From: Amoebophrya sp. A120
Taxonomy: Eukaryota; Protista; Dinoflagellata
DNA: 64,000 nt
Assembly: GCA_905178155.1 (NCBI GenBank)
Contig: CAJINV010000005.1
Coordinates: forward strand, 3,585,968-3,649,967
Direction of reading: 5' to 3'
Under the pieces are notes generated by a model, which worked only from the letters and a program-made list of their open reading frames with translations, did not search any database and was not told the origin of the DNA. The position numbers were made by a program, and so were the translations under genes. This document shows positions 1 to 64,000 of the stretch, piece by piece (position 1 is the stretch's first letter; the number at the start of each line of letters is the position of its first letter).

Positions 1-170
1 AGAAGTTTCTGAGCTTCTAGGTGTTGCCTATTCTGCATGACGCACTGTGTTTCTGCATGACAGAAAAGTGGCGCTCTTGGGTAACGTGCATGACAGATTT
101 AAGAGTCATGCCAGACAAGCATGACAAACATATTACGCTCTTCCAGACCCAGACATCTTTACATTTGATA
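1..170. mobile_element. Introner-like TIR element, partial (right end only)
   Basis: Right terminus ccagacccagacatctttacatttgata, same family as 384-649 and 27668-27929. Several gcatgaca motifs. Confidence 0.8.
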
Positions 171-662
171 CCCCGCTGCAACTGCTGATGTATCGCCGGT
201 GTTCCGGCACCGGAGGTTCCCAGTTGTGCTGAGTTGTCTCTGAAAGGATTTGGCGCCCGGTTGTCGACCGCTGACTCGTAGGCTGTGCTGTTAAAAAGCA
301 TCGACCTTCTAGAATCTGCGGGCAGGTCGAAGTTGTGCCTTCGAAACGCCATTCTTTGCGTGCTCTCGACGTTTGAGAAGATTTATGCATTGCAAAAATG
401 TCTGGGTCTGGATGATTCCGGGATTTGTCATGCACTTTTTCCAAGCTCCCGGAAGTCTGGAATGCGGGGCCTAACATCGCAGGTTCTGCCGCCCCTTCGT
501 GATGCCTATTCTGCATGAGAAATACCCTGTCAGCATGGCCAGAAGGCAGCACCTTTTGCCAGTCATGCAACACAGATCTATGTACGATCCGCAACTCGCA
601 TCACAAGTTCGGATCCTTCCAGACCACCCAGACATTTTTGCATTTGATAAGATTGTAGCCAT
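1..662 (-). CDS. Partial hypothetical protein gene (5' part; continues beyond window start), split by introner elements
   Basis: ATG at 662 (MATI) joins in frame to FSNVESTQRMAFRR...QQLQRG after removing element 384-649 plus one AGATT copy. The next element ends at 170. Confidence 0.6.
384..649. mobile_element. Introner-like TIR element (family A)
   Basis: TIR tatgcattgcaaaaatgtctggg / cccagacatttttgcatttgata. Perfect 5-bp TSD AGATT (379-383, 650-654). Removal restores the frame. Confidence 0.9.
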
Positions 663-953
663 GGAATCCACAGGAAAAAAAAAAACCAAACGCAGCATGA
701 GCATGATTCGCAGTCGCATTTGCAGGCTGTATGACAACCACCACCTATAATTGCATCATTATCGATTCTACGATCAAACATGTTCCACACCTTATTGCGG
801 CTGACATCTTGGGTCTACAACTACACAGAGCGTGGTTTTCATTTTTTCCCAGAACGATAAATGGAGCTCAGCGGCCTGCGTCGCTTATCCAGATACCACT
901 CTTTTCGGTTGATGCGATAGTGGTTTCCTGGGCCGCGCAAAAACGTGCCATCG

Positions 954-3900
954 TCACCAAAATGCAACTCCTGCCTGATGATCTGATGACGCCGCGGCGG
1001 ATGAAGATGAAGATGAAGAACGAGGAAGTTATGGGGTCGTCAACGTTATATTTGCCTCAGACCGTAAAAAAAATTCTGCGCGCATTTTTTCGCGGCGCAA
1101 AGCTAGTAAACCTGTGCACGCTAGTGAGGGGCTGACTTGAACGCGGTTTGTTTTACCTAGCTTGTCAGCAGCAGTGCTCCCTCTAGTAGGTAAGTGAGTA
1201 TTGACGCGAAGGGGGGCGGGGCGCTGGGGGTTCTTCTGTGGCTGATGTTTTCACCTAGAAAACGCCGCGCGCAATATTTTGTTCCGTTTTCCGGATTGCT
1301 CTCTCCGTGCACCTATTTGCCGCTATGGCCTGGGTCAGCGTGTGAGGCTGGAAACGCCCCGCGAGATGTCTACACAGGCCCTGGCCTCGTCGTCTCTAGC
1401 GGGCACTACGCACATATGTTGGCCGCGAAGGCCTTTCCGGAGCCCTTCCAAAAAGGGGGGGCCGGAGGGGTGCCCGGAACCCTAAAAAAAAGCCTATTGC
1501 TTTTTCTTCGAATCACGATGGTGCTACCCCTCCCCAAAAGGGGTCCCGGAACCCCTCTGGGAGCTCTTCCCGGTACACGCGCGCGGGAACCCCTCTGGGG
1601 AACCACTCTGGGAACTCCCCAAAAGCGCGCGCGCCTGCCGGTACACGCGCGCACAGCTGCGCGACATTAGAAACAAGGGGAGGCGCAGCCGCGGCCGGTT
1701 CCGTTTGCGCCCTCGACTCCGACCGACTTGCACAGATTGAGGCCCATTGTCTAGCGGCTGGACTGCAAGAGGACCTGCTGCAGCACCTCCAGGCTGCAGG
1801 GGTGCTCCGAGGCAAGTCCGTGGAGCAGCAGCGCCGGATAGCTCCGTCTTTAGCCACTGAAAAGCGTTGCGAATAAGCTAGCTAGTTCATTAGGTGTGCA
1901 ACATAGTGGGGGGCTATACGTCTGCAACGTGATGGACATCAAATACAAAAAAAGGCGCGCGGAAAATTTTTTACTGCTTGAGGCAAATACAAGTTTGACG
2001 ACGCCATCTCCTGCCTGATGATCTGATGACGCCGCGGCGGATGAAGATGAAGATGAAGAACGAGGATGATCTTCCGGAGATGAAGTAGAACCTCCAAGAC
2101 GAGCTGTGCCTCCTCGACGAGGACCCTGCTGATCATGCTCGTCTTCTACGACCCGTAAAAATTGCAGCTCACGTGCTACTTCAGGCGGCGTCTCGCCCTG
2201 CTGTGTCGCGACGACGCGCAGGGTTTGGTCATCGTCTCTGCTGGGCGGGTTGCTGGTGCTCTCTTCCAACATAGAAGAGAGATCAAAGAACCCTTCGCCG
2301 TTGTGGTGCCCAACATTGTCCAAGTTGACGCGAGAAAAGTCGTGGCTGGCATCACAACATGAATGAGCACCAAAATCCTCGACAATGTCCTCTATGATGT
2401 TCACGACCCCCGCAAAAGGTAAAAGAAGTTCCGTTATGAGTCCGTTGCCTTCGGATTTATCTTTCCGCATCCACCGCTTTTCGGCCCGGTACCTCTTGTC
2501 TCTGTAGAGTCGTAGAATTTCGATCACGTCGAGTTGGGCAAACAGCTTGACCGCCCAACCCCGAACTTCTTGCAGTAGGAGGGTGCCAAAGGATTTCGTC
2601 TTTTGGAAGAAAGACAGGTCGTCCGTGCTGACAGCGAGCTTGGCCTGCTCGAGTTTCTGCTCGGCTGCGGTCAGCTTGCCTAGAAACTGGATGCCCGTAC
2701 GAAGCAACTCGAGCACTAAGTCGTCCGAGAAAAATCGGAGCACGGGCCGCACCAGAGCGGCCAACCGCCCCACCACCGGAAACAGGTGGAGCGCCGCGTC
2801 CGCAAACCACTGCCAGAAGACCAGAAACTGGTCCGTCAATCCGCGGATGATGATCCCGCCAACTTCCTCGGCCAAGGCCTCAATTTCGTCCTCAGCGGCC
2901 GCAAGCATTTTGTGTCCCTTGGCCTCCGCTGTCAACGGCTGCCAGTGCGCCTCGTCCCACGTGGTCATCAGGCGCTGCATCTCCGCCCCCGGGATAGGAG
3001 GCTTCCCCACCAGCTTGTGCAGCAGAAACGACAACTCGTTCTGGTGCACGACGTCGGCAACCATGTCCTGAAAGTACCCCAGCAAGCTGAAACCGACGGT
3101 ATCGAGCCACTTCGGGAGAAAATCGTGGACCAGACGGCGCGGCAGCGGCTCGAGCACCAGCGCGGCAATCTGCCCGACCACGTAGCGGTCGATCAGCTTC
3201 TGCATGGTTGACATCTTTGCCGGAAAGCTGGTCCGAATTTGGTCAACCACCACCATGCACACGTCGAGGAAAAAGCTCAACACCGCCTCCTTGCACGACT
3301 GCCAAATGGTGGACAAATACCTCGACACGAGGGTATCCCCGATCCAGATGATCATCAGTTTCTTGGAAACCTCGAACAGTTTCCCCACGTTGTCCCAAGT
3401 TTTTTTTCGTTCCTCCAGGTGCTTGTCGTGTTCAGGCTTGTGCGCGATAGTCCTCACCTTTTTCCCGTTGAGGGTGAGGCGCAGATCCGCATCGATTTTC
3501 AGGCGTGAAGAAGATTTTTCATGATCGGCATCGTCCAGCATCCGTGTGGGACTCCGACCGACTCGGTCGTTGAAGCGGGCGGGTGTGGACACGCGTTTCA
3601 TCAGCTGCTCCCCTGCGGTCGGGGCCGCATCATCACCATCATAATCTACGCCAGAGGGCCACTCACATGCTTCGCCGTGCTTGTCGTTGGTTTTTGCCGC
3701 GTGTTTCTGTTTCTTGTGCTTCTCTTCGTGATCATGTGGATGCTGTTTTTGATTCGTCTCGTCCTTGGCCTTCCGCCGAAGAAGTTCCGCCTTTTGCCAA
3801 AGTTTCCAACCCCGCGCTTCCTCTTTTTCCTTCTTTTCACGCTTCACTGCTGCGTTGTGTCTGTCCTGCATCATCTTCTTCAGAATTTGGTGGTAGCGAG

Positions 3901-6900
3901 CAGGACTAGTTTTTTTTCGGTTCTTTACGTTTCTCATCAGGTCTTTTCCTTTTTGCGCCAATCTTTCCGCGCGCGATGGTTTTTTGTCCTCCCTGCTCAT
4001 ATTTTTTTTCTCAGCCGAGTGGTCGTCGTCTCCTTTGGAGGTCTGATGATCGTTTGAAGGGTGCTTTTCAGGATGATGCTTCTGAAGATCTTCGAAGTTA
4101 GGATGTTTTTGGTCATGGGGATGATGATCATCATCATGATGACCATCAACCTCAAGAGGGGGTGATGATTTTTCATGTCCTCCATCATGATGAGCGGGTT
4201 GATGATGATGCTTGTGTTGCTGCTGTAGAGCATGTGCATGTCGCTGGGTTCTGGAGACTTCCAGCAGTGTTTTGTCGGTCGCGTCGTGGATCGCGTTGGA
4301 CGGCGCAGCCTCTGGCAGCTGCTCTGGCGCGACCTGTGCCATGCAAAAGTATCGGAATCGGAATAGTAGTACAATGTGCATGTTGATGACAAATGATCGT
4401 CGGAAGAACAAAAACGCAACTTTGCATCATGCCAGTTAAGGTACTAGAAAGCTCGGCTCGTCGTGGTCATGCATGTTGACTGCAACTACTACAAGTACGA
4501 TGCTTGTTGTTTTCCAGATGATACGGCCTCTTCATCCACAACTAGAGTAGCAGCTTGTTGCACCCCTGGCCGCGCAGCCCCCGGACCATGATCTTGCACT
4601 TCTGCCACTGCCACTGCGCCTTCATCTGGTTGGGCATAATTTTCCACGCCTGTAGAGGACATCGCGCCGCTCCCGGTGGCTCTCGTAGACGTAGTCACTC
4701 CAGATCTACTTCTAGAAGTTGCTTCTGTATCATGGTTGTTGCGACCCGGACTCTCCACCTCGCCGTTCTCGTCATCCTCAAGGACTTTTGTCGTCGCCGC
4801 TGAAGAAGAGGACGGAGATGTTCTTCTTGCCCGTGCGAGGACCTTCTCCACAGCAATAGAAGTAGAACAACCATCGGCCGCCCCGAGATTAGCATCCTCT
4901 ACCTTTTCGGAGTTGTCGGACGAAGAGTCTACTTCTTCAGCATCCTCACTGGAGTTGTAGTCGGGCGAAGAATCTACTTCGTCGCGCGACCATTCAGGCT
5001 TTCGCACTACACTGTAATCTTCGCGGTTGACCCCGACTGAGTCGAACTTTTTCGGGTCCAGCTTATCCCTCAACCAGGGCCACAGTTCGTAGCCATAAAC
5101 CATCTGTTTGTTCGCATTCTGTCCGTAGTCGTGCGACACTTTGTACGCGGTTCCCGGTGCCACGTGTGGTCGATCTTCGCTCGTTGACGTTGTTGAACCC
5201 ACAAGGCTCTCAGTGTCGTCGTCGTCCTCCTCCTCGTCGTTGATGTCATCTTCTACTTCAGAGTTCGACGAAAGGTGAAGGTCCTCATCTAGTACTCTCG
5301 CATGCTGTTCTTGTTGTTGTTCTTGTCGTTCTTGTAGAGGACCTGATGCACCACCTCCACTCCTCAACGTGGTCTTCACTCGAAGCTTTTCTAGCATGCT
5401 GCTCACGTCGATCGCCTGCACCTCCGTAGCGTGGCCGATCACCTCTATACCAACGCGGTTCCGAAGGTCTTGGAGCAGCTCTCCCTGGACCGCTCGGGTC
5501 GCGGCGCGCTCGCCTTGCAGCAGTTTCCGTTTCGTCGCGTGACCCATGTAGTCGTGCACGTCCTCCACCTCCTCGTTTCTCCCGAACTGCGAAAAAAAAT
5601 TGGCGGAGGACGACGCCCCTTCTTGTTCTTCTTGTTCCGTGCAGTCTTCAGTGTAGTCTAGTGCTGTTGATGATGCTCTAGTACTTCCCTTCTCGCACAA
5701 CTTGTCTAGCTTTTTCTCTTCCTTCGCCAGCTGCAGGCCAAGCTTGTGTAGCGCCTCTTCGTCGTCGTTGTCGTCCCGCCCGAAGATGGTATCTCGAACC
5801 GATTCCGTTAGCACGTCCAAAACCTGTGTGTCCATGAACTCCTCCATGATTTCGTGCAGCTGTTCGCCTTTCTCGAAAACTTCCACAAAAATGGTCTCTA
5901 AGTTCTGGACCACAAGCGCCAGCTCCTTGTTGTTTTTATCATCCAGGGCCTTGCCAAGCAGTTCCTTCGCGCCGAGTTGGAGCAGATCGGAGAAAAACTT
6001 CGCTGCTGACGCGGAGACGCCTGTTTTGAAGTGCAGCACCGTCTCGTGTCCGGTGATGAGGCGGATCGCTTGTTTGCAACGTCCATCACCCCATACAGGC
6101 TGTGGGAGAGTTTGTCTTTCAGTGTGTGCTTGATGTAGTGCCACATGTCAGTGAAGGATGTTTTTGTCGTCCACGAAAACGTGTCGCCAAACCATTTTTT
6201 TGCATCCTGCGAGATGTGGCCCGTGGCGTGGACGGGCGCTTTGACGGTCTCAGGCGGGGAAAGCTTTGGCCCAACAAGAAGTCGATGGTAGAATTTTTGG
6301 TGCTGGAGCTGCAAGTCCAGTAGGGACGAAGACGAGGCCGATGATGTCGTCAGCATTCTTGTCGAATTGTCAACCAAAGTCGCAAGAAACGAAGCGGGGG
6401 AGTTCGAGTTGTAAGTGGTCTCACGTAGTGGTAGATCTTCCATGCTGCTCGTTATCGCATGTCGCCGCGGAACCAAATCAAAATGAGTCACTTTCTTTTG
6501 ATGTCCCGTAGAGTGTTGCTCTAGCATCTTCATCACCGCACTAGAAGGCGAGGGTCCTTCAATAGTGTGGCTAAAAACTACGTCATCTACTCTACTACTT
6601 TCATCAGCGTTGACAGACGTAGACGATGAAGCTGCTATGCTTGTAGCCCTTGCGCCCGACGAGGAGGACTTGTTTTCCTCTAGCTCGTGTGTATTTTTAA
6701 GGTAAACTGTTGCTGTCGCTGTGGTTGTAGTTCCTCCATTGCTACCTGATCTTGACGGGTCGCTGTGGTTGCTGTTGCTCTCCTCCAGCATCGTGGTCCC
6801 CAGAGAAACTTCTTGCGCACCATCGTGTCCAAGAACTACCGAAGCCGCTGATAGACGCCACGTTTGCTCGTCGCTGGCTGCTGCTTGTGTATGATGTTCA

Positions 6901-7232
6901 TTTTGCAGCTGTAGCTGTAGGTGAGGCTGCTGGGGCTGCTCCTGTGAACCGACATGCTGCTGCTCAACATCGTTAATGCCCAGGCCGTCATCGGTAGCAG
7001 AGACGTTGTGGCTGCCAGAAAAGTCATGATTTCCATGTCGACGTCCAATTGCAGCAGAGATGGCAGGGGAGGATGTAGTTTTTAGGGCGAAATAAAAATG
7101 AAGAAGCCGGTGAGGTGACGCCGCTTGCCCACGACCTGCGACGAAAAGAAGAACAGACCCGGTCAGCGACCACTTCCAAAGCGAAGTACTTCTGGTCCTT
7201 CTGCTCATCTTGTTGGAACCGTATTGCGACAT
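954..7232 (-). CDS. Large putative secreted low-complexity protein (His/Lys/Asp/Ser-rich), multi-exon, with an apparent frameshift near 6070
   Basis: ORFs 5898-7232 (hydrophobic N-terminus WSLTGSVLLFVAGRGQA), 4489-6144 and 1850-4411. The last two join in frame across element 4335-4523 (EEA|APEQL). The 3' end is uncertain because of element 1030-2008. Confidence 0.6.
969..2066. repeat. 58-bp direct repeat pair (969-1026 and 2009-2066) flanking the large TIR element
   Basis: tcctgcctgatgatctgatgacgccgcggcggatgaagatgaagatgaagaacgagga is identical at both positions. Confidence 0.9.
1030..2008. mobile_element. Large (979 bp) non-autonomous TIR element with about 60-bp imperfect TIRs and GC-rich internal repeats
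   Basis: Left end tatggggtcgtcaacgttatatttgcctcagaccgtaaaaaaaattctgcgcgc versus reverse complement of right end gatggcgtcgtcaaacttgtatttgcctcaagcagtaaaaaattttccgcgcgc. Internal ggaacccctctggg and ccggtacacgcgcgc repeats at about 1470-1655. Confidence 0.75.
4335..4523. mobile_element. Introner-like TIR element (older; GT-AG splicing also possible)
   Basis: Left end tgtgccatgcaaaagtatcg, right end ...cagatgata. TSD CGACC/CGGCC. In-frame join of ORFs 4489-6144 and 1850-4411. Confidence 0.75.
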
Positions 7233-8632
7233 GCGCCTGGAGCGGCGCTACCAGTGAGGACGCAGGCCACTGCGAGGAGCGGCTGATGGTGCGTGGAAGT
7301 CGTAGTAGCGGTGCCCCATACGTCGACTCGTCGCGGGCGAGAAGTCTGTACTTATGCTTGGTTGTTTCGTAAATAAATTTTCGGTGTGCACACGCACAGG
7401 AAGGCCGAGTAGCGTGATCCCGAAAGTAAATGAAACTATCTCTCTAGCACGAGTGGCATCTTCTACATATTAAGTTCCTGGTCTACGAACGAATTTTTTT
7501 TCCCGAAAACGTCTAGAGGACAAAAACCGCTCTTGATGTCCCGCCCAGGACATCATTGAAAAGCAGACCCCCGTTTTCGTTTGCAACAGAAAATGCGACT
7601 AAATGAGGCATGTTATTTATCAACCTGCTATCCCCTTCTTTTTGTTTTACTTTCAGCTCTTTGAGCGAATACAACGATATTTTCGTACGCTGTCCGACGT
7701 GCAGCCTGCAGCTGCCGGCCCACCCCCTTTTTCCTTGATGTGGCATTTTTTGCGAGCTGCACGACAAGTTGGGAGAGCCTTCTTTTCATTCCCGTTGTAC
7801 TAGTATAGTCCGACCAGCAACGAGAACGAATATGACCCTGTGGGTCGTTGGAGAAATACGATTACGAATAGGCATCAGAAGCGGGACGAGGCCTGAGTAC
7901 CAGAACCTGCCTCGACGAGCAGTAGCAAATGCGACCTGGAACAAGCATAATTGCGGTGATGATCTTCATCGCTACGATGTAAAAAGCCCCTGCAATCAAT
8001 GAGTAAACAGAAAAGTAGTAGTATCTATCCGACGCACGAAAGCTGCCATGTACAACGTCGATTGATTACCGACCAGCGTCGACGATTTTGATTATACGAG
8101 TAGAATATCCTATCGTCTTCGACGGGCATACTTATCAATATGATCTTCTCGACCGAGAACGGATGAGCGGACACACCACGAAGACCCAAGACCACGGATG
8201 GAGATAGAAGTTCCTTGTCCAGCACATGGGACGAAGCACTTACAGAAATCAGCATGTTGGTACGTCCTGCAACAGAAAATCGAGACCGATCATAGCATAA
8301 GTCCTTGTCGAGTTTCAAGTTCGACGCACTGGTGCGTTTTTTTTTTAGTTTTGCATTTGCACTGTTAAGCAAGTCACGCGTATAAATTCTGATTTTTATT
8401 GTTTGGGTGCGCTTCAGTCCTGATAGATTTGCTGCGAAGGAATGGTAAGGTTTTGATACTTTTTTTTTCTGAGCCAGTGGCAGTACCAGTGTTGCTTTTG
8501 AATTTGTTGATGTCCATTTGAGAATTCACACATGGATATGCCTATGGAGGTGCTGCACCCTGACCATACGGCAAATTCAACCACTGGTGGCTGCCGGCAC
8601 TGCCACTGCTACTGTTTCCTTCAGTAGCACCA

Positions 8633-8757
8633 TTTCGTTTCGTTCCTTCCATGTGGTATCCCTAAACCCGAGCGGCCCGTTGGACCGCGCCGTTGGGGCT
8701 GGGTAAAGCGTCCTGGGCCTACCTCCCAAAACCGAGGCCCAGCACGCCTCACCACCA
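8633..8757 (-). repeat. Split direct repeat B2 (125 bp)
   Basis: Identical to 9004-9128. Confidence 0.95.
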
Positions 8758-8812
8758 AACGTCTGTCCGGACGAACCGGCACGACGTATACGGCCACTCG
8801 GGTGGGGGGGTG

Positions 8813-9003
8813 GGGCAAAAATTCACCTAAACCTACGTCCCCCAGACGCACATATCGATGACTCTACATCGCTCCTCCCCACTCTAGGGGAGGAGATCGC
8901 AAACGTGCAATAGCTTCTACGGATCTGCCAGCCGATATAGTGCGAACGGGGGACCCCAAATCCCAGTTACTACACGAAAAGGATCTACCGAGGTAGATAT
9001 GTC
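8813..9003 (-). repeat. Split direct repeat A2 (191 bp)
   Basis: Identical to 15774-15964. Contains hairpins ctcctcccc/ggggaggag and atctac-cgag-gtagat. Confidence 0.95.
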
Positions 9004-9128
9004 TTTCGTTTCGTTCCTTCCATGTGGTATCCCTAAACCCGAGCGGCCCGTTGGACCGCGCCGTTGGGGCTGGGTAAAGCGTCCTGGGCCTACCTCCCAA
9101 AACCGAGGCCCAGCACGCCTCACCACCA
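9004..9128 (-). repeat. Split direct repeat B1 (125 bp), abutting A2
   Basis: Identical to 8633-8757. The B1|A2 junction reproduces a circular-junction-like join of the element ends. Confidence 0.95.
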
Positions 9129-9501
9129 CCTTGCCAAACAGGGCAAGACCCCTCAGAACCCCACAGCAGGTGGTTGAATGAGGGGAGACCCAGCCCCGCC
9201 CCAATTGCCCTCGGCAAGGCCCTACGCCGAAGTGGAACAAACGAAATCCCAAAGCGAGGGACAAGTAGACACGGGAAGAAACCCAAACAAAACCGCCAGT
9301 GGTAGAAGTGGGAACACTGTTTTCTGAGTGGGATCACATGACAAGCCTGGGCCCGCGAAGCAGTAAATCGCATACCCAAAGGTGGAAAATGTATTTGAAG
9401 AAGAGACGTCATACCGTCCAGAAACATCTGCACACTGAGTCCACAGGCGGATCTCAAAACAAAAGGGTACAGGGCAAGCGCAAAAAACATCGCGGAGTGG
9501 C

Positions 9502-11832
9502 TCAAACTTGAGCCAGCAACTCCTCAGCCGGAATAGAATCCAGCAGCTCACAAGGATCTTCAAGCGGGGTCGCCACCGTGGTCAGGAACCTCTGAATCTC
9601 ATCCCCCAAAGCGACACAGGAATGAAGCTGCACCCTAGCCACCCGACAGAACTGCGCCCAAAGTGCATCGCGGGTAGTCGCGTCAGCAACATTTTCCCCG
9701 GAGGGGAGCCACTCGAAGTACGGCACTATGGCAAAACGGGCACACAAACTCCAAAATAAAGCCGCTACCACCGACAGGTGAGCGCGCTCGCCCGATCGAC
9801 TCCGCAAAACCCCCACCGCAGTGGTGTTGTCCAGAAAGAATACGACCCGCTTGTGCGACAAGGTCGGGCCCCAGAGCATCAACAGAATGACCGGTGTAAA
9901 ACTCTCCAACACGTTGATCGGGAAAGACCCCCAAGAGGCGGATGGAAAATTATCCGCCCGCGAGACCGGGTGGCGGAACGCCTGGAAGGCACCCTCCTGC
10001 AGAAGACGGACCCCGCCGAGAATACCTCGCCCCCGCTTCCAACTCGCGTCCGAGTAGCACACCTCCACCGGGAGGCCCACTCGTAAGAAGGAAATCGGAG
10101 GAAGGACCGGGAGGCAGGCCGCCATGAAGCGTAAGCTCGCCGCACAACCGGAACCCAAGGGAAGGCAGGTGGCGCGAGAATGAAACAAACCTCCACGCCG
10201 AAAGACCGGCTTCAGCAAGCCATTTAGACGCCGGCCCACCAGCAGTGAGAAGGGGAAAAGGAACTTCCCGGAAAGGGTGGAAGCCCGCGCGGGACTGAGC
10301 TCCCCCGCCCCCAAGACTTCAACCAGGGCCGCCCGAAGGGTGGCGCGCTTCACTTCCGACAACTGCATCGTGGGAGGCGATTGCGACACGTCAAAATCCA
10401 AGCCCAAAACCCGCAAAGCGGTGCGCCCCCACTTGACCTTCTTCGGCTTCCAAGGAAAACCCAAAACCTCCAACATGTACACAATGGCGCGCATCAGGAG
10501 ACGGCGAACCCTGCGGGGCGCCGTGCCGGTCATATCATCTATATAGATGATCAAGGCCACGCAGAAAAGCCACCGAACGCAGAAGGCCAGAAACTGCCCA
10601 ACAATCAACCACTCCGTAACGGAGTGAATGTTCCCAAACAGGAGCGTGAGGCCGCGGAAGGCTTTGTAGGCCTTCGCCTTGGGGTCGAAAACCCCGATCC
10701 AGTTCGTCGCGCTCCCCGCCTTCGAAATGCTTACATTCTTGTAAGCGTTGGCAATGTCGATAACCCACTGGCAGAGCCCCGCACCCTCAGGGTCCGCACC
10801 ATCCTCCGCTGCGTCGAAGTTCGGTATGTGGTCCAAAGCCGCCCAAGCAACCTCCCGCCAGCCCGGGTCGGACGGGCGGGCATCCGGGAAAGGATCAAAA
10901 TCATACTCTTCACAGGCCAGGGGGTCTGCCCGGTTGCCCCCTTGGTCAAACACCCGCAAATCCCGCCAGAAGTCAACCCGCGGCGGGCCGCCTTCTTCTA
11001 GTAAAATCGCCGAGCTCGAAGCAAGGGCGAGAGCATGATGAACCGACGGAATCGGCATCGACGACGAGATGTCGGAGCAAACATTCAAAGGCACACCATT
11101 GTCGCAGAGGCGGATCTTGTCCGCCTCATGGTGTGCAAAACGAGTCAGAAGGATGCGCGCCCCCTTTTCCCAAGCTTCGTCCAGGGTAAAAGGACCCTGG
11201 AGCCAGCCGTCCTCGGTTTCTTGGATTGTAGTATCCCAGCAGTGCTTGACATCTTCACCCGGCATCCACGATGAGCTGCGCTGCCGCAGGCGCGAAATAT
11301 TTTCCGCACCCTCAACCGAGGCTGCTAGGTCCCCCGAACCGGAGCCGGTAGTTGGGGCCGGGGGCAAACGTCCACCCTCCGACGCCTTCATGAGTTTCGA
11401 CGGCCAAAAGTCTTGAGCCGCAGTGGGGCCGACCGATTCCCCCCCGGAAGCTAAAACCCGCCATACATGCGAGAAACCCGAAAAAGCAGACTCTCTGCCA
11501 ATCTTCTCAATAACCCCGAAGTTGAACTTCGACCGGATTGGCCTGGTATCCTTCCAACCACCTGCCAAGACCTGCTCCGAGCGAGAGACGGTCGCTGGGT
11601 CCGCCCGGGCACAGGCCAGCCAGTAAACGCCCGCCAGAATCCGGTCCGAGAAATCCCCAAAGGACGAGCTGTGGCCTTCGCGCAGGCACTGTTCGTTGTG
11701 CCGCGAGATCAGTCGCCGACCCGAAAAGGCCGGGTGGCTCCTGTCCTGCGACAAACCTGGTAGAAACCTGTCCCGGTCCCGCTGGACCCGAGAGAGAAAG
11801 GCAGAAACCTTGTCAGCCGGCGAGGACTCCAT
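9502..11832 (-). CDS. Reverse transcriptase / RNase H (DIRS-type)
   Basis: RT motifs KIRLCDN, DIANAY, LLFG, YIDD, VLG. RNase H motifs YSDAS, INVLE, LDN, WLPSGENVAD. Confidence 0.93.
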   Translation of the reverse strand: MESSPADKVSAFLSRVQRDRDRFLPGLSQDRSHPAFSGRRLISRHNEQCLREGHSSSFGDFSDRILAGVYWLACARADPATVSRSEQVLAGGWKDTRPIRSKFNFGVIEKIGRESAFSGFSHVWRVLASGGESVGPTAAQDFWPSKLMKASEGGRLPPAPTTGSGSGDLAASVEGAENISRLRQRSSSWMPGEDVKHCWDTTIQETEDGWLQGPFTLDEAWEKGARILLTRFAHHEADKIRLCDNGVPLNVCSDISSSMPIPSVHHALALASSSAILLEEGGPPRVDFWRDLRVFDQGGNRADPLACEEYDFDPFPDARPSDPGWREVAWAALDHIPNFDAAEDGADPEGAGLCQWVIDIANAYKNVSISKAGSATNWIGVFDPKAKAYKAFRGLTLLFGNIHSVTEWLIVGQFLAFCVRWLFCVALIIYIDDMTGTAPRRVRRLLMRAIVYMLEVLGFPWKPKKVKWGRTALRVLGLDFDVSQSPPTMQLSEVKRATLRAALVEVLGAGELSPARASTLSGKFLFPFSLLVGRRLNGLLKPVFRRGGLFHSRATCLPLGSGCAASLRFMAACLPVLPPISFLRVGLPVEVCYSDASWKRGRGILGGVRLLQEGAFQAFRHPVSRADNFPSASWGSFPINVLESFTPVILLMLWGPTLSHKRVVFFLDNTTAVGVLRSRSGERAHLSVVAALFWSLCARFAIVPYFEWLPSGENVADATTRDALWAQFCRVARVQLHSCVALGDEIQRFLTTVATPLEDPCELLDSIPAEELLAQV

Positions 11833-12671
11833 TCTGATGCTGCACTACGCTGGCGAGCGCGACTCTGTGAAACGGAAGTAAAATTCTCCCTCAAAGGAAA
11901 AAGGCGAAACCGTCGCTCGCGACGGTTCCACAGTAGAGTGTGGGGGGTGGGCCCAGATAGCACCCACACCCTGTGGTGTAAGCGACAAGAGAAAAACCAC
12001 CAGAATGTGAAAAACAAGAAAAGCGAGTGTACTAAGTAGCCAACCTGGGCGCGGTCTCGTGTCAGCACGGGAACTGAGGGGTGAGAAGAGCATGAGCATA
12101 ACGATCACAAAGTACCGCGCCGCCAAGGAGGTGAGTTTGCAAGGGTAACGGATTGGTTACCGCCAGTGCCAAACAACCCTCATCCCCGTGGCAACACGAG
12201 ACCGACCGCTGAGCATGTCTATGCTACACAATGAAAGACAACCCACGGGGGGTGAAGAGCCACTCTCCTCTCGACCGAAGGTTAACAGCTCACAAACACC
12301 TCGTGAGCACAACTACCACTCCGATCTCGGAATCTAACCGGCATCTACACCTAATCAACAGAGACGGAATGCAGGGAGCAATGTAGACCGAGGGCAACAA
12401 AGGGAACACCCCGCGAGCCTGGCCACGCCAGACCGCGAAATAAGTACCAGGCCAAGGGGGCCCGGAACGTTTCTAATTTCCACTCACAACAATCACACTC
12501 ACATCTTGTTCTCACAACAGAGCAAAGCTTTCGCTAGGAGCTAAAATCCAAGAGCAACCAGGCCAGCATGGATTTGTTCATGTAGGAGTAGTAAAAAGCA
12601 ACACGCCGACGGACCCACTTGGCCGAAGGCGAGGGCCAACCTCTAAAACTAAACTGCACATGCTGCAGTGC

Positions 12672-13814
12672 CTACTTCGGAGGCGCTTGCGCGTCCCCTC
12701 TCAAATCTTTTATCACAAAGGGAGACCGCAACACGTGCGGGAATCTGCAGCTGCTTCCGCGATTACAGCGGCCACGAAGAAAGTCGTGGCAAACAATCCC
12801 CACGTTGGAAGTAGTAGCCAAAATTTCTTCACCTCTCACCGGATCCCAGACCTTAGGGATTCCGGAGGAAGAAGCACGCCCGGGCGGGGCAGGACCCGGA
12901 CCCGGGGGACGTGGAGCGAGTTGTTTAGGCGGTGCCGGGATCTGTAAAGAGCGAATCTGCCCAACGACACGGGCCCCGAAGCCCTGTGTGCCCCCGCGCA
13001 CTTCGCCGTTCAGGATATCGCGGTACTGAGCCGGATCCAGCCGGCGCGACTCCCCCAGGGCAGTCAAATCATGAAACTCCGCCTCTGAAACCAGGTCGGA
13101 GTTCCGGAGCACTTTATGTGTGTTGCGAATCAGCATAACGTTAGTGGTAGGCGACCCCTTTTCGGCTTTGTAGTAGGACGCCAGATCCTCGAGCGGCAAC
13201 CTAGCATCAATCTTCGCTCGTACCCCGTAAGCCTGTTCAGTGAAATGGTCTGCAAAGAAAATCCCGAAGCGAGTCGTCTGCGCGGTTCTATGTTTAGGCG
13301 CGGACGACAAAATCATCTTCACTTCGGCCCGCTCCGAAGCATTGAGGGCCTTGATGCCCTTAAGCGCCTTGATCTCCACGCTACTGCAGATGTGGAGCGA
13401 CCTAACACCGTTGTAGTCCAGCACAGCTCGTGCCAGGCTCTCCGCGGGCACATCTACCGAGGACAGCGAATCAAGTGGGGAAGGCTCCCGCTGGTGCGCT
13501 AATAATTCGGATCGCGAGATCCCAAAGGCCTCGACCTCACTGTCACTAAAATCTTGCACGGCCTTCCGCTTCTTCACCGGGGGCGGGCCCTTGCGGGCCG
13601 GACCCGCCTCGCCCTCTTCCTCCGCGAGAAGAGCAGCGCAAATCTCATCTTCTTCAACTTCGGGGGCCGCCATCGGCGGGGCTTTCACTTTCGCAAACGG
13701 TTTAGCGACCGCCTTAACCGCTTTCGCCTTGTGGGGCGGCGCCTTCCCCTTGGGCTTGGCCGGAGCTTTAGCTTTGGCCGGGTGCTTCGCCTTTGCTTTT
13801 GCTTTCGCGGGCAT
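12672..13814 (-). CDS. Gag-like protein with Lys/Ala/Pro-rich N-terminus and C-terminal CCCH zinc finger
   Basis: MPAKAKAKAKHPAKAKAP...; CHDFLRGRCNRGSSCRFPH (C-x7-C-x5-C-x3-H); located inside the retroelement. Confidence 0.75.
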   Translation of the reverse strand: MPAKAKAKAKHPAKAKAPAKPKGKAPPHKAKAVKAVAKPFAKVKAPPMAAPEVEEDEICAALLAEEEGEAGPARKGPPPVKKRKAVQDFSDSEVEAFGISRSELLAHQREPSPLDSLSSVDVPAESLARAVLDYNGVRSLHICSSVEIKALKGIKALNASERAEVKMILSSAPKHRTAQTTRFGIFFADHFTEQAYGVRAKIDARLPLEDLASYYKAEKGSPTTNVMLIRNTHKVLRNSDLVSEAEFHDLTALGESRRLDPAQYRDILNGEVRGGTQGFGARVVGQIRSLQIPAPPKQLAPRPPGPGPAPPGRASSSGIPKVWDPVRGEEILATTSNVGIVCHDFLRGRCNRGSSCRFPHVLRSPFVIKDLRGDAQAPPK

Positions 13815-14300
13815 CTTGTATCTGAACCTAAAAGCGATGCTCAATGTGAGTGTGAATGTGAACTAAGTGGCAAGATACACTTGCTCGTATCTAACGTGGT
13901 CCCCTGTACGTGGAAAATAAGCGAGAAGAAACCGGTCTGAACCCAAAGTGGGAGGGGGGGGGAGGGCCCAGATCCCATTTACAAGCAGCGTCTCCTGCTG
14001 CGATCAAAGATTTTCCCATACCGACCTAAACATACTCAACCACTCGCATTTCGTATCTGTCAAGAAAAATCGGGCTAGCCCTGGGCTCAAGATCTGACAG
14101 ATTTTAGATTTGGGACCAACAAATTTATGTAGCAACAATTTCCGAGCGACTCGTGCACGAAATAGAACAGACCGCCACTGGACAAAAGTGAAGCAAATAT
14201 ATTTCTGCGCTATGCGGACTCTGGTTTTTTAGAAAACGATTTGGAAGTTTCCAGCTGTGCAGTGCCTGTAGCTCGAGCTGAAACATAATGCACCAGGCGT

Positions 14301-15203
14301 TCACTCCAGGTCGTCCTCCTCCGGAGACCAGCAGCATAGAAGCTGCTGCTCCTGGTCAGAGAATCGCGCAAAGTCATCACTGTATTCGAAAAAGGACAGG
14401 CTCCTAGCCTGAAGAGACCAGCCCTGCCTATTGGAGACCACCGCCACAAGCTTTTGCCGAGCTTTGGCGGCTTTCTTCCTATTCCATGCTAAGCGCGACG
14501 TGATCGCACACGTACGACGTGGCCCATGGCCACTCGTCTCGGCTAGCCTACAGGCAGACATGAACTCGCACTTCGATATCGGAAACAACGTGGCCCAGTT
14601 CTCAACTGAGCACACCGGGCAAACATTCACCCGGCTCTTCTTACACATGCAGAGCACCTCCATGCGGCGTAGCTGCGAGGTTTTGTCCTTGCGGACCATC
14701 AAAGCTGCTGACCGGGTCACACCTCCCTGCCTACGCAGGAAGACCTGCGAGCGGCTAATCGCCGTCAGGGTGTCGCCACGGATCCCTAGCGCCGAGGCCA
14801 CTACTAAAATTTCTTTCTCCCGCTGTGTCATACGGCCCAGGGAAGCCAAAAAGATGGGCGTTGCCTTCTTCGGTTGAAGGTTCTGCGATTTCAAGTACCG
14901 GCCGATTGCCCGCTGCAGACCGAGGAGCTGCCGGGGGAATAAAATGTTTTTAATTCTTCCCGCCTCCCCTTCTAGCGTCACTGCTGAAGACAGGTAACCC
15001 GCCGCAGAGGTAAACCCCTGGGCCAAAAGAAAAGCGGCAAACTGTCGAAAATCCGCAATCCCAACTTCCCGGGCCTGCTCCAGGCCTTTCTGCACTTTGA
15101 ACGCCTGCCATGCTCTTGCGTGAGAAGATTGCGGAGAACGTGTCCCGAAGACACTGGGCGCTGGCCCTCTAAATGAATACGTATGCGGGCGGCCCCGAGC
15201 CAT
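14301..15203 (-). CDS. Tyrosine recombinase
   Basis: Catalytic pattern GIR(R), KDKT(K), CPV, GHGPRR (H-x-x-R), GW and C-terminal Tyr (FFEY). The ORF track extends to a GTG at 15248. Confidence 0.85.
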   Translation of the reverse strand: MARGRPHTYSFRGPAPSVFGTRSPQSSHARAWQAFKVQKGLEQAREVGIADFRQFAAFLLAQGFTSAAGYLSSAVTLEGEAGRIKNILFPRQLLGLQRAIGRYLKSQNLQPKKATPIFLASLGRMTQREKEILVVASALGIRGDTLTAISRSQVFLRRQGGVTRSAALMVRKDKTSQLRRMEVLCMCKKSRVNVCPVCSVENWATLFPISKCEFMSACRLAETSGHGPRRTCAITSRLAWNRKKAAKARQKLVAVVSNRQGWSLQARSLSFFEYSDDFARFSDQEQQLLCCWSPEEDDLE

Positions 15204-15773
15204 GTTTGCAATCAAAGTTGTGATAGACAAGGTAAGACAAATCCACACATCGCCCTAACGGCACCTACTGAGACTTAGATCTGGAAAGGAACGGACCACT
15301 ATCTGCCCTCAAAAGCACTACAGCAGCCTGGTAGTAGAAGAGAAAGAGAGAAAGGTTGACTTGGCGCGGGGCCTCAGAAGCGACCTAGCTACCCGAGCCC
15401 TACATCTAACATTCCGCACACTGTCGGATCCAATTTCCGATCTAACACTCTGAGCGCGTATCCTTTGTTTTTGAAGACCTTCCTTCATTTGAGCAAAAAT
15501 AAACAGAGCCTCAAGCTCTTCAAAGACAAGTACTCACCTGCCGCGCAGTTGAAGCATGAGTATCAGAAAACTTCCATGTCTCTACGAAGACATGGATTGA
15601 AAAAGAAATCGTAGCAACCTGCTGTGGCCTTGCTGGCCCTAACTCACAATGGCTTTCGCGCCCACGCTAAACTGCCCCCGCTGGGGCCACCCTCTATGGT
15701 GAGAAAAAAGGAATAAACTCCCCCCGCTGGGGGATGCCCTCACTGGCGCCACCTACTTCGGTGTAGAACAAAA

Positions 15774-15964
15774 GGGCAAAAATTCACCTAAACCTACGTC
15801 CCCCAGACGCACATATCGATGACTCTACATCGCTCCTCCCCACTCTAGGGGAGGAGATCGCAAACGTGCAATAGCTTCTACGGATCTGCCAGCCGATATA
15901 GTGCGAACGGGGGACCCCAAATCCCAGTTACTACACGAAAAGGATCTACCGAGGTAGATATGTC
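15774..15964 (-). repeat. Split direct repeat A1 (5' terminus of element)
   Basis: Identical to 8813-9003. Confidence 0.95.
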
Positions 15965-16496
15965 GATATTATTACAGCCGGCACCCCCGCCACTAGTGGC
16001 AGTTGCGCATCTAGTGTTCCGTTGTCCCCGCGACGAAGACCGAGAGCGTCTCCCAGTGCCACGGGCAGTTCGGGGAATGTTATGTCAGGTTGTAGTTCTA
16101 CTGGCAAAATATTAGAGTCGTGGCGCCCACCTTCTAAGTAGTTGCCCGCAAGGCCCGCACGACGGCCGAAATATGTTGGGTCGAACGCGGGCAGGTGCTC
16201 CGGGGAGGACGCGGCACTTGAACAAGCTGAAGAGGTGAGCGCGTTCGCCGACGTTGCTCTGGACAGGAGGGGTGACGCCTGGGTGCTCGCGGTGGCAGAA
16301 GTGGTTGTGCAGGCGGCGTCGGCGAAACGAAAATGTGGTCCTCCATATTTCCTCTGAGTGCAGGGCACAATGCGGATCGGCGACCCGGATGGAACTCCGG
16401 GCCTCCCCTGGCACGGATGCAACAGCATGCGCAACCGCAACTTCCACCAGCGCGCCGCGCTTTGCCAGTCCACGCTGGTGATCAATGAGAGCAAAG

Positions 16497-16818
16497 TATC
16501 CTGTGTAAAACCACCCGCCCAGACTTGTCAACGTGATGCAGGTCTGCTCAAATGTTTGGCATGCGCAGTCCCAACTACCCATGAGGAACAACATTCAGTA
16601 ATGCACATTTCTTGGGAGTTTGAGTCATTTGTCACTCGCTCGAATAGCGACTAGATGTAAAAGTGACTACTTGTCCGGCTGCCGCGTGGCTATACAGTAT
16701 GACACTGGGAGCCCCCGATTTTCTCATGTGCAAATTATACAGCCAAAACTTGTTGATTTGTGTAGCAGATTTTCCATTTTTACTCTGGCCGGGTGGGCGG
16801 AATGCTTTTACTCTGATA
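16497..16818. mobile_element. Introner-like TIR element
   Basis: Termini tatcctgtgtaaaa...ttttactctgata. TSD CAAAG/CAGAG. Left end resembles that of 39805-40083. Confidence 0.7.
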
Positions 16819-16989
16819 CAGAGAAGAGAAAAAAGCCACTCTCGTGAACCACATCGCTGTATTGCGGGCGTGTTGCGGGTTATGCATTGCAAAACTATCG
16901 CACTGCTAGAACTACTAGCATAGTTGGTTTTCTTTACCAGAAAGAAGAATGAAATTTGTGATGCACGTTCAGGCACAAGAGCGGATTTA

Positions 16990-18102
16990 TCATGCCGGAC
17001 TTCTGCGGCTTTTACCTTTACGAGCGCGGTACTTTTGCAGAGCATACGGATCGCGGAGAAAGAGTTCGGTGGTTGCGATCAGGGAGGAGTTGGTCGTCGC
17101 TCTTGTAGCAGGAGTACAGCATCTACTGCTGCCCCCAGCAAGAACAGCTGATGTACTAGTTACATTTGCATTCATTCTCCCACAACTCAGCTCGCACCAC
17201 TGCGCAAACCATTCCACCAGTGCGAGAAGTAAACAGGCACAGGTTTTCAGCCCTTTTTTCGACCGCAGAAATCCCCCTAAGCGGCTGCGGACCCACAGTT
17301 TGTGCAGTAGTTTCTCCCGCCGGGTTGGGCAAGTGAATTTTCTGTGTAGATTTCTGCAGGTGCTGCTAAGGATTCTCTTTGACTGCTCGCAGGCGACGAA
17401 GGTTTCGAGGGTGTCAACGTGGAAGAAATCTTGGTCCAGGACGTGGCGGGCCGTCGAAGATCTGGTTGGATGCAGGTCCGTGTGATCGACTTCCTTTGTC
17501 CTGCTAATTGTTACGCTGCAAGCTTGATCAGATGGTACGTCATGATTTTCGAGATCAAAGTGCAAGTCCGCCTGTTCCTCCCGTGCGTTCATCCTGGTGC
17601 TTTGTGCAGCTACAGAGCAGCTGCTCCGGCACTTATTTTGTAGGCAAGCCAAAGCAACACCCCGTGGTCTTGGTGATGGCGAGCTGCTACGCGGCCGTTC
17701 ACGGAGCGGCGATGGATTTACCACGTAAGCGACAGCTTCACCTTTAATTCTTGCGCGCGCGCTAGAGGCACTGGTTGTAGCATTTTCCGCGGACGACGCA
17801 CAAGCGTCAGACTTTTTTCGGGCAAAAATTGCCGCCGCCGAAACTGCAAGACTGGTAGTTGTCCTCGGAACAATCGTAAAAGCGGTCGGGTCCGCGACTG
17901 CGAGCAGGCAACAAGTGCGCCATATTACCGCTCGAGAAATGGACTGCAAAGTAGGTGTTCGCATATTTGGATTTGCAGCTGATGTACGTGAAAATAAAAC
18001 TCGCATCAACCGAGAGCGAGAGTGAGCTGCGCCTGAAAACGAAAAATTAACCAATGGAGGAAATAGATGACTAGGACAGGAGAGCGTATGCGCATTGATC
18101 AA
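16990..18102 (-). CDS. Hypothetical protein (uncertain)
   Basis: 370-codon ORF on the coding strand; no motif recognised. Confidence 0.3.
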   Translation of the reverse strand: MINAHTLSCPSHLFPPLVNFSFSGAAHSRSRLMRVLFSRTSAANPNMRTPTLQSISRAVIWRTCCLLAVADPTAFTIVPRTTTSLAVSAAAIFARKKSDACASSAENATTSASSARARIKGEAVAYVVNPSPLRERPRSSSPSPRPRGVALACLQNKCRSSCSVAAQSTRMNAREEQADLHFDLENHDVPSDQACSVTISRTKEVDHTDLHPTRSSTARHVLDQDFFHVDTLETFVACEQSKRILSSTCRNLHRKFTCPTRREKLLHKLWVRSRLGGFLRSKKGLKTCACLLLALVEWFAQWCELSCGRMNANVTSTSAVLAGGSSRCCTPATRATTNSSLIATTELFLRDPYALQKYRARKGKSRRSPA

Positions 18103-19156
18103 CCGAAACTGCTACCGCAACTTTGGACGATCTTTTTGTCATTTTTTTGCAAAAAGGCTAGAGCCGGTGGCGCGGTACTGTCACTTTAGCAAAATGAGGG
18201 GCCTTATGCTGACGAACGCAGGCTTTCCTTTTTCGTCACCCTCCACAACAAAGAAAATCGCTGCGCACGACCACCATTCTATGCTATTGGTTGCGATATG
18301 AAAATTCAATGCAGAAAAATTATAAAATTTCTCACCACAACAAATCTAAATACATGAAGATAGATTCACGACTGCAAGACGACATTTCTCGTACGACACT
18401 AGTATTATCCCGGCCGTAGAATCACCATGAAATCAGAAAACCATAACGCTGTAGATTCTGACTCAACTACAATCAAAATTGCAAACAAGAGAGATTTAGG
18501 CCTGAATTATAAGTACAATACCAACTGTTTTTTGTCCCATGAAAAATTTAATGCGGATGAAAACTGAAAACAAATGAAAGCTACATCAAACTACTGCGAT
18601 CCGGCTGCTATCGACGCCATCCATAAATTTGCAAGAGTAATGAATTATGCGAAATGGAGTTTATTCACCTCACGGACATGCTGGAATTCTCAATCTGTAG
18701 TCACGATAATGATACACATGCTAAAAATCCGGAAAATCGACAAACAATGCAATAGAAACAAATCCTGTCAATGTCAAAGTCAAAATGTTGCTCACAATTA
18801 TGCTATTGTGTACTTAAGCTACAGTATACAAATACAATTACATCATACTTTTAGTTTTTCTTTTTTCTAGGAAAGAGTTCAACTGCCGTACCTACTGTTA
18901 CAACACAGTGCGCGTAAGATCAAGAAGGATGCATTACTCAACACTGGCCGTCATGAAAAACTTTCTGCGATAAGCGGTCTTTTAAGAACCAAGTGAGAGT
19001 GTGAAGAATCGATGGAGTCGAAAATTTCAAAACTACTTCTACAGTCTTCAGAACAGAGAATGCAAGCGGTGAAAATAAGGAGCGCAATAAAATGTCGTCT
19101 CAAGAGATGACTCACGACATGATTCTCCTCCTGCGCATCCTCCATAAGAACATCCC

Positions 19157-22100
19157 CTACCTTGATGCGCGTACCGAGTGCGATGCCCACAAGGAGGAAC
19201 TCCCGCCGTTCCGGCCCCCGCTCACCATGCTGGCCGGGTCCAGAAAGTGACCCTTCTGCGGGCTCCCGCGGCGACGCGAATCACCCAACTTGTTGGGCGA
19301 GAAGCTGCCCGCCCAAGCTGGGGTTTTCATGATGTTCGACCCCAGCTGATTTAGCTGCCCGTTATGTCCCGCCCGGGACGTCGCCGCGGATCCACCGCCG
19401 GCCACCGCGCCCCCGCTGCCCGTGCCCACTCGGGTGCTGTTCGCCCCGGCATACAACGCCTTCGCCGAGTGCGGTAAGTGCTGCGGGTAGTTCAGGTTCA
19501 TATTTTTATTCGGACTGCTGGTCGTCGTACTTTTGCCGAGGGGTGAAGGGTGGGATGATGTTGAACCTCCTGGCGTCGATACAACGACGCCAGCTCCACC
19601 TCCAAGGTGGCCAACACCGGGACTGCTGCTGACCGAGGTTACCTGCATCGGCATTTGGGAATGTGGACCCTGATGATGGTGCAAGTGACTGGCCTGCAAA
19701 GCGCTGACGCCGACACTCTGCAGCGGGGAAGCGGAAGCATTCCGCGTGGAACTATCCACCGTTCCACCAGCTCCAAGGCCGACGCCCCCGCTAGTTGTGC
19801 TACCAAAGCCCAAATTGCTGCCGTTCGCCGCTGCAGGCGGGGGCACGACCATCGGCTTCACAAAGTTGTGAATCATCTGGGTTTTGCTCATCGTTCCACC
19901 CGCCAACTGCTGCTGCTGCTGTTGCTGATCTCTATCGGACAAGATCACACTGGACGAGGTGTTGGCCCTCAGCCCCGTTCTAGTGCGGTTCGCGGCGTAG
20001 TGCAGTTGCGGGTCCAGAAAATCCACCGATGCGGAGTGGTTGTGGTGCGATGAAGTAGATGAACTACCTGGCGGATGCTGATGGTCTGCTGTAGTACTGG
20101 TCGAAGTAGTGTTCGGCTTGATATTCCCTCCCACACCAGATGATCCACTGCCTACGACAGACGCTAACGTCTGCTTGTTGCTGTGTTGTTGATCGGGCGG
20201 CGCAAGCACGACGCTCGTCGGAACACTACTTCCCTGGTGCTGTGCAGCAGTCGTGCCGTTCGCTCCGTTTTTGATGACAGCACCCGCAGCATTTATTTTC
20301 TGATTGCTCCGCACGCTTGAGACTAACAACCCCGCGCTGGTCGGCGGGGCTTGGCCGAAGGCCGGCGCGGTGCCGAAGGTAGCGTTGTCGCGCCCGTGGT
20401 TATTTGATGTTGTTCCGCCAACATGATTGCCCCCGCCGCCCAACTTGTTTGACGCTGCACCTCCTGGCGTCCTCGGTACCATATTGCCGCCGCCCGGCGT
20501 ACTGTTTCTGTCGTAGCTATGGATGTGTCAGAGTTGAAATCGACAAAGTTGAAATAATTTGCCATCCATAAAATGGATGCCAGTTGGAACCCAGTTTCCA
20601 AGTGGCGCATGACAAATTTCGGCGCTCCCTAAATCCAGTTTGTCATGCTGTTTAGGCAAAGAAGAGCGATTTTCCCATGCTACTTTAGCAGCTCGAGCTG
20701 TAACCCCAAACAGGCTTACAATTGGCCTCACTTGCCTGCTCTGCAACACACGCACCTCGGGTCATGCATTTTATGCATTACAAATTATTTCAACTTTGAC
20801 GATTTCAAACCTGACGCTTCCATAGTAGCCGGGGAGAATTTTTTGCAGGGTGTTGATCCGGCTCGAGTTCAGCACGGACGCCACTTTGTCGTGCAAGCGC
20901 GGCATCACGTCGTGCATGGTTTCCCCGTCTTGGAAGAGAATGTCCAGCCGTCCGTTCTCGAGTTTTCTCCGCACCACCACTTTCTCCCACCCCAGGTTCG
21001 TCAAAACTTGCACGACGTCGCCCATTTTCAAGTGCGCGTAGCGGTAGGTTGCTTTCTTCACTGTTTGCTCCGAATTCTTGTCCGGAGACCCGGAATTATT
21101 CTGCTGATTGTTTTCTCCGGAGGAAGAACCGGTGTCATTTTTATTCCCCGGAGCGTTCGCCGTTCCAACGCGACTGTTGCTGACCGAAGAACCATCGTTG
21201 TTCGCCGGCGCATCGACGATGGAAAGACCCTGCGTTTTATCACCGGGAATAAAAGCGTTATTAACGGACTTTGTGATGCAGCAATGTTCTATGCAGGAAC
21301 ACGGACGGGGCCGTGAGACAACCACAACTTGCTTCTTTTGGTTTTGCATAGCAACCAAAAATATACTTTAAAATCTTTGTATGCAAATGACTGGTGGAAT
21401 CTTCATCTTCTGTGATAACCGTTAAGAACGATAACATGCTTTTGGTTGATACGTTTTCAAAATGTGCTCGCCGAGATCTCCCGGGGGGTTTTGCAGCAAG
21501 TTGTGATAACGATATCCCTGCATCGACTGGGTCGGAACCCCCCCGGACGCGCCCACCGAGGCCGGCTGAATCAAGGTTGCGATGTTTTGTTGATCGCTTT
21601 CTCCTGTTGAACCGGTCCCATTTGACGCGCCTTGCTGCCCACCACCGGACGAGGCATTGTTCATCGCTCCAGCAGCGCCATTCATCACTCGGCCAATCCG
21701 ACTTCCCATGCTGTTCCTGAGGCGATCCGCCACCGCGGCTGCAATCGCCCCCGGCTCACGACTGTGCTCGTTGACCGAGTCGTAATTGTTTAAGCCACCG
21801 CCTCCGACGCCCTGCCCGGCAATCGCGAGCGGACGGTCGTCCTTCAAACGGTTCAGCATTTCCGTGGTGGTTGGAGTCGACGTTGCATTGTCTGCTCCAG
21901 AGTTGTTGTTTTCGCTCATCCGCGCCTGGGGAAACATTTGGTGATCGGCCCCGGCGGACTTGCTCGAGATCAGAAGTGGGTGCTTGCTGTCCGCGTTTTG
22001 ATGTCCCCCGCCGCCGGGGAGCAAGGAAGCCACAGTACGGGCACGTGAACGGAGGTGCTGGGCGCGACGGTCTGTATGGTATAGTGGAAGCTTTATCGAC

Positions 22101-25100
22101 TTGGTTCTGGTACAGAAGGAACAAACGAAACCACTAATGGATTTGGATGCTATGACATTGTCATAGCATTAAATGCAAACTACAATCAGTATGTCTTTGT
22201 TCTTCGACTACTTTAATTATTGTGTACTTCGTGCTTATAAACCGGAGTCATTCAACATTTTCATCACACTTGGAGTGTCGTAAGGACGGACGAGACGAGA
22301 AGAGTATGTAGAAAGATGTAGTTCGTGTAGAAAACTAGTTCTAAAAATTCATCTATACCCAGTTCCTCCTCCCCCTCCGCCTGTTCCCTCTCGAGTCGGT
22401 CCTTCGCCGATTCCCTCGGCAACAAGAAGCTCCGTCTGGGCTTGCTCTTTTTTACCGCCGGCTGTTCGGTGACCTGTTTCGGCTTTCGGTCCTCGATCCA
22501 GTCTTGGCACCGGTACCGCCGACTGGTCGACCCGGTCAGCGTTTCCCAAATATCGAACGCCGTGTCCACAAATTTTCCGTAGTGATTCACGAACTCTTCA
22601 ATATCCGTTGGGGGATACAACTTTTTGAAACCCGTACTCCCCTCGATCAAACTGACTTCCTCCTGTTCGCACCTGGTGAGCTCTCGCACAACCGGCACAG
22701 CCACCGTTGGGTACTCCTGCTTGTGCACCTCTTGATTCTGCTGGTTACTATTTTGGGCACCGGCACTTGACGTGTTGGTGGTGGATCCGAAGGCGGACCG
22801 TTTCTTTGCATTCACCAAATTGTGGCTGTTGTAGGGATCTCGGTCGTTGCTAGAAGATTTTCCGAAGGCCACACCGGGCTTCTGCAGGCTATTGTTTATC
22901 TGGTTGTGGTTCTTGAGTGGTGAAGCTACGGAAGGAGCCGGAGCTGTGGACTTATTTTGCGCAGTAGTTGTCGTGGCACTACTAGCAGCGGATTTATTGT
23001 TGCTGTTTTCCTCCTTGTTGTTGGTTGCTTGCTCAGCTGCAGGTGTGCTGGCTCCTTCCGTGGTTGTGCCCGCGCCACTGACTCCACCTTGCTCCTCTAC
23101 AGGTGCCGCCTGAGTAGAAGCGCTAGCAGATGCCGAGTCCGCGCTCGCCGGGGCTGATCCCCCGTCCGCACTCGCCGCTGCAGCTCCCCCGGATTCGGAA
23201 GCTGTGGTTGTAGTAGACGAAGTCACGGTGGCCGCATTGTTCGACGTCCCAGCAGTGGCAGTCGCATTTCCCGACACCGCTGCCTCCGCACTAGCTGTTG
23301 ACGCTGCTCCCTTCCCGGGAGAAGAAGCAGTGGATCCCCCGGCAGCTCCATTTGCATTTGCGGTCCCCTCCACCCCGCTCGTAGTTCCGCCGTTGATCGT
23401 ACTGTGCTGCGCCGCTTTCTCTCCCTGCCCGGACACGAACTTGTTCCCCGTCAACTTGCCGCCCTTGATGACGCTGGCGCCCATCACCCGCGCCTCCGCG
23501 CGTTGCAGCATCTCCTTCCGGTATTTTCGCCTCCTTTCCGGGTTCAGTTGCAGGATTTGGAACGTGTCCCGCAACACGTTGTATTTCGCGTCTCTGTCCA
23601 CCTCGGACTCCGTGGCAAAACTCGGCGCGTGGTTTACCTCGAGGAGCCAGGGCTTGCCCTTCGCGTCGATAATAACGTCGAAACCGAGGATCTCGAAGCA
23701 CATGACGCTATGCCCTGCTCAGCTGAAACTACAATCGTCCCAACTGGAACGACATATGACAAAGGCGGATCTTTGACTTCACATTAAATCTAAACGTATT
23801 TCAATGCGGCTCCTCTGAGTGTCACTACAGATCTGTCCTTGTAGTCTAGTTCATGACAGCTATACAGTTCGTCGTCATCCGCATACATTTTCTTGATCTT
23901 GTTGCATCACAAATTCATGCTGTTCCATCTTCTGAGACTATTCCATTTGTTGAGCGGGCCATAGTCGTTTTTATCCACATCTTCCGGCTGGCACGAGCGG
24001 TAGACATGGCGAAGCGAGGGTTGAATTGAAATCAAAGTCTTCACGATCAGCTGTAGTTTCGTTTTGTTTATTCCAATTATTATCACCATACTCGCAAGAA
24101 CGGCATCAGGATCAGCAATCGTCTGTTTATTTCTGCTCACGTTTATGAACAGCAACCTTTTCACCAAACCAAGAAGATTTGAACAACATACTGGGAAAAG
24201 ACCGTCACTCTATTCTTTGTAGAAATAAATGCTGACGACAGTCATATATCAATATACCTCCTCAATTTCTGCAAACAGTTTCTCAGTGTCCACGTTGTAC
24301 TCTTCCGCCAAATACTTCACCACTGCGGTTAAGCTCCGCTTGTGCCCGCTCGCACCGTCGTCAACGTCATCGTTTTCCAGGAATTTGGGATTTTTCGCGT
24401 TGATGCTGTAGTTGGTCAAGTGCACCATCTGCCGTTCCAGATTTTTCGACTTCGGCGCCACGTAACGCTCGCTCGCGAGGCGGACCAGACCCTTTTCGTG
24501 CAGGTAAATGCGCAGTGGGTCGCACCCGGTGACCAACACGTACAGCCGCAGGTCGAACTTGTGCCCATCCAGGAGGAAGGGCTTCGCAATGTACTTCTGC
24601 GCGACCAGCGGGGTCGTCATGTCGATGTGCGTGGGCCATTCGCGCGTCAGAAAAATTCCGCGGCCCTGGCACCCGTTGTCCGGCTTGATGATAAAAGTGC
24701 GGTTGCGGGACGCCTGCTGCTGGAATTGCGCCTTGAAATCCGACATATCGGTCGGGAGAATCCACGTTTCCGGGAAGAACTTGTACTCTCGCGGGTAGTA
24801 CTTTTTCATTCGGAGCAGATTCCGCCCGAGATTGTTTTTCCGGGTGATCGCGCACATGCCGACAAAGTGGTTGATTTTCTGGGACTATGCAGCGCAAAAG
24901 CAGAAGGATCGCACAAAAGAAAACTAGCGAAAATCGCATCACAAATGACTTCAACAGCAAGAAGAAAGCGCAGCTCTTTGCCATGCTGATTCATATTGGG
25001 TAAGATATTTGCAGTGCATGACAGGTAGTACTACAGTAGTATTTACTACACGACTTCTGCGATGCTTGTTTGGAGTTGCATAGGTACGACTTCAATTTCG

Positions 25101-25662
25101 TGAACCGCTCTGCGGGAATGGACTGATCCGACCAAATCAGTTCGGCCAGCGCGTCGGAGTGCACCTGTTTCCAGTTACTGAAGGCCGCGACCACCTCCTG
25201 CATCACCGGGTACTTGGTTTCAATATCCTGCGCAAAAGTGCAGTACCCGTACTCGTATTGCAGTCACGCATTACAAATTTCTTTCTCAAGTCAAATCCGC
25301 ATTACAACTTTTATTGAATTTGTCATGCATTTATACGAGTACGATACTTTTGCAATCCATATTCAAAATACGCTAGCACCTTGTCGGCGTTTTTGTCCAC
25401 TTTCTTCTTGCGCTTCACCAACTTCGTACTTGGAGACTGCGACTCTCCGTCCTCGCCGCGGACCTGGGAAAATGGGGACAGGAAATAAACGGTGCTTTTG
25501 GTTGTATACTTTCAACACGACAGGAGCAACAGCCGGCGGCACAGCCACAGGAGGTGAAAAAGGCCAGCGCATTGACACTGTGCAAATGTCGGACGAAGAA
25601 GATGAAAGCACAACCTACCAAGCGTCACCAGTGATCGTTGTTTCGTCCTAAGATACGTTCAT
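19157..25662 (-). CDS. Tubulin polyglutamylase, TTLL6/TTLL13-like, with a Tudor-like motif and long low-complexity C-terminal tail
   Basis: TTL motifs KSYQKINHF, FIIKPDNGCQGRGI, KFDLRLYVLVT, HLTNYSIN, CFEILGFD, PWLLEVNHAPSF. GT-AG introns at 22072-22358, 24051-24257 and probably 25464-25656. Introners at 20518, 21238, 23709, 24886 and 25224. Confidence 0.9.
20518..20824. mobile_element. Introner-like TIR element (family B, 44-bp TIR)
   Basis: tatggatgtgtcagagttgaaatcgacaaagttgaaataatttg versus reverse complement tatggaagcgtcaggtttgaaatcgtcaaagttgaaataatttg. TSD GTAGC. Join PGY|DRNS. Confidence 0.92.
21238..21451. mobile_element. Introner-like TIR element
   Basis: tatcacc...ggttgata. TSD CGTTT. 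Join LKT|QGLS. Confidence 0.85.
23709..23963. mobile_element. Introner-like TIR element (decayed TSD)
   Basis: tatgccctgctcagc versus reverse complement tatggcccgctcaac. Flanks GACGC/GTCGT. The join restores QPEDVDK..MCFEILGFD. Confidence 0.8.
24886..25082. mobile_element. Introner-like TIR element
   Basis: tatgcagc...gttgcata. TSD GGGAC/GGTAC. The join restores the conserved KSYQKINHF. Confidence 0.9.
25224..25361. mobile_element. Introner-like TIR element
   Basis: TSD TTCAA. Join AYFE|TKYPV. Three gcat[gt]acaa motifs. Confidence 0.85.
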
Positions 25663-25780
25663 GTAATTCCACGACGACCAGAAAACTACACAAGCACAAA
25701 CACTAACAACTACTTCTACGTACAACAACAAACGAAATCTTTTTCACAATGAGAATAAGAAATAGAAATCTGAATCTCGA

Positions 25781-28700
25781 TTACTTAGTAAGTACCCTCC
25801 CGCCCCGGCCCAGCAGCTGTTCCGCGGCCTTGTCTTTCTGCTGTTGCAGTTCTTCGGCGGTCAGAATTTTGACGGCGAACCGCTTCGAATCGTCGTCCTG
25901 CTGTTTTTTCGCCAGCATTTGCGCGACGAGCCGGTCTACCTGCGCCAGGCGCTGCTCCGTTTCCGATTTTTCCTGCTGCTTCTCCAGCATCTCCTGGTCG
26001 TGCTTCAGAATCAAATGCAAACGTGTCCGGGTCTGGAACATTGCCAGGTTTGTCATGCATATTTTGTATGGTCCATGATGCCTGTAATGCATGATCTAGC
26101 ATCACAGATCCTTAGAGGGCTTCCTAATGCTTATTCCGCATGAGAAATGCCCTCCCCGCGTATACACATTGCTGGTCATGCAATAGAGATTTTTTTGAAA
26201 TTCAAAGACAGAATTACAAGTTGCAACATTCGCATTCCACACCCAGACATATTCGCAAAGCATATTCAGCTGCATGTCGCGAATTTGGCTCGCCAACTTT
26301 TCCACGGCTTGCTGGCGCGCGGACCCCTGCTCCAGCAAGTGCGGCCGTTTCAGCGCCTCGGCGACAATTCGGTCCACCGCGGTCTTGCAGCTGGCAAGCA
26401 CGTCTGTAATAGAAGTGGCACTGTCCGCGGCGCCCACCACGGGAACTGTGGTTGTCGTAGACGGTGTTGTCGTAGAAGCAGAGCCATCAGCAGGACCAAC
26501 TATTGAAGAACCGGTGGCACAACTGCTATCTGTTTCATTTTTATCAACGCCACTTATGCTGCTCTTGCCGCTCTGCGGGGTGGACTCTGGTAGCTTTTGT
26601 GCACCAGCTGGCGAGATTTCCGAGACAACTGTGGTTTCCTTTATCCGGGAGAGGCTGCTGTTCAGTTGCTCCAAAGCGAACACCACCTCGTCGGGCTCAT
26701 CAGGAGCTTCCGCCAACATTTGCAGCTTCGTTTCACTTCCTTGCTGCCCCAGGTGTTCTCCCGGTCGTGTGGTCGTTCCCTCAGCCCCTGCTGTGCCAGC
26801 ACTATTAGCGGAAAGCAGGTTTTTATTGACATTATCTGCAGCAGCTTCTAGTTCTACTTCATGATCGGAAGTAGTGGTCCTCGGTCTCGCGACGAGGTGT
26901 GCTGGTGCGGCGGAACCCGTCGTCGCCCCTGGTACTTCTGCCTTCGAAGCTGCTGCAACTGCGCTAATGCTTCTTCCACCGGTGGCCGCCGGCTGCAGCT
27001 TCGACATTCCCTGCTGTTGAAGAAGATGTTGCCCAGTCGGAACTGTATCCAGCTCCGCGCTGCTGACCATGTGCTCCGTATCCTGCAACGCCTTTTTGAT
27101 CCCTTTTGCGATGTCCGCGATGCTGGAGACCGTCTGCGACGCGCATCCAAAGTAAATTTCCCGCGCACAACAACGCACAAACCAAAATCAAATGCAAATC
27201 CCGTTCCTGCATGATAAAACTTGCATTGCCTTCGATAGTCTCTAGCATGAAAAGTATCACCAGCTCTCTTCAAGTGGCGAAGTCTGTTTCTGTGATGCAT
27301 TTAATTTTGTACATGTGCGTAAATAATTTTTTTTGTATTGCATAAGCCCGACGCAACCCCGTCATGGTCCACCTGGTCCACCGGGCGGCGCAGGCTTTTG
27401 TCGGGGTCGGATCCCAGAAAGTAGTCTTGGCCACTGCTGGAAAACCGGGGGTCGTAGCCCTTTTCCTCGGCCTCCTTGATGCGTTGCTCCACATACGTGG
27501 CGTTGATCTTCATGGACGTGGTGCTCCACCGGTCGGAGAGCTTATTTTTCTTTTTCTCCGCCGCTGAGTTTCGGCTGCTGCTTTTGGAAGCCTTGTTGCT
27601 GCCATCCACCCCAGTCGTGGTACCATTCTCCTCGTCGTCGCTGCCCTCGTTGTCGTTTTCCTCGTTCTATCAAATGTAAAAATGTCTGGGTCTGGAAGAA
27701 TGCCAGATTTGTCATGCAGGTTTTCCATGACCCATGAGGTCTGGTATGTAGGACATAGCATGACAGATTCTGTGAGGGTTCTATCATGCCTATCCTGCAT
27801 GAGAAACTGCCTCTTGATTAGGTCAAAAGTGGACAGCTTTTGGGAATCATGCAACACAGATTTTTACACGATTCAGATTTAGCATGACAAGTTGCTTTGT
27901 TCCAGACCCAGACATTTTTGCATTTGATACGTTCTCAGAGCCGCTGTCGCTCTCGCTCTCGCTATCCTCGTCCTCATCATCCGACCCGCTGTCCTCTACT
28001 TCATCCTGATGTTGAGCAGTGTGACGCTGAAGATGCCCTGCAGCTCGCTCTTCCTCGCGCTCGACACCACGGCTGCCACGGTGCTGCTGCTGCTGCTGTC
28101 CCAGAGACAGTGCGGAAGAAGAAGTTTCTTCGATCATGGTTCTCGTTCTGTCCTTCGTCTTGCTCATCTTCCCTGCGGCCGAGGTGGGACCAGTGCCATC
28201 TGCTGGCTCTTCGGTGGTTGAGCAACCCGGCGTGGCTTCCGCTGTTGTACTAGCGAGCGGAGTTCTCGTTTGGTGCAGATCTTCCACGCCGTCGTCTGCC
28301 ATGGTGGTCCCCTTGCTGTAGTTATTTTTCGTCGTGGAGGTTGCAGAAGATTTATTCGGCTTTGATGCATCGCGGCCTGTCCTAGGTAGTACAGTGCCAC
28401 TTGTTGTATTGTTCGCATCATCGTTCATGTTCCGCTTTTCGTTTTTGTTTTTGCCAGTATTAGAGGCAACTGCATGTTGTGCACCAGAAGGCGCTGCCCC
28501 TGCGGCCCCGGAGCCGAAGTTCTGCACTTCAATCTCCAGGTCTTCCTCCGCCAAAGCCGGCAATTTCACCGGGCGCGCTTCCCGGCGCTGCTGCAAGCTT
28601 GCGAGCTCCGACAAAACTTGCGCAGATAAGTCTTCATCCGTGCAGGTTCTTTCGTCTTCTTGTTCATGAAGATTTCCTGTAGAAGTTCCATCGTTCATCT

Positions 28701-31353
28701 CCATCCTGGACAACATGGCTCCGTCGCCGGTCTTGTTTCCGCTAGCGGCTCGCGACGGTAAAGACGGCACGGCACGCTCTGAAGTCCTTCCAGGAGCCGA
28801 CGCGTGATTAGCAGCGCTACTCAGAGGAACTCCAGCTTGACCTTGCAGTTGGTGCTGCTGCGTGTGGTTCATTTTGGACTTGCTCAAGACAGCACTGTAT
28901 GCATTGTAAAAGTATCGTGCTTGTTCTAGTGGGAATTGCACATACAACATCAAATTTCCTCAGCGTGGTCAAGCCAAAGACAACTGCTAATGCAGCTCCT
29001 CAGGAAGGACATTTATCATGTATGAACATGATTGCAAAACTGCTACGAGTACTACGATACTTTCTTACACAAGATCATACACTGCTCATGTTCAACACAC
29101 TGCGTAGTTTCTCCAAGGCCTCCTGCACAATGGCCGCCCGTTCCTGCTCCACCTCGTGCTCGTCCCGCTCGCGTTGTTGGTTTGTCGAAAGCGAGCCTCC
29201 ACTGTGATGCTGCGCACTATTGTAGAAAGAACCTCCGGCAGCAGAGGACATCATTTGATTTTGATGCTCCTGCTCATTGTCTTGCTGCATTACCGCGGCG
29301 TCCGCGGCCATGGCGGCGATTTCGTCGGAGACGTTGACGTATCAAATGCAAATGTGTCTGGGTCGTCTGGAATAAACTTGTGCTGCTGGTAGTTGGCGAA
29401 TCCTATAGGACGTCACAAGTGACAGCTCGTCAGCATGACAAGTTTCTGAGTTTCTAGGTGTTGTCTTTTCCCCTGCATGACAAAGTGCGGCTCTGCATGT
29501 TGACAGAGGAAAGAGGGGGCTTTTGGGTAACGTGCCATAACAAACTCTTTAGTAATGCTAGCAGGGCATGATAAACCTCTGGCTCTCCTCTGCAGTCTTC
29601 CACAGTATGACCAAGTCATTGACTATTTGCAGCGGATATGACAGGCTGGTGCTGCCGAAACTGGTCAAACAGCTGCAGCTCCAGCGGGGCCGCCGCATAG
29701 TTGAAATCACCATCTGGGCCATTTCCTCCAGCCAAAGAAGTACCATCCGGACCTCCAGTAGCACCGCTTGTAGCTGCACCTCTGACAGCACTATCCAAAG
29801 TGAGTTTTTTTACCGAACACGAAGACGAAGTATACGTGCTGGCATACTTAATTGCATGACAAAATTTCTCGCCGTGGGCAACAAAAAAATGCAGTATGAC
29901 AAGTCTACTCAAGCTTTCGCCGGTAGTAGTTGGCAACATTTGTCATGCACTTTGTACGTGAACGTGTGCAGTAAACGTAAAAAAAACTTTGTATTGCATA
30001 AGCACCAACAGCACTCCCGGCTCCGAACCCGTCCACCAAGGTCGTCCGTAGGTGGTCTCGCAGCGGGGAGGTAACGATCTCGTGGTTGGTGGAAGGTGGG
30101 AGCAGGCCGACATGATTTGAGACTGCTGGTGGCGCTCCGCCGGCTCCGTCCGACGTGCCGTTACTTCTAGTGTCGGCTTGATGTGGTTGGCCGCCGCTTG
30201 TTGATGTCGCACCAGATCCTGGTCCTATGGATTGCAAAAATGTCTGCGTCTGGAAAGATCTGAACTTGTGATGCGCATTTTAGAACACAGAAAAACCTCT
30301 CATGCATAGGTAGCAAAAGCTGCCCACTTTCTGTCACCAAAATGGGGGATTTCTCGTGCGGGTTCAGCATTGCGGAAGCTTGTCGAAACCTGTGATCCTA
30401 GAGCTTCCATGCCAGACCTGCTGTGTCATGCAAAAACAGCATGACTCTTCTAGACCCAGACATTTTTACATTTGATAGGTCCAGCTTCAGATCCATTGTT
30501 CGTCACGTTCGGCGAAGAGGAGGGTTGGTGTTTTGAATTAGTTCTGTTGTTGTAGTTCCCGCCTCGTCTAGTCGAAAAGAGACGGCGGGTATCGTAGGGG
30601 AAAATCAGTCGCAGCGGGACGACCCTCCATTTGTATGCCGCATCCATTCGTGTAGTACGAATGCAAATTTATAAACTTCTTGCCGACGACGCAGTGTACA
30701 TTCTGCATGGTGCAATAATTATCATTATAGCAAGCATGGTGCATTTTTTCTTTTTCAAATTGAGGACGACGACACAACTGACGGTGATTTTCTTCAGCGT
30801 AAGCATCCTCATCGTAGTACCCGTCTTCTTCAGCTATCCCGTGTGAAAACGACCCCCGACGAAACACCCCTGTTGTGCTCAACATGTAGCACACTCAACT
30901 ATGCTACACAAGTTTAGCTTTAGTTTGAGACTCTCTGCGACTGCGAGTCGCGCATGACAAGCTACTAACTTCTGCGGCTACGTCAGAAAATTCATTTATT
31001 TATAGCCAGGTTCTCCTTCTTCATTGGATTATGATTTTCAAGAACCAGAACGATCTTTAGCAAAAGCTTCTTTTGGGCGGCCCCAGCAAGCTGCGCGAAA
31101 TAATGAACGCGCATAGGAGAAGCTCACCAACTGGTACTAGTGTACTACATGCTTGATCTCTACTACCCTACCAGGTATGGGGTCGCCTGGGAGCAGGCGT
31201 TTTACTTATACACGACAGGTCGTGTACCACCATATCTGCCAGCACGTCTTCGTCAACCTCTTCGTACTGCCCGTCCTCGCCGACGGTGTCTGCTCGAAAC
31301 AGCTGGTTCAGCCCGATCTCGTCCAGAGGATTACGACTTTTCACGTTTGACAT
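25781..31353 (-). CDS. Large hypothetical low-complexity/coiled-coil protein, at least 7 introner introns
   Basis: ORF pieces from 25781 to about 30630 chain in frame across elements at 26009, 27144, 27668, 28898, 29340, 29792 and 30226. The 5' exons (30568-31353) were not resolved. Confidence 0.7.
26009..26264. mobile_element. Introner-like TIR element (family A)
   Basis: TSD TTCAG. Join MQLK|HDQE. Interior closely similar to 41137-41398. Confidence 0.9.
27144..27344. mobile_element. Introner-like TIR element (decayed)
   Basis: Ends catccaaagt... and ...tttgtattgcata resemble 29792-30000. Removing it plus 5 bp gives ASG|SQTVSS. Confidence 0.6.
27668..27929. mobile_element. Introner-like TIR element (family A)
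   Basis: Near-perfect TIR of about 30 bp (tatcaaatg[tc]aaaaatgtctgggtctggaa). TSD CGTTC. Join GSEN|EEND. Confidence 0.95.
28898..29079. mobile_element. Introner-like TIR element
   Basis: TSD CACTG. Join MSS|AVLSK. Confidence 0.88.
29340..29638. mobile_element. Introner-like TIR element (family A-related)
   Basis: Left end tatcaaatgcaaatgtgtctggg. TSD TGACG/TGACA. Join QPV|NVSDE. Confidence 0.85.
29792..30000. mobile_element. Introner-like TIR element
   Basis: TSD AGCAC. Join AVGA|VRGA. Confidence 0.88.
30226..30477. mobile_element. Introner-like TIR element (family A)
   Basis: TSD GGTCC. Join EAGP|GSGA. Confidence 0.92.
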
Positions 31354-32685
31354 TTTGTTGTATTTTCCAGTATTTACTATCTATTGTTCCTACAGTCTAT
31401 GTTCGTGCCAGGAGTTTCTGCAGTTGTTCCTGGTGCTGCATGCAGTCCTAGTGCTACTATACTTTTCCTCTTGTCTACTCGTCCATCTACCCATCTACTC
31501 GAAAGAAACAAAAAAACAAACGAAAATAACAAGTAAACACACTATCACTGTAACGTCGTTGGAGACCACAGACAAGAAGCACAATGTTTACAATTTTGAT
31601 TTTTACCGTGGTACTATACAACTTACATCAACATCCACTAGAGCATACAAATACCTCACGAAGGTGAAGCGAATGAATAGGTAGAAAATGAGGTAAAGAC
31701 CACGACTCCGTACGAAGTGGATTTTTATTGTCGATGTCTAGTTCTTCGGTCTACGTCTACCAGATCGTGCAACGAACGACAGGAGCGAGTTCCGGGCCAG
31801 CGAATCTTTCACGCTTCAAGCGACAACGAATTTTTTCTTGCCCAAAGCCGATGTAACTAAACAAACTACGACGTGCAATTGCATATTTATACGAATGATG
31901 TGCTGCTCTTCTTCATCCGCCCGCAGTTGAGCTGTAAGTACACGACTGTTGTTGTACTATGTTGACCACGATTTTTGTCAAGATAAACTCATGTAATATG
32001 TTGGCATTGATGACGACCCACACGAACGGAGCGCGCAAAAACACAAATGACGAGAAGAAGAGACGACTTTCCTCTCTTCACGAACGTTTGTTCATCTTGA
32101 TGCCAAGAAACGGCGAGAGAAGAGGGTGAAGAGCGAGTATTTCTTCAGCGCCACAAGGTCGCGCGGCCCAACAATCACTTCTTCGGACCAGTGCTTACAA
32201 AATCCTTCCTGTACTAGATGCAGGCTCGAAGCTTCGTTATGGTGCAGCTATGGCATTTTTCTTATCTTGTTTCCTAATTTTATTCCAATACATATACATT
32301 TTCTGCATGATAAAGGTAAAGCTGTAAGTAGTAGAAACCGCGAATATAATGTGGATGCAGTTTGTGTTTGTCTTCGTAATTCACAGTGTCATGCTCTGCT
32401 TGTTCATAGTGTGCAATTACTAATTTCAAGTTGATTCAATTGGCCCTATATCAGGGGTCCATACCTTCCAGCTCATTCCCGTCGTCCACATCCATTGAAT
32501 CCAACTCGTCTTCCATCCCGACTTGGACTTCTTCCTTGCCGTCCTGGATTTCCAAAAAATCCTCCATCAAAACCTGCTGCGAGGAGGGACGAGAGGAAGA
32601 TGTTGACGAACCTGAGTGATGAAGATGTTGGTATTTGATTCAGCGCTACATTCGAGATCGAAATCATCACATCGTTCAAACATGA

Positions 32686-34920
32686 TCAGGACCGCAGCAT
32701 CAGCCCCGCACCGTCACAACCATGTTGATCGAGATGAATTACAGAAAAACTAGAGTCGTAAGTACTTGATTGGCAAATCGAAATCTGTATAGCAAAGTTA
32801 CCAGCTTGTAGTTCCTGCGTCAGTCCCACGTCTTGTTTCGACGTCCCGATCTGGGAGTCCTGCATGTGTTGCAGCGTCGTAGTTGTTCTGCTCATCGCGT
32901 TCTTCATCCCATTGGTCGTGTGTTTCACTTTGTTCTTCTTGTTACCGCTCTTTGTCTGCATCAAAGTGCTAGTACCGGAGACCGAGGACTTTCCGCGAGT
33001 TGATCCTTCCGCGCCGAGGTCGCCATCCGCGAGCAGATTCACGTCACCACCAGCAGCGGGGTCTCGGCCTGCCTGTACGGAGTCTTGCGACCACGTCCAC
33101 TCTTCAGCGACTTGGTCCGGGTTGTAGGTTCCGAGGTGGTGGACGATTTCCGGCGATTCTTGGCCGTTGTACTTCATGTCCGGATTTAGATTCTTTTGCT
33201 GGCTCCCACCTTGTTGTTTCTGCGCGACCCGCGGAGAGGACGAGGTCTGCAGAGTCGACGAGCTGCGACTTCGTGACCGGCTCCATGGTGCTCGCGGCAG
33301 CCTCGACCACCAAGATCGGGATCTGGATTTTGTCGCTGCTGTCGGATTCGACCTGCTCCTCGGCCACCATCTTTGCCACCATCGTTTTGGCTTTTCTTCG
33401 TTTTGGCTTTTCTCGTTTCGCGTTGGCATTTCTCGGGCGAACATGCTGGACCGCAGTGCCGCCAGCTGGTTTGGTCCGAACCAAGTTGCACTCGTTGACC
33501 CAGTTGCGATAGTGGACGGCTTCGACACAGTGCTCTCGGTCTCTGCGCGATCAGGTGGTGCTGGATACGCCTGCGGACCTTCCTGCACCGTCTCGGCGGG
33601 GGGGGGAGGGCAACATGCGTCTATACACCGACCGCAAGTGGCTCCCACGATCTTATCCCCGAGCGTGTCCTCCTCCGGGCTTAATCCGAGCTCGTCCTTA
33701 ACTGTGACGTCGCAGTTGCAGCGCTCACACCACGAAAAACACGAAAACCAATCGACCGGCTTGAAATCGGTCGTTGGCGTAGGCGATGCTTTTGCTAAGG
33801 TAGTAGCAATAAACGAGGTTGACCCACGCGACGCACCAGAGACGAGATCACCCCCACCATGAAGTCCCTGCCGCCCTGCAATTTCTTCTTCGTGCTGCGC
33901 TCCGACGTGGTGCCTGGTGCTGCCCATTGCGTCGACATCCGCGGATGGCACAAGCAGGTTAGCGTCTTCGGTTATGAAAGTTTCTTCAAGTAGTTGGAAA
34001 TTGACGAAGTTGAAGTAAATTCGTACTGATAAAAAGTAAATGCCACAGGGACGCACGAAGTCGGTCCATTACCACAGCGCGAGCGCAGGAGGACACAGGG
34101 AGGCACATCAGAGCAGTCCAGCTAAGAAGCAACAATATAGGCTGCTGACAACTAGCACGACACTCTTTTGCTGTGCCCTAATCAGCGTCGTGACAGATTT
34201 ATCGACTCAGCCACATCAACAAGAAAAAACCGTCATGCGCCGATTAGAAACTGTGGGTCCAACGGCTGCAACTACAGGTATCAATTTTACGCACTACAAG
34301 TCTATTACTCAAGTAATCAATTTCGTCAATTTCATCCAACCTGGTGACACTACCGTAGCGCTCGGGAGCACCCACAGGGGTGTTTCAGTGTGATGCTTCA
34401 CTTTGTTCTTGCTCTTTGTCTGCATGAAAGAGCTAGTACCAGCAACCGAGGCCTTCCGCGATTCGTTCCTTCCGCTCCGAAGTCGCCATCCGCGAGCAGA
34501 TCCTGGTCAGTACCAGCAGCGGGGTCTCGGCCTGCCTGTACGGAGTCTTGCGACCACGTCTACTCTTCAGCGGCTTCTTGGTCTGCGTTGTAGTTTCCGA
34601 GGTCGTGGTGGACGATTTCCGGCGATTCTTGGTCCTTGTTCACGTCCGGATTGAGATTGTTTTGCTGGCTCGTACCTTGTTGCTTCTGCGCGGCCCGCGG
34701 AGATGAAGACGAGGTCTGCAGATTCGATGAGCTGCGACTTTCTGACCAGTTCCTCCATGGTGCTTGCGGCAGCCTCGGCAGCCAGGATCGGGATTGGGGT
34801 TCTGTCGCTGCTGTCGGTTTCGAGCTGCTCGGCCACAATCTCTGCCACCATCGTATTCGGCTTGGATTTTCTTGCTGCTGCTGCCAGTACCTTCGGCGGT
34901 ACCCTGCGACCCAGTTGCGG
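32686..34920 (-). CDS. Hypothetical protein with an internal duplicated unit of about 0.5 kb; in-frame TAG at 34560-34562 (possible pseudogene)
   Basis: 34390-34920 parallels 32920-33500. Joined in frame across element 33973-34357 (VLPS|ADANLL). TAG stands where the other unit has TGG. Confidence 0.5.
33973..34357. mobile_element. Introner-like TIR element (family B-related, decayed)
   Basis: 41-bp imperfect TIR sharing gaaattgacgaa[ag]ttga. Flanks TCGGT/GCGCT. In-frame join. Confidence 0.65.
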
Positions 34921-35275
34921 CGCTCTGCGCATCCCAGGATTTCTGCGACTCCGATTCCGAGGTGAATTCCCGTGGTAATACTACTAGTAGGGAAACACGC
35001 TTAGTAGTATATGAACAATCTCGACACGAATCTGATGCAGCCGTTCTATGCAAGGAGCGCTATGGCAGCTGCTCAAATGGCCGGCCATAGTTGCGCATCG
35101 GTTTCCAGTTTGTTCGCGCTTCGCTTCCGTCGTAAAGCGTCGCTATTCATAACCTCTAGCCTTTTCATAATTCCATCACGGTGCCTCATCAACAAACTTG
35201 GTCCATATTATAGAAGTTTGAGTTTCCTAGTTTTTTTTTTCGTGCCTGATGCTGATCGTGTGCTGATTCGTTACA

Positions 35276-36627
35276 CTACATCTTGATCTCGAGTGGTAGA
35301 TCGATAGGGTCTTCGTCACCCAGGTCCAGCTCCGCTATAGTCTTCCCCACTCTTCCCCGACCCGGAAAATGTCCGATCCGGGCCGGGCCCGACATCGGTC
35401 CACTCCCCTGGCCATTTGCTCGCATTTTTTCTTCGAGCGCGGTAACAATTAAACCATCTAGCTCAGAGCGCCGGGTTAGTCGTCTGGCTGGCCGAAACCG
35501 GGCGGCCGGACGACTAACTCGGGACTGTAAGTCGGAGACATTTTCTGTATAGCGACTCCGGACCTGACTACCCCGGCCCGAGGCGTGTTGTGAAAGCGCC
35601 CGGGTACCATATGAACCATAGACACGTTTTGTGCAACATGGTTTTTGTGCTTTCCAGGCTTTCCGACCAAAGACAATTTTAATCGAAAGCCGTCGAAATA
35701 GCATGCACAAAATTCCAGAAGTTCGCCATATTTTTTTGTAGACGTCCTCACAACATTGGCTGGGCCAGATTTATGGGGGGTTGTCGCTTGCGAAATCTTT
35801 GTAGAGAAAAAAACTCGCCGACCTATGATCCCAAGTTAGTCGCCCGGCCGCTCGAATTGATTCGAGCGAGCTGCCGACTAACTCAGGGATCCGATCTAGT
35901 TGGTTCAATTGTTACACTGCGCCTTCATTCGATGTCTTATTTGCTCCTGAGACAGACGCTCACCAATCGGTGCTTCCGCAGGAACCGGTCCCGGCGGTTC
36001 TGCTTCTCCGAGTGATATTATATTTTTACGTCGCAAATCCCCGCGCTCGCGCCCGACGCTTGGAGTACCCAGCTGTGAACCCGTCGTGGAAGACCCCGCT
36101 TCGCGAGTTGGAGCAGGTGGTCGGGTTTTCAAGAACGACTTTCCGCTTTCATCCACCGCTCCGAAGTCGCCATCCGCGAGCAGATTTAGGTCAGCGTCTT
36201 CGGTAGAGACGTCGGTTTCCTCCGCGACCATGTCCGCGTTGGTCGCCACTTCTTGGAGGACTTTTGAGGAACCAGACGCGGGTCGAACTGTGGCCGCGAG
36301 CTTTTCCTTCGTAGTAGCAGTTTGCGGCGGTGGTCCTTCTTGCATCGTCCCACCGGTGTGCCCCGGTGCCTTCCCGGTTCCCAGTCCTCCGTCATTCCCC
36401 AAAGGAGCTGCACCACCACTGCGATTTTCAGTTTGTTCCGTCGTGGCCGCCATCTTCGAACCCGACACAGCCCGCAGGAACGCGGTGGTCTCATACTGGT
36501 GGTGCCCCACAGACGCTGCCCAAAAAACTGCTCGAATAAACGCGACCGGGGCGGGCTGCAGAGAGGTACTACGGGGGTAGAAGCACCAGAGGCCCCGCCG
36601 ATGTCCACTTCTCGTCATATTTGTCAT
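35276..36627 (-). CDS. Hypothetical protein related to the 32.7-34.9 kb gene (LLADGDFGA motif)
   Basis: ORF 35905-36627 carries DLNLLADGDFGA. It probably continues into ALEEKM...IKM* after the foldback element. Confidence 0.45.
35442..35915. mobile_element. Foldback/MITE-like element with TIRs and two internal hairpins
   Basis: gtaacaattaaaccatctag versus reverse complement gtaacaattgaaccaactag. Hairpins gttagtcg...cgactaac at about 35475-35519 and 35836-35883. Confidence 0.7.
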
Positions 36628-37928
36628 GCTGGTACGTACCCGCGACAGGACTGGTCCGCTGCCGGTGCCGCCGAGAAACGTACTGAAAGCTCGTGCCCGC
36701 GAGCGCGAGCAGCAAGGTTAAAATGCACTCGACCTCTGCTCCCACCGGTACGCACGGCCGGATAGGCAATCGTGTCTCAACTACGTGGCGAAACAAGCCG
36801 AAACTCAAGATTTTGTCAAAATATTGAGGCCCTCAACATGTCCACCTCCCCGACGAGAATACTATACTTTGTGTTCGTCGTACAGCTAATATCAGCCTCG
36901 ACGTCGCTTTGAAAAAAATCTAGATGTGGGAGAAATTTGCACAGCGTGCCGTCGTCGTGTGAAATTGAAATTGTTGCAATCTTATCCTTGTATACAGAGA
37001 TGAATTACTGATGTGTCTACGACGAGAGAATTCGCGATGTGCCTACGACGAGCACAACGACCCGGGAAACGATTCGCGTGGTCTTCCGCGTTTGATTGCA
37101 CGAAGCCACGACACCTCCAACAAGCTAAATATGATCGCAACGCCTTTGTTTTTCATTTTCTTTTTCTTGTAGTACACGAGGACCACGACGAAAATTAGCG
37201 ACCTTCTTGATGAAATGGCATCCACGAAGAAAAAGAGCCCCCTGCTATGCGTATTCGTGAAACGTCGATAATGAAACGATAAGGTGCGCTTTCCTAGTAT
37301 ATTAAATGCTGTTGAAATAAAAGAGAAGGAGACGGGCTGAAACAAACCGAAGCACTCTAGTGGCATTTTCTCAACGGGGGACGCGGAGAGGCGACAAACG
37401 AGTCAGCCCATCTTGTCGCTTCTGCTGCAAAAAGCTATGCTGGAAACCATGCTCTTGCGAGGTCGTTTGGTAATCGCCTTCGTGTTCGACCTTCGTCCGA
37501 CGTTTCCAAAAAAACTGCGACAGAAAGCTCCTTGCTGCAATGTTGCATCTGGGCCGCAGCAGGGAGATGTTGTCGGCTCTCTCACACATGTTTGAGTTTG
37601 ACAACTTTATTTTACAAATGATTATATGTGTGGGTGAAACTGAAGAAAAAACCATCTGCAATGATAATTAAAGGCCATATCTTCTACCTTCGATTGCAAC
37701 GAGGAGTAGAAGCATGTGCATCCGTTCCATTTTAGTGGTGTGTAACATTTAGTATGTGGTAAAAAGCTCAGACAGCAGTAGCGACGAGCAGGTTTATTTT
37801 CCATTCGAGTTTAGCAAAGTTCTCAAACAAAATATTTTATTTTATTGAAGGTGCACTTGAAAATGAATTGAAATTCAAAGAAGTACAGCCAGGCAATTAC
37901 TCTTGATCATTTTATTGATGACTTTTCG

Positions 37929-40900
37929 CTACACATACTGTTCATCCTCGTACAAGGACAGTCCGAGCAGCCGCACCGGGGTCCCGTCCATGTAAAGCTC
38001 GCTAGCTCGCCCACTGAGAGGACTTGTACTTCCCGTCTGGTTTTTTATGCTTATCCCCATTTTCCTCTGCGGACGCGTCGCCGGTTGCGGCGGCAATAGG
38101 GGCGACTTCTGCGCCGGATAAAGGTTTACGTTTAGCATCTGCGGCTCGCGGTCGTGCGTTGGGAAGCCCTTTTGTACGTAAGTGGTTGATTTCAGCTTCA
38201 GGAATAAGTTGCAATTGCAAATGAAATCACAAAAAATGCATGTTTGTCAACGTGATCAATGCCCAGCATGTAAGTAAATCTATCATGATGATCAGATTCT
38301 TGACCCAAAAGCAAGACGAGCAAAAAAACACTCATACCGTCGTGTCCTCCTGCTCTCGTCTACCACCCAACAACTTTATGCTTGCGCTGCTTGGCCCACT
38401 GAAAGAGAGCAGCGAATTCCTTGTCTGCAAAGCTGGCTCCTTGCGCCTCGGCGGGCTAGACTGGCGAGGCACCAACGCCGGCGACGTCGCGGCCCGGGAG
38501 TTCTGCAACAGAGTGCGTTTGTCCATCCTGGTGCTCGAAAAGATCATACCCTGTGCTACGGGCGAATGCCCCCACACAGTATCTCCTGTGGTCCCGTCTG
38601 CTTTCGAGTCGCCTTGCATCACCAGCAGTGAGGCTCCTGGTGTCAGGCGGGTACTAGTAGACGATGTAGTTGTAGTATTTCCTCCCATCATCAACGGGGG
38701 AAGACTAGCGTTGGGAACGCCGAAGTGGTTTGGGTTGGTGCCGTTGCTTGGTGAGAGACTACTGTGACCCGGGTGGTTTGCTGTTGTTGTTGAGACTGTA
38801 GTCGGTCGCACCATTGGCGAAATGGAAGACCTGGATCTCTGGGTGGAGCTGCTCCGACGACGTGGCGCGAGATCCTCTAGCGCTGCTGGAAGATAAAAAG
38901 AATTCAAGGCTGTAGTTCTTGTGTCAGCAACTACATTTGATGCTAGCGAATAAACTCCGGGCGGAAGGTCTAGCTGGACCGGCGACGGTGCCTGCAGACC
39001 AAAGGTGGAGGCTGTACCTAAATTGAATTTGATGCAGGTTCATGGATGATCAACGACCTACGTGAAAAGGAAAACTTGGTTACATTTGCAAGAAAATACA
39101 CACGCAGCCTGTGCCTGTCCCGACGGTGACCGCATCAAAAATAAGCTACAACATCGTCGGAGGTGGGATCCGTGATCGTGGTGACTCAATGGCAGCGCCA
39201 GCGGGTGTGATATAGTTAACACGCAAGCAAAATAGAGTCCTTCACCTTACCTGCGCGATTCACCATTCGTAAGCTGTTTCTTGACACGTGCACGCCTCGT
39301 GGCGGCGAGATGCTCGTGCTTGACGTCGTCGTCACCACTGGACCATCCTGGCTCGCAGAAGCTGCTGCACCAAATTCCAACACTTCTCCGGGCCGAGGAC
39401 CCGCATGAGAGTTAGTAACTCCATCTTGATTGCCAGTCACCCTTCCGGTTGAGCGCGCAAACTGCTTGCTTGCTGGTGACGTCGATGTGGTTTCAGTTTC
39501 TGCTCCTTGATTTCGTTGATGTTCTCGTAGCCCTTCAACCGGTTCACCAGATGCTTGTTCGCTCCCCGCAATGCCGATAGTACGGTCTTTCATCATCGGA
39601 TTCGGCTGTTCCTCAGCTCCTGCGGAATCCGTTTCCTTCGTGCCCACAGGAGTTCCTGCCGTCCCTGCGGCTATTCCTTCTCCAGAAGCTGCAGCTGCTG
39701 CTGCTGGAGCGGTACCGCTAGCGGTAGCCACCCCCACCCCAGCTGCCTCCCGAATCCGCCCGAGCTCGCCTTTCAGGGTATTCAGGTAATTCTCCAGTCT
39801 CTTGTATCCTGAGCAAAAACGTCCCCACACCAGAGTCAAGATGAGGATTTTGCAACACAAACGTAGAAGTTTTGGGACTCATGCATCACAAGTTCAAGCC
39901 CGTACTGTAGTGCAGGTTAGCAAGGGCTAACGCATCACAAATCCATCTGCTTATCCTGGTTACAGCATTACAAAAGCCAAAACACGACTAGAAATTCCGC
40001 TCATGGAGATGCGCATTACAAATGTGCCTGTCAGTGCAAATCTGCATGACAACTCTGGGGCGGGGACGTTTTTACACATGATATCTTCTTTTCCACGTTC
40101 CATGACGCCTCGGCCTGCAGCCGCTGTAATATTGCAGTTAAAAATGCCCCCACCCCCACAGTCGCAAAAATTTGTGATGCGAAGTTTCCAAAGGAAAACT
40201 TTTTGTCATGCATGAAAGGAGTATGAATCTTTCTAATGCAGGGTCTAGGCGTATATCGCATCGCTTGCACGACAAGCGCCGCTCTTGCTGGGATCGTTTG
40301 CAATACAAGTGGTTTTTGCTATTCACGATTGGAAATCTGTGATGCTGATAGATGCAAGAGGGCGAGTGTTTTTTTTGGAAAGGTTTGCAATGCAAATACT
40401 CCCAAGTTCGGGGGTGGGGGCATTTTTCATTGTAATATGTAACTCGATCTGTTTGCTCTCGGTCTGCCGCTCCCTGTGCTCCCGCTCCTCGTCGTGGTGA
40501 TGACCTTCCTCCGGCACTTCCAAGTGGTGCGGGTCCTCGGTCGGGAGGTGGAGTTGCAACAAGTCGTTTGATTGGAGCAAATCCCGCTCCACCGCTTCCA
40601 ACCGTGCCTGGATCTCCTCTGGGCTCATACGCGCAAATACTTTTCTTGAAGACGATGATGTCGGCGCTCCAGGAGCAGCAGTAGGCACCAAATTCAAACC
40701 GCTATTCGTTGCAGCATCTTCATCCTTACCCAAGGCCTGCTCCGCTCGTGGCCAGTAGGGGTGCAACAGCATGCCCGTATCGCTGCGTAGTTTGTCTTTT
40801 TCCTGGATGATGGAATTTCTCGCAATCGCAGCGGCCGAGGGACTGTTGGAGACCAGCAGGCCACCGGTGCTGCCCAGCGACCCACGGTTCGTCCTATAGG

Positions 40901-43900
40901 AGCCGAACGGAGCTGCGGTGGCGGCACTGAAGGGTATGCTATCTTCATCCCACTGACGAGCGGGCGCGCGCCCATCGGCCGAAGATCTTTTCGCAAGACT
41001 CTGACTCTCTGCGGACGCGGAGGCGGTCATAGTTGCGGCAGCTGCATAAAAATCTCCTGTGCTGGTGTTGTTCTGCATCTCATCTGCGTGCAGAGTATCG
41101 TCGAAGTCGGGATCAGCTTCGTGCGCGAGCCACCGATATGGATTGCGAAAGTGTCTGGGTCTGGAAGATTCCGGGGTTTGTGATGCATATTTTGTATGAT
41201 CCATGGCGCATGCAATGCATGATCTAGCATCGCAGATTTTTAGAGGGCTTCCTGATGTCTATTCCGCATGAGAATTTCGCTCTCCGCGTGACACAAACTG
41301 GATTCCTGTTGCTGGTCACGCAATACAGATTTTTTTGGAATCCAAAGACAGCACGACAAGTTGCAATCTCCCAGACCCAGACATTTTTGCAATCCATAAC
41401 CGAATGTCCCCGGTGGTCACGCGGGTTTTCCCCGGCGGGGAGATGATTAGCGAAGACAGTTGCGCTTCCGCGGTCGTCGCAAGGGATTTGGTTATTTTCG
41501 CCGTTCTTGTTGTACTTAGGGGATCCGTTGTTTGGCCACTAGAACCACCTGGAAGAGTCTCCTTCATATCCACGTTTACCAAGCCAATCGGCTGCGACAT
41601 CTTCGTGCTCTCGTCCTCATTGTTCAGCTCCACCGTGACCTGCTCCTGGTCGTTGTCAAAGAGTGACCCCGTTTCCTGCTGTAGGAGTAGTTCCTCACCC
41701 GGCGACATCCTTTTTTCGATCATATCCTTCGCCTTCGTTTCGTCAGAGATATTTATCGTGGCTCCCAGTAGATCATCTTGCTCGACTGCAGTGCTGTGAG
41801 CACGGACAGGCACAGCATCAGCATCATCTCCGCCCGCAGCCAGAGACTCCGCGACTGCCCGGTCGGCGTCGGTGCTGCGGTTTTGCTCGTAGGTGAAATT
41901 GATGACGCTGGTGCCCATGATCGGGGGAGAAAAAGATGACCCAGGCTTGTTTCGCTCTTCCTTTTCCGCCCCTGGGGAAACCGCAGCTGCTGCTGTGGGC
42001 GGAAGCTGATCTGTTGCAGATCCGTTCAACAGTGTGGTCGAGTAAGTTGCACTCGCTGGACTACTTGCAGCTGTGAAGGAAGCGTCATACGCACCGCCAT
42101 ACAACTCGTAGCTGTGCTGATTGTAGTTGTACCCTCCACGACCCTGCTCAGAAGTTGGGGGTGCATAAGCATTTTCCAAACCACCATCGGTAACGTTAGC
42201 GCTGTAGCTGTACTGAGCTCCAGCTGCAGTGTCATAATGCTCGTATGCGTACGGCGCAGCTCTTGCAGTTGTACCATAGGCCGCGCTAGAAGTTTCGTTT
42301 GTTCCGTTTATGGTTCCTACGTCAGTTCCTCCTGAGGCTACTGCGCCAGCAGTTGCAGGAGGTGTCGTAGAAGTTGCTTCGCCGTAGTATGCAGCGTGCG
42401 CTGCGTAGTGATCAGCAGCTGTGGTGGTCGAAGATGCAGATGCTGATGATCCCGCAGCTGCTCCATACGCCTCGCTAGTCGTACCTCCGACAGTATACGC
42501 GTAATTGTTGGCGGCCGTGTTGGAATTATCGCTATACTCAGCCACCACGCCTCCGCTGGTTCCAATCGTACCTGAGGCCGTTGGAAAATAACCGGAACTA
42601 GATGTAGTTCCGAGGTAGTTAACATCAGGGGGAGCAGTGCTTCTTTCTGTTACTACCTTCTGGCCCTCCTGGTATTGCAATTTCTTGTTCTGTTGCTCCA
42701 AGTAGTAAGCCGCGCTCTGTCTTGCGCCACTGGTCGTGTTTCGTAATACTTGGTATCCACTGGCATAGGACGAGGCTGCTGCTCTACTTGATGATGATGC
42801 GCCAGCGGCAGCGGCTTGCTTACCTTTCATCATGCCACTAGTACCTGCTGTCCCACTTGCAGTTGTGGCGCTGGTAGAAGTAGAAGATGCACTACTTCCA
42901 GGTGGAGCGACAGATCGTCGCGATGCGCCGGCTGCGCGTTCTTGCTCCTGTGCAGGAAGAACTTTCCTATCACCACTTCCACTACCGCTCGCACTCGTCG
43001 TCTTGCCTACACTTGTTGCCGGTCCGCTCGCGGCGTTTCCGTCCCCCTGCTTCCCAGCACCTGCACCCCCTCGTCCCCTCAAATGCAGGAAGTTCGCCGC
43101 GGCTTTGATCTTTGCGGCCCGCTGTCGAGAGGCCATCCGCGCCGTCGGAGAAACCGGCTTGACTGCCGGGGCGGGCACCACTTCTTGGTGATAATCTTTA
43201 TCTTTCTCGTTATGCTGCTCTTGATTGTAGCTGTACTGGTGAGGATCGTAGTACGCAGTGGCAGTAGAATTATTCGTTGCCCTCGGGGCATACGCAAGTG
43301 GCGGATTCGGCGTTTTGCCAGCGGCGTAGTAGGAGTCTGACGTTGGACTTGCGCTTGCTGCACTGTAACTTGCTGCTGTGTTGTCCGCGTTGTAGCCGTA
43401 GTAACTCTTGCTCGCTGTATAAGACTGCTCAACCTGATGTTCGTTCGTAGTTACGCCAGCAGATATGCCTGCGGCTGCGGCGGCACCCGTACCCGCAGCC
43501 TTTGGTTGTCCCTGCTCACGATGCCCCGCCCCGTCGGGGCTGTAATCGTGCTGCATCTTCATGAAGGTCATGGCCGCTTTCAACTTCGCACGTGCACTCC
43601 TCTGGGGAGAAATCCTGCGGTCCTGCTCGATTACAGTCTGGCTGACACGGGTGCGAAGACTGTCTGGACTTGTCGTACCGTCCTCCGCCCGCACATTGCC
43701 ACCGCTTTTCCGCTTTACAAGTAATCGGGTGCTGTCTTCAACTTCATCTTCATCAGCATAAGGCTCGTGCTGGTCGTGCTCTTGTTGCGCATTGGTAGTG
43801 TAGCTATAGACCGCTGACGCTCCTACTGCTGCTGCTGGTGTCGTGTCGCCAACAGCAAACGCTGCTTGGTCTGGATCTGGAATTGCGTCGTGTCCGGGCG

Positions 43901-45512
43901 TGACAGGATGATGCTCTTGATCAAACGTCTCTGCCGCTGCACTAATGCCCTCGTTCGCGACGTAGTTCTCTTCCGCTTTCGAGAACATCCCGCGCATGCT
44001 GGAAAACTCCGTGCCTTCCGGATACTCATTACGAAGGTAGTTCGTCGTTGCGAGCGGGCGGAGGTCTGTTTCGGGTCCTGTTTGCAGGTCGTGTTCTTGT
44101 GCATCATGTGTAGGTATTGCAGAAATGTGGGCCGCAGCCGGACTACTTGCCTCATCAACAGAGCCTGTTGCTCCACCGTCGAGAATAGAAGACGTTGACG
44201 CAGCAGCGCCGTCAACTGTCATGATCGCAGCTGCGAGTCGTGCGCTTGTTCCACCATTCGGGGGGATTTGTTCCTCGTTCGCTTCAACTTCATGCTGTTC
44301 CGTCTTCCGAGTTATTTGTTCAGACAACTGATAATTGTTTTCTTCCTCGTTCTTCTGATCTATCTCTGCGTTAGCGTTCATGTTTTTCTTGAAAGTGTCC
44401 TCCACTTCCACCTCGCGCGCAGACAAAGCACCACTTGTTTGTGGTTCTACTTTTTGAAAGTTATTCTTATCCTGGACATCATCGCCATCCGGATCTTGAA
44501 CGCGATCGTCTTCCTCGTCGTCGGGGTCCATCACGCTTGTGAACGCGTCGCCGCGTTCGAACAGGTCAACAAAATCACGGTCTTTCTCTACTTTAACAGC
44601 ACCACTGTCATTCGCAGCTGGCGCTGGCGGTGGAGATCTCGTGGTTGCCGGCTCGTCACCAGCTTGTACCTTATTCTCAGCACCACCGGCGTTAACGTTA
44701 TCCGCGGCCAACGAATTATCAGTAATATGCTCCTCGTCTTCGGTCTTCGGCGACAGTACTTGCGGCGTTTCTCCCTTTTCCGGAATAGTCGGAAGCTGCT
44801 GCTGATGTGCTGGTGCGATCATGGCGATTTTGATGTCACCAGATAAGGTGACAGCATCTGCTGCATAATTCGTGCTGTTCATGATCACTCCTCCTTGTTC
44901 ATCATGCTGCGAGACCACGATTTCATGATCCTCGTCGTGATCGTCGTCGTGTCTAATCTCGTGCATAAAAGAATCCTCTTCTGCTCTCCTGATGTCGTGC
45001 GTCGAATCAACAATGTCAGTGGCACTACTTGCTGCTCCTGCCGTGGTCTTCAGGCCCGTTCCAACATCTGGCTTTGTGCCTTTTCCATTTGCAGACTGCA
45101 CCTCGTCTTCACTTCCTCCTGCTCCTGCGGGAGACAAGCCGCTCTTATCCTTACCCCCATCTAAGATTGCGCTCGAGCTCTTCGCCAATTTTGCCTTGCT
45201 CGCCATCCGTTTCGCTTGCTTGTGGAACAAGGTAAGGCCGTACGCCGCTGCCAGCACGTCCATATCCTCGCCCGCGACCGCATCGCCGAAGAGCGTCGTG
45301 TTACTGCGCCGCTTTTCCTTCTTGGAGCTGCTGGGGGAGCGATGCTTGGTGCCCAGTTCCGGACGGTCGATTGCGGTACTGGTGGGGCTGAGCTTGCTTT
45401 TATTGGCAGCGCTCGTGGAGGTGGAAGCAGATGAGGACGAAGCATTCGCATTTTGTAAATCTACAACTTCCACAACAGGATCAGTTGCGCTAGCAGCCGC
45501 CGAGGACGCCAT
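37929..45512 (-). CDS. Very large (roughly 2,100 aa) low-complexity Ala/Ser/Thr/Tyr-rich protein
   Basis: In-frame chain across introners 41137, 40130 and 39805 (with a 41-bp micro-exon at 40084-40124) and GT-AG introns 39018-39250 and 38196-38337. Confidence 0.75.
39805..40083. mobile_element. Introner-like TIR element
   Basis: tatcctgagcaaaaacgtcccc / ggggacgtttttacacatgata. TSD TCTTG/TCTTC. Join EKK|RLENY. Confidence 0.9.
40130..40437. mobile_element. Introner-like TIR element (family C)
   Basis: tattgcagttaaaaatgcccccaccccc / gggggtgggggcatttttcattgtaata. TSD TGTAA. Join IELQ|RLQAE. Confidence 0.92.
41137..41398. mobile_element. Introner-like TIR element (family A)
   Basis: tatggattgcgaaagtgtctgggtctgg / ccagacccagacatttttgcaatccata. 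TSD ACCGA. Join GDIR|WLAHE. Confidence 0.95.
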
Positions 45513-46503
45513 TGCTCTTCAATTTTTCCGTCGGTGAAGTTGTTCAAGTTCTTCGGGGCGAGTAGAGCAGCTCATACCACGACAAAACTAGCACTGACTG
45601 CAGCTACTTACGGACCTGCAACATGATCGTAGAGTTCTGAGATCATTATAGCGCTAGCATGGCTTGGAAGTTCAAGTTGAAACACGCCCGCCACGATGGA
45701 GCGGCATAGCCTAGTGATCAAGATCATGTGTTAGAAGAATATGACACGAATGAAATAAGACATCAGACAGCTACCGCCCACACAAATAACGCGTCACGAT
45801 TTTTTCATTTTTCCTGATACTCACGACCATGATTCCACCCACCAGAATCGGTTGAAATCGCAAAAGCTACGACCTGAATATACAACAAGACGATAAGGAC
45901 AACGATTCTACTACTTAGAGCTGCAGCAGGTCCCACGATGGCGATTCATTTCTTCACGATTATAATTTAGAAGAGCACGAAAGACGAGTTTCAGGCGCGT
46001 CTAATGAATATCTAGAAAACTGTCAAGGTCATCAAGGAACTGATCGTCGCCTAGCACCGCGACTTGCTGTCACTGAGAGCGTACCGCACGTAAGTGGTGA
46101 ACGAGATGACGACGGACATAGTAAACCAGTCGACGAACAACAAGTACAGCTGCGGTGCCACTATGTTCAATTTCGACCAGCAGCTGAATGCTCTTGCTGC
46201 TTCTCATCGTATTCATCAGGAGCAGTACAGGTTCAGCAACACTTCTACAACTGAGTTGTGAGTCAGTTTTCATTTCAGCAGCACAGTCAAGCAATGAGGT
46301 AGAACTGCGAAGCTGCAGCAGCTGCAGATGTTGTGACAGTGCGACGAGTCGTGTCAGTCATGTCTCAGAGGAAGAAGAGGCTTGCGCTCTATGTATAGTA
46401 TCCGTATCACCAACGGATAATGAACGGAGGAAATAATCATAGCTACGCATAGCGGGGCCGGGGCGGCCTTGTCCCCGCGGCGAAACACGACGAGAATTGA
46501 AAC

Positions 46504-49500
46504 TCATCCGGTGTTCCGACACGGCGGACACTGTTTTGTTTTCCCACTCAAGCTCCAATACACCCGTCCGCAAGTGACGCACTTCATCTCCACGTGCTGG
46601 GCCTGGGTCTGCTCGATGGCCTGCTTCTCCGCGGGCTCCGGCTTTATTCGCGCCCGAATCCGCTCCGGATCCGCGCCCGGTTTGTTGGCTAAGTTTATGG
46701 TTGCACCGTCCTCGCTGTAGCTCTGCACGGATGTTGCGATCCACGTGCGCATGCTGGAGGAATGGTAGTACACCCACGTGCCCAGCGGCCACTTGCTCAG
46801 AATTCCTGTTGGTGTTGCAGTAGCTCCACCTGTGCCCGTGGTTCCCACGGGCGACACCTGCATAGCGGGCGCTTTGATTGTGTTGCTTGACGTAGACCCA
46901 CTCGCACCACTACTACTGTCGACCACGACTCTGAGCAAAAACTGCTCGTCCGGTGCGAGCGCTTCCACCACCGCGGACCGCCACGGCTCGTAGTCCGTTT
47001 CACGGTAAGAACAGGCCATCCCGGGCTTCAGAATCGCAGACAGGGCGTAGAATTTCTGGGCCTCAACGTCCTGCTGTGGAGCCGTCTGCATTACCGTAGT
47101 TGCAGGAGCGTTGTTCCCTGTATGCACTGCAAAAGTGGCTTGCTAGCTCTAGCAGCAATCGCATCACAAATTTTCTGAAACGGAAAGACGGAAATTGTGA
47201 TTACCATGCAAATTCAGATAACGAAGAAGAGTAGAAGAGTTGTAATATCGCAAGATTGGTGCTGTTGCCACCTCCATTTTTATGATTTATTGCACGAGTA
47301 CTACAAGCACGAAGATACTTTTGCACCGGATATCCTGGAAGCTGCTGCAAAACGTCGGTGACAGGGGCGGCGGAGTGACGGTTCATCTGTACCACTGCTC
47401 CTCTTGACGGCGGTGGACTGTCCTCCGGATGCAGAGGTGAACCGCCAGCAGCGAATCCAGCTGTCGTCGAAGGCCTTTGCGAGGCGTTGGTGGAGCTAGA
47501 GGAAAAGTTCTGGTTGTTATGCTGCCCACCTCCGTATCAAAAGGAAAAATCCCCCCTCCCCATATCAAAGCGGAATTCTGTGATGCGGGCGTTGTGTACA
47601 CAAATCAGATCTCTCTTGTAGTAGAGGACTGCACGCAGATCGCAAGCCTGGGCGGGGGCCTTCTGGTGTAGGCGTCTAGCTTGGCAGACGTCTGCCCTGT
47701 AGGCCTTACAGGATGACAAATCGCCTGCATGGCGCGGCGCTCTCTCTCAATTTGCCATCCTGCAAGACAGACAGGATTTGCATTTGTGGTCACAAATTTG
47801 CATCACAAATTTTCAGAGCGATACGTTCTTAATATGGGGATGGGGGATTTTTCCTTGCAATATGCCTAGTAAGTTCTGATTCTGGTTCTGCAACTGTTGG
47901 TCCATGCCAAAGGGGTTGACCAATCGGCCAACCACCTCGCCGCCCTGCTGCCCGACCACGTCCTGGAGATGACCACCCGAAGGACGAGCCCCGGACGTCG
48001 TCGTCGAGGTGTCCCGACGATTTGAAGATGCTGTTGCTGTTCCGACACTTAGGACACTGCCTTGCTGTTGGGGTGCTGGTCCAACACCGCCGAGTTGCTG
48101 AAAGAGTGATTGATCCTGGCCTGCTGGGGGAAGTGGTGCGCCGGGAATGCCACCTGCTACCGCTGCTCCTGGTTGGAACATCGTGGTGGTGGTTCTCTCT
48201 TCTTCCAGATCACTCAGCTTCACGTTGCGTATTCTAATTTTGTCCACTGTGGCGCGCTGCCGGACATCCAGATCGTAGGTACCGTCGTCTTCGTTGTATC
48301 TGTCGATGACCGCATCCAGGTAAGCCTGGCTCGAGTCCGACCAGTAGTGCACCAGCAAGTTCTTGCCCCACGCGATACTCGCGTTCGGTTCGAACGGCGG
48401 GCTGATCCGGTCCCAGTCGGCCCGTTGCTTCAAATCCAGGTCGTACGTGCCGTCGTCCGGGTTGTGTCTCTTTACCGTGCCCATAAACCACGCCCCGTGG
48501 CTGGCGCTGTTGTAACACACCTGCTGCCCTGGTCGCAGGATCTGGATGTGATTTTCGTTCCTGAGTTTGCTGATATGTTCACCACCAAGTTGTTGCACCA
48601 CTCCCCGCTGCGGACTCGGATTTGGCTGCAGCAAGCTCGGTGGCTGCTGGAATATTCGGTTGAAAAAATTCCCGAGGCCGAATTGCTCCGAAGCGCCGGA
48701 GGAATTGTTGCCACCGTTAGAATTTGGTGGATCTACTACGGGAGGCACAGCACCATGTGCAGCAACTTGTCCTCCACCTCCTCCCGCGTGCACATTGTAG
48801 TCCGTTGCGGTGATCCCCGGCCCGGTTCCCGTGGCTACTACCTGTGCTTCCAGCTGGCGGATCTTTTCCGCCATCCGCGCCTTCTCATCCGCATCCTTCT
48901 GCGCCGCTTCATCGATCTTTGCCTGCAACTCCCGGTTGTGGTCTTTCAGTTTCCGCACCTCGGAGTTCGACAACACGGGTGAGGAGCTCGAGGACAAGCT
49001 GGGCCCGAGTTGCTGGTGCGCTCCGTGCCCGTGTCCCCCCTGGAGACTCGAGGTGTTCGCGTTTTTGCTGTACGGCTCAAGCGTGAACAGCGGTTTGTCA
49101 GCAGCGGTGGGAATCACCGTCGGACGACTGGTGCCCGATGAAGCGGCCCCGGAACCGTCCGCACTTGTTGCGGGAGTATGCATAGGAAATTTAAAATCAG
49201 GACCAGGATCAAGCCAAGCAGGAGCCACAGGAGAAACTTTTGGCCTTCCTGAGCTCTATACCACGTGGGTCAGACCGCGGCGAAATGGGAACTAACACCT
49301 CGTCAATTGAATGCTTTGATGCTACGATGCAGGATTGAAGTGTAAGAGACACCAGCACTACTTACACATCTACAACTTGCTTCAATTTTGCTACTTGACC
49401 TGACACAGAATCCACCGTTAAGTACCGCCATACAGCCCACCTTTGGACGCACTTCTCCCTGCTTCGATCTTGTCTCGGATCTGTTTCGCGTGCGTCCCAA

Positions 49501-50509
49501 ACCACTGGTCCTGCAGAGCCTGTTTCACCGTCAACCGGCTGCCGTGCTCTCGCGCCGTGAGGTTGTCGCAGAGCCGCTGGGCCGCGTCGCTCCACTTGGA
49601 CCCGGCCCAGAAGGAGCTGTTCCCCCGAAACTGGGGCTGGCCGCGGAGCAGGCCCGGCAAGTCGAGCGAGGAGCCGATCATGAAGGGGTGGTCCCCGCCG
49701 TGCAGGATGCACCAGAGACAGGTCCCCGCCGCGAAGAGGTCGGTCGGGAAGGAGTAGCCGCCGGACCGGGGTAGTTCGTGCTGCTCCGGCGACATGAAGG
49801 CCGGCGTGCCGCACTTGTCCTTGAGCACCGCGTACGGACTGGGGAGCTGGATCGCCAACCCGAAGTCGCTCAGCTTCAACACCGCGTGCACAAAGTGGTT
49901 CGAGAGCATGAAGTTGTCCGGCTTCAAATCCCGGTGCAGGATGGATTTGTCGTGTAAAAACTCCAACGCGAGTAAGATTTGCTTCATCCAGTACGCCGCT
50001 TCGTACTCCTCCAGCACGTCCCGCCTCTCCCGCAACTTGTCGCCGAAATCACCGCCCTCGCAGTACTCCAACGCGAGGTAGTGCGCATTGCTGTCCTATC
50101 CACACAAAAAATAAACCAATCCCCATGATCCACTTTCTGCACGACAAATTTTGCAAGGCATGCGCATGCGGATGCTTCATGTTTTGCATGACAAATTGGA
50201 TCGGGATCGGTTTTCTTCAGGGGATATGTCCTCGAAAGAGTCCCGCAGCTCCGTGATGTAGGGGCACCCCACTGCGGCGTAGAGCATTTTGATTTCCCGC
50301 GCCATGTCTTCGGGCTGCACGCCGCGCTTCTTCATTTTGTCTTTCTCCACCACTTTCAGTGCGATCACTAGTGATGTCGTGCGGTCCATCGCGCGCCACA
50401 CCGTGCCGAAACTCCCCTCCCCCAACTTCACCTTCTGGATGTGGTACTTCTCGTGCAACTTCGAGGACTCCCAGGACTGGGAAACAGAGGAGAGGAGAAA
50501 CTTGAACAT
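46504..50509 (-). CDS. CAMK-group Ser/Thr protein kinase with repeated Tudor/SH3-like modules and a C-terminal C4 zinc finger
   Basis: Kinase motifs GEGSFG, IALK, HRDLKPDN, DFG, CGTPAFMSPE. Introners at 50097, 47535 and 47121; GT-AG intron 49249-49425. CVTC...CPPC at the C-terminus. Confidence 0.88.
47121..47332. mobile_element. Introner-like TIR element
   Basis: tatgcactgcaaaagt / acttttgcaccggata. TSD CCCTG/TCCTG. Join LPG|NNAP. Confidence 0.88.
47535..47862. mobile_element. Introner-like TIR element (TSD decayed; GC-AG splicing possible)
   Basis: tatcaaaaggaaaaatcccccctccccatat versus reverse complement tattgcaaggaaaaatcccccatccccatat. In-frame join. Confidence 0.85.
50097..50226. mobile_element. 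Introner-like TIR element inside the kinase domain
   Basis: TSD TGTCC. The join restores FED|SNAHYLALEYCEGG. Confidence 0.92.
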
Positions 50510-51085
50510 TTTTTCTTCTGCTTTTGGCGCCGGCGCGGGGGCAGGAAGTAACGATGATGAAGTCAGTTAGGATTGAAATTGATGTCCTTGAAGACTAACC
50601 AGCAACACCCTGCTCTTGAGTTTTTATGTATGTTGCCTAGCTGTTGTCCATAAAATTGAAAACGACATCAAGAAGACTGGTTCAAGACGTAAATCAACCG
50701 GCACCATTCCGTTGTATTCTTAAAGTGAAATTGAAATAGGAGTGCTACACGAGCACGACTTTTTTAAGTACAACCCGTGCATTTTTTTTCTTGACCAACT
50801 CCAACCCTTCGCTTTCGGTTTTATTGTTCTGCGTGTACTACAATGCAGCTACTTTTTCTCACTCGGAGTCGCACTGATGTCGTCTGTAGACGACGTTGCC
50901 TCACCTGCACTTGAAAGAGACGCACGACTAGCACACACGTTGTTCCTGGGGCGAACACCAACTTCGTAGTTCATGATCGCCGGAGTAGATCGCATCGCAA
51001 TCCATCGCAAACATCATGGTTTTATTTGCGTGTAGTAGTTTTCGCTTCTTGATTTTGCATACATGTTGACTTCACAAGTTTATGA

Positions 51086-54000
51086 TCAGACTTGAGCAAC
51101 ATGATCAGTTCTTTGCTCCGCATCTTCGTCCACCTGTGGTGCAGCACAACTATTCAAGTCCTTATCATACCGTCCGCTGGTGCTCAGATAGGTCAGCATG
51201 TGTTTGTTTTTCTCAAACACACTTTGCAATTTCGAGTACTTTCCCGAAAGCTGCTGCAGACACTGCAGCAATAACGCTTGAATCTCCCCAACCTGCACCT
51301 TCGCGTTCAGTAATATCGGGTCCTGGTGCTGCTTCTGCTGAATTTCGTTCCCCCGGTGGCCGCCGGTCCACTGCAAAAACGTGGAGATGTGCGTCGTGAG
51401 GAGCGTTTCCAGCCAGACCACGTGCTTTTCTATGCTGGTGCTGCCCCAGCTCGGGTGGAGCATGCACGTCAAGAAGTGGATCAGCGTGGGCAGCAAACTG
51501 GCGCCGATGGACTGGCACATCAGGGAAATCTCCTCGATCGGGATGCGCTCGTACACTTCTAGGAGAATCCGGGCGTCGTTCAACGCCAGGGAGAGAATGA
51601 AGGCCTTGGTGAGATGGGACGAGCCGGAACGGCGTACTTCTAGCGGCCCTCCTCGGGTGGATGAGCTACTAGAGCTCCTACTGGTGCTGGAGGATGATTG
51701 CAACGCTGGCGTCGTTCCGACAACTTCATCTCGCGGCTCTTCTTCTTCATCTCCGCTCTCCTCCCTCGCCCAACATCCTCTGACTTCCTTCTCGTGTTCT
51801 TGCAGGGCTTTCAAAATGTTCGGAATGGAAACGTTCTCCGTCAAGACGGCGGGCTGGAAGGACTCCAGTGCTGTCCCGTAGGACTGGAAGCCGTCTGTTG
51901 CAGACACCCCAGAGTCGATCGCGTAGAGCATGAGGCCGTGCGACGTCGCGACCGCGAAATTCTTGCCGTCCAGGGAGAAATCGCAGCCCCAGCAGTGAAA
52001 CTGACTCTCCTCGTAGCTGTGGTTTGGGATAGTTTAGGATAAAACATTTCTTCATAACTATTTTTTGCAGACACGTCAAGAGCAGCACCCGAACAACGTT
52101 CCGTGCAATGATCATGTGAAGAAGATTGTAACGATCAAGCATATAGAAAGTAAATACGCTTTCGCCGAGTCTCCGACCTTCACCCCTGGTAGCGCGGCGT
52201 TGTCTCTGACTCGTCTCCGTTTTCTCTCATAGTCGTCTTGTTCGCTGTCGGAGAGGTCGTATTCCGCCAGGGTCTCGCCGTCCACCACCGTTTTGCCGGC
52301 GTTGAGCAAGACTTTCAGTCCGGATAAGCTCTGGTTGTTCGTCAACGTATACCTGTGGACCAGCTCAAAGGCCGTGGTGGAGTATAGGCACACGTGCGGA
52401 CTGTTCCGGGAACTAGCGAGTAGGAGAGAGCCACTCGCGGTGTAGGCGATGGACCCGAAATGTTGATTCAGGTTCACGTGCTCCAGAGAGTACTTGTACT
52501 TGTCCTTTTTCGATTTCTTCCCTCGGTCGTTCGCGGCGGACAGACCGCCCTTGGCGTCGCGACCGGAACAGATGTCACGGATACCTGATGAAAGTTGTGG
52601 TCGTGGTGGGGGTTCGTACGATTGCAATAGAGAATTTGCCATGTAAAGTAATTTCAGACCGACGAGGTTGAAGTGGAAAACGAAAAGTCAGGAAACTGAA
52701 CACGATAAACAATGATGTGAGCTGCAATTTCATGATCATGACAGTAAACATCTATTCTCCTACCTTCCACAGTCCCCCTAATCTGGCCGAATTCCGTGTC
52801 CCAGAAGATGATCTGCCCCGCCAACTGTGAGCACGCGATCATGTTATTTCCCCGCGGGTCAAACGCGAGCGCGAGCACGGAGGCGCCGCACTGCAATTTC
52901 TCCGGACTCGATCCCCGCGCGCGCTTGAAAATGTCGCTGACGGTCAAGTGCCCGTCCCAGCACCCAGTCGCGAGCTCGCCCGGCTTTGCAGGATTGGGGG
53001 AGAACGAGAGACAGGAAACCGGGGCCTCGTTGCCGGAAATGGTGTCCAACAATTGGCCGGTCTGCAGGGACCAAACCAGCACGGAGTACACGTCGCCCTT
53101 CGCGGCCGCCGCAACGATCTCACCTCCCCCGTCCACGGCCACGGACTCGAACCCAAAAACTTTCTTCTCCTTGGGCGGAGACACGAAAGTGCGGAAATTG
53201 CGGTACCTGGCGGATTGTGTTGGGAAGAAACAGTAAATTTTTCAATCATGATGCATTTGCAAAAGGACTTATTTCATCGTTCCCTCACATTCGTGATCCC
53301 AATCTCGGTGATGCGCGGCGAATGTGTCAGCTACAAAGGATAGCATAGTCATTGTCATCTTCGCGCAGACTGTCATCAAAGAGCACTACTCGTAGCGTTA
53401 AAAGGGAAAGGCAACATCAAACGCAATCTGTGATATATAATCTAAACTTCCTACCTGAGCAAGTCAAACGCCCGGACCGTCCCGTCCACACTCGCGGAAA
53501 TGACCGCGTTCGCCTGGGGTGTGAAGACCAAATCGCGGACCTCCCCGGTGTGCTCCGCAAAGGTGACGAAGTTGAAGCCGGACACCGTGTTCCACAGCTT
53601 CACCTTCCCGTCGTGCCCGCCGGTGGCCAAAACCGCCTGGTGCAGGTTGCACAAATTGTTCCCCTGACCCTCCGCGGTCGCGCCGGACTGCTGTTTCCCG
53701 CCGGCGTTCCGCAAACCGCCAGACGGCGCGAACGCGCAGCAGTTCACGCCCCAGTGGTGGCCCTGCTGCTTCAGAATGTAGGTTTCCGACTGCCACTCCC
53801 AAACCAGCATCTGTCCCGCGGCGGAGGAGCCCACCGCCACCCACTCGCCCGTGTTGTTCAACCGGACGTGGTCAATCGGGGACTGCCCGATGGACAGCGT
53901 GTGGAGCACGGACACGGTCGGTAGCAGTTCGTACAGGGAAAAAACGCCGCCGGTCAGGCCGACGAGCGCCACGTTGGTCCTCACGTTGAAGTCGGAGTCG

Positions 54001-55100
54001 GTAATTTTTTGTCCGGCGGGAAGGTTCATGAAAACCTTCGACGCGCACGTCCACGTGCCGGGTTGGAGGAGCAGGTCTTTTTCTTGTGCCGGTTGTTTAG
54101 TCGTGGTTCCGTCCTCTTCGCCGTCGTTTTTCTCGTGCTTGTTCCAGTCAAAATCCTCAACTGCGTCTACTGCGCCTGATATTCTTGCGCGGCCGTGACC
54201 ACTCTCACTCTCTACTGCAGCCGCCTTTTCGTCTTTCTGAAATCTCCAGGTCGCGACAACGCCGTCCTTACAAATGCAGAAGACGTACTCCTTGTTCTGG
54301 GAAAAGTAGCTTCCGCGCACCGGTTGCCTCAATTCCGCGAACAACACGGGTTTGAACCCCCCGTAGCTGCGGGTGGACTTCTCCCCAGTGAGCTTCCCCA
54401 AGCGGCCAAGCCTCTTGGTCGTCGCGTCCGCATGATCATCTTCTCCAGCAGCGGTGGCTGACTTAATATCAGCTGCGGCGCCGCGTTTCTTCGACTTCGT
54501 ATTCCTCTTGCCGCTTGGGTCTACTGTTTGCTGTTCCACAGTTCCCTCTAACGCCGCGCGCCCGTTGCCAGCCTCTTCATGGTCCAAGACAGAATACAAT
54601 CTGACTTGCATGTCGTCCCCGCACGTCAGTAGATACAAGGAGTCCTGCGACCACGTGATCCGCCGGATGTCCTCCCGGTGCCCCCCTAGCGTGCGGTACT
54701 TCTCGAACTGCCAGCCGGTCTCCACCGCCGGCGCCCGCCACAGTTGCAACAGCCTCCCGTGCGTCACAGCGAGCCACTGGGAATCCGGCGACCAGACCGC
54801 GTCCCGCACCTTCGTCCGGAAGTTCAGACGGTGCAAAATGGTCGCTTTGGCGAAGTTCACGAGTAAAGAGTGGCCATCCACGTCCACGGAGAGAAGCAAG
54901 CGGTTATCGGGGGACAAAGCGAGCAGGCTGATGTCCTTCCGGTTCTCGGGGGCTAGGCACAGTGACCGGTTCTGCTTCAGGTCAAGAATTTGTGTCCGGT
55001 TTCCCACCGGATTCAGTAAGCAGTTTCCATCCGAGGTAAACTGCAGGGAACCACCCCTGTAGGTGGAACCCAGCGAATTCTGGTACCGGTAGGAGAACAT
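51086..55100 (-). CDS. PWP2: Periodic tryptophan protein 2 (UTP1), WD40 SSU processome subunit
   Basis: N-terminus MFSYRYQNSLGSTYRGG..PVGNR, plus WEWQSETYILKQQGH, DGTVRAFDLLRYRNFRTF and a Utp12-like C-terminus. GT-AG introns 53207-53454, 52585-52763 and 52017-52157. Confidence 0.93.
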
Positions 55101-56158
55101 TCTTGTGGCGGTTCGGTTCTTCGTGAGGGGTCTTCGTCCTATGGATGGTGCGCCATCAAGCGTCCACGCTGATAAAGAAGTTTATTAGATCTGCATCAGC
55201 AGGCGCAGGAATGAACTTTCTAGCTGTATAAAATCGAAATCTTCTTCATCGCCATAGAGGACACGTTATCCGAAATAAGACCTGTGGGTTTTATTCTTGT
55301 AGTCGTAAACTTACAGCAATAGCATCAATTGCGTCAGACAATTTTTCTGGTCAGTCTAGCTACCAGGTGTAGTTGAGGAGGTGCACCACAACTACTTACA
55401 CTGGTGTCTACAAGAACTTGCGATTTTCCAACGATGCAGATTTCTTAAGGTCATCTTCTAGCGATCACAGCCAGCTTCTCTGTTGTCGTGATCCATTTGT
55501 GAACAAGAAGCTGATCTTTTTTCATTTCGTGCCCATTTGGTTTCCTTCAGAATCAGATCCTCATTCCAACTTTGAAGATTGGCGCAAGGGCAAGATCGAA
55601 TGTGTTTTTCTTTTTGATCTTCTTTTCCGGTGTTACGTGTTTCCATTGCACGGAAGATTTGTTTACTGCACGGAACGAACGAAATCGATCTTCGAAACAA
55701 ATATTGAGGATCTGACTCCTGACACTGCATGGCGCAGCGCCAGCGAGTCATCAAAGAACTACATGCTCAAGGAGCCTGCAATTTTTGCTTTTGCACCTCA
55801 AAATGAGTGATCTTTGTCGCAAGATGAACTACAGATCTTGCTGTACTCTCGTCCACTGGAAGCCACAAAACAGACACAACAAGCCACTCTGCGTTCCTCC
55901 TGATGTTGTCGGGGACGATAGCGCTACGACCGCGTTGCCAACGCCACAGTTTCCTTGGTTGTTTTGTTTGGAGAAATAAGGTGGAGCAGGTGAAGTTGAA
56001 GATCATCCCACTGTAGTACGTACGGGTAAGGAAGTTGGTCATGTAGAAACACCCCAACTAACGTCGAACCAGCAGAGCCTTCGCCGGGGCCAAAACTTCG
56101 ACTCCTCGTCGTGGTCCACCCAGCTCAGGAAAATTACCCGCCGGCGCCACTTTGTTCT

Positions 56159-57253
56159 TTATTTCCGAAAAAAGCTCGACAACCTTTTCCCGACGTCCTT
56201 TACCTGGCTCTTGGCCTGCGTCATCGCCTCCGACACTCTTTCCTTAACCTGGTGCTCCTCTTGCAAGTGCGCCGCCCGCTCCGAAAGCCGAGTCCAGCCG
56301 GTCGCGATCCCTTCCTGCACTTTGGCACCCGCTTGAGAGACACGTTCCTTCACCTCGTAGTTCTCGTCGATTTCCTTCATTTTCTGCTTCACGGCGCTAT
56401 CCCGCGGAAATAATTCACCGCGCATGTATTAATTTACAAATTCAAAAATATGTCGCCTCGGCCTCCGCAACACATACACAAAATGAGCTCCCGGAGCCTA
56501 CTACCTGATTCGCCATATTAGATAGCCAGTGCCTGTGAAAAACGCACCTCAGTCGCAATGACAAATTTGCTTTTCTCGAGGTACATGCCGGGAGCAACGT
56601 ATATATAATTTCCGCTTCAGTTGTAATACGCGCACGGTAATGTTAAATCTTCATTTATCCTTTGCATAGCTATCCGCCCCGGCCTTGACTTTTTCACCCA
56701 CTGGGTCCAATACCTTCTCCGAGATCCTAAATGTCTCGTCGAACTCCTGCGCCTTGGTTTTCACCACCTGTCCCGCTTTTTCCGCGCCCTCCTTCATCTT
56801 CCGCCCGGTGCTCTCCACTTTCGCCCCAAAGCGCGCAAGTTTGTTGTAGCTCGCCGGAATCTCGCCGACACCGAGTGCGACGCAAAACGCGTTCGCGAAG
56901 GTACAGCAGTTTTTCCGCAGCAAGTCGTAGTCCTTGCCCAGCCACTCGGGCATCAACGTGTCCCGAAGCAATTGCATCACCTGGTCGGAGGAAAAGGCCG
57001 TGGACTGGGGCATTTGGTACCGCTCCCGGTATTCGTGGTTGTCGCACTGCCCGGGAGCGCATTCGAACACCCCGGTCTGGGTCGGGTCGACGTCCGCATT
57101 TCCCCCGTACGCCCACTCGCGCCCGTACACCTCAACACCGATGTGGTAGGCCCCGATAGTGTCCGTGGTTAGCTTACCAATCAGGTCGTTGAACTGCTTC
57201 ACCTCTTTGCGGTTGGTAACATGGTAAATGTGAAGGAAAACGTCGCCGAGCAT
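56159..57253 (-). CDS. PPPDE/DeSI-family peptidase with C-terminal helical tail
   Basis: GAYHIGVEVYGREWAYG and YDLLRKNCCTFA catalytic His/Cys motifs. A non-canonical intron lies at about 56398-56668. Confidence 0.88.
56398..56668. mobile_element. Introner-like element (decayed)
   Basis: tat...tttgcata termini, with ggatagc repeated at both junctions on the minus strand. In-frame join ADS|(A)VKQ. Confidence 0.6.
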
Positions 57254-58838
57254 CTTCTGGCTCCGATATTTGTGTTTCTACGTGTTCTTACTTTGATGCA
57301 AAGATGAAGAAAAAACTCGAAACAGAATGGAGGTTCATACAATCATCGCTTAAGAATACAGCCGCATTGCGAAAAAGAAAAGTCTTGGATCTATAATCAC
57401 AGATACCGAAAGAATTTTTTTTCTTCTTCATGATCTTCAGCCCTTACCAGGCTTGTATCGTAGCTCCACTTTCTCATTTCATACTACTTTGAGGATGTTA
57501 AATATCCTCCTCGCACAATTACGATTTCAATAGATATAGTATATAACCATCAAAATCAATGAGGGTTTTTTTACTTTTGCTTCTTTTATGTATTTCTTGT
57601 TGTTAACATTTGAATATTCTAGGCGATTGTAGCGGAACAATAGTGATTTTAATCGTGCAACTGCAACCGCGACGTCCTTGCTGTCGTGACGACGAAAACA
57701 GAATCGAATTGGAGGTGAGAAAGGAGGGCGCGGCACTGATCGAACTGCATCTGCGTGCTTTCGCAGAACTGTTTCAATTGTTCGCCATACAGCTGCTTTT
57801 TACGACAACGAATGGTCATGCCAACCTGTCTTCACGTTTTGCATTTGTTCGAAAGCAACCATATCGATCCAATGAACGAACATGACAAATATTCGATCTC
57901 GGTTCCTTGATGAAAATGAAACAAATCGCTCGTCTCATCCGTAAGGATTGTAGCGAAGAAACAAAGCTTCTGCTTTTTATTTTTCAAAAAATTGTTTTTT
58001 CCACCTCCGCGCCCGGGCGTCAAGACGTATTAATTAGGGATGTTCACGTCCTTCTGTGCAGCTCTTTTGCCTTGCTGTTAGCCGTGCGCTCGCGACATTT
58101 CTCCGAAGCCGCGACGAGTCATGTTCTAATCCGTCTATTCACAATCCCTCTTTATTCACGTTCGGATCCGTCGCAACTCTGTCTTCATGCGCATTCCGAG
58201 CGTATTCCGCCGCTCTGTCCCATTCCCTGTGATGTCATAAATAAACGAGGAGTACTGGCACTCACCACGATGTCTCTGGGAGGGCTAAAATTTGCTGCAA
58301 TTACATCTGCCACAGTCTGGCACGTCATTTATTTTGAATACTACAATTTTTGTAGTTGGGATTCCTGTTGCACCAGGAGCGCACACACAACTACAGTGGT
58401 GTCGCTCTCGCTGATATGCTGGGCAGAAAAATAACATGTACTGCATATGAATAGAGTAAGCCAGGGAAAACCATATCGAAAACAGGAAGTTAAGCCGGCT
58501 TCCGTTCAGCTGGTCCTGATGCTGAAATCTGAAGAAAAAATGCAGATATTTCTAGTTAATCAAAATTCATCAGCCAAGTACGCGCGAATTTGCTCCGCGG
58601 TATGTGTGTTAGCAATAGTATTCTCCGTCAGTTCGTTTTCTCTCGAGCCAATGACGATCTCCTGGCTTGCTTCGTCGTCGGCCATTTCCCTTGCGGCCCT
58701 GATAGACAAGGTGACGCGCGTCAATGTAAGCAGAGACTCCTCATGTCTAGAACTTGCTTCGAGCACATTGAATCGCTACGGTGTTCGAATTGTGCATTTG
58801 CATGAGCATCATAGAGCAAGAACCCAGAAGCCATCTAC

Positions 58839-60151
58839 CTACCCGGTGCAACACCACCACATCGGGCCCGACCGCCACCATGCCAACCCTTCGCTTTCGG
58901 GACCTTCTGTCAACGCTGGCGGGGACGCTCCTGCTCTGCCACTTGTCAAATCGCCAGGTTCGACATGCGTCATTTCGGTGAACGACGAGCTGCCTCTGCG
59001 TTTTGCTGCTGACTGGCTGCTGCAATGCTGGTCGTACTCGGGGAAGTCGAGTTTCTTGTCCTGGTTCAGGTCCGCGGACAGCGGGCAAGTGCCGAATTCT
59101 GCCCCTTCGAGGACGCCATTGCCATCCGTGTCCAAGGAGCTGAAGTATGCAATAGAAACATGGTGGTGCCGCTACCTGCTCCAGGTTGTCATGCGAGACA
59201 TACAATAGTGGTTCATCGAAAGCGAAAGGAAACCAGAGTTGTGCAGCTGCAAGTGGTGGAATATCGAATGACTCTGTTGCTCATCAAGCGTCCCTTCGCA
59301 CGACAAATTTTTTGTATCTGTGTGGAGTGGGTGGGAGCGGGACCATGATTGCAGTACATAGAAAGCGCGCGGCGTTCAAAACCGTCATTGGCTTGACATT
59401 GTAGTACAGTGCGAGGTCGAGTACGAGCGTTTTAAAATGCTGCTGGGAAGCAGTTTATGCATTGCCAAGCAACAAGACGAATCAATGTATCCTAGGCAGG
59501 GCTACTGGCTAAAACCGCATGACAAATTTTGCCAAGTCGAAAAGCGCTTTGCGATTGCGAAGCTGACTCAGCATCAAATGTTGACTCAGCTTCGCAAAGC
59601 GCCTTGTCTTCGTCATGCAATCCTGCAATTGGTACGAGCACGATACTTGTTGCTTTGCACTGCATACCCGTGCGATCTTCTCCGCCTCCTTTACCTGGTG
59701 GAGACGGCTCTTGGCGGAAGTGAACAATTTCTGCAAACGAGCCATGGCAGAGGTTTCCGAGAACGCAGACGGCGGGGAGGTTTTCCCTGCGGCTGCCGCT
59801 GGTGTACCTGAGTAGGTTGATGGTTTGCGTGCTGCTTGATCTTTTTATGGTGGAAAACGGATCTTCGATATCAAAATCCAGGTGACATCAAAATTCGCAT
59901 GTGGTAGGTGCGACTTGCTGCAAAAGCAAAACCAGAAGAAACCTTTTTTGTTTTTGCAAAATTCAAGACCAGCAGGGTAAAGTTGAAGTACGTTCTTTTT
60001 CGGCCTTCACCGCCCCGCCCTCGACAAAGGGATCCAGAGACGGGGGCTCCGCATTGTACATTTCCGCATCATTTTCGATCGCCACAGACTGCTGGACGGC
60101 GTCGACGATCCCAACAAGCAGCGGAGAAAAGATGATGAGCGGCCGCATCAT
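58839..60151 (-). CDS. Putative secreted EF-hand protein, copy 1
   Basis: Signal-like MMRPLIIFSPLLVGIVDA. GT-AG intron 59808-59990; introners 59456-59666 and 59146-59360. EF loops DTDGNGVLEGAE and DLNQDKKLDFPE. 3' end uncertain. Confidence 0.72.
59146..59360. mobile_element. Introner-like TIR element
   Basis: tatgcaatagaaacatggt versus reverse complement tatgtactgcaatcatggt. Flanks TGAAG/GAAAG. In-frame join. Confidence 0.75.
59456..59666. mobile_element. Introner-like TIR element
   Basis: 21-bp TIR tatgca[tg]tgc[ca]aagcaacaag. Join IAR|ASQQHFK. Confidence 0.85.
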
Positions 60152-60855
60152 GATGCTGGTCATCTTGTTGAAGCAATGGGGCTGCTTGCGAGGTAAACCT
60201 GCTGGCGCTGGACCTAAGGCGTTATTACGTAGTTTAGAGGTATCGTCATCGCGTAGAAGTGAATCAAATAAAGTCGTATTATCACTTGAAATCGACATCG
60301 AGTACGATAACGATGAGACTCATTTTTCACTGTCTTACACCGAAAGGAAAAATGGGCAACAGCACTTCACGCAGCTGATGACACCCATCTCTTGTTCCCG
60401 CACTCACCTTATCAACACAGACAAGTCACTCACACAACATCTTCTAACGGAGTCTCGCCTTTCAGCTTTAGTGATTGAGTATTTGTGCGCGAAACACATG
60501 CTCCACGCTTCCGTCGCTCTCCAAGACACAAATCGTGTTGCTCGGGATCTCTGCAGCTGGCTTTTCTGCATCTAAGACTATGCACACACATCGAAACGAA
60601 CTTCACTCACAAGTCTCATTTCCCGGCGGAATGACATCGCCGAAAACAGATTCGAAGCGACGAAGAACGCAAGAAATGATCTTGATTTGTCGTTTAAGCA
60701 TGTCGACATTGTGCTGCGTCTTGTCATCGAGCAAAAATGCTCACCACACGAAACCGTAGGTGTCGCGCGAACTACTTTCAACACCCTCGTGAGGAGTCTT
60801 TCTTGGCGGCACATAGTTTTCTTTCAGCGACTACACTTCTAAAAATTCTCAAATT

Positions 60856-61200
60856 CTACTCTACAAGCTCCTCCACAGCGGGAGCATCTAAAACCGCTTC
60901 CGGCGACGGTGCATCATCTACATCTGCTTCTGCATGTTGAGGAGTGCTATTCATATTCTGGAGTTTCATAGTCTTCCGGTCTCTCATGTCGGAAGCGGGA
61001 CTGTGCTTCCGGTCTGATGTGGCACCATCATCATCTTGAGAGAGTGGACTCTCTTCTATTTTTACTCGTCCTGCACCTGCTTGTCGTTCATACTCCTCCG
61101 CATGCTGGTAGAAGTCCTTCGTGATAGACGTCAAACCAAACGCCCTCCTCATATCCTCGACCACCATAGGGTAAATGGTTTCCTTCCTCATATCCTCCAC
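60856..61200 (-). CDS. Orphan ORF fragment fused to the truncated DeSI copy
   Basis: 114-codon ORF in a different frame from the DeSI fragment. Confidence 0.3.
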   Translation of the reverse strand: MEDMRKETIYPMVVEDMRRAFGLTSITKDFYQHAEEYERQAGAGRVKIEESPLSQDDDGATSDRKHSPASDMRDRKTMKLQNMNSTPQHAEADVDDAPSPEAVLDAPAVEELVE

Positions 61201-61337
61201 TCGCGGCCGTACACCTCAACACCGATGTGGTAGGCCCCAATAGTTTCCGTGGTTAGCTTACCAATCAGGTCGTTGAACTGTTTCACCTCTTTGCGGTTGG
61301 TAACATGGTAGATGTGCAGAAAAACGTCGCCGAGCAT
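61188..61337 (-). pseudogene. Truncated duplicate of the DeSI peptidase 5' end
   Basis: MLGDVFLHIYHVTNRKEVKQFNDLIGKLTTETIGAYHIGVEVYGREW followed by RI*. Lacks the catalytic Cys. Confidence 0.82.
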
Positions 61338-62409
61338 CTTGATCTTCTAAAAATTCATCATATGATGCGAAGCAAAATGATATAACAAGGTAAATCGAAA
61401 AAATCCTCCTTTTTGCATCATCAAAGACAGTGACAAAAAGCGAGACAATTATTCGCGCTTGAAAACACCGGCATGGTCGGGCGAGCGGTAAACTAAAACC
61501 GTACAAATCTTTAAAATCAAAGACCGAAAAAATGTTCTTCTTCATGATCACGTTGATGCTCTTGTGGTAAGTATGTAACTAAGTACCTCCCTCTGGCCAT
61601 CCTATAAACAGCGTACAACGTCGGATCAACAAAATTATTGGCAGCTTTTCAAGCTCCGGAACCTTTTTGCTTTTACGTCGACCTATTTCTTCACACTTGA
61701 ATGTAATTTGTACCTGCGCTTATCATACAGGCACGATGATAATCTTGCGACTGCGAGGAAACGGGTCTTCCTGTCGCAACAAAAACTTCTGACGACGAAA
61801 ACACAGAATCGAATCGACAACCAAGAGCGCGGCACGACGAGGAGAGAGTCGGACTCTAAGAACTGCGTACTGTCGCTGTGCTGTGTCCGTGTCACTTCCC
61901 CGCGCCATGAACAATACAGCACGAAGTTGTCACAGCTTTCGCGATAAGTTTTTTTTTGATGGTTTGTTTTTTTTTCCCCGCTGTTGTTCTTTTTTCTCGG
62001 CTACACTATCAGCTCCTCCACATTGGGAGCATCTACCGCTTATCCGGTAGTTGCACCTAGTCACTCGTACATTCGAAATCATTTTTTTTGAAATGAAACA
62101 TTCGAAATCATTTTTTTCTCTCGTATGCATTTAAGTACATACTCGTTCCAAAGCGAACAGTTTTTGCAGCCATGCCTGAACTACCAGAACCGGTCAATGG
62201 AGTCCTTCTAACTTCCGTCCCGCAGGAGCCGGGCCCTCTTTGCAGCGATAGACTCCTCCTCTTGAAATGGGATCCCCGTTGCCCCCTGCGACTGAGACGC
62301 AGCGGCCGACGGGCCTCGCCAGGCGGGGGGGGCATCTGCTGCACTTGGAACGTCGCTGGTCGGTTGCGAAGGAGCGTTGCTTTGATGTCGTGACGTAGAA
62401 AAAATGTAG

Positions 62410-63877
62410 CTATGGTCTGGCTATCGTCAAAGTGATGAGAAAGAGGACAGCAGCACTTTTGGCGAGATGATGTGGCCAACAGGAGCGTATCAGCAAAATG
62501 AAAAATTCTGGATGTGCGTACCTTCGTCCCCTTCGGCTGCGTGCAATTAGCATTTCCGGCTCTTGGAAAGCGCTTGCCCCATCGCAGCAGCTCGACAACC
62601 ACCAAGGCCAACAAGATGAACTCATCTGGAGAAATGCCATTTCTGTGGGGTTCTTTTCCGGGGCTGCGGTTCCCGGACCAGCAGGTAGATTTACTCCGCC
62701 AATTTTCGAAACACCGTCACCGTCGCCCGCCTGCTCTTGCTGACTGCTGCAATGCAGGTTGTACTCGGGGAAGTCCAATTTCTTATCCTCATTCAGGTCC
62801 GCGGACAGCGGGCACGTGCAGAGTTCCGCGCCTTCGAGGACGTCGTTGCCGTCCGTGTCCAAGGAGCTGAAGTATGCAATAGAAACATGGTGGTGCCGCT
62901 ACCTGCTCCAGCTTGTCATGCGAGACATTATACAAGAGTTGTTCTGGTTCATCGAAAGCGAAAGGAAACCAGAGTTGTGCTGCAAGTGGTGGAACATCGA
63001 ATGACAATGTTGCTCATCAAGTGTCGTTGGTGTTGCTTTGCACGACAAATTTGTATGTATGTGGAGTGGGTGGGAGCGGGACCATGATTGCAGCACATAG
63101 AAAGCGCGCGGCGTTCAAAACCGTCATCGGCTTGACGTCGTAGTTCAGTGCGAGGTCGAGTACGAGCGTTTTGAAATGCTGCTGGGAAGCGGTTTATGCA
63201 TTTCCAAGCAACAAGACGAATGTAACTTAGGCAGGGCTACTGGTTAAAACCTCATGACAAATTTTGCCAAGTCGAAAAGCGCTTTGCGATTGCGAAGTTG
63301 AGTCAGCATTAAATGCTTACTCAGCTTCGCAAAGCACTTTGTCTTCGTCATGCAATCCTGCAATTGGTACGAGCACGATGCTTGTTGCTTTGCACTGCAT
63401 ACGCTTGCGATCTTCTGCGCCTCCTTCACCTGGTTGACACGGCTCTTGGCGGAAGTGAACAATTTCTGCAAACGAGCCATGGCGGAGGTTTGCGAGAACG
63501 CAGACGGCGGGGAAGTTTTCCCTGCGGCTGCCGCTGGTGTACCTAGGTCGAAGATGGTTTACGTGCTTGGTCTTATATCTTGTTGTGCAAGCATAATCAC
63601 GAAGCGAAATCTTGAAAAAAGCTTAAACTTATGAATGTCGGTGAAGTTCTTTCAGCTCGTATTTGTAAACTTTTGAGGATTCGACTGGCAAAATTCAAAA
63701 AGAACAGAGAAGTATCTATCAAGTACGTTCTTTTTCGGCCTTCGTCCACCCCCCGACAAAGGTATCCAAGGGCTCCGCACTGTACATTTCCGCGTCGTTT
63801 TCGATCGCCACAGACTGCTGCACGGCGTCGACGACCCCAACAAGCAGCAGAGACGAGATGATGTGCGGCCGCATCAT
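62410..63877 (-). CDS. Putative secreted EF-hand protein, copy 2
   Basis: MMRPHIISSLLLVGVVDA. Same intron positions as copy 1. EF loops DTDGNDVLEGAE and DLNEDKKLDFPE; divergent C-terminus. Confidence 0.72.
62873..63099. mobile_element. Introner-like TIR element (paralog of 59146-59360)
   Basis: Same termini and position. Confidence 0.75.
63195..63401. mobile_element. Introner-like TIR element (paralog of 59456-59666)
   Basis: TSD CGGTT/CGCTT. In-frame join. Confidence 0.85.
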
Positions 63878-64000
63878 GGCGCTCATCTTGTTGACGCAAT
63901 GGGGCTGCTTGCAAAGTAATAAGTCTGGTGGTGGTGGACTTTAGGCGTTTATTTCGTAGTTTAGAGGCGTCGTCATGACGTAGAAATGAATTGAGTAAAG

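Follow-up and report, generated by a model that had tools for sequence, protein, structure and literature searches.

An element of 7,332 bp on the minus strand of the window (positions 8633-15964; the window is the whole stretch of 64,000 nucleotides of Amoebophrya sp. A120 DNA that was analyzed) is very probably an autonomous and recently active tyrosine recombinase (YR) retrotransposon of the DIRS order. It is of a split-direct-repeat, methyltransferase-less, Ngaro/VIPER-like type, and would move by the circle cycle described below. The assignment to the DIRS order is based on the protein domains, the repeats and the absence of a target-site duplication (TSD). With its recombinase-first gene order, the element represents a new layout within a kind of element that is already known. 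YR retrotransposons are rare and still little understood; to our knowledge none has been described for Amoebophrya. The Amoebophrya genome paper reports mostly unclassified repeats, and mentions neither DIRS elements nor recombinases.

Repeats and open reading frames of the element

The element consists, in its own 5' to 3' direction, of a repeat A1, three intact ORFs, a repeat B1, a second copy of A (A2), a unique spacer of 55 nt and a second copy of B (B2). Its features, all on the minus strand of the window, are as follows.

15774..15964, minus: A1, 5' terminal repeat of 191 nt, 100% identical to A2; starts GACATATC
15249..15773, minus: 5' leader with two copies of a 19-nt CCCCAGCGGGGG hairpin-like motif and, immediately before ORF1, a polypyrimidine-CAG site
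14301..15248, minus: ORF1, predicted tyrosine recombinase, 315 codons, first ATG at 15203
13845..14300, minus: spacer 1, 456 nt, with a 31-nt ATCTGGGCCC-polyC motif
12672..13844, minus: ORF2, CCCH-finger protein, 390 codons, first ATG at 13814
11833..12671, minus: spacer 2, 839 nt, with a polypyrimidine-CAG site
9502..11832, minus: ORF3, predicted reverse transcriptase/RNase H (RT/RH), 776 aa, ATG start
9129..9501, minus: 3' untranslated region upstream of B1; its final ~82 nt are conserved jointly with B in related families
9004..9128, minus: B1, internal repeat of 125 nt, ends ...GAAACGAAA; short-form copies stop exactly at its end
8813..9003, minus: A2, internal copy of A, 100% identical to A1
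8758..8812, minus: 55-nt unique segment between A2 and B2, kept jointly with B2 in relatives (matches to element positions 7144-7332)
8633..8757, minus: B2, 3' terminal repeat of 125 nt, 100% identical to B1

The left boundary of the element was set by comparing four different flanks. The initial annotation described identical split direct repeats in the arrangement A(191)...B(125)-A-B. This description is correct at 100% identity for both repeat pairs, with the refinement that A2 and B2 are not contiguous but split by 55 nt of unique sequence. This segment resembles neither the sequence that follows A1 nor that which precedes B1, and the repeat analysis of the element gives no inverted terminal repeats. 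The B1/A2 boundary would be the image of the circle junction. The 7.3-kb unit is far beyond chance and recurs at 100% identity elsewhere in the A120 genome; element positions 6755-6961 also have many matches of 72-79% elsewhere in the genome.

Three long intact, non-overlapping ORFs separated by 0.45-0.85 kb had been annotated, and the lengths of the two spacers agree with this range. The ORF scan of the element gives no further long ORF on the sense strand, and the interval of ~525 nt between A1 and ORF1 contains none. A fourth ORF (9505-8864), which runs through the repeats, was considered as a gene, but is broken in a sister copy and in relatives and was therefore treated as non-coding.

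The polypyrimidine-CAG site of spacer 1 is located ~90 nt upstream of the ORF2 ATG, and the 31-nt motif occurs again in spacer 2, ~100 nt upstream of the ORF3 ATG. Each of the three separate ORFs probably has its own processed mRNA, and our guess is that these mRNAs would be produced by cis-splicing or by trans-splicing of a spliced leader at the CAG site that precedes the ORF. The 5' leader contains a donor-like site, CAG/GTGAGT, at element position 425; retrovirus-like splicing from this donor is unsupported, because the site becomes TC or TA in two diverged relatives. Three raw RNA-seq runs give zero reads on the stretch and are uninformative as an expression test, and one run, of which the RNA nature is merely guessed, gives patchy contigs mostly over ORF1. 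A loose read-contig end at 13903 was considered as a splice joint, but matches a repeat beside a rearranged copy on contig C4 and is therefore not a splice.

Proteins encoded by the element

Neither Pfam nor a direct PDB sequence search gives a match when ORF1 and ORF3 are used as single proteins, and their identities were resolved only through family alignments and folds. When a profile of the ORF1 family is compared with the PDB, it matches XerA (3.5e-8), a XerC-like protein (5.9e-4) and XerD (3.9e-3). The AlphaFold model of ORF1 has a pLDDT of 89, and its top Foldseek matches are all Cre, followed by lambda Int and XerH. The candidate catalytic residues are R157, K189, H241, R244, W277 and Y289, which are conserved in the family as R-K-HxxR-W-Y. 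By profile and predicted fold, ORF1 is a Cre-like tyrosine recombinase with two domains. The 343 homologues found for it are nearly all unnamed and come from Amoebophrya and marine metagenomes.

ORF3 is composed of an N-terminal helical domain (~residues 1-130) followed by RT and RNase H. Pfam gives no match for ORF3 of this copy, and weak RVT_1 and RT_RNaseH matches for its relatives. The AlphaFold model (pLDDT 75, pTM 0.75) has as its top Foldseek matches only RTs, namely those of MMLV (9e-10), CaMV, HIV and Ty3 (probability 1.00), and the fold also matches the RTs of Caulimoviridae and Retroviridae. The RT residues are D359 and Y430-I-D432-D433, and the RNase H residues are D595, E643, D668 and D717; the YxDD and D-E-D-D columns are invariant in the alignment of 19 ORF3 family members. 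These matches show ORF3 to be a very divergent RT/RNase H of the LTR-retrotransposon type. Open frames of this type, 770-880 aa in length, are kept across a large divergent family. ORF3 contains no methyltransferase, protease or DDE integrase; it ends ~40 residues past the RNase H fold, and this end is without a Pfam methyltransferase match. A DNMT domain is likewise not matched by Pfam in any ORF of the element. The earlier identification of the element as a tyrosine-recombinase retrotransposon is in agreement with these assignments of ORF1 and ORF3. Both enzymes are missed by standard domain models, and elements of this type are therefore left without annotation in the genomes of alveolates and in marine metagenomes.

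ORF2 has an N-terminus rich in Lys and Ala and a conserved central domain, followed by a linker rich in Pro and, at the C-terminus, a CCCH zinc finger. The finger, which the initial annotation had noticed, is real: its zf-CCCH Pfam score is 23.8 bits against a cut-off of 20.5, and its motif is C-x7-C-x5-C-x3-H. The term gag-like, which had been applied to ORF2, is retained here only for its position and its putative nucleic-acid-binding finger; a retroviral-type Gag would have a capsid fold, a CCHC knuckle or both, and the Pfam search of ORF2 gives only the CCCH finger. In Amoebophrya AT5.2, ORF2 has a homologue with 40% identity. When ORF2 and the N-terminus of ORF3 were used in the Atlas search, only unnamed protist clusters and no family were obtained.

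Copies, insertion sites and mode of movement

The A120 genome contains at least six copies of the element. They differ by 0-4 bases and their ORFs are all open, as expected from the annotation of the element as intact and young. Four copies are placed; they lie on three contigs, and their unique flanks differ from copy to copy. The small contigs C112 and C130, both unplaced, consist of element sequence only, which shows that the repeat was difficult to assemble. A TSD is absent at all four complete insertions, as had been claimed. Two of these insertions (L003 and L004) end exactly at B1 and are without A2-55-B2. The complete insertions are thus divided equally between a short form (A-internal-B, 6,961 bp) and a long form (A-internal-B-A-55-B, 7,332 bp), and 3' fragments matching the ends of both forms are also present in the genome. 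Each of the seven independent 5' junctions is preceded by TA(A/T)N, with TA at -4/-3; TAAT is found in four of the seven flanks, while its background frequency is 0.0014. The B repeat ends in AAA, and the flanking sequence reads AAT or AAA. The exact shared ends and the TA(A/T)N target point to integration of a circle at the B/A junction.

In the cycle that we propose, a full-length RNA would span A1 to B2, and the RT/RNase H of ORF3, the catalytic motifs of which are intact, would turn this RNA into cDNA. The B1/A2 junction would provide the sequence to close the cDNA circle, as in the standard split-repeat model. The ORF1 recombinase would cross the B/A junction of this circle (...GAAA/GACA...) with an AT-rich genomic site, TA(A/T)N/, and insertion without a TSD would result from this crossing. 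A circle with both B/A junctions could be resolved or integrated in two ways, which would account for the insertions being half short and half long. Homologous recombination of B1 with B2 in an integrated copy could equally well produce the short form. The identical young copies show the recombination site directly, through the long and short forms, the exact B/A ends and the TA(A/T)N target, and provide natural-history evidence for the circle-integration model, for which we know of little experimental support.

The long form may instead represent a full A-internal-B element inserted in tandem beside a prior A-55-B mini-element of 371 bp, at the site that the recombinase itself uses. Both forms occur, a diverged solo A-55-B match (C4:7811249-7811642, 69% identity) is present in the genome, and the recombinase target would take in the left edge of any resident A. 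Nevertheless, this origin is very unlikely, because the structure is the same, and the tail nearly identical, in two long-form copies at unrelated sites, and because the diverged relatives L011 (84%) and L020 (72%) share the B-A-x-B tail, which fits a structure inherited as in Ngaro, PAT and VIPER.

It is also quite improbable that the element moves mainly as DNA, with the recombinase cutting a circle of the 6,961-bp A-internal-B unit out of the long form, or out of attL/attR-like ends, and reinserting it in the manner of a Crypton, and with the RT/RNase H as cargo or a secondary route. The short-form insertions are the exact product expected from a circle cut at B/A, and A120 contains two RT-less, repeat-bounded units with intact YR genes, one with the A..BA.B layout (L061) and the other with YR and ORF2 between 53-nt repeats (L063). 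However, these units may merely be non-autonomous derivatives. The RT/RNase H ORF is intact with all catalytic residues and is kept across the divergent family, the presence of at least six near-identical copies points to amplification by copy-and-paste, and the split-repeat layout is a hallmark of RNA-templated circle formation. A further idea, which we regard as rather unlikely, is that the YR elements of the Syndiniales are a living bridge that links Crypton-like DNA transposons to YR retrotransposons. The YR, with or without the CCCH protein, would then move as an excised DNA circle and, when accompanied by RT/RNase H, through RNA, and the short-form insertions would come from DNA circles made by the recombinase and not from reverse transcription.

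Gene order and relation to known elements

The gene order YR, ORF2, RT/RH is identical in every A120 copy, so that the order given in the initial annotation is genuine. It can be obtained by cyclic permutation from the Ngaro/PAT order (gag, RT/RH, YR), so that the repeat junction of the A120 element sits between RT/RH and YR rather than after YR. For an element with a circular stage, such a rotation is only a small step. A metagenome scan with a single protein yielded one useful contig of 2.8 kb, and a marine metagenome relative (contig L064) has a YR gene followed downstream by an ORF2 homologue. Genes g7792 and g7794 of Amoebophrya AT5.2 encode homologues of the YR and the RT. No YR gene is present within 1.2-1.5 kb downstream of RT/RH at ~19 divergent RT/RH loci. 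Locus L038 has no more than a truncated piece of an RT, next to low-complexity sequence.

It is practically inconceivable that a canonical gag-RT/RH-YR element acquired the YR-first order by being locally rearranged or misassembled. The only sign of assembly trouble is that of the two element-only contigs C112 and C130, and no other support for an artefact was found. Against it, the four placed copies, with 0-4 differences and different flanks, have the identical order, the ORFs are open in every copy, the YR-then-ORF2 order is repeated on the unrelated metagenome contig, and the ~19 divergent family members have no YR downstream of RT/RH. Misassembly and local rearrangement, which the initial annotation had itself raised, are thus excluded by multiple independent copies.

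The statement that no YR-first family is known is not fully supported, because a shuffled order of YR and Pol has already been reported for the DIRS elements of Symbiodinium by de Mendoza et al. 2018 (PMC5890265). The literature on YR retroelements stresses that layout features of this sort change repeatedly (PMC4157794), and the rotated gene order of the A120 element is further evidence that YR elements are poorly classified by their layout.

Ngaro shares with the A120 element split direct repeats (A1...B1A2B2), a YR in place of an integrase, the lack of a methyltransferase, mostly non-overlapping ORFs, the absence of a TSD and the cyclic order gag-RT/RH-YR (PMC4157794, PMC3266345). Only the cyclic order agrees, however, because the linear order of Ngaro is gag, RT/RH, YR, whereas that of the A120 element starts with YR. 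The latter also has long spacers (0.46 and 0.84 kb), a CCCH finger in place of CCHC, and an RT and a YR too divergent for Pfam. SymbioDIRS, compared here by its description, likewise has a dinoflagellate host, A-coding-B-A-B repeats, an RT too divergent for Pfam seeds, a separate YR ORF and a variable YR/Pol order (PMC5890265). It differs in that SymbioDIRS-Dnmt3 has a DNMT3 domain in Pol, which the A120 element lacks, and in that a CCCH ORF between YR and Pol is not mentioned in its description (PMC5890265).

The kinetoplastid elements VIPER and TATE have A1 at the 5' end and B1-A2-B2 at the 3' end, three ORFs, no methyltransferase and a gag-like ORF identified mostly by position, as does the A120 element (PMC6681497). 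They differ in host and in gene order, gag-YR-RT/RH, which runs the opposite way around a circle and cannot be turned into that of A120 by rotation. Cryptons, which are YR-only DNA transposons, resemble the A120 element in their Cre-like recombinase, lack of a TSD and short AT-rich sites, and the YR genes of L061 and L063 are without RT as well. In contrast to Cryptons, the A120 element has an intact RT/RNase H and split repeats.

DIRS1 differs from the A120 element in having inverted terminal repeats, internal complementary regions and a methyltransferase, and PAT in having a methyltransferase domain. DIRS1-like elements and PAT share with it a YR and a Ty3-like RT/RNase H, and their circles integrate without a TSD at a 3-bp junction of the AAT/AAA type (PMC3266345). 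The AAA of the B end and the AAT or AAA of the flank in A120 echo this junction as it is described for DIRS1-like circles (PMC3266345).

Structure of the element and its genomic copies

The element at 8633-15964 (7,332 bp, minus strand) is a real, intact and recently active tyrosine recombinase (YR) retrotransposon of Amoebophrya sp. A120. A repeat search of 7500-17500 detects exactly two direct-repeat families, A and B, and no inverted repeats. The split direct repeats reported in the initial annotation are confirmed, and the spacers, which it had placed at 0.45-0.85 kb, are 456 and 839 nt long. All long ORFs of the element are located on the minus strand.

Features of the element, in element sense
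15774-15964, minus: A1, 191-nt A repeat, 100% identical to A2
525 nt, minus: leader between A1 and ORF1
15248-14301, minus: ORF1, YR
456 nt, minus: spacer between ORF1 and ORF2
13844-12672, minus: ORF2, CCCH-finger protein
839 nt, minus: spacer between ORF2 and ORF3
11832-9502, minus: ORF3, reverse transcriptase/RNase H (RT/RH)
373 nt, minus: tail from the ORF3 end to B1
9004-9128, minus: B1, 125-nt B repeat, 100% identical to B2; the 3' terminus is B1, A2, 55 unique nt, B2
8813-9003, minus: A2, 191-nt A repeat
8633-8757, minus: B2, 125-nt B repeat

The 55-nt segment between A2 and B2 shows no similarity to the rest of the element. ORF4 (9505-8864), which runs across the repeats, is rejected as a gene; a sister copy has this frame broken, and relatives have it spread over different frames.

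The A120 assembly (115,520,608 bases) was searched for copies of the element.

Copies of the element in the A120 assembly
Copy 1, window: full A...B-A-55-B
Copy 2, contig C1 at 7.29 Mb: full length, A...B-A-55-B, 4 differences
Copy 3, contig C1 at 11.5 Mb: short form (A-internal-B), 0 differences over 6,961 bp
Copy 4, contig C4 at 0.22 Mb: short form, 0 differences over 6,961 bp
Copies 5 and 6, two small contigs: element sequence alone

ORF1 is open in six copies and ORF3 in five, and with only 0-4 differences between copies the element is indeed intact and young, as had been proposed. The gene order is identical in all copies, each with YR, the CCCH protein and RT/RH as separate ORFs in that order, so that misassembly is excluded as its source. 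Termini fragments and relatives of 72-96% identity are spread across many contigs. One 77-79% related internal-deletion derivative, in which the ORF2 N-terminus is fused to the RT C-terminus and followed by a single B, is present twice on contig C14, 15.4 kb apart (G000:C14:1806155-1810439 and 1821536-1825820; loci L009, L010, L016 and L017); the flanks of both are identical, indicating segmental duplication. A rearranged, 87-99% related copy lies inside another tandem repeat (G000:C4:11339266-11352319 and contig C118), where an identical 20-nt 5' flank precedes two A copies 10 kb apart.

Encoded proteins and expression signals

Neither ORF1 nor ORF3 alone gives a Pfam match, and direct PDB sequence searches with both are blank. 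An alignment of ORF1 with three diverged paralogues keeps R157, K187-D-K189, H241-x-x-R244, G276-W277 and Y289; a YR paralogue on contig C15 is CAD7968382.1. When the profile built from this alignment is run with HMMER in a full scan of 1.84 billion representatives, 343 homologues are found. R157 is invariant in a 70-member alignment, and K189, R244, W277 and Y289 are conserved in at least 90%. The 70-member profile matches archaeal XerA (3.5e-8), a XerC-like protein (5.9e-4) and XerD (3.9e-3) in the PDB, with the Arg of box I as well as the HxxR motif inside the aligned region. The AlphaFold model of ORF1 (pLDDT 89) matches about twenty Cre structures best in Foldseek, followed by lambda integrase, XerH, Tn1549 Int, XerA and Flp. 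The conserved residues, profile matches and fold matches together identify ORF1 as a Cre-like tyrosine recombinase of two domains that has the residue set R-K-H-R-W-Y. A 709-aa metagenome homologue (P0091) shows a weak, sub-threshold ALOG-domain match (E 7e-5); the DNA-binding domain of recombinases of the DIRS1 type is the probable origin of ALOG domains.

ORF2 gives the sole Pfam match among ORF1-ORF3 (zf-CCCH, 23.8 bits against a cut-off of 20.5). Its N-terminus is rich in Lys and Ala, its central part is conserved, and a linker rich in Pro leads to a C-x7-C-x5-C-x3-H finger. ORF2 has homologues in Amoebophrya AT5.2 (40% identity) and one metagenome contig. The CCCH finger of the initial annotation stands, but 'gag-like' is a label by position.

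ORF3 has about 20 relatives in the same genome (open frames of 770-880 aa, 21-32% identity), and one relative in another Amoebophrya (53% identity). Residues D359, Y430-x-D432-D433, D595, E643, D668 and D717 are invariant or nearly so in a 19-sequence alignment; they correspond to motifs A and C of the RT and to the D-E-D-D residues of RNase H. RVT_1 and RT_RNaseH give sub-threshold matches in some relatives. The AlphaFold model from this alignment (pLDDT 75, pTM 0.75) matches only reverse transcriptases in Foldseek (MMLV at 9e-10, then CaMV, HIV, foamy virus and Ty3), and Caulimoviridae and Retroviridae in the viral library. ORF3 contains no methyltransferase domain, because the protein stops about 40 residues past the RNase H fold. 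Residues 1-130 (about 11832-11443, minus) form a confidently predicted helical domain that precedes the RT and is kept across the family; the nearest clusters in an Atlas search comprise unnamed diatom, Perkinsozoa and oomycete proteins.

Each of the three ORFs is preceded by a polypyrimidine tract that ends in CAG. A 31-nt motif at 11928-11958 and 13943-13973, which reads ATCTGGGCCC and then a C-rich run on the sense strand, is located about 100 nt upstream of the ORF3 and ORF2 starts. The cistrons may plausibly be processed one by one, with spliced-leader trans-splicing among the candidate routes; such trans-splicing is common in A120 (PMC7789003). A CAG|GTGAGT site in the leader is not kept in two relatives. 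Three raw RNA runs labelled with the species yield no aligned reads whatsoever and so carry no information on expression. One sequencing run of uncertain type gives low, patchy contigs on ORF1 and the leader. An apparent joint at 13903 is rejected as a splice; it corresponds to a repeat that adjoins a rearranged copy.

Ends, insertion forms and the B|A junction

Alignment of the four complete copies defines the ends as GACATATC... and ...GAAACGAAA. The flanks of these copies are unrelated and none has a target-site duplication (TSD), in agreement with the initial annotation. Two of the four (window and C1:7.29 Mb) are of the long form. In the other two (C1:11.5 Mb and C4:0.22 Mb), the B1 end directly abuts unique DNA, and the ends of the short form therefore fall at the internal B1|A2 boundary. 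Fragments with either type of 3' end occur elsewhere in the genome. These ends fit the outcome expected if recombination takes place at a circle's B|A junction, and the chief value of the element is this natural evidence for integration at that junction.

Positions -4/-3 are T-A in all seven independent 5' junctions, which read TAAT| in four and TAAA|, TATT| and TATC| in the rest. In the window, TAAT occurs at a background frequency of 0.0014; although the pattern was picked after inspection, its excess is overwhelming. B ends in AAA. For DIRS1-like elements, TSD-free recombination is reported between a 3-bp circular junction of the AAT/AAA type and a genomic trinucleotide identical to it (PMC3266345).

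By analogy, the element fits the standard model of YR elements with split repeats. An RNA would span from within A1 to within B2, RT/RNase H would make the cDNA, B1A2 would serve as the template that joins the cDNA ends into a circle, and YR would insert this circle at the junction. In the 7,332-bp circle the B|A junction would occur twice in identical form. Were the circle to integrate at B2|A1, the long form would result, and resolution between the two junctions would give the 6,961-bp short form and a 371-bp A-55-B product. Alternatively, these two products may arise by homologous recombination between B1 and B2, either ahead of integration or following it. One diverged solo A-55-B match is present in the genome. 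Integration at the other junction would be expected to give A-55-B-A-internal-B; this form, with its 5'-located junction, is not seen in this element's family.

Gene order and relation to described elements

The order YR, ORF2, RT/RH is obtained by rotating that of Ngaro/PAT (gag, RT/RH, YR), from which it differs in the opening point of the circle alone. It is not a rotation of gag, YR, RT/RH, the order of VIPER/TATE/DIRS1 (PMC6681497, PMC3266345). The initial annotation knew of no YR-first family. This is not fully supported: a shuffled order of YR and Pol is reported for Symbiodinium DIRS elements (de Mendoza et al. 2018, PMC5890265), so that a recombinase upstream of Pol is not without precedent among dinoflagellate YR elements. 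The Symbiodinium elements have an A-coding-B-A-B layout and an RT that is not alignable to Pfam seeds but, as compared by description, carry DNMT3. A same-strand YR-first layout is absent among those listed by Szitenberg et al. 2014 (PMC4157794), who show that inversion of the YR, translocation of repeats and loss of zinc fingers are homoplastic. In the A120 genome paper, the repeats reported are mostly unclassified, and neither DIRS nor recombinases are mentioned (PMC7789003). Likened to DIRS, Ngaro and VIPER by described features, the element is of a known kind with a new layout, in which the junction keeps its classical 3' position.

The gene order is conserved beyond this element's family. 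A marine metagenome contig encodes a 33%-identical YR and then an ORF2 homologue, and the diverged A120 unit L063, described below, has these two genes in that order too. The YR and RT homologues of Amoebophrya AT5.2 are genes g7792 and g7794, a numbering that is suggestive of the same order. At about 19 divergent RT loci, no YR is found within 1.2-1.5 kb downstream of RT/RH.

Three further YR loci were observed in the A120 assembly. A diverged unit (L063, G000:C13:2130000-2139999, 3947-6896) has YR (4239-5159), then a Lys-rich ORF2 homologue (5843-6589), and 53-nt direct repeats at both borders, with no RT inside the 10-kb locus. A 3.9-kb unit (L061, G000:C15:355000-364999, 4288-8149, minus) has A..B-A-B split repeats (A 158 nt, B 115 nt) and an intact YR ORF 47% identical to ORF1, without ORF2 or RT, and lies upstream of a UBA-domain host gene; this unit may represent a non-autonomous derivative or else a DNA element of the Crypton kind. 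A third YR paralogue (L062, G000:C28:50000-59999) lies within a 5,972-bp tandem unit, in which six occurrences of a 51-nt motif (core AATCTTCGTGAAATCGTCCTCTTCCCTTT) are spaced 1.2-1.8 kb apart, as though flagging gene boundaries.
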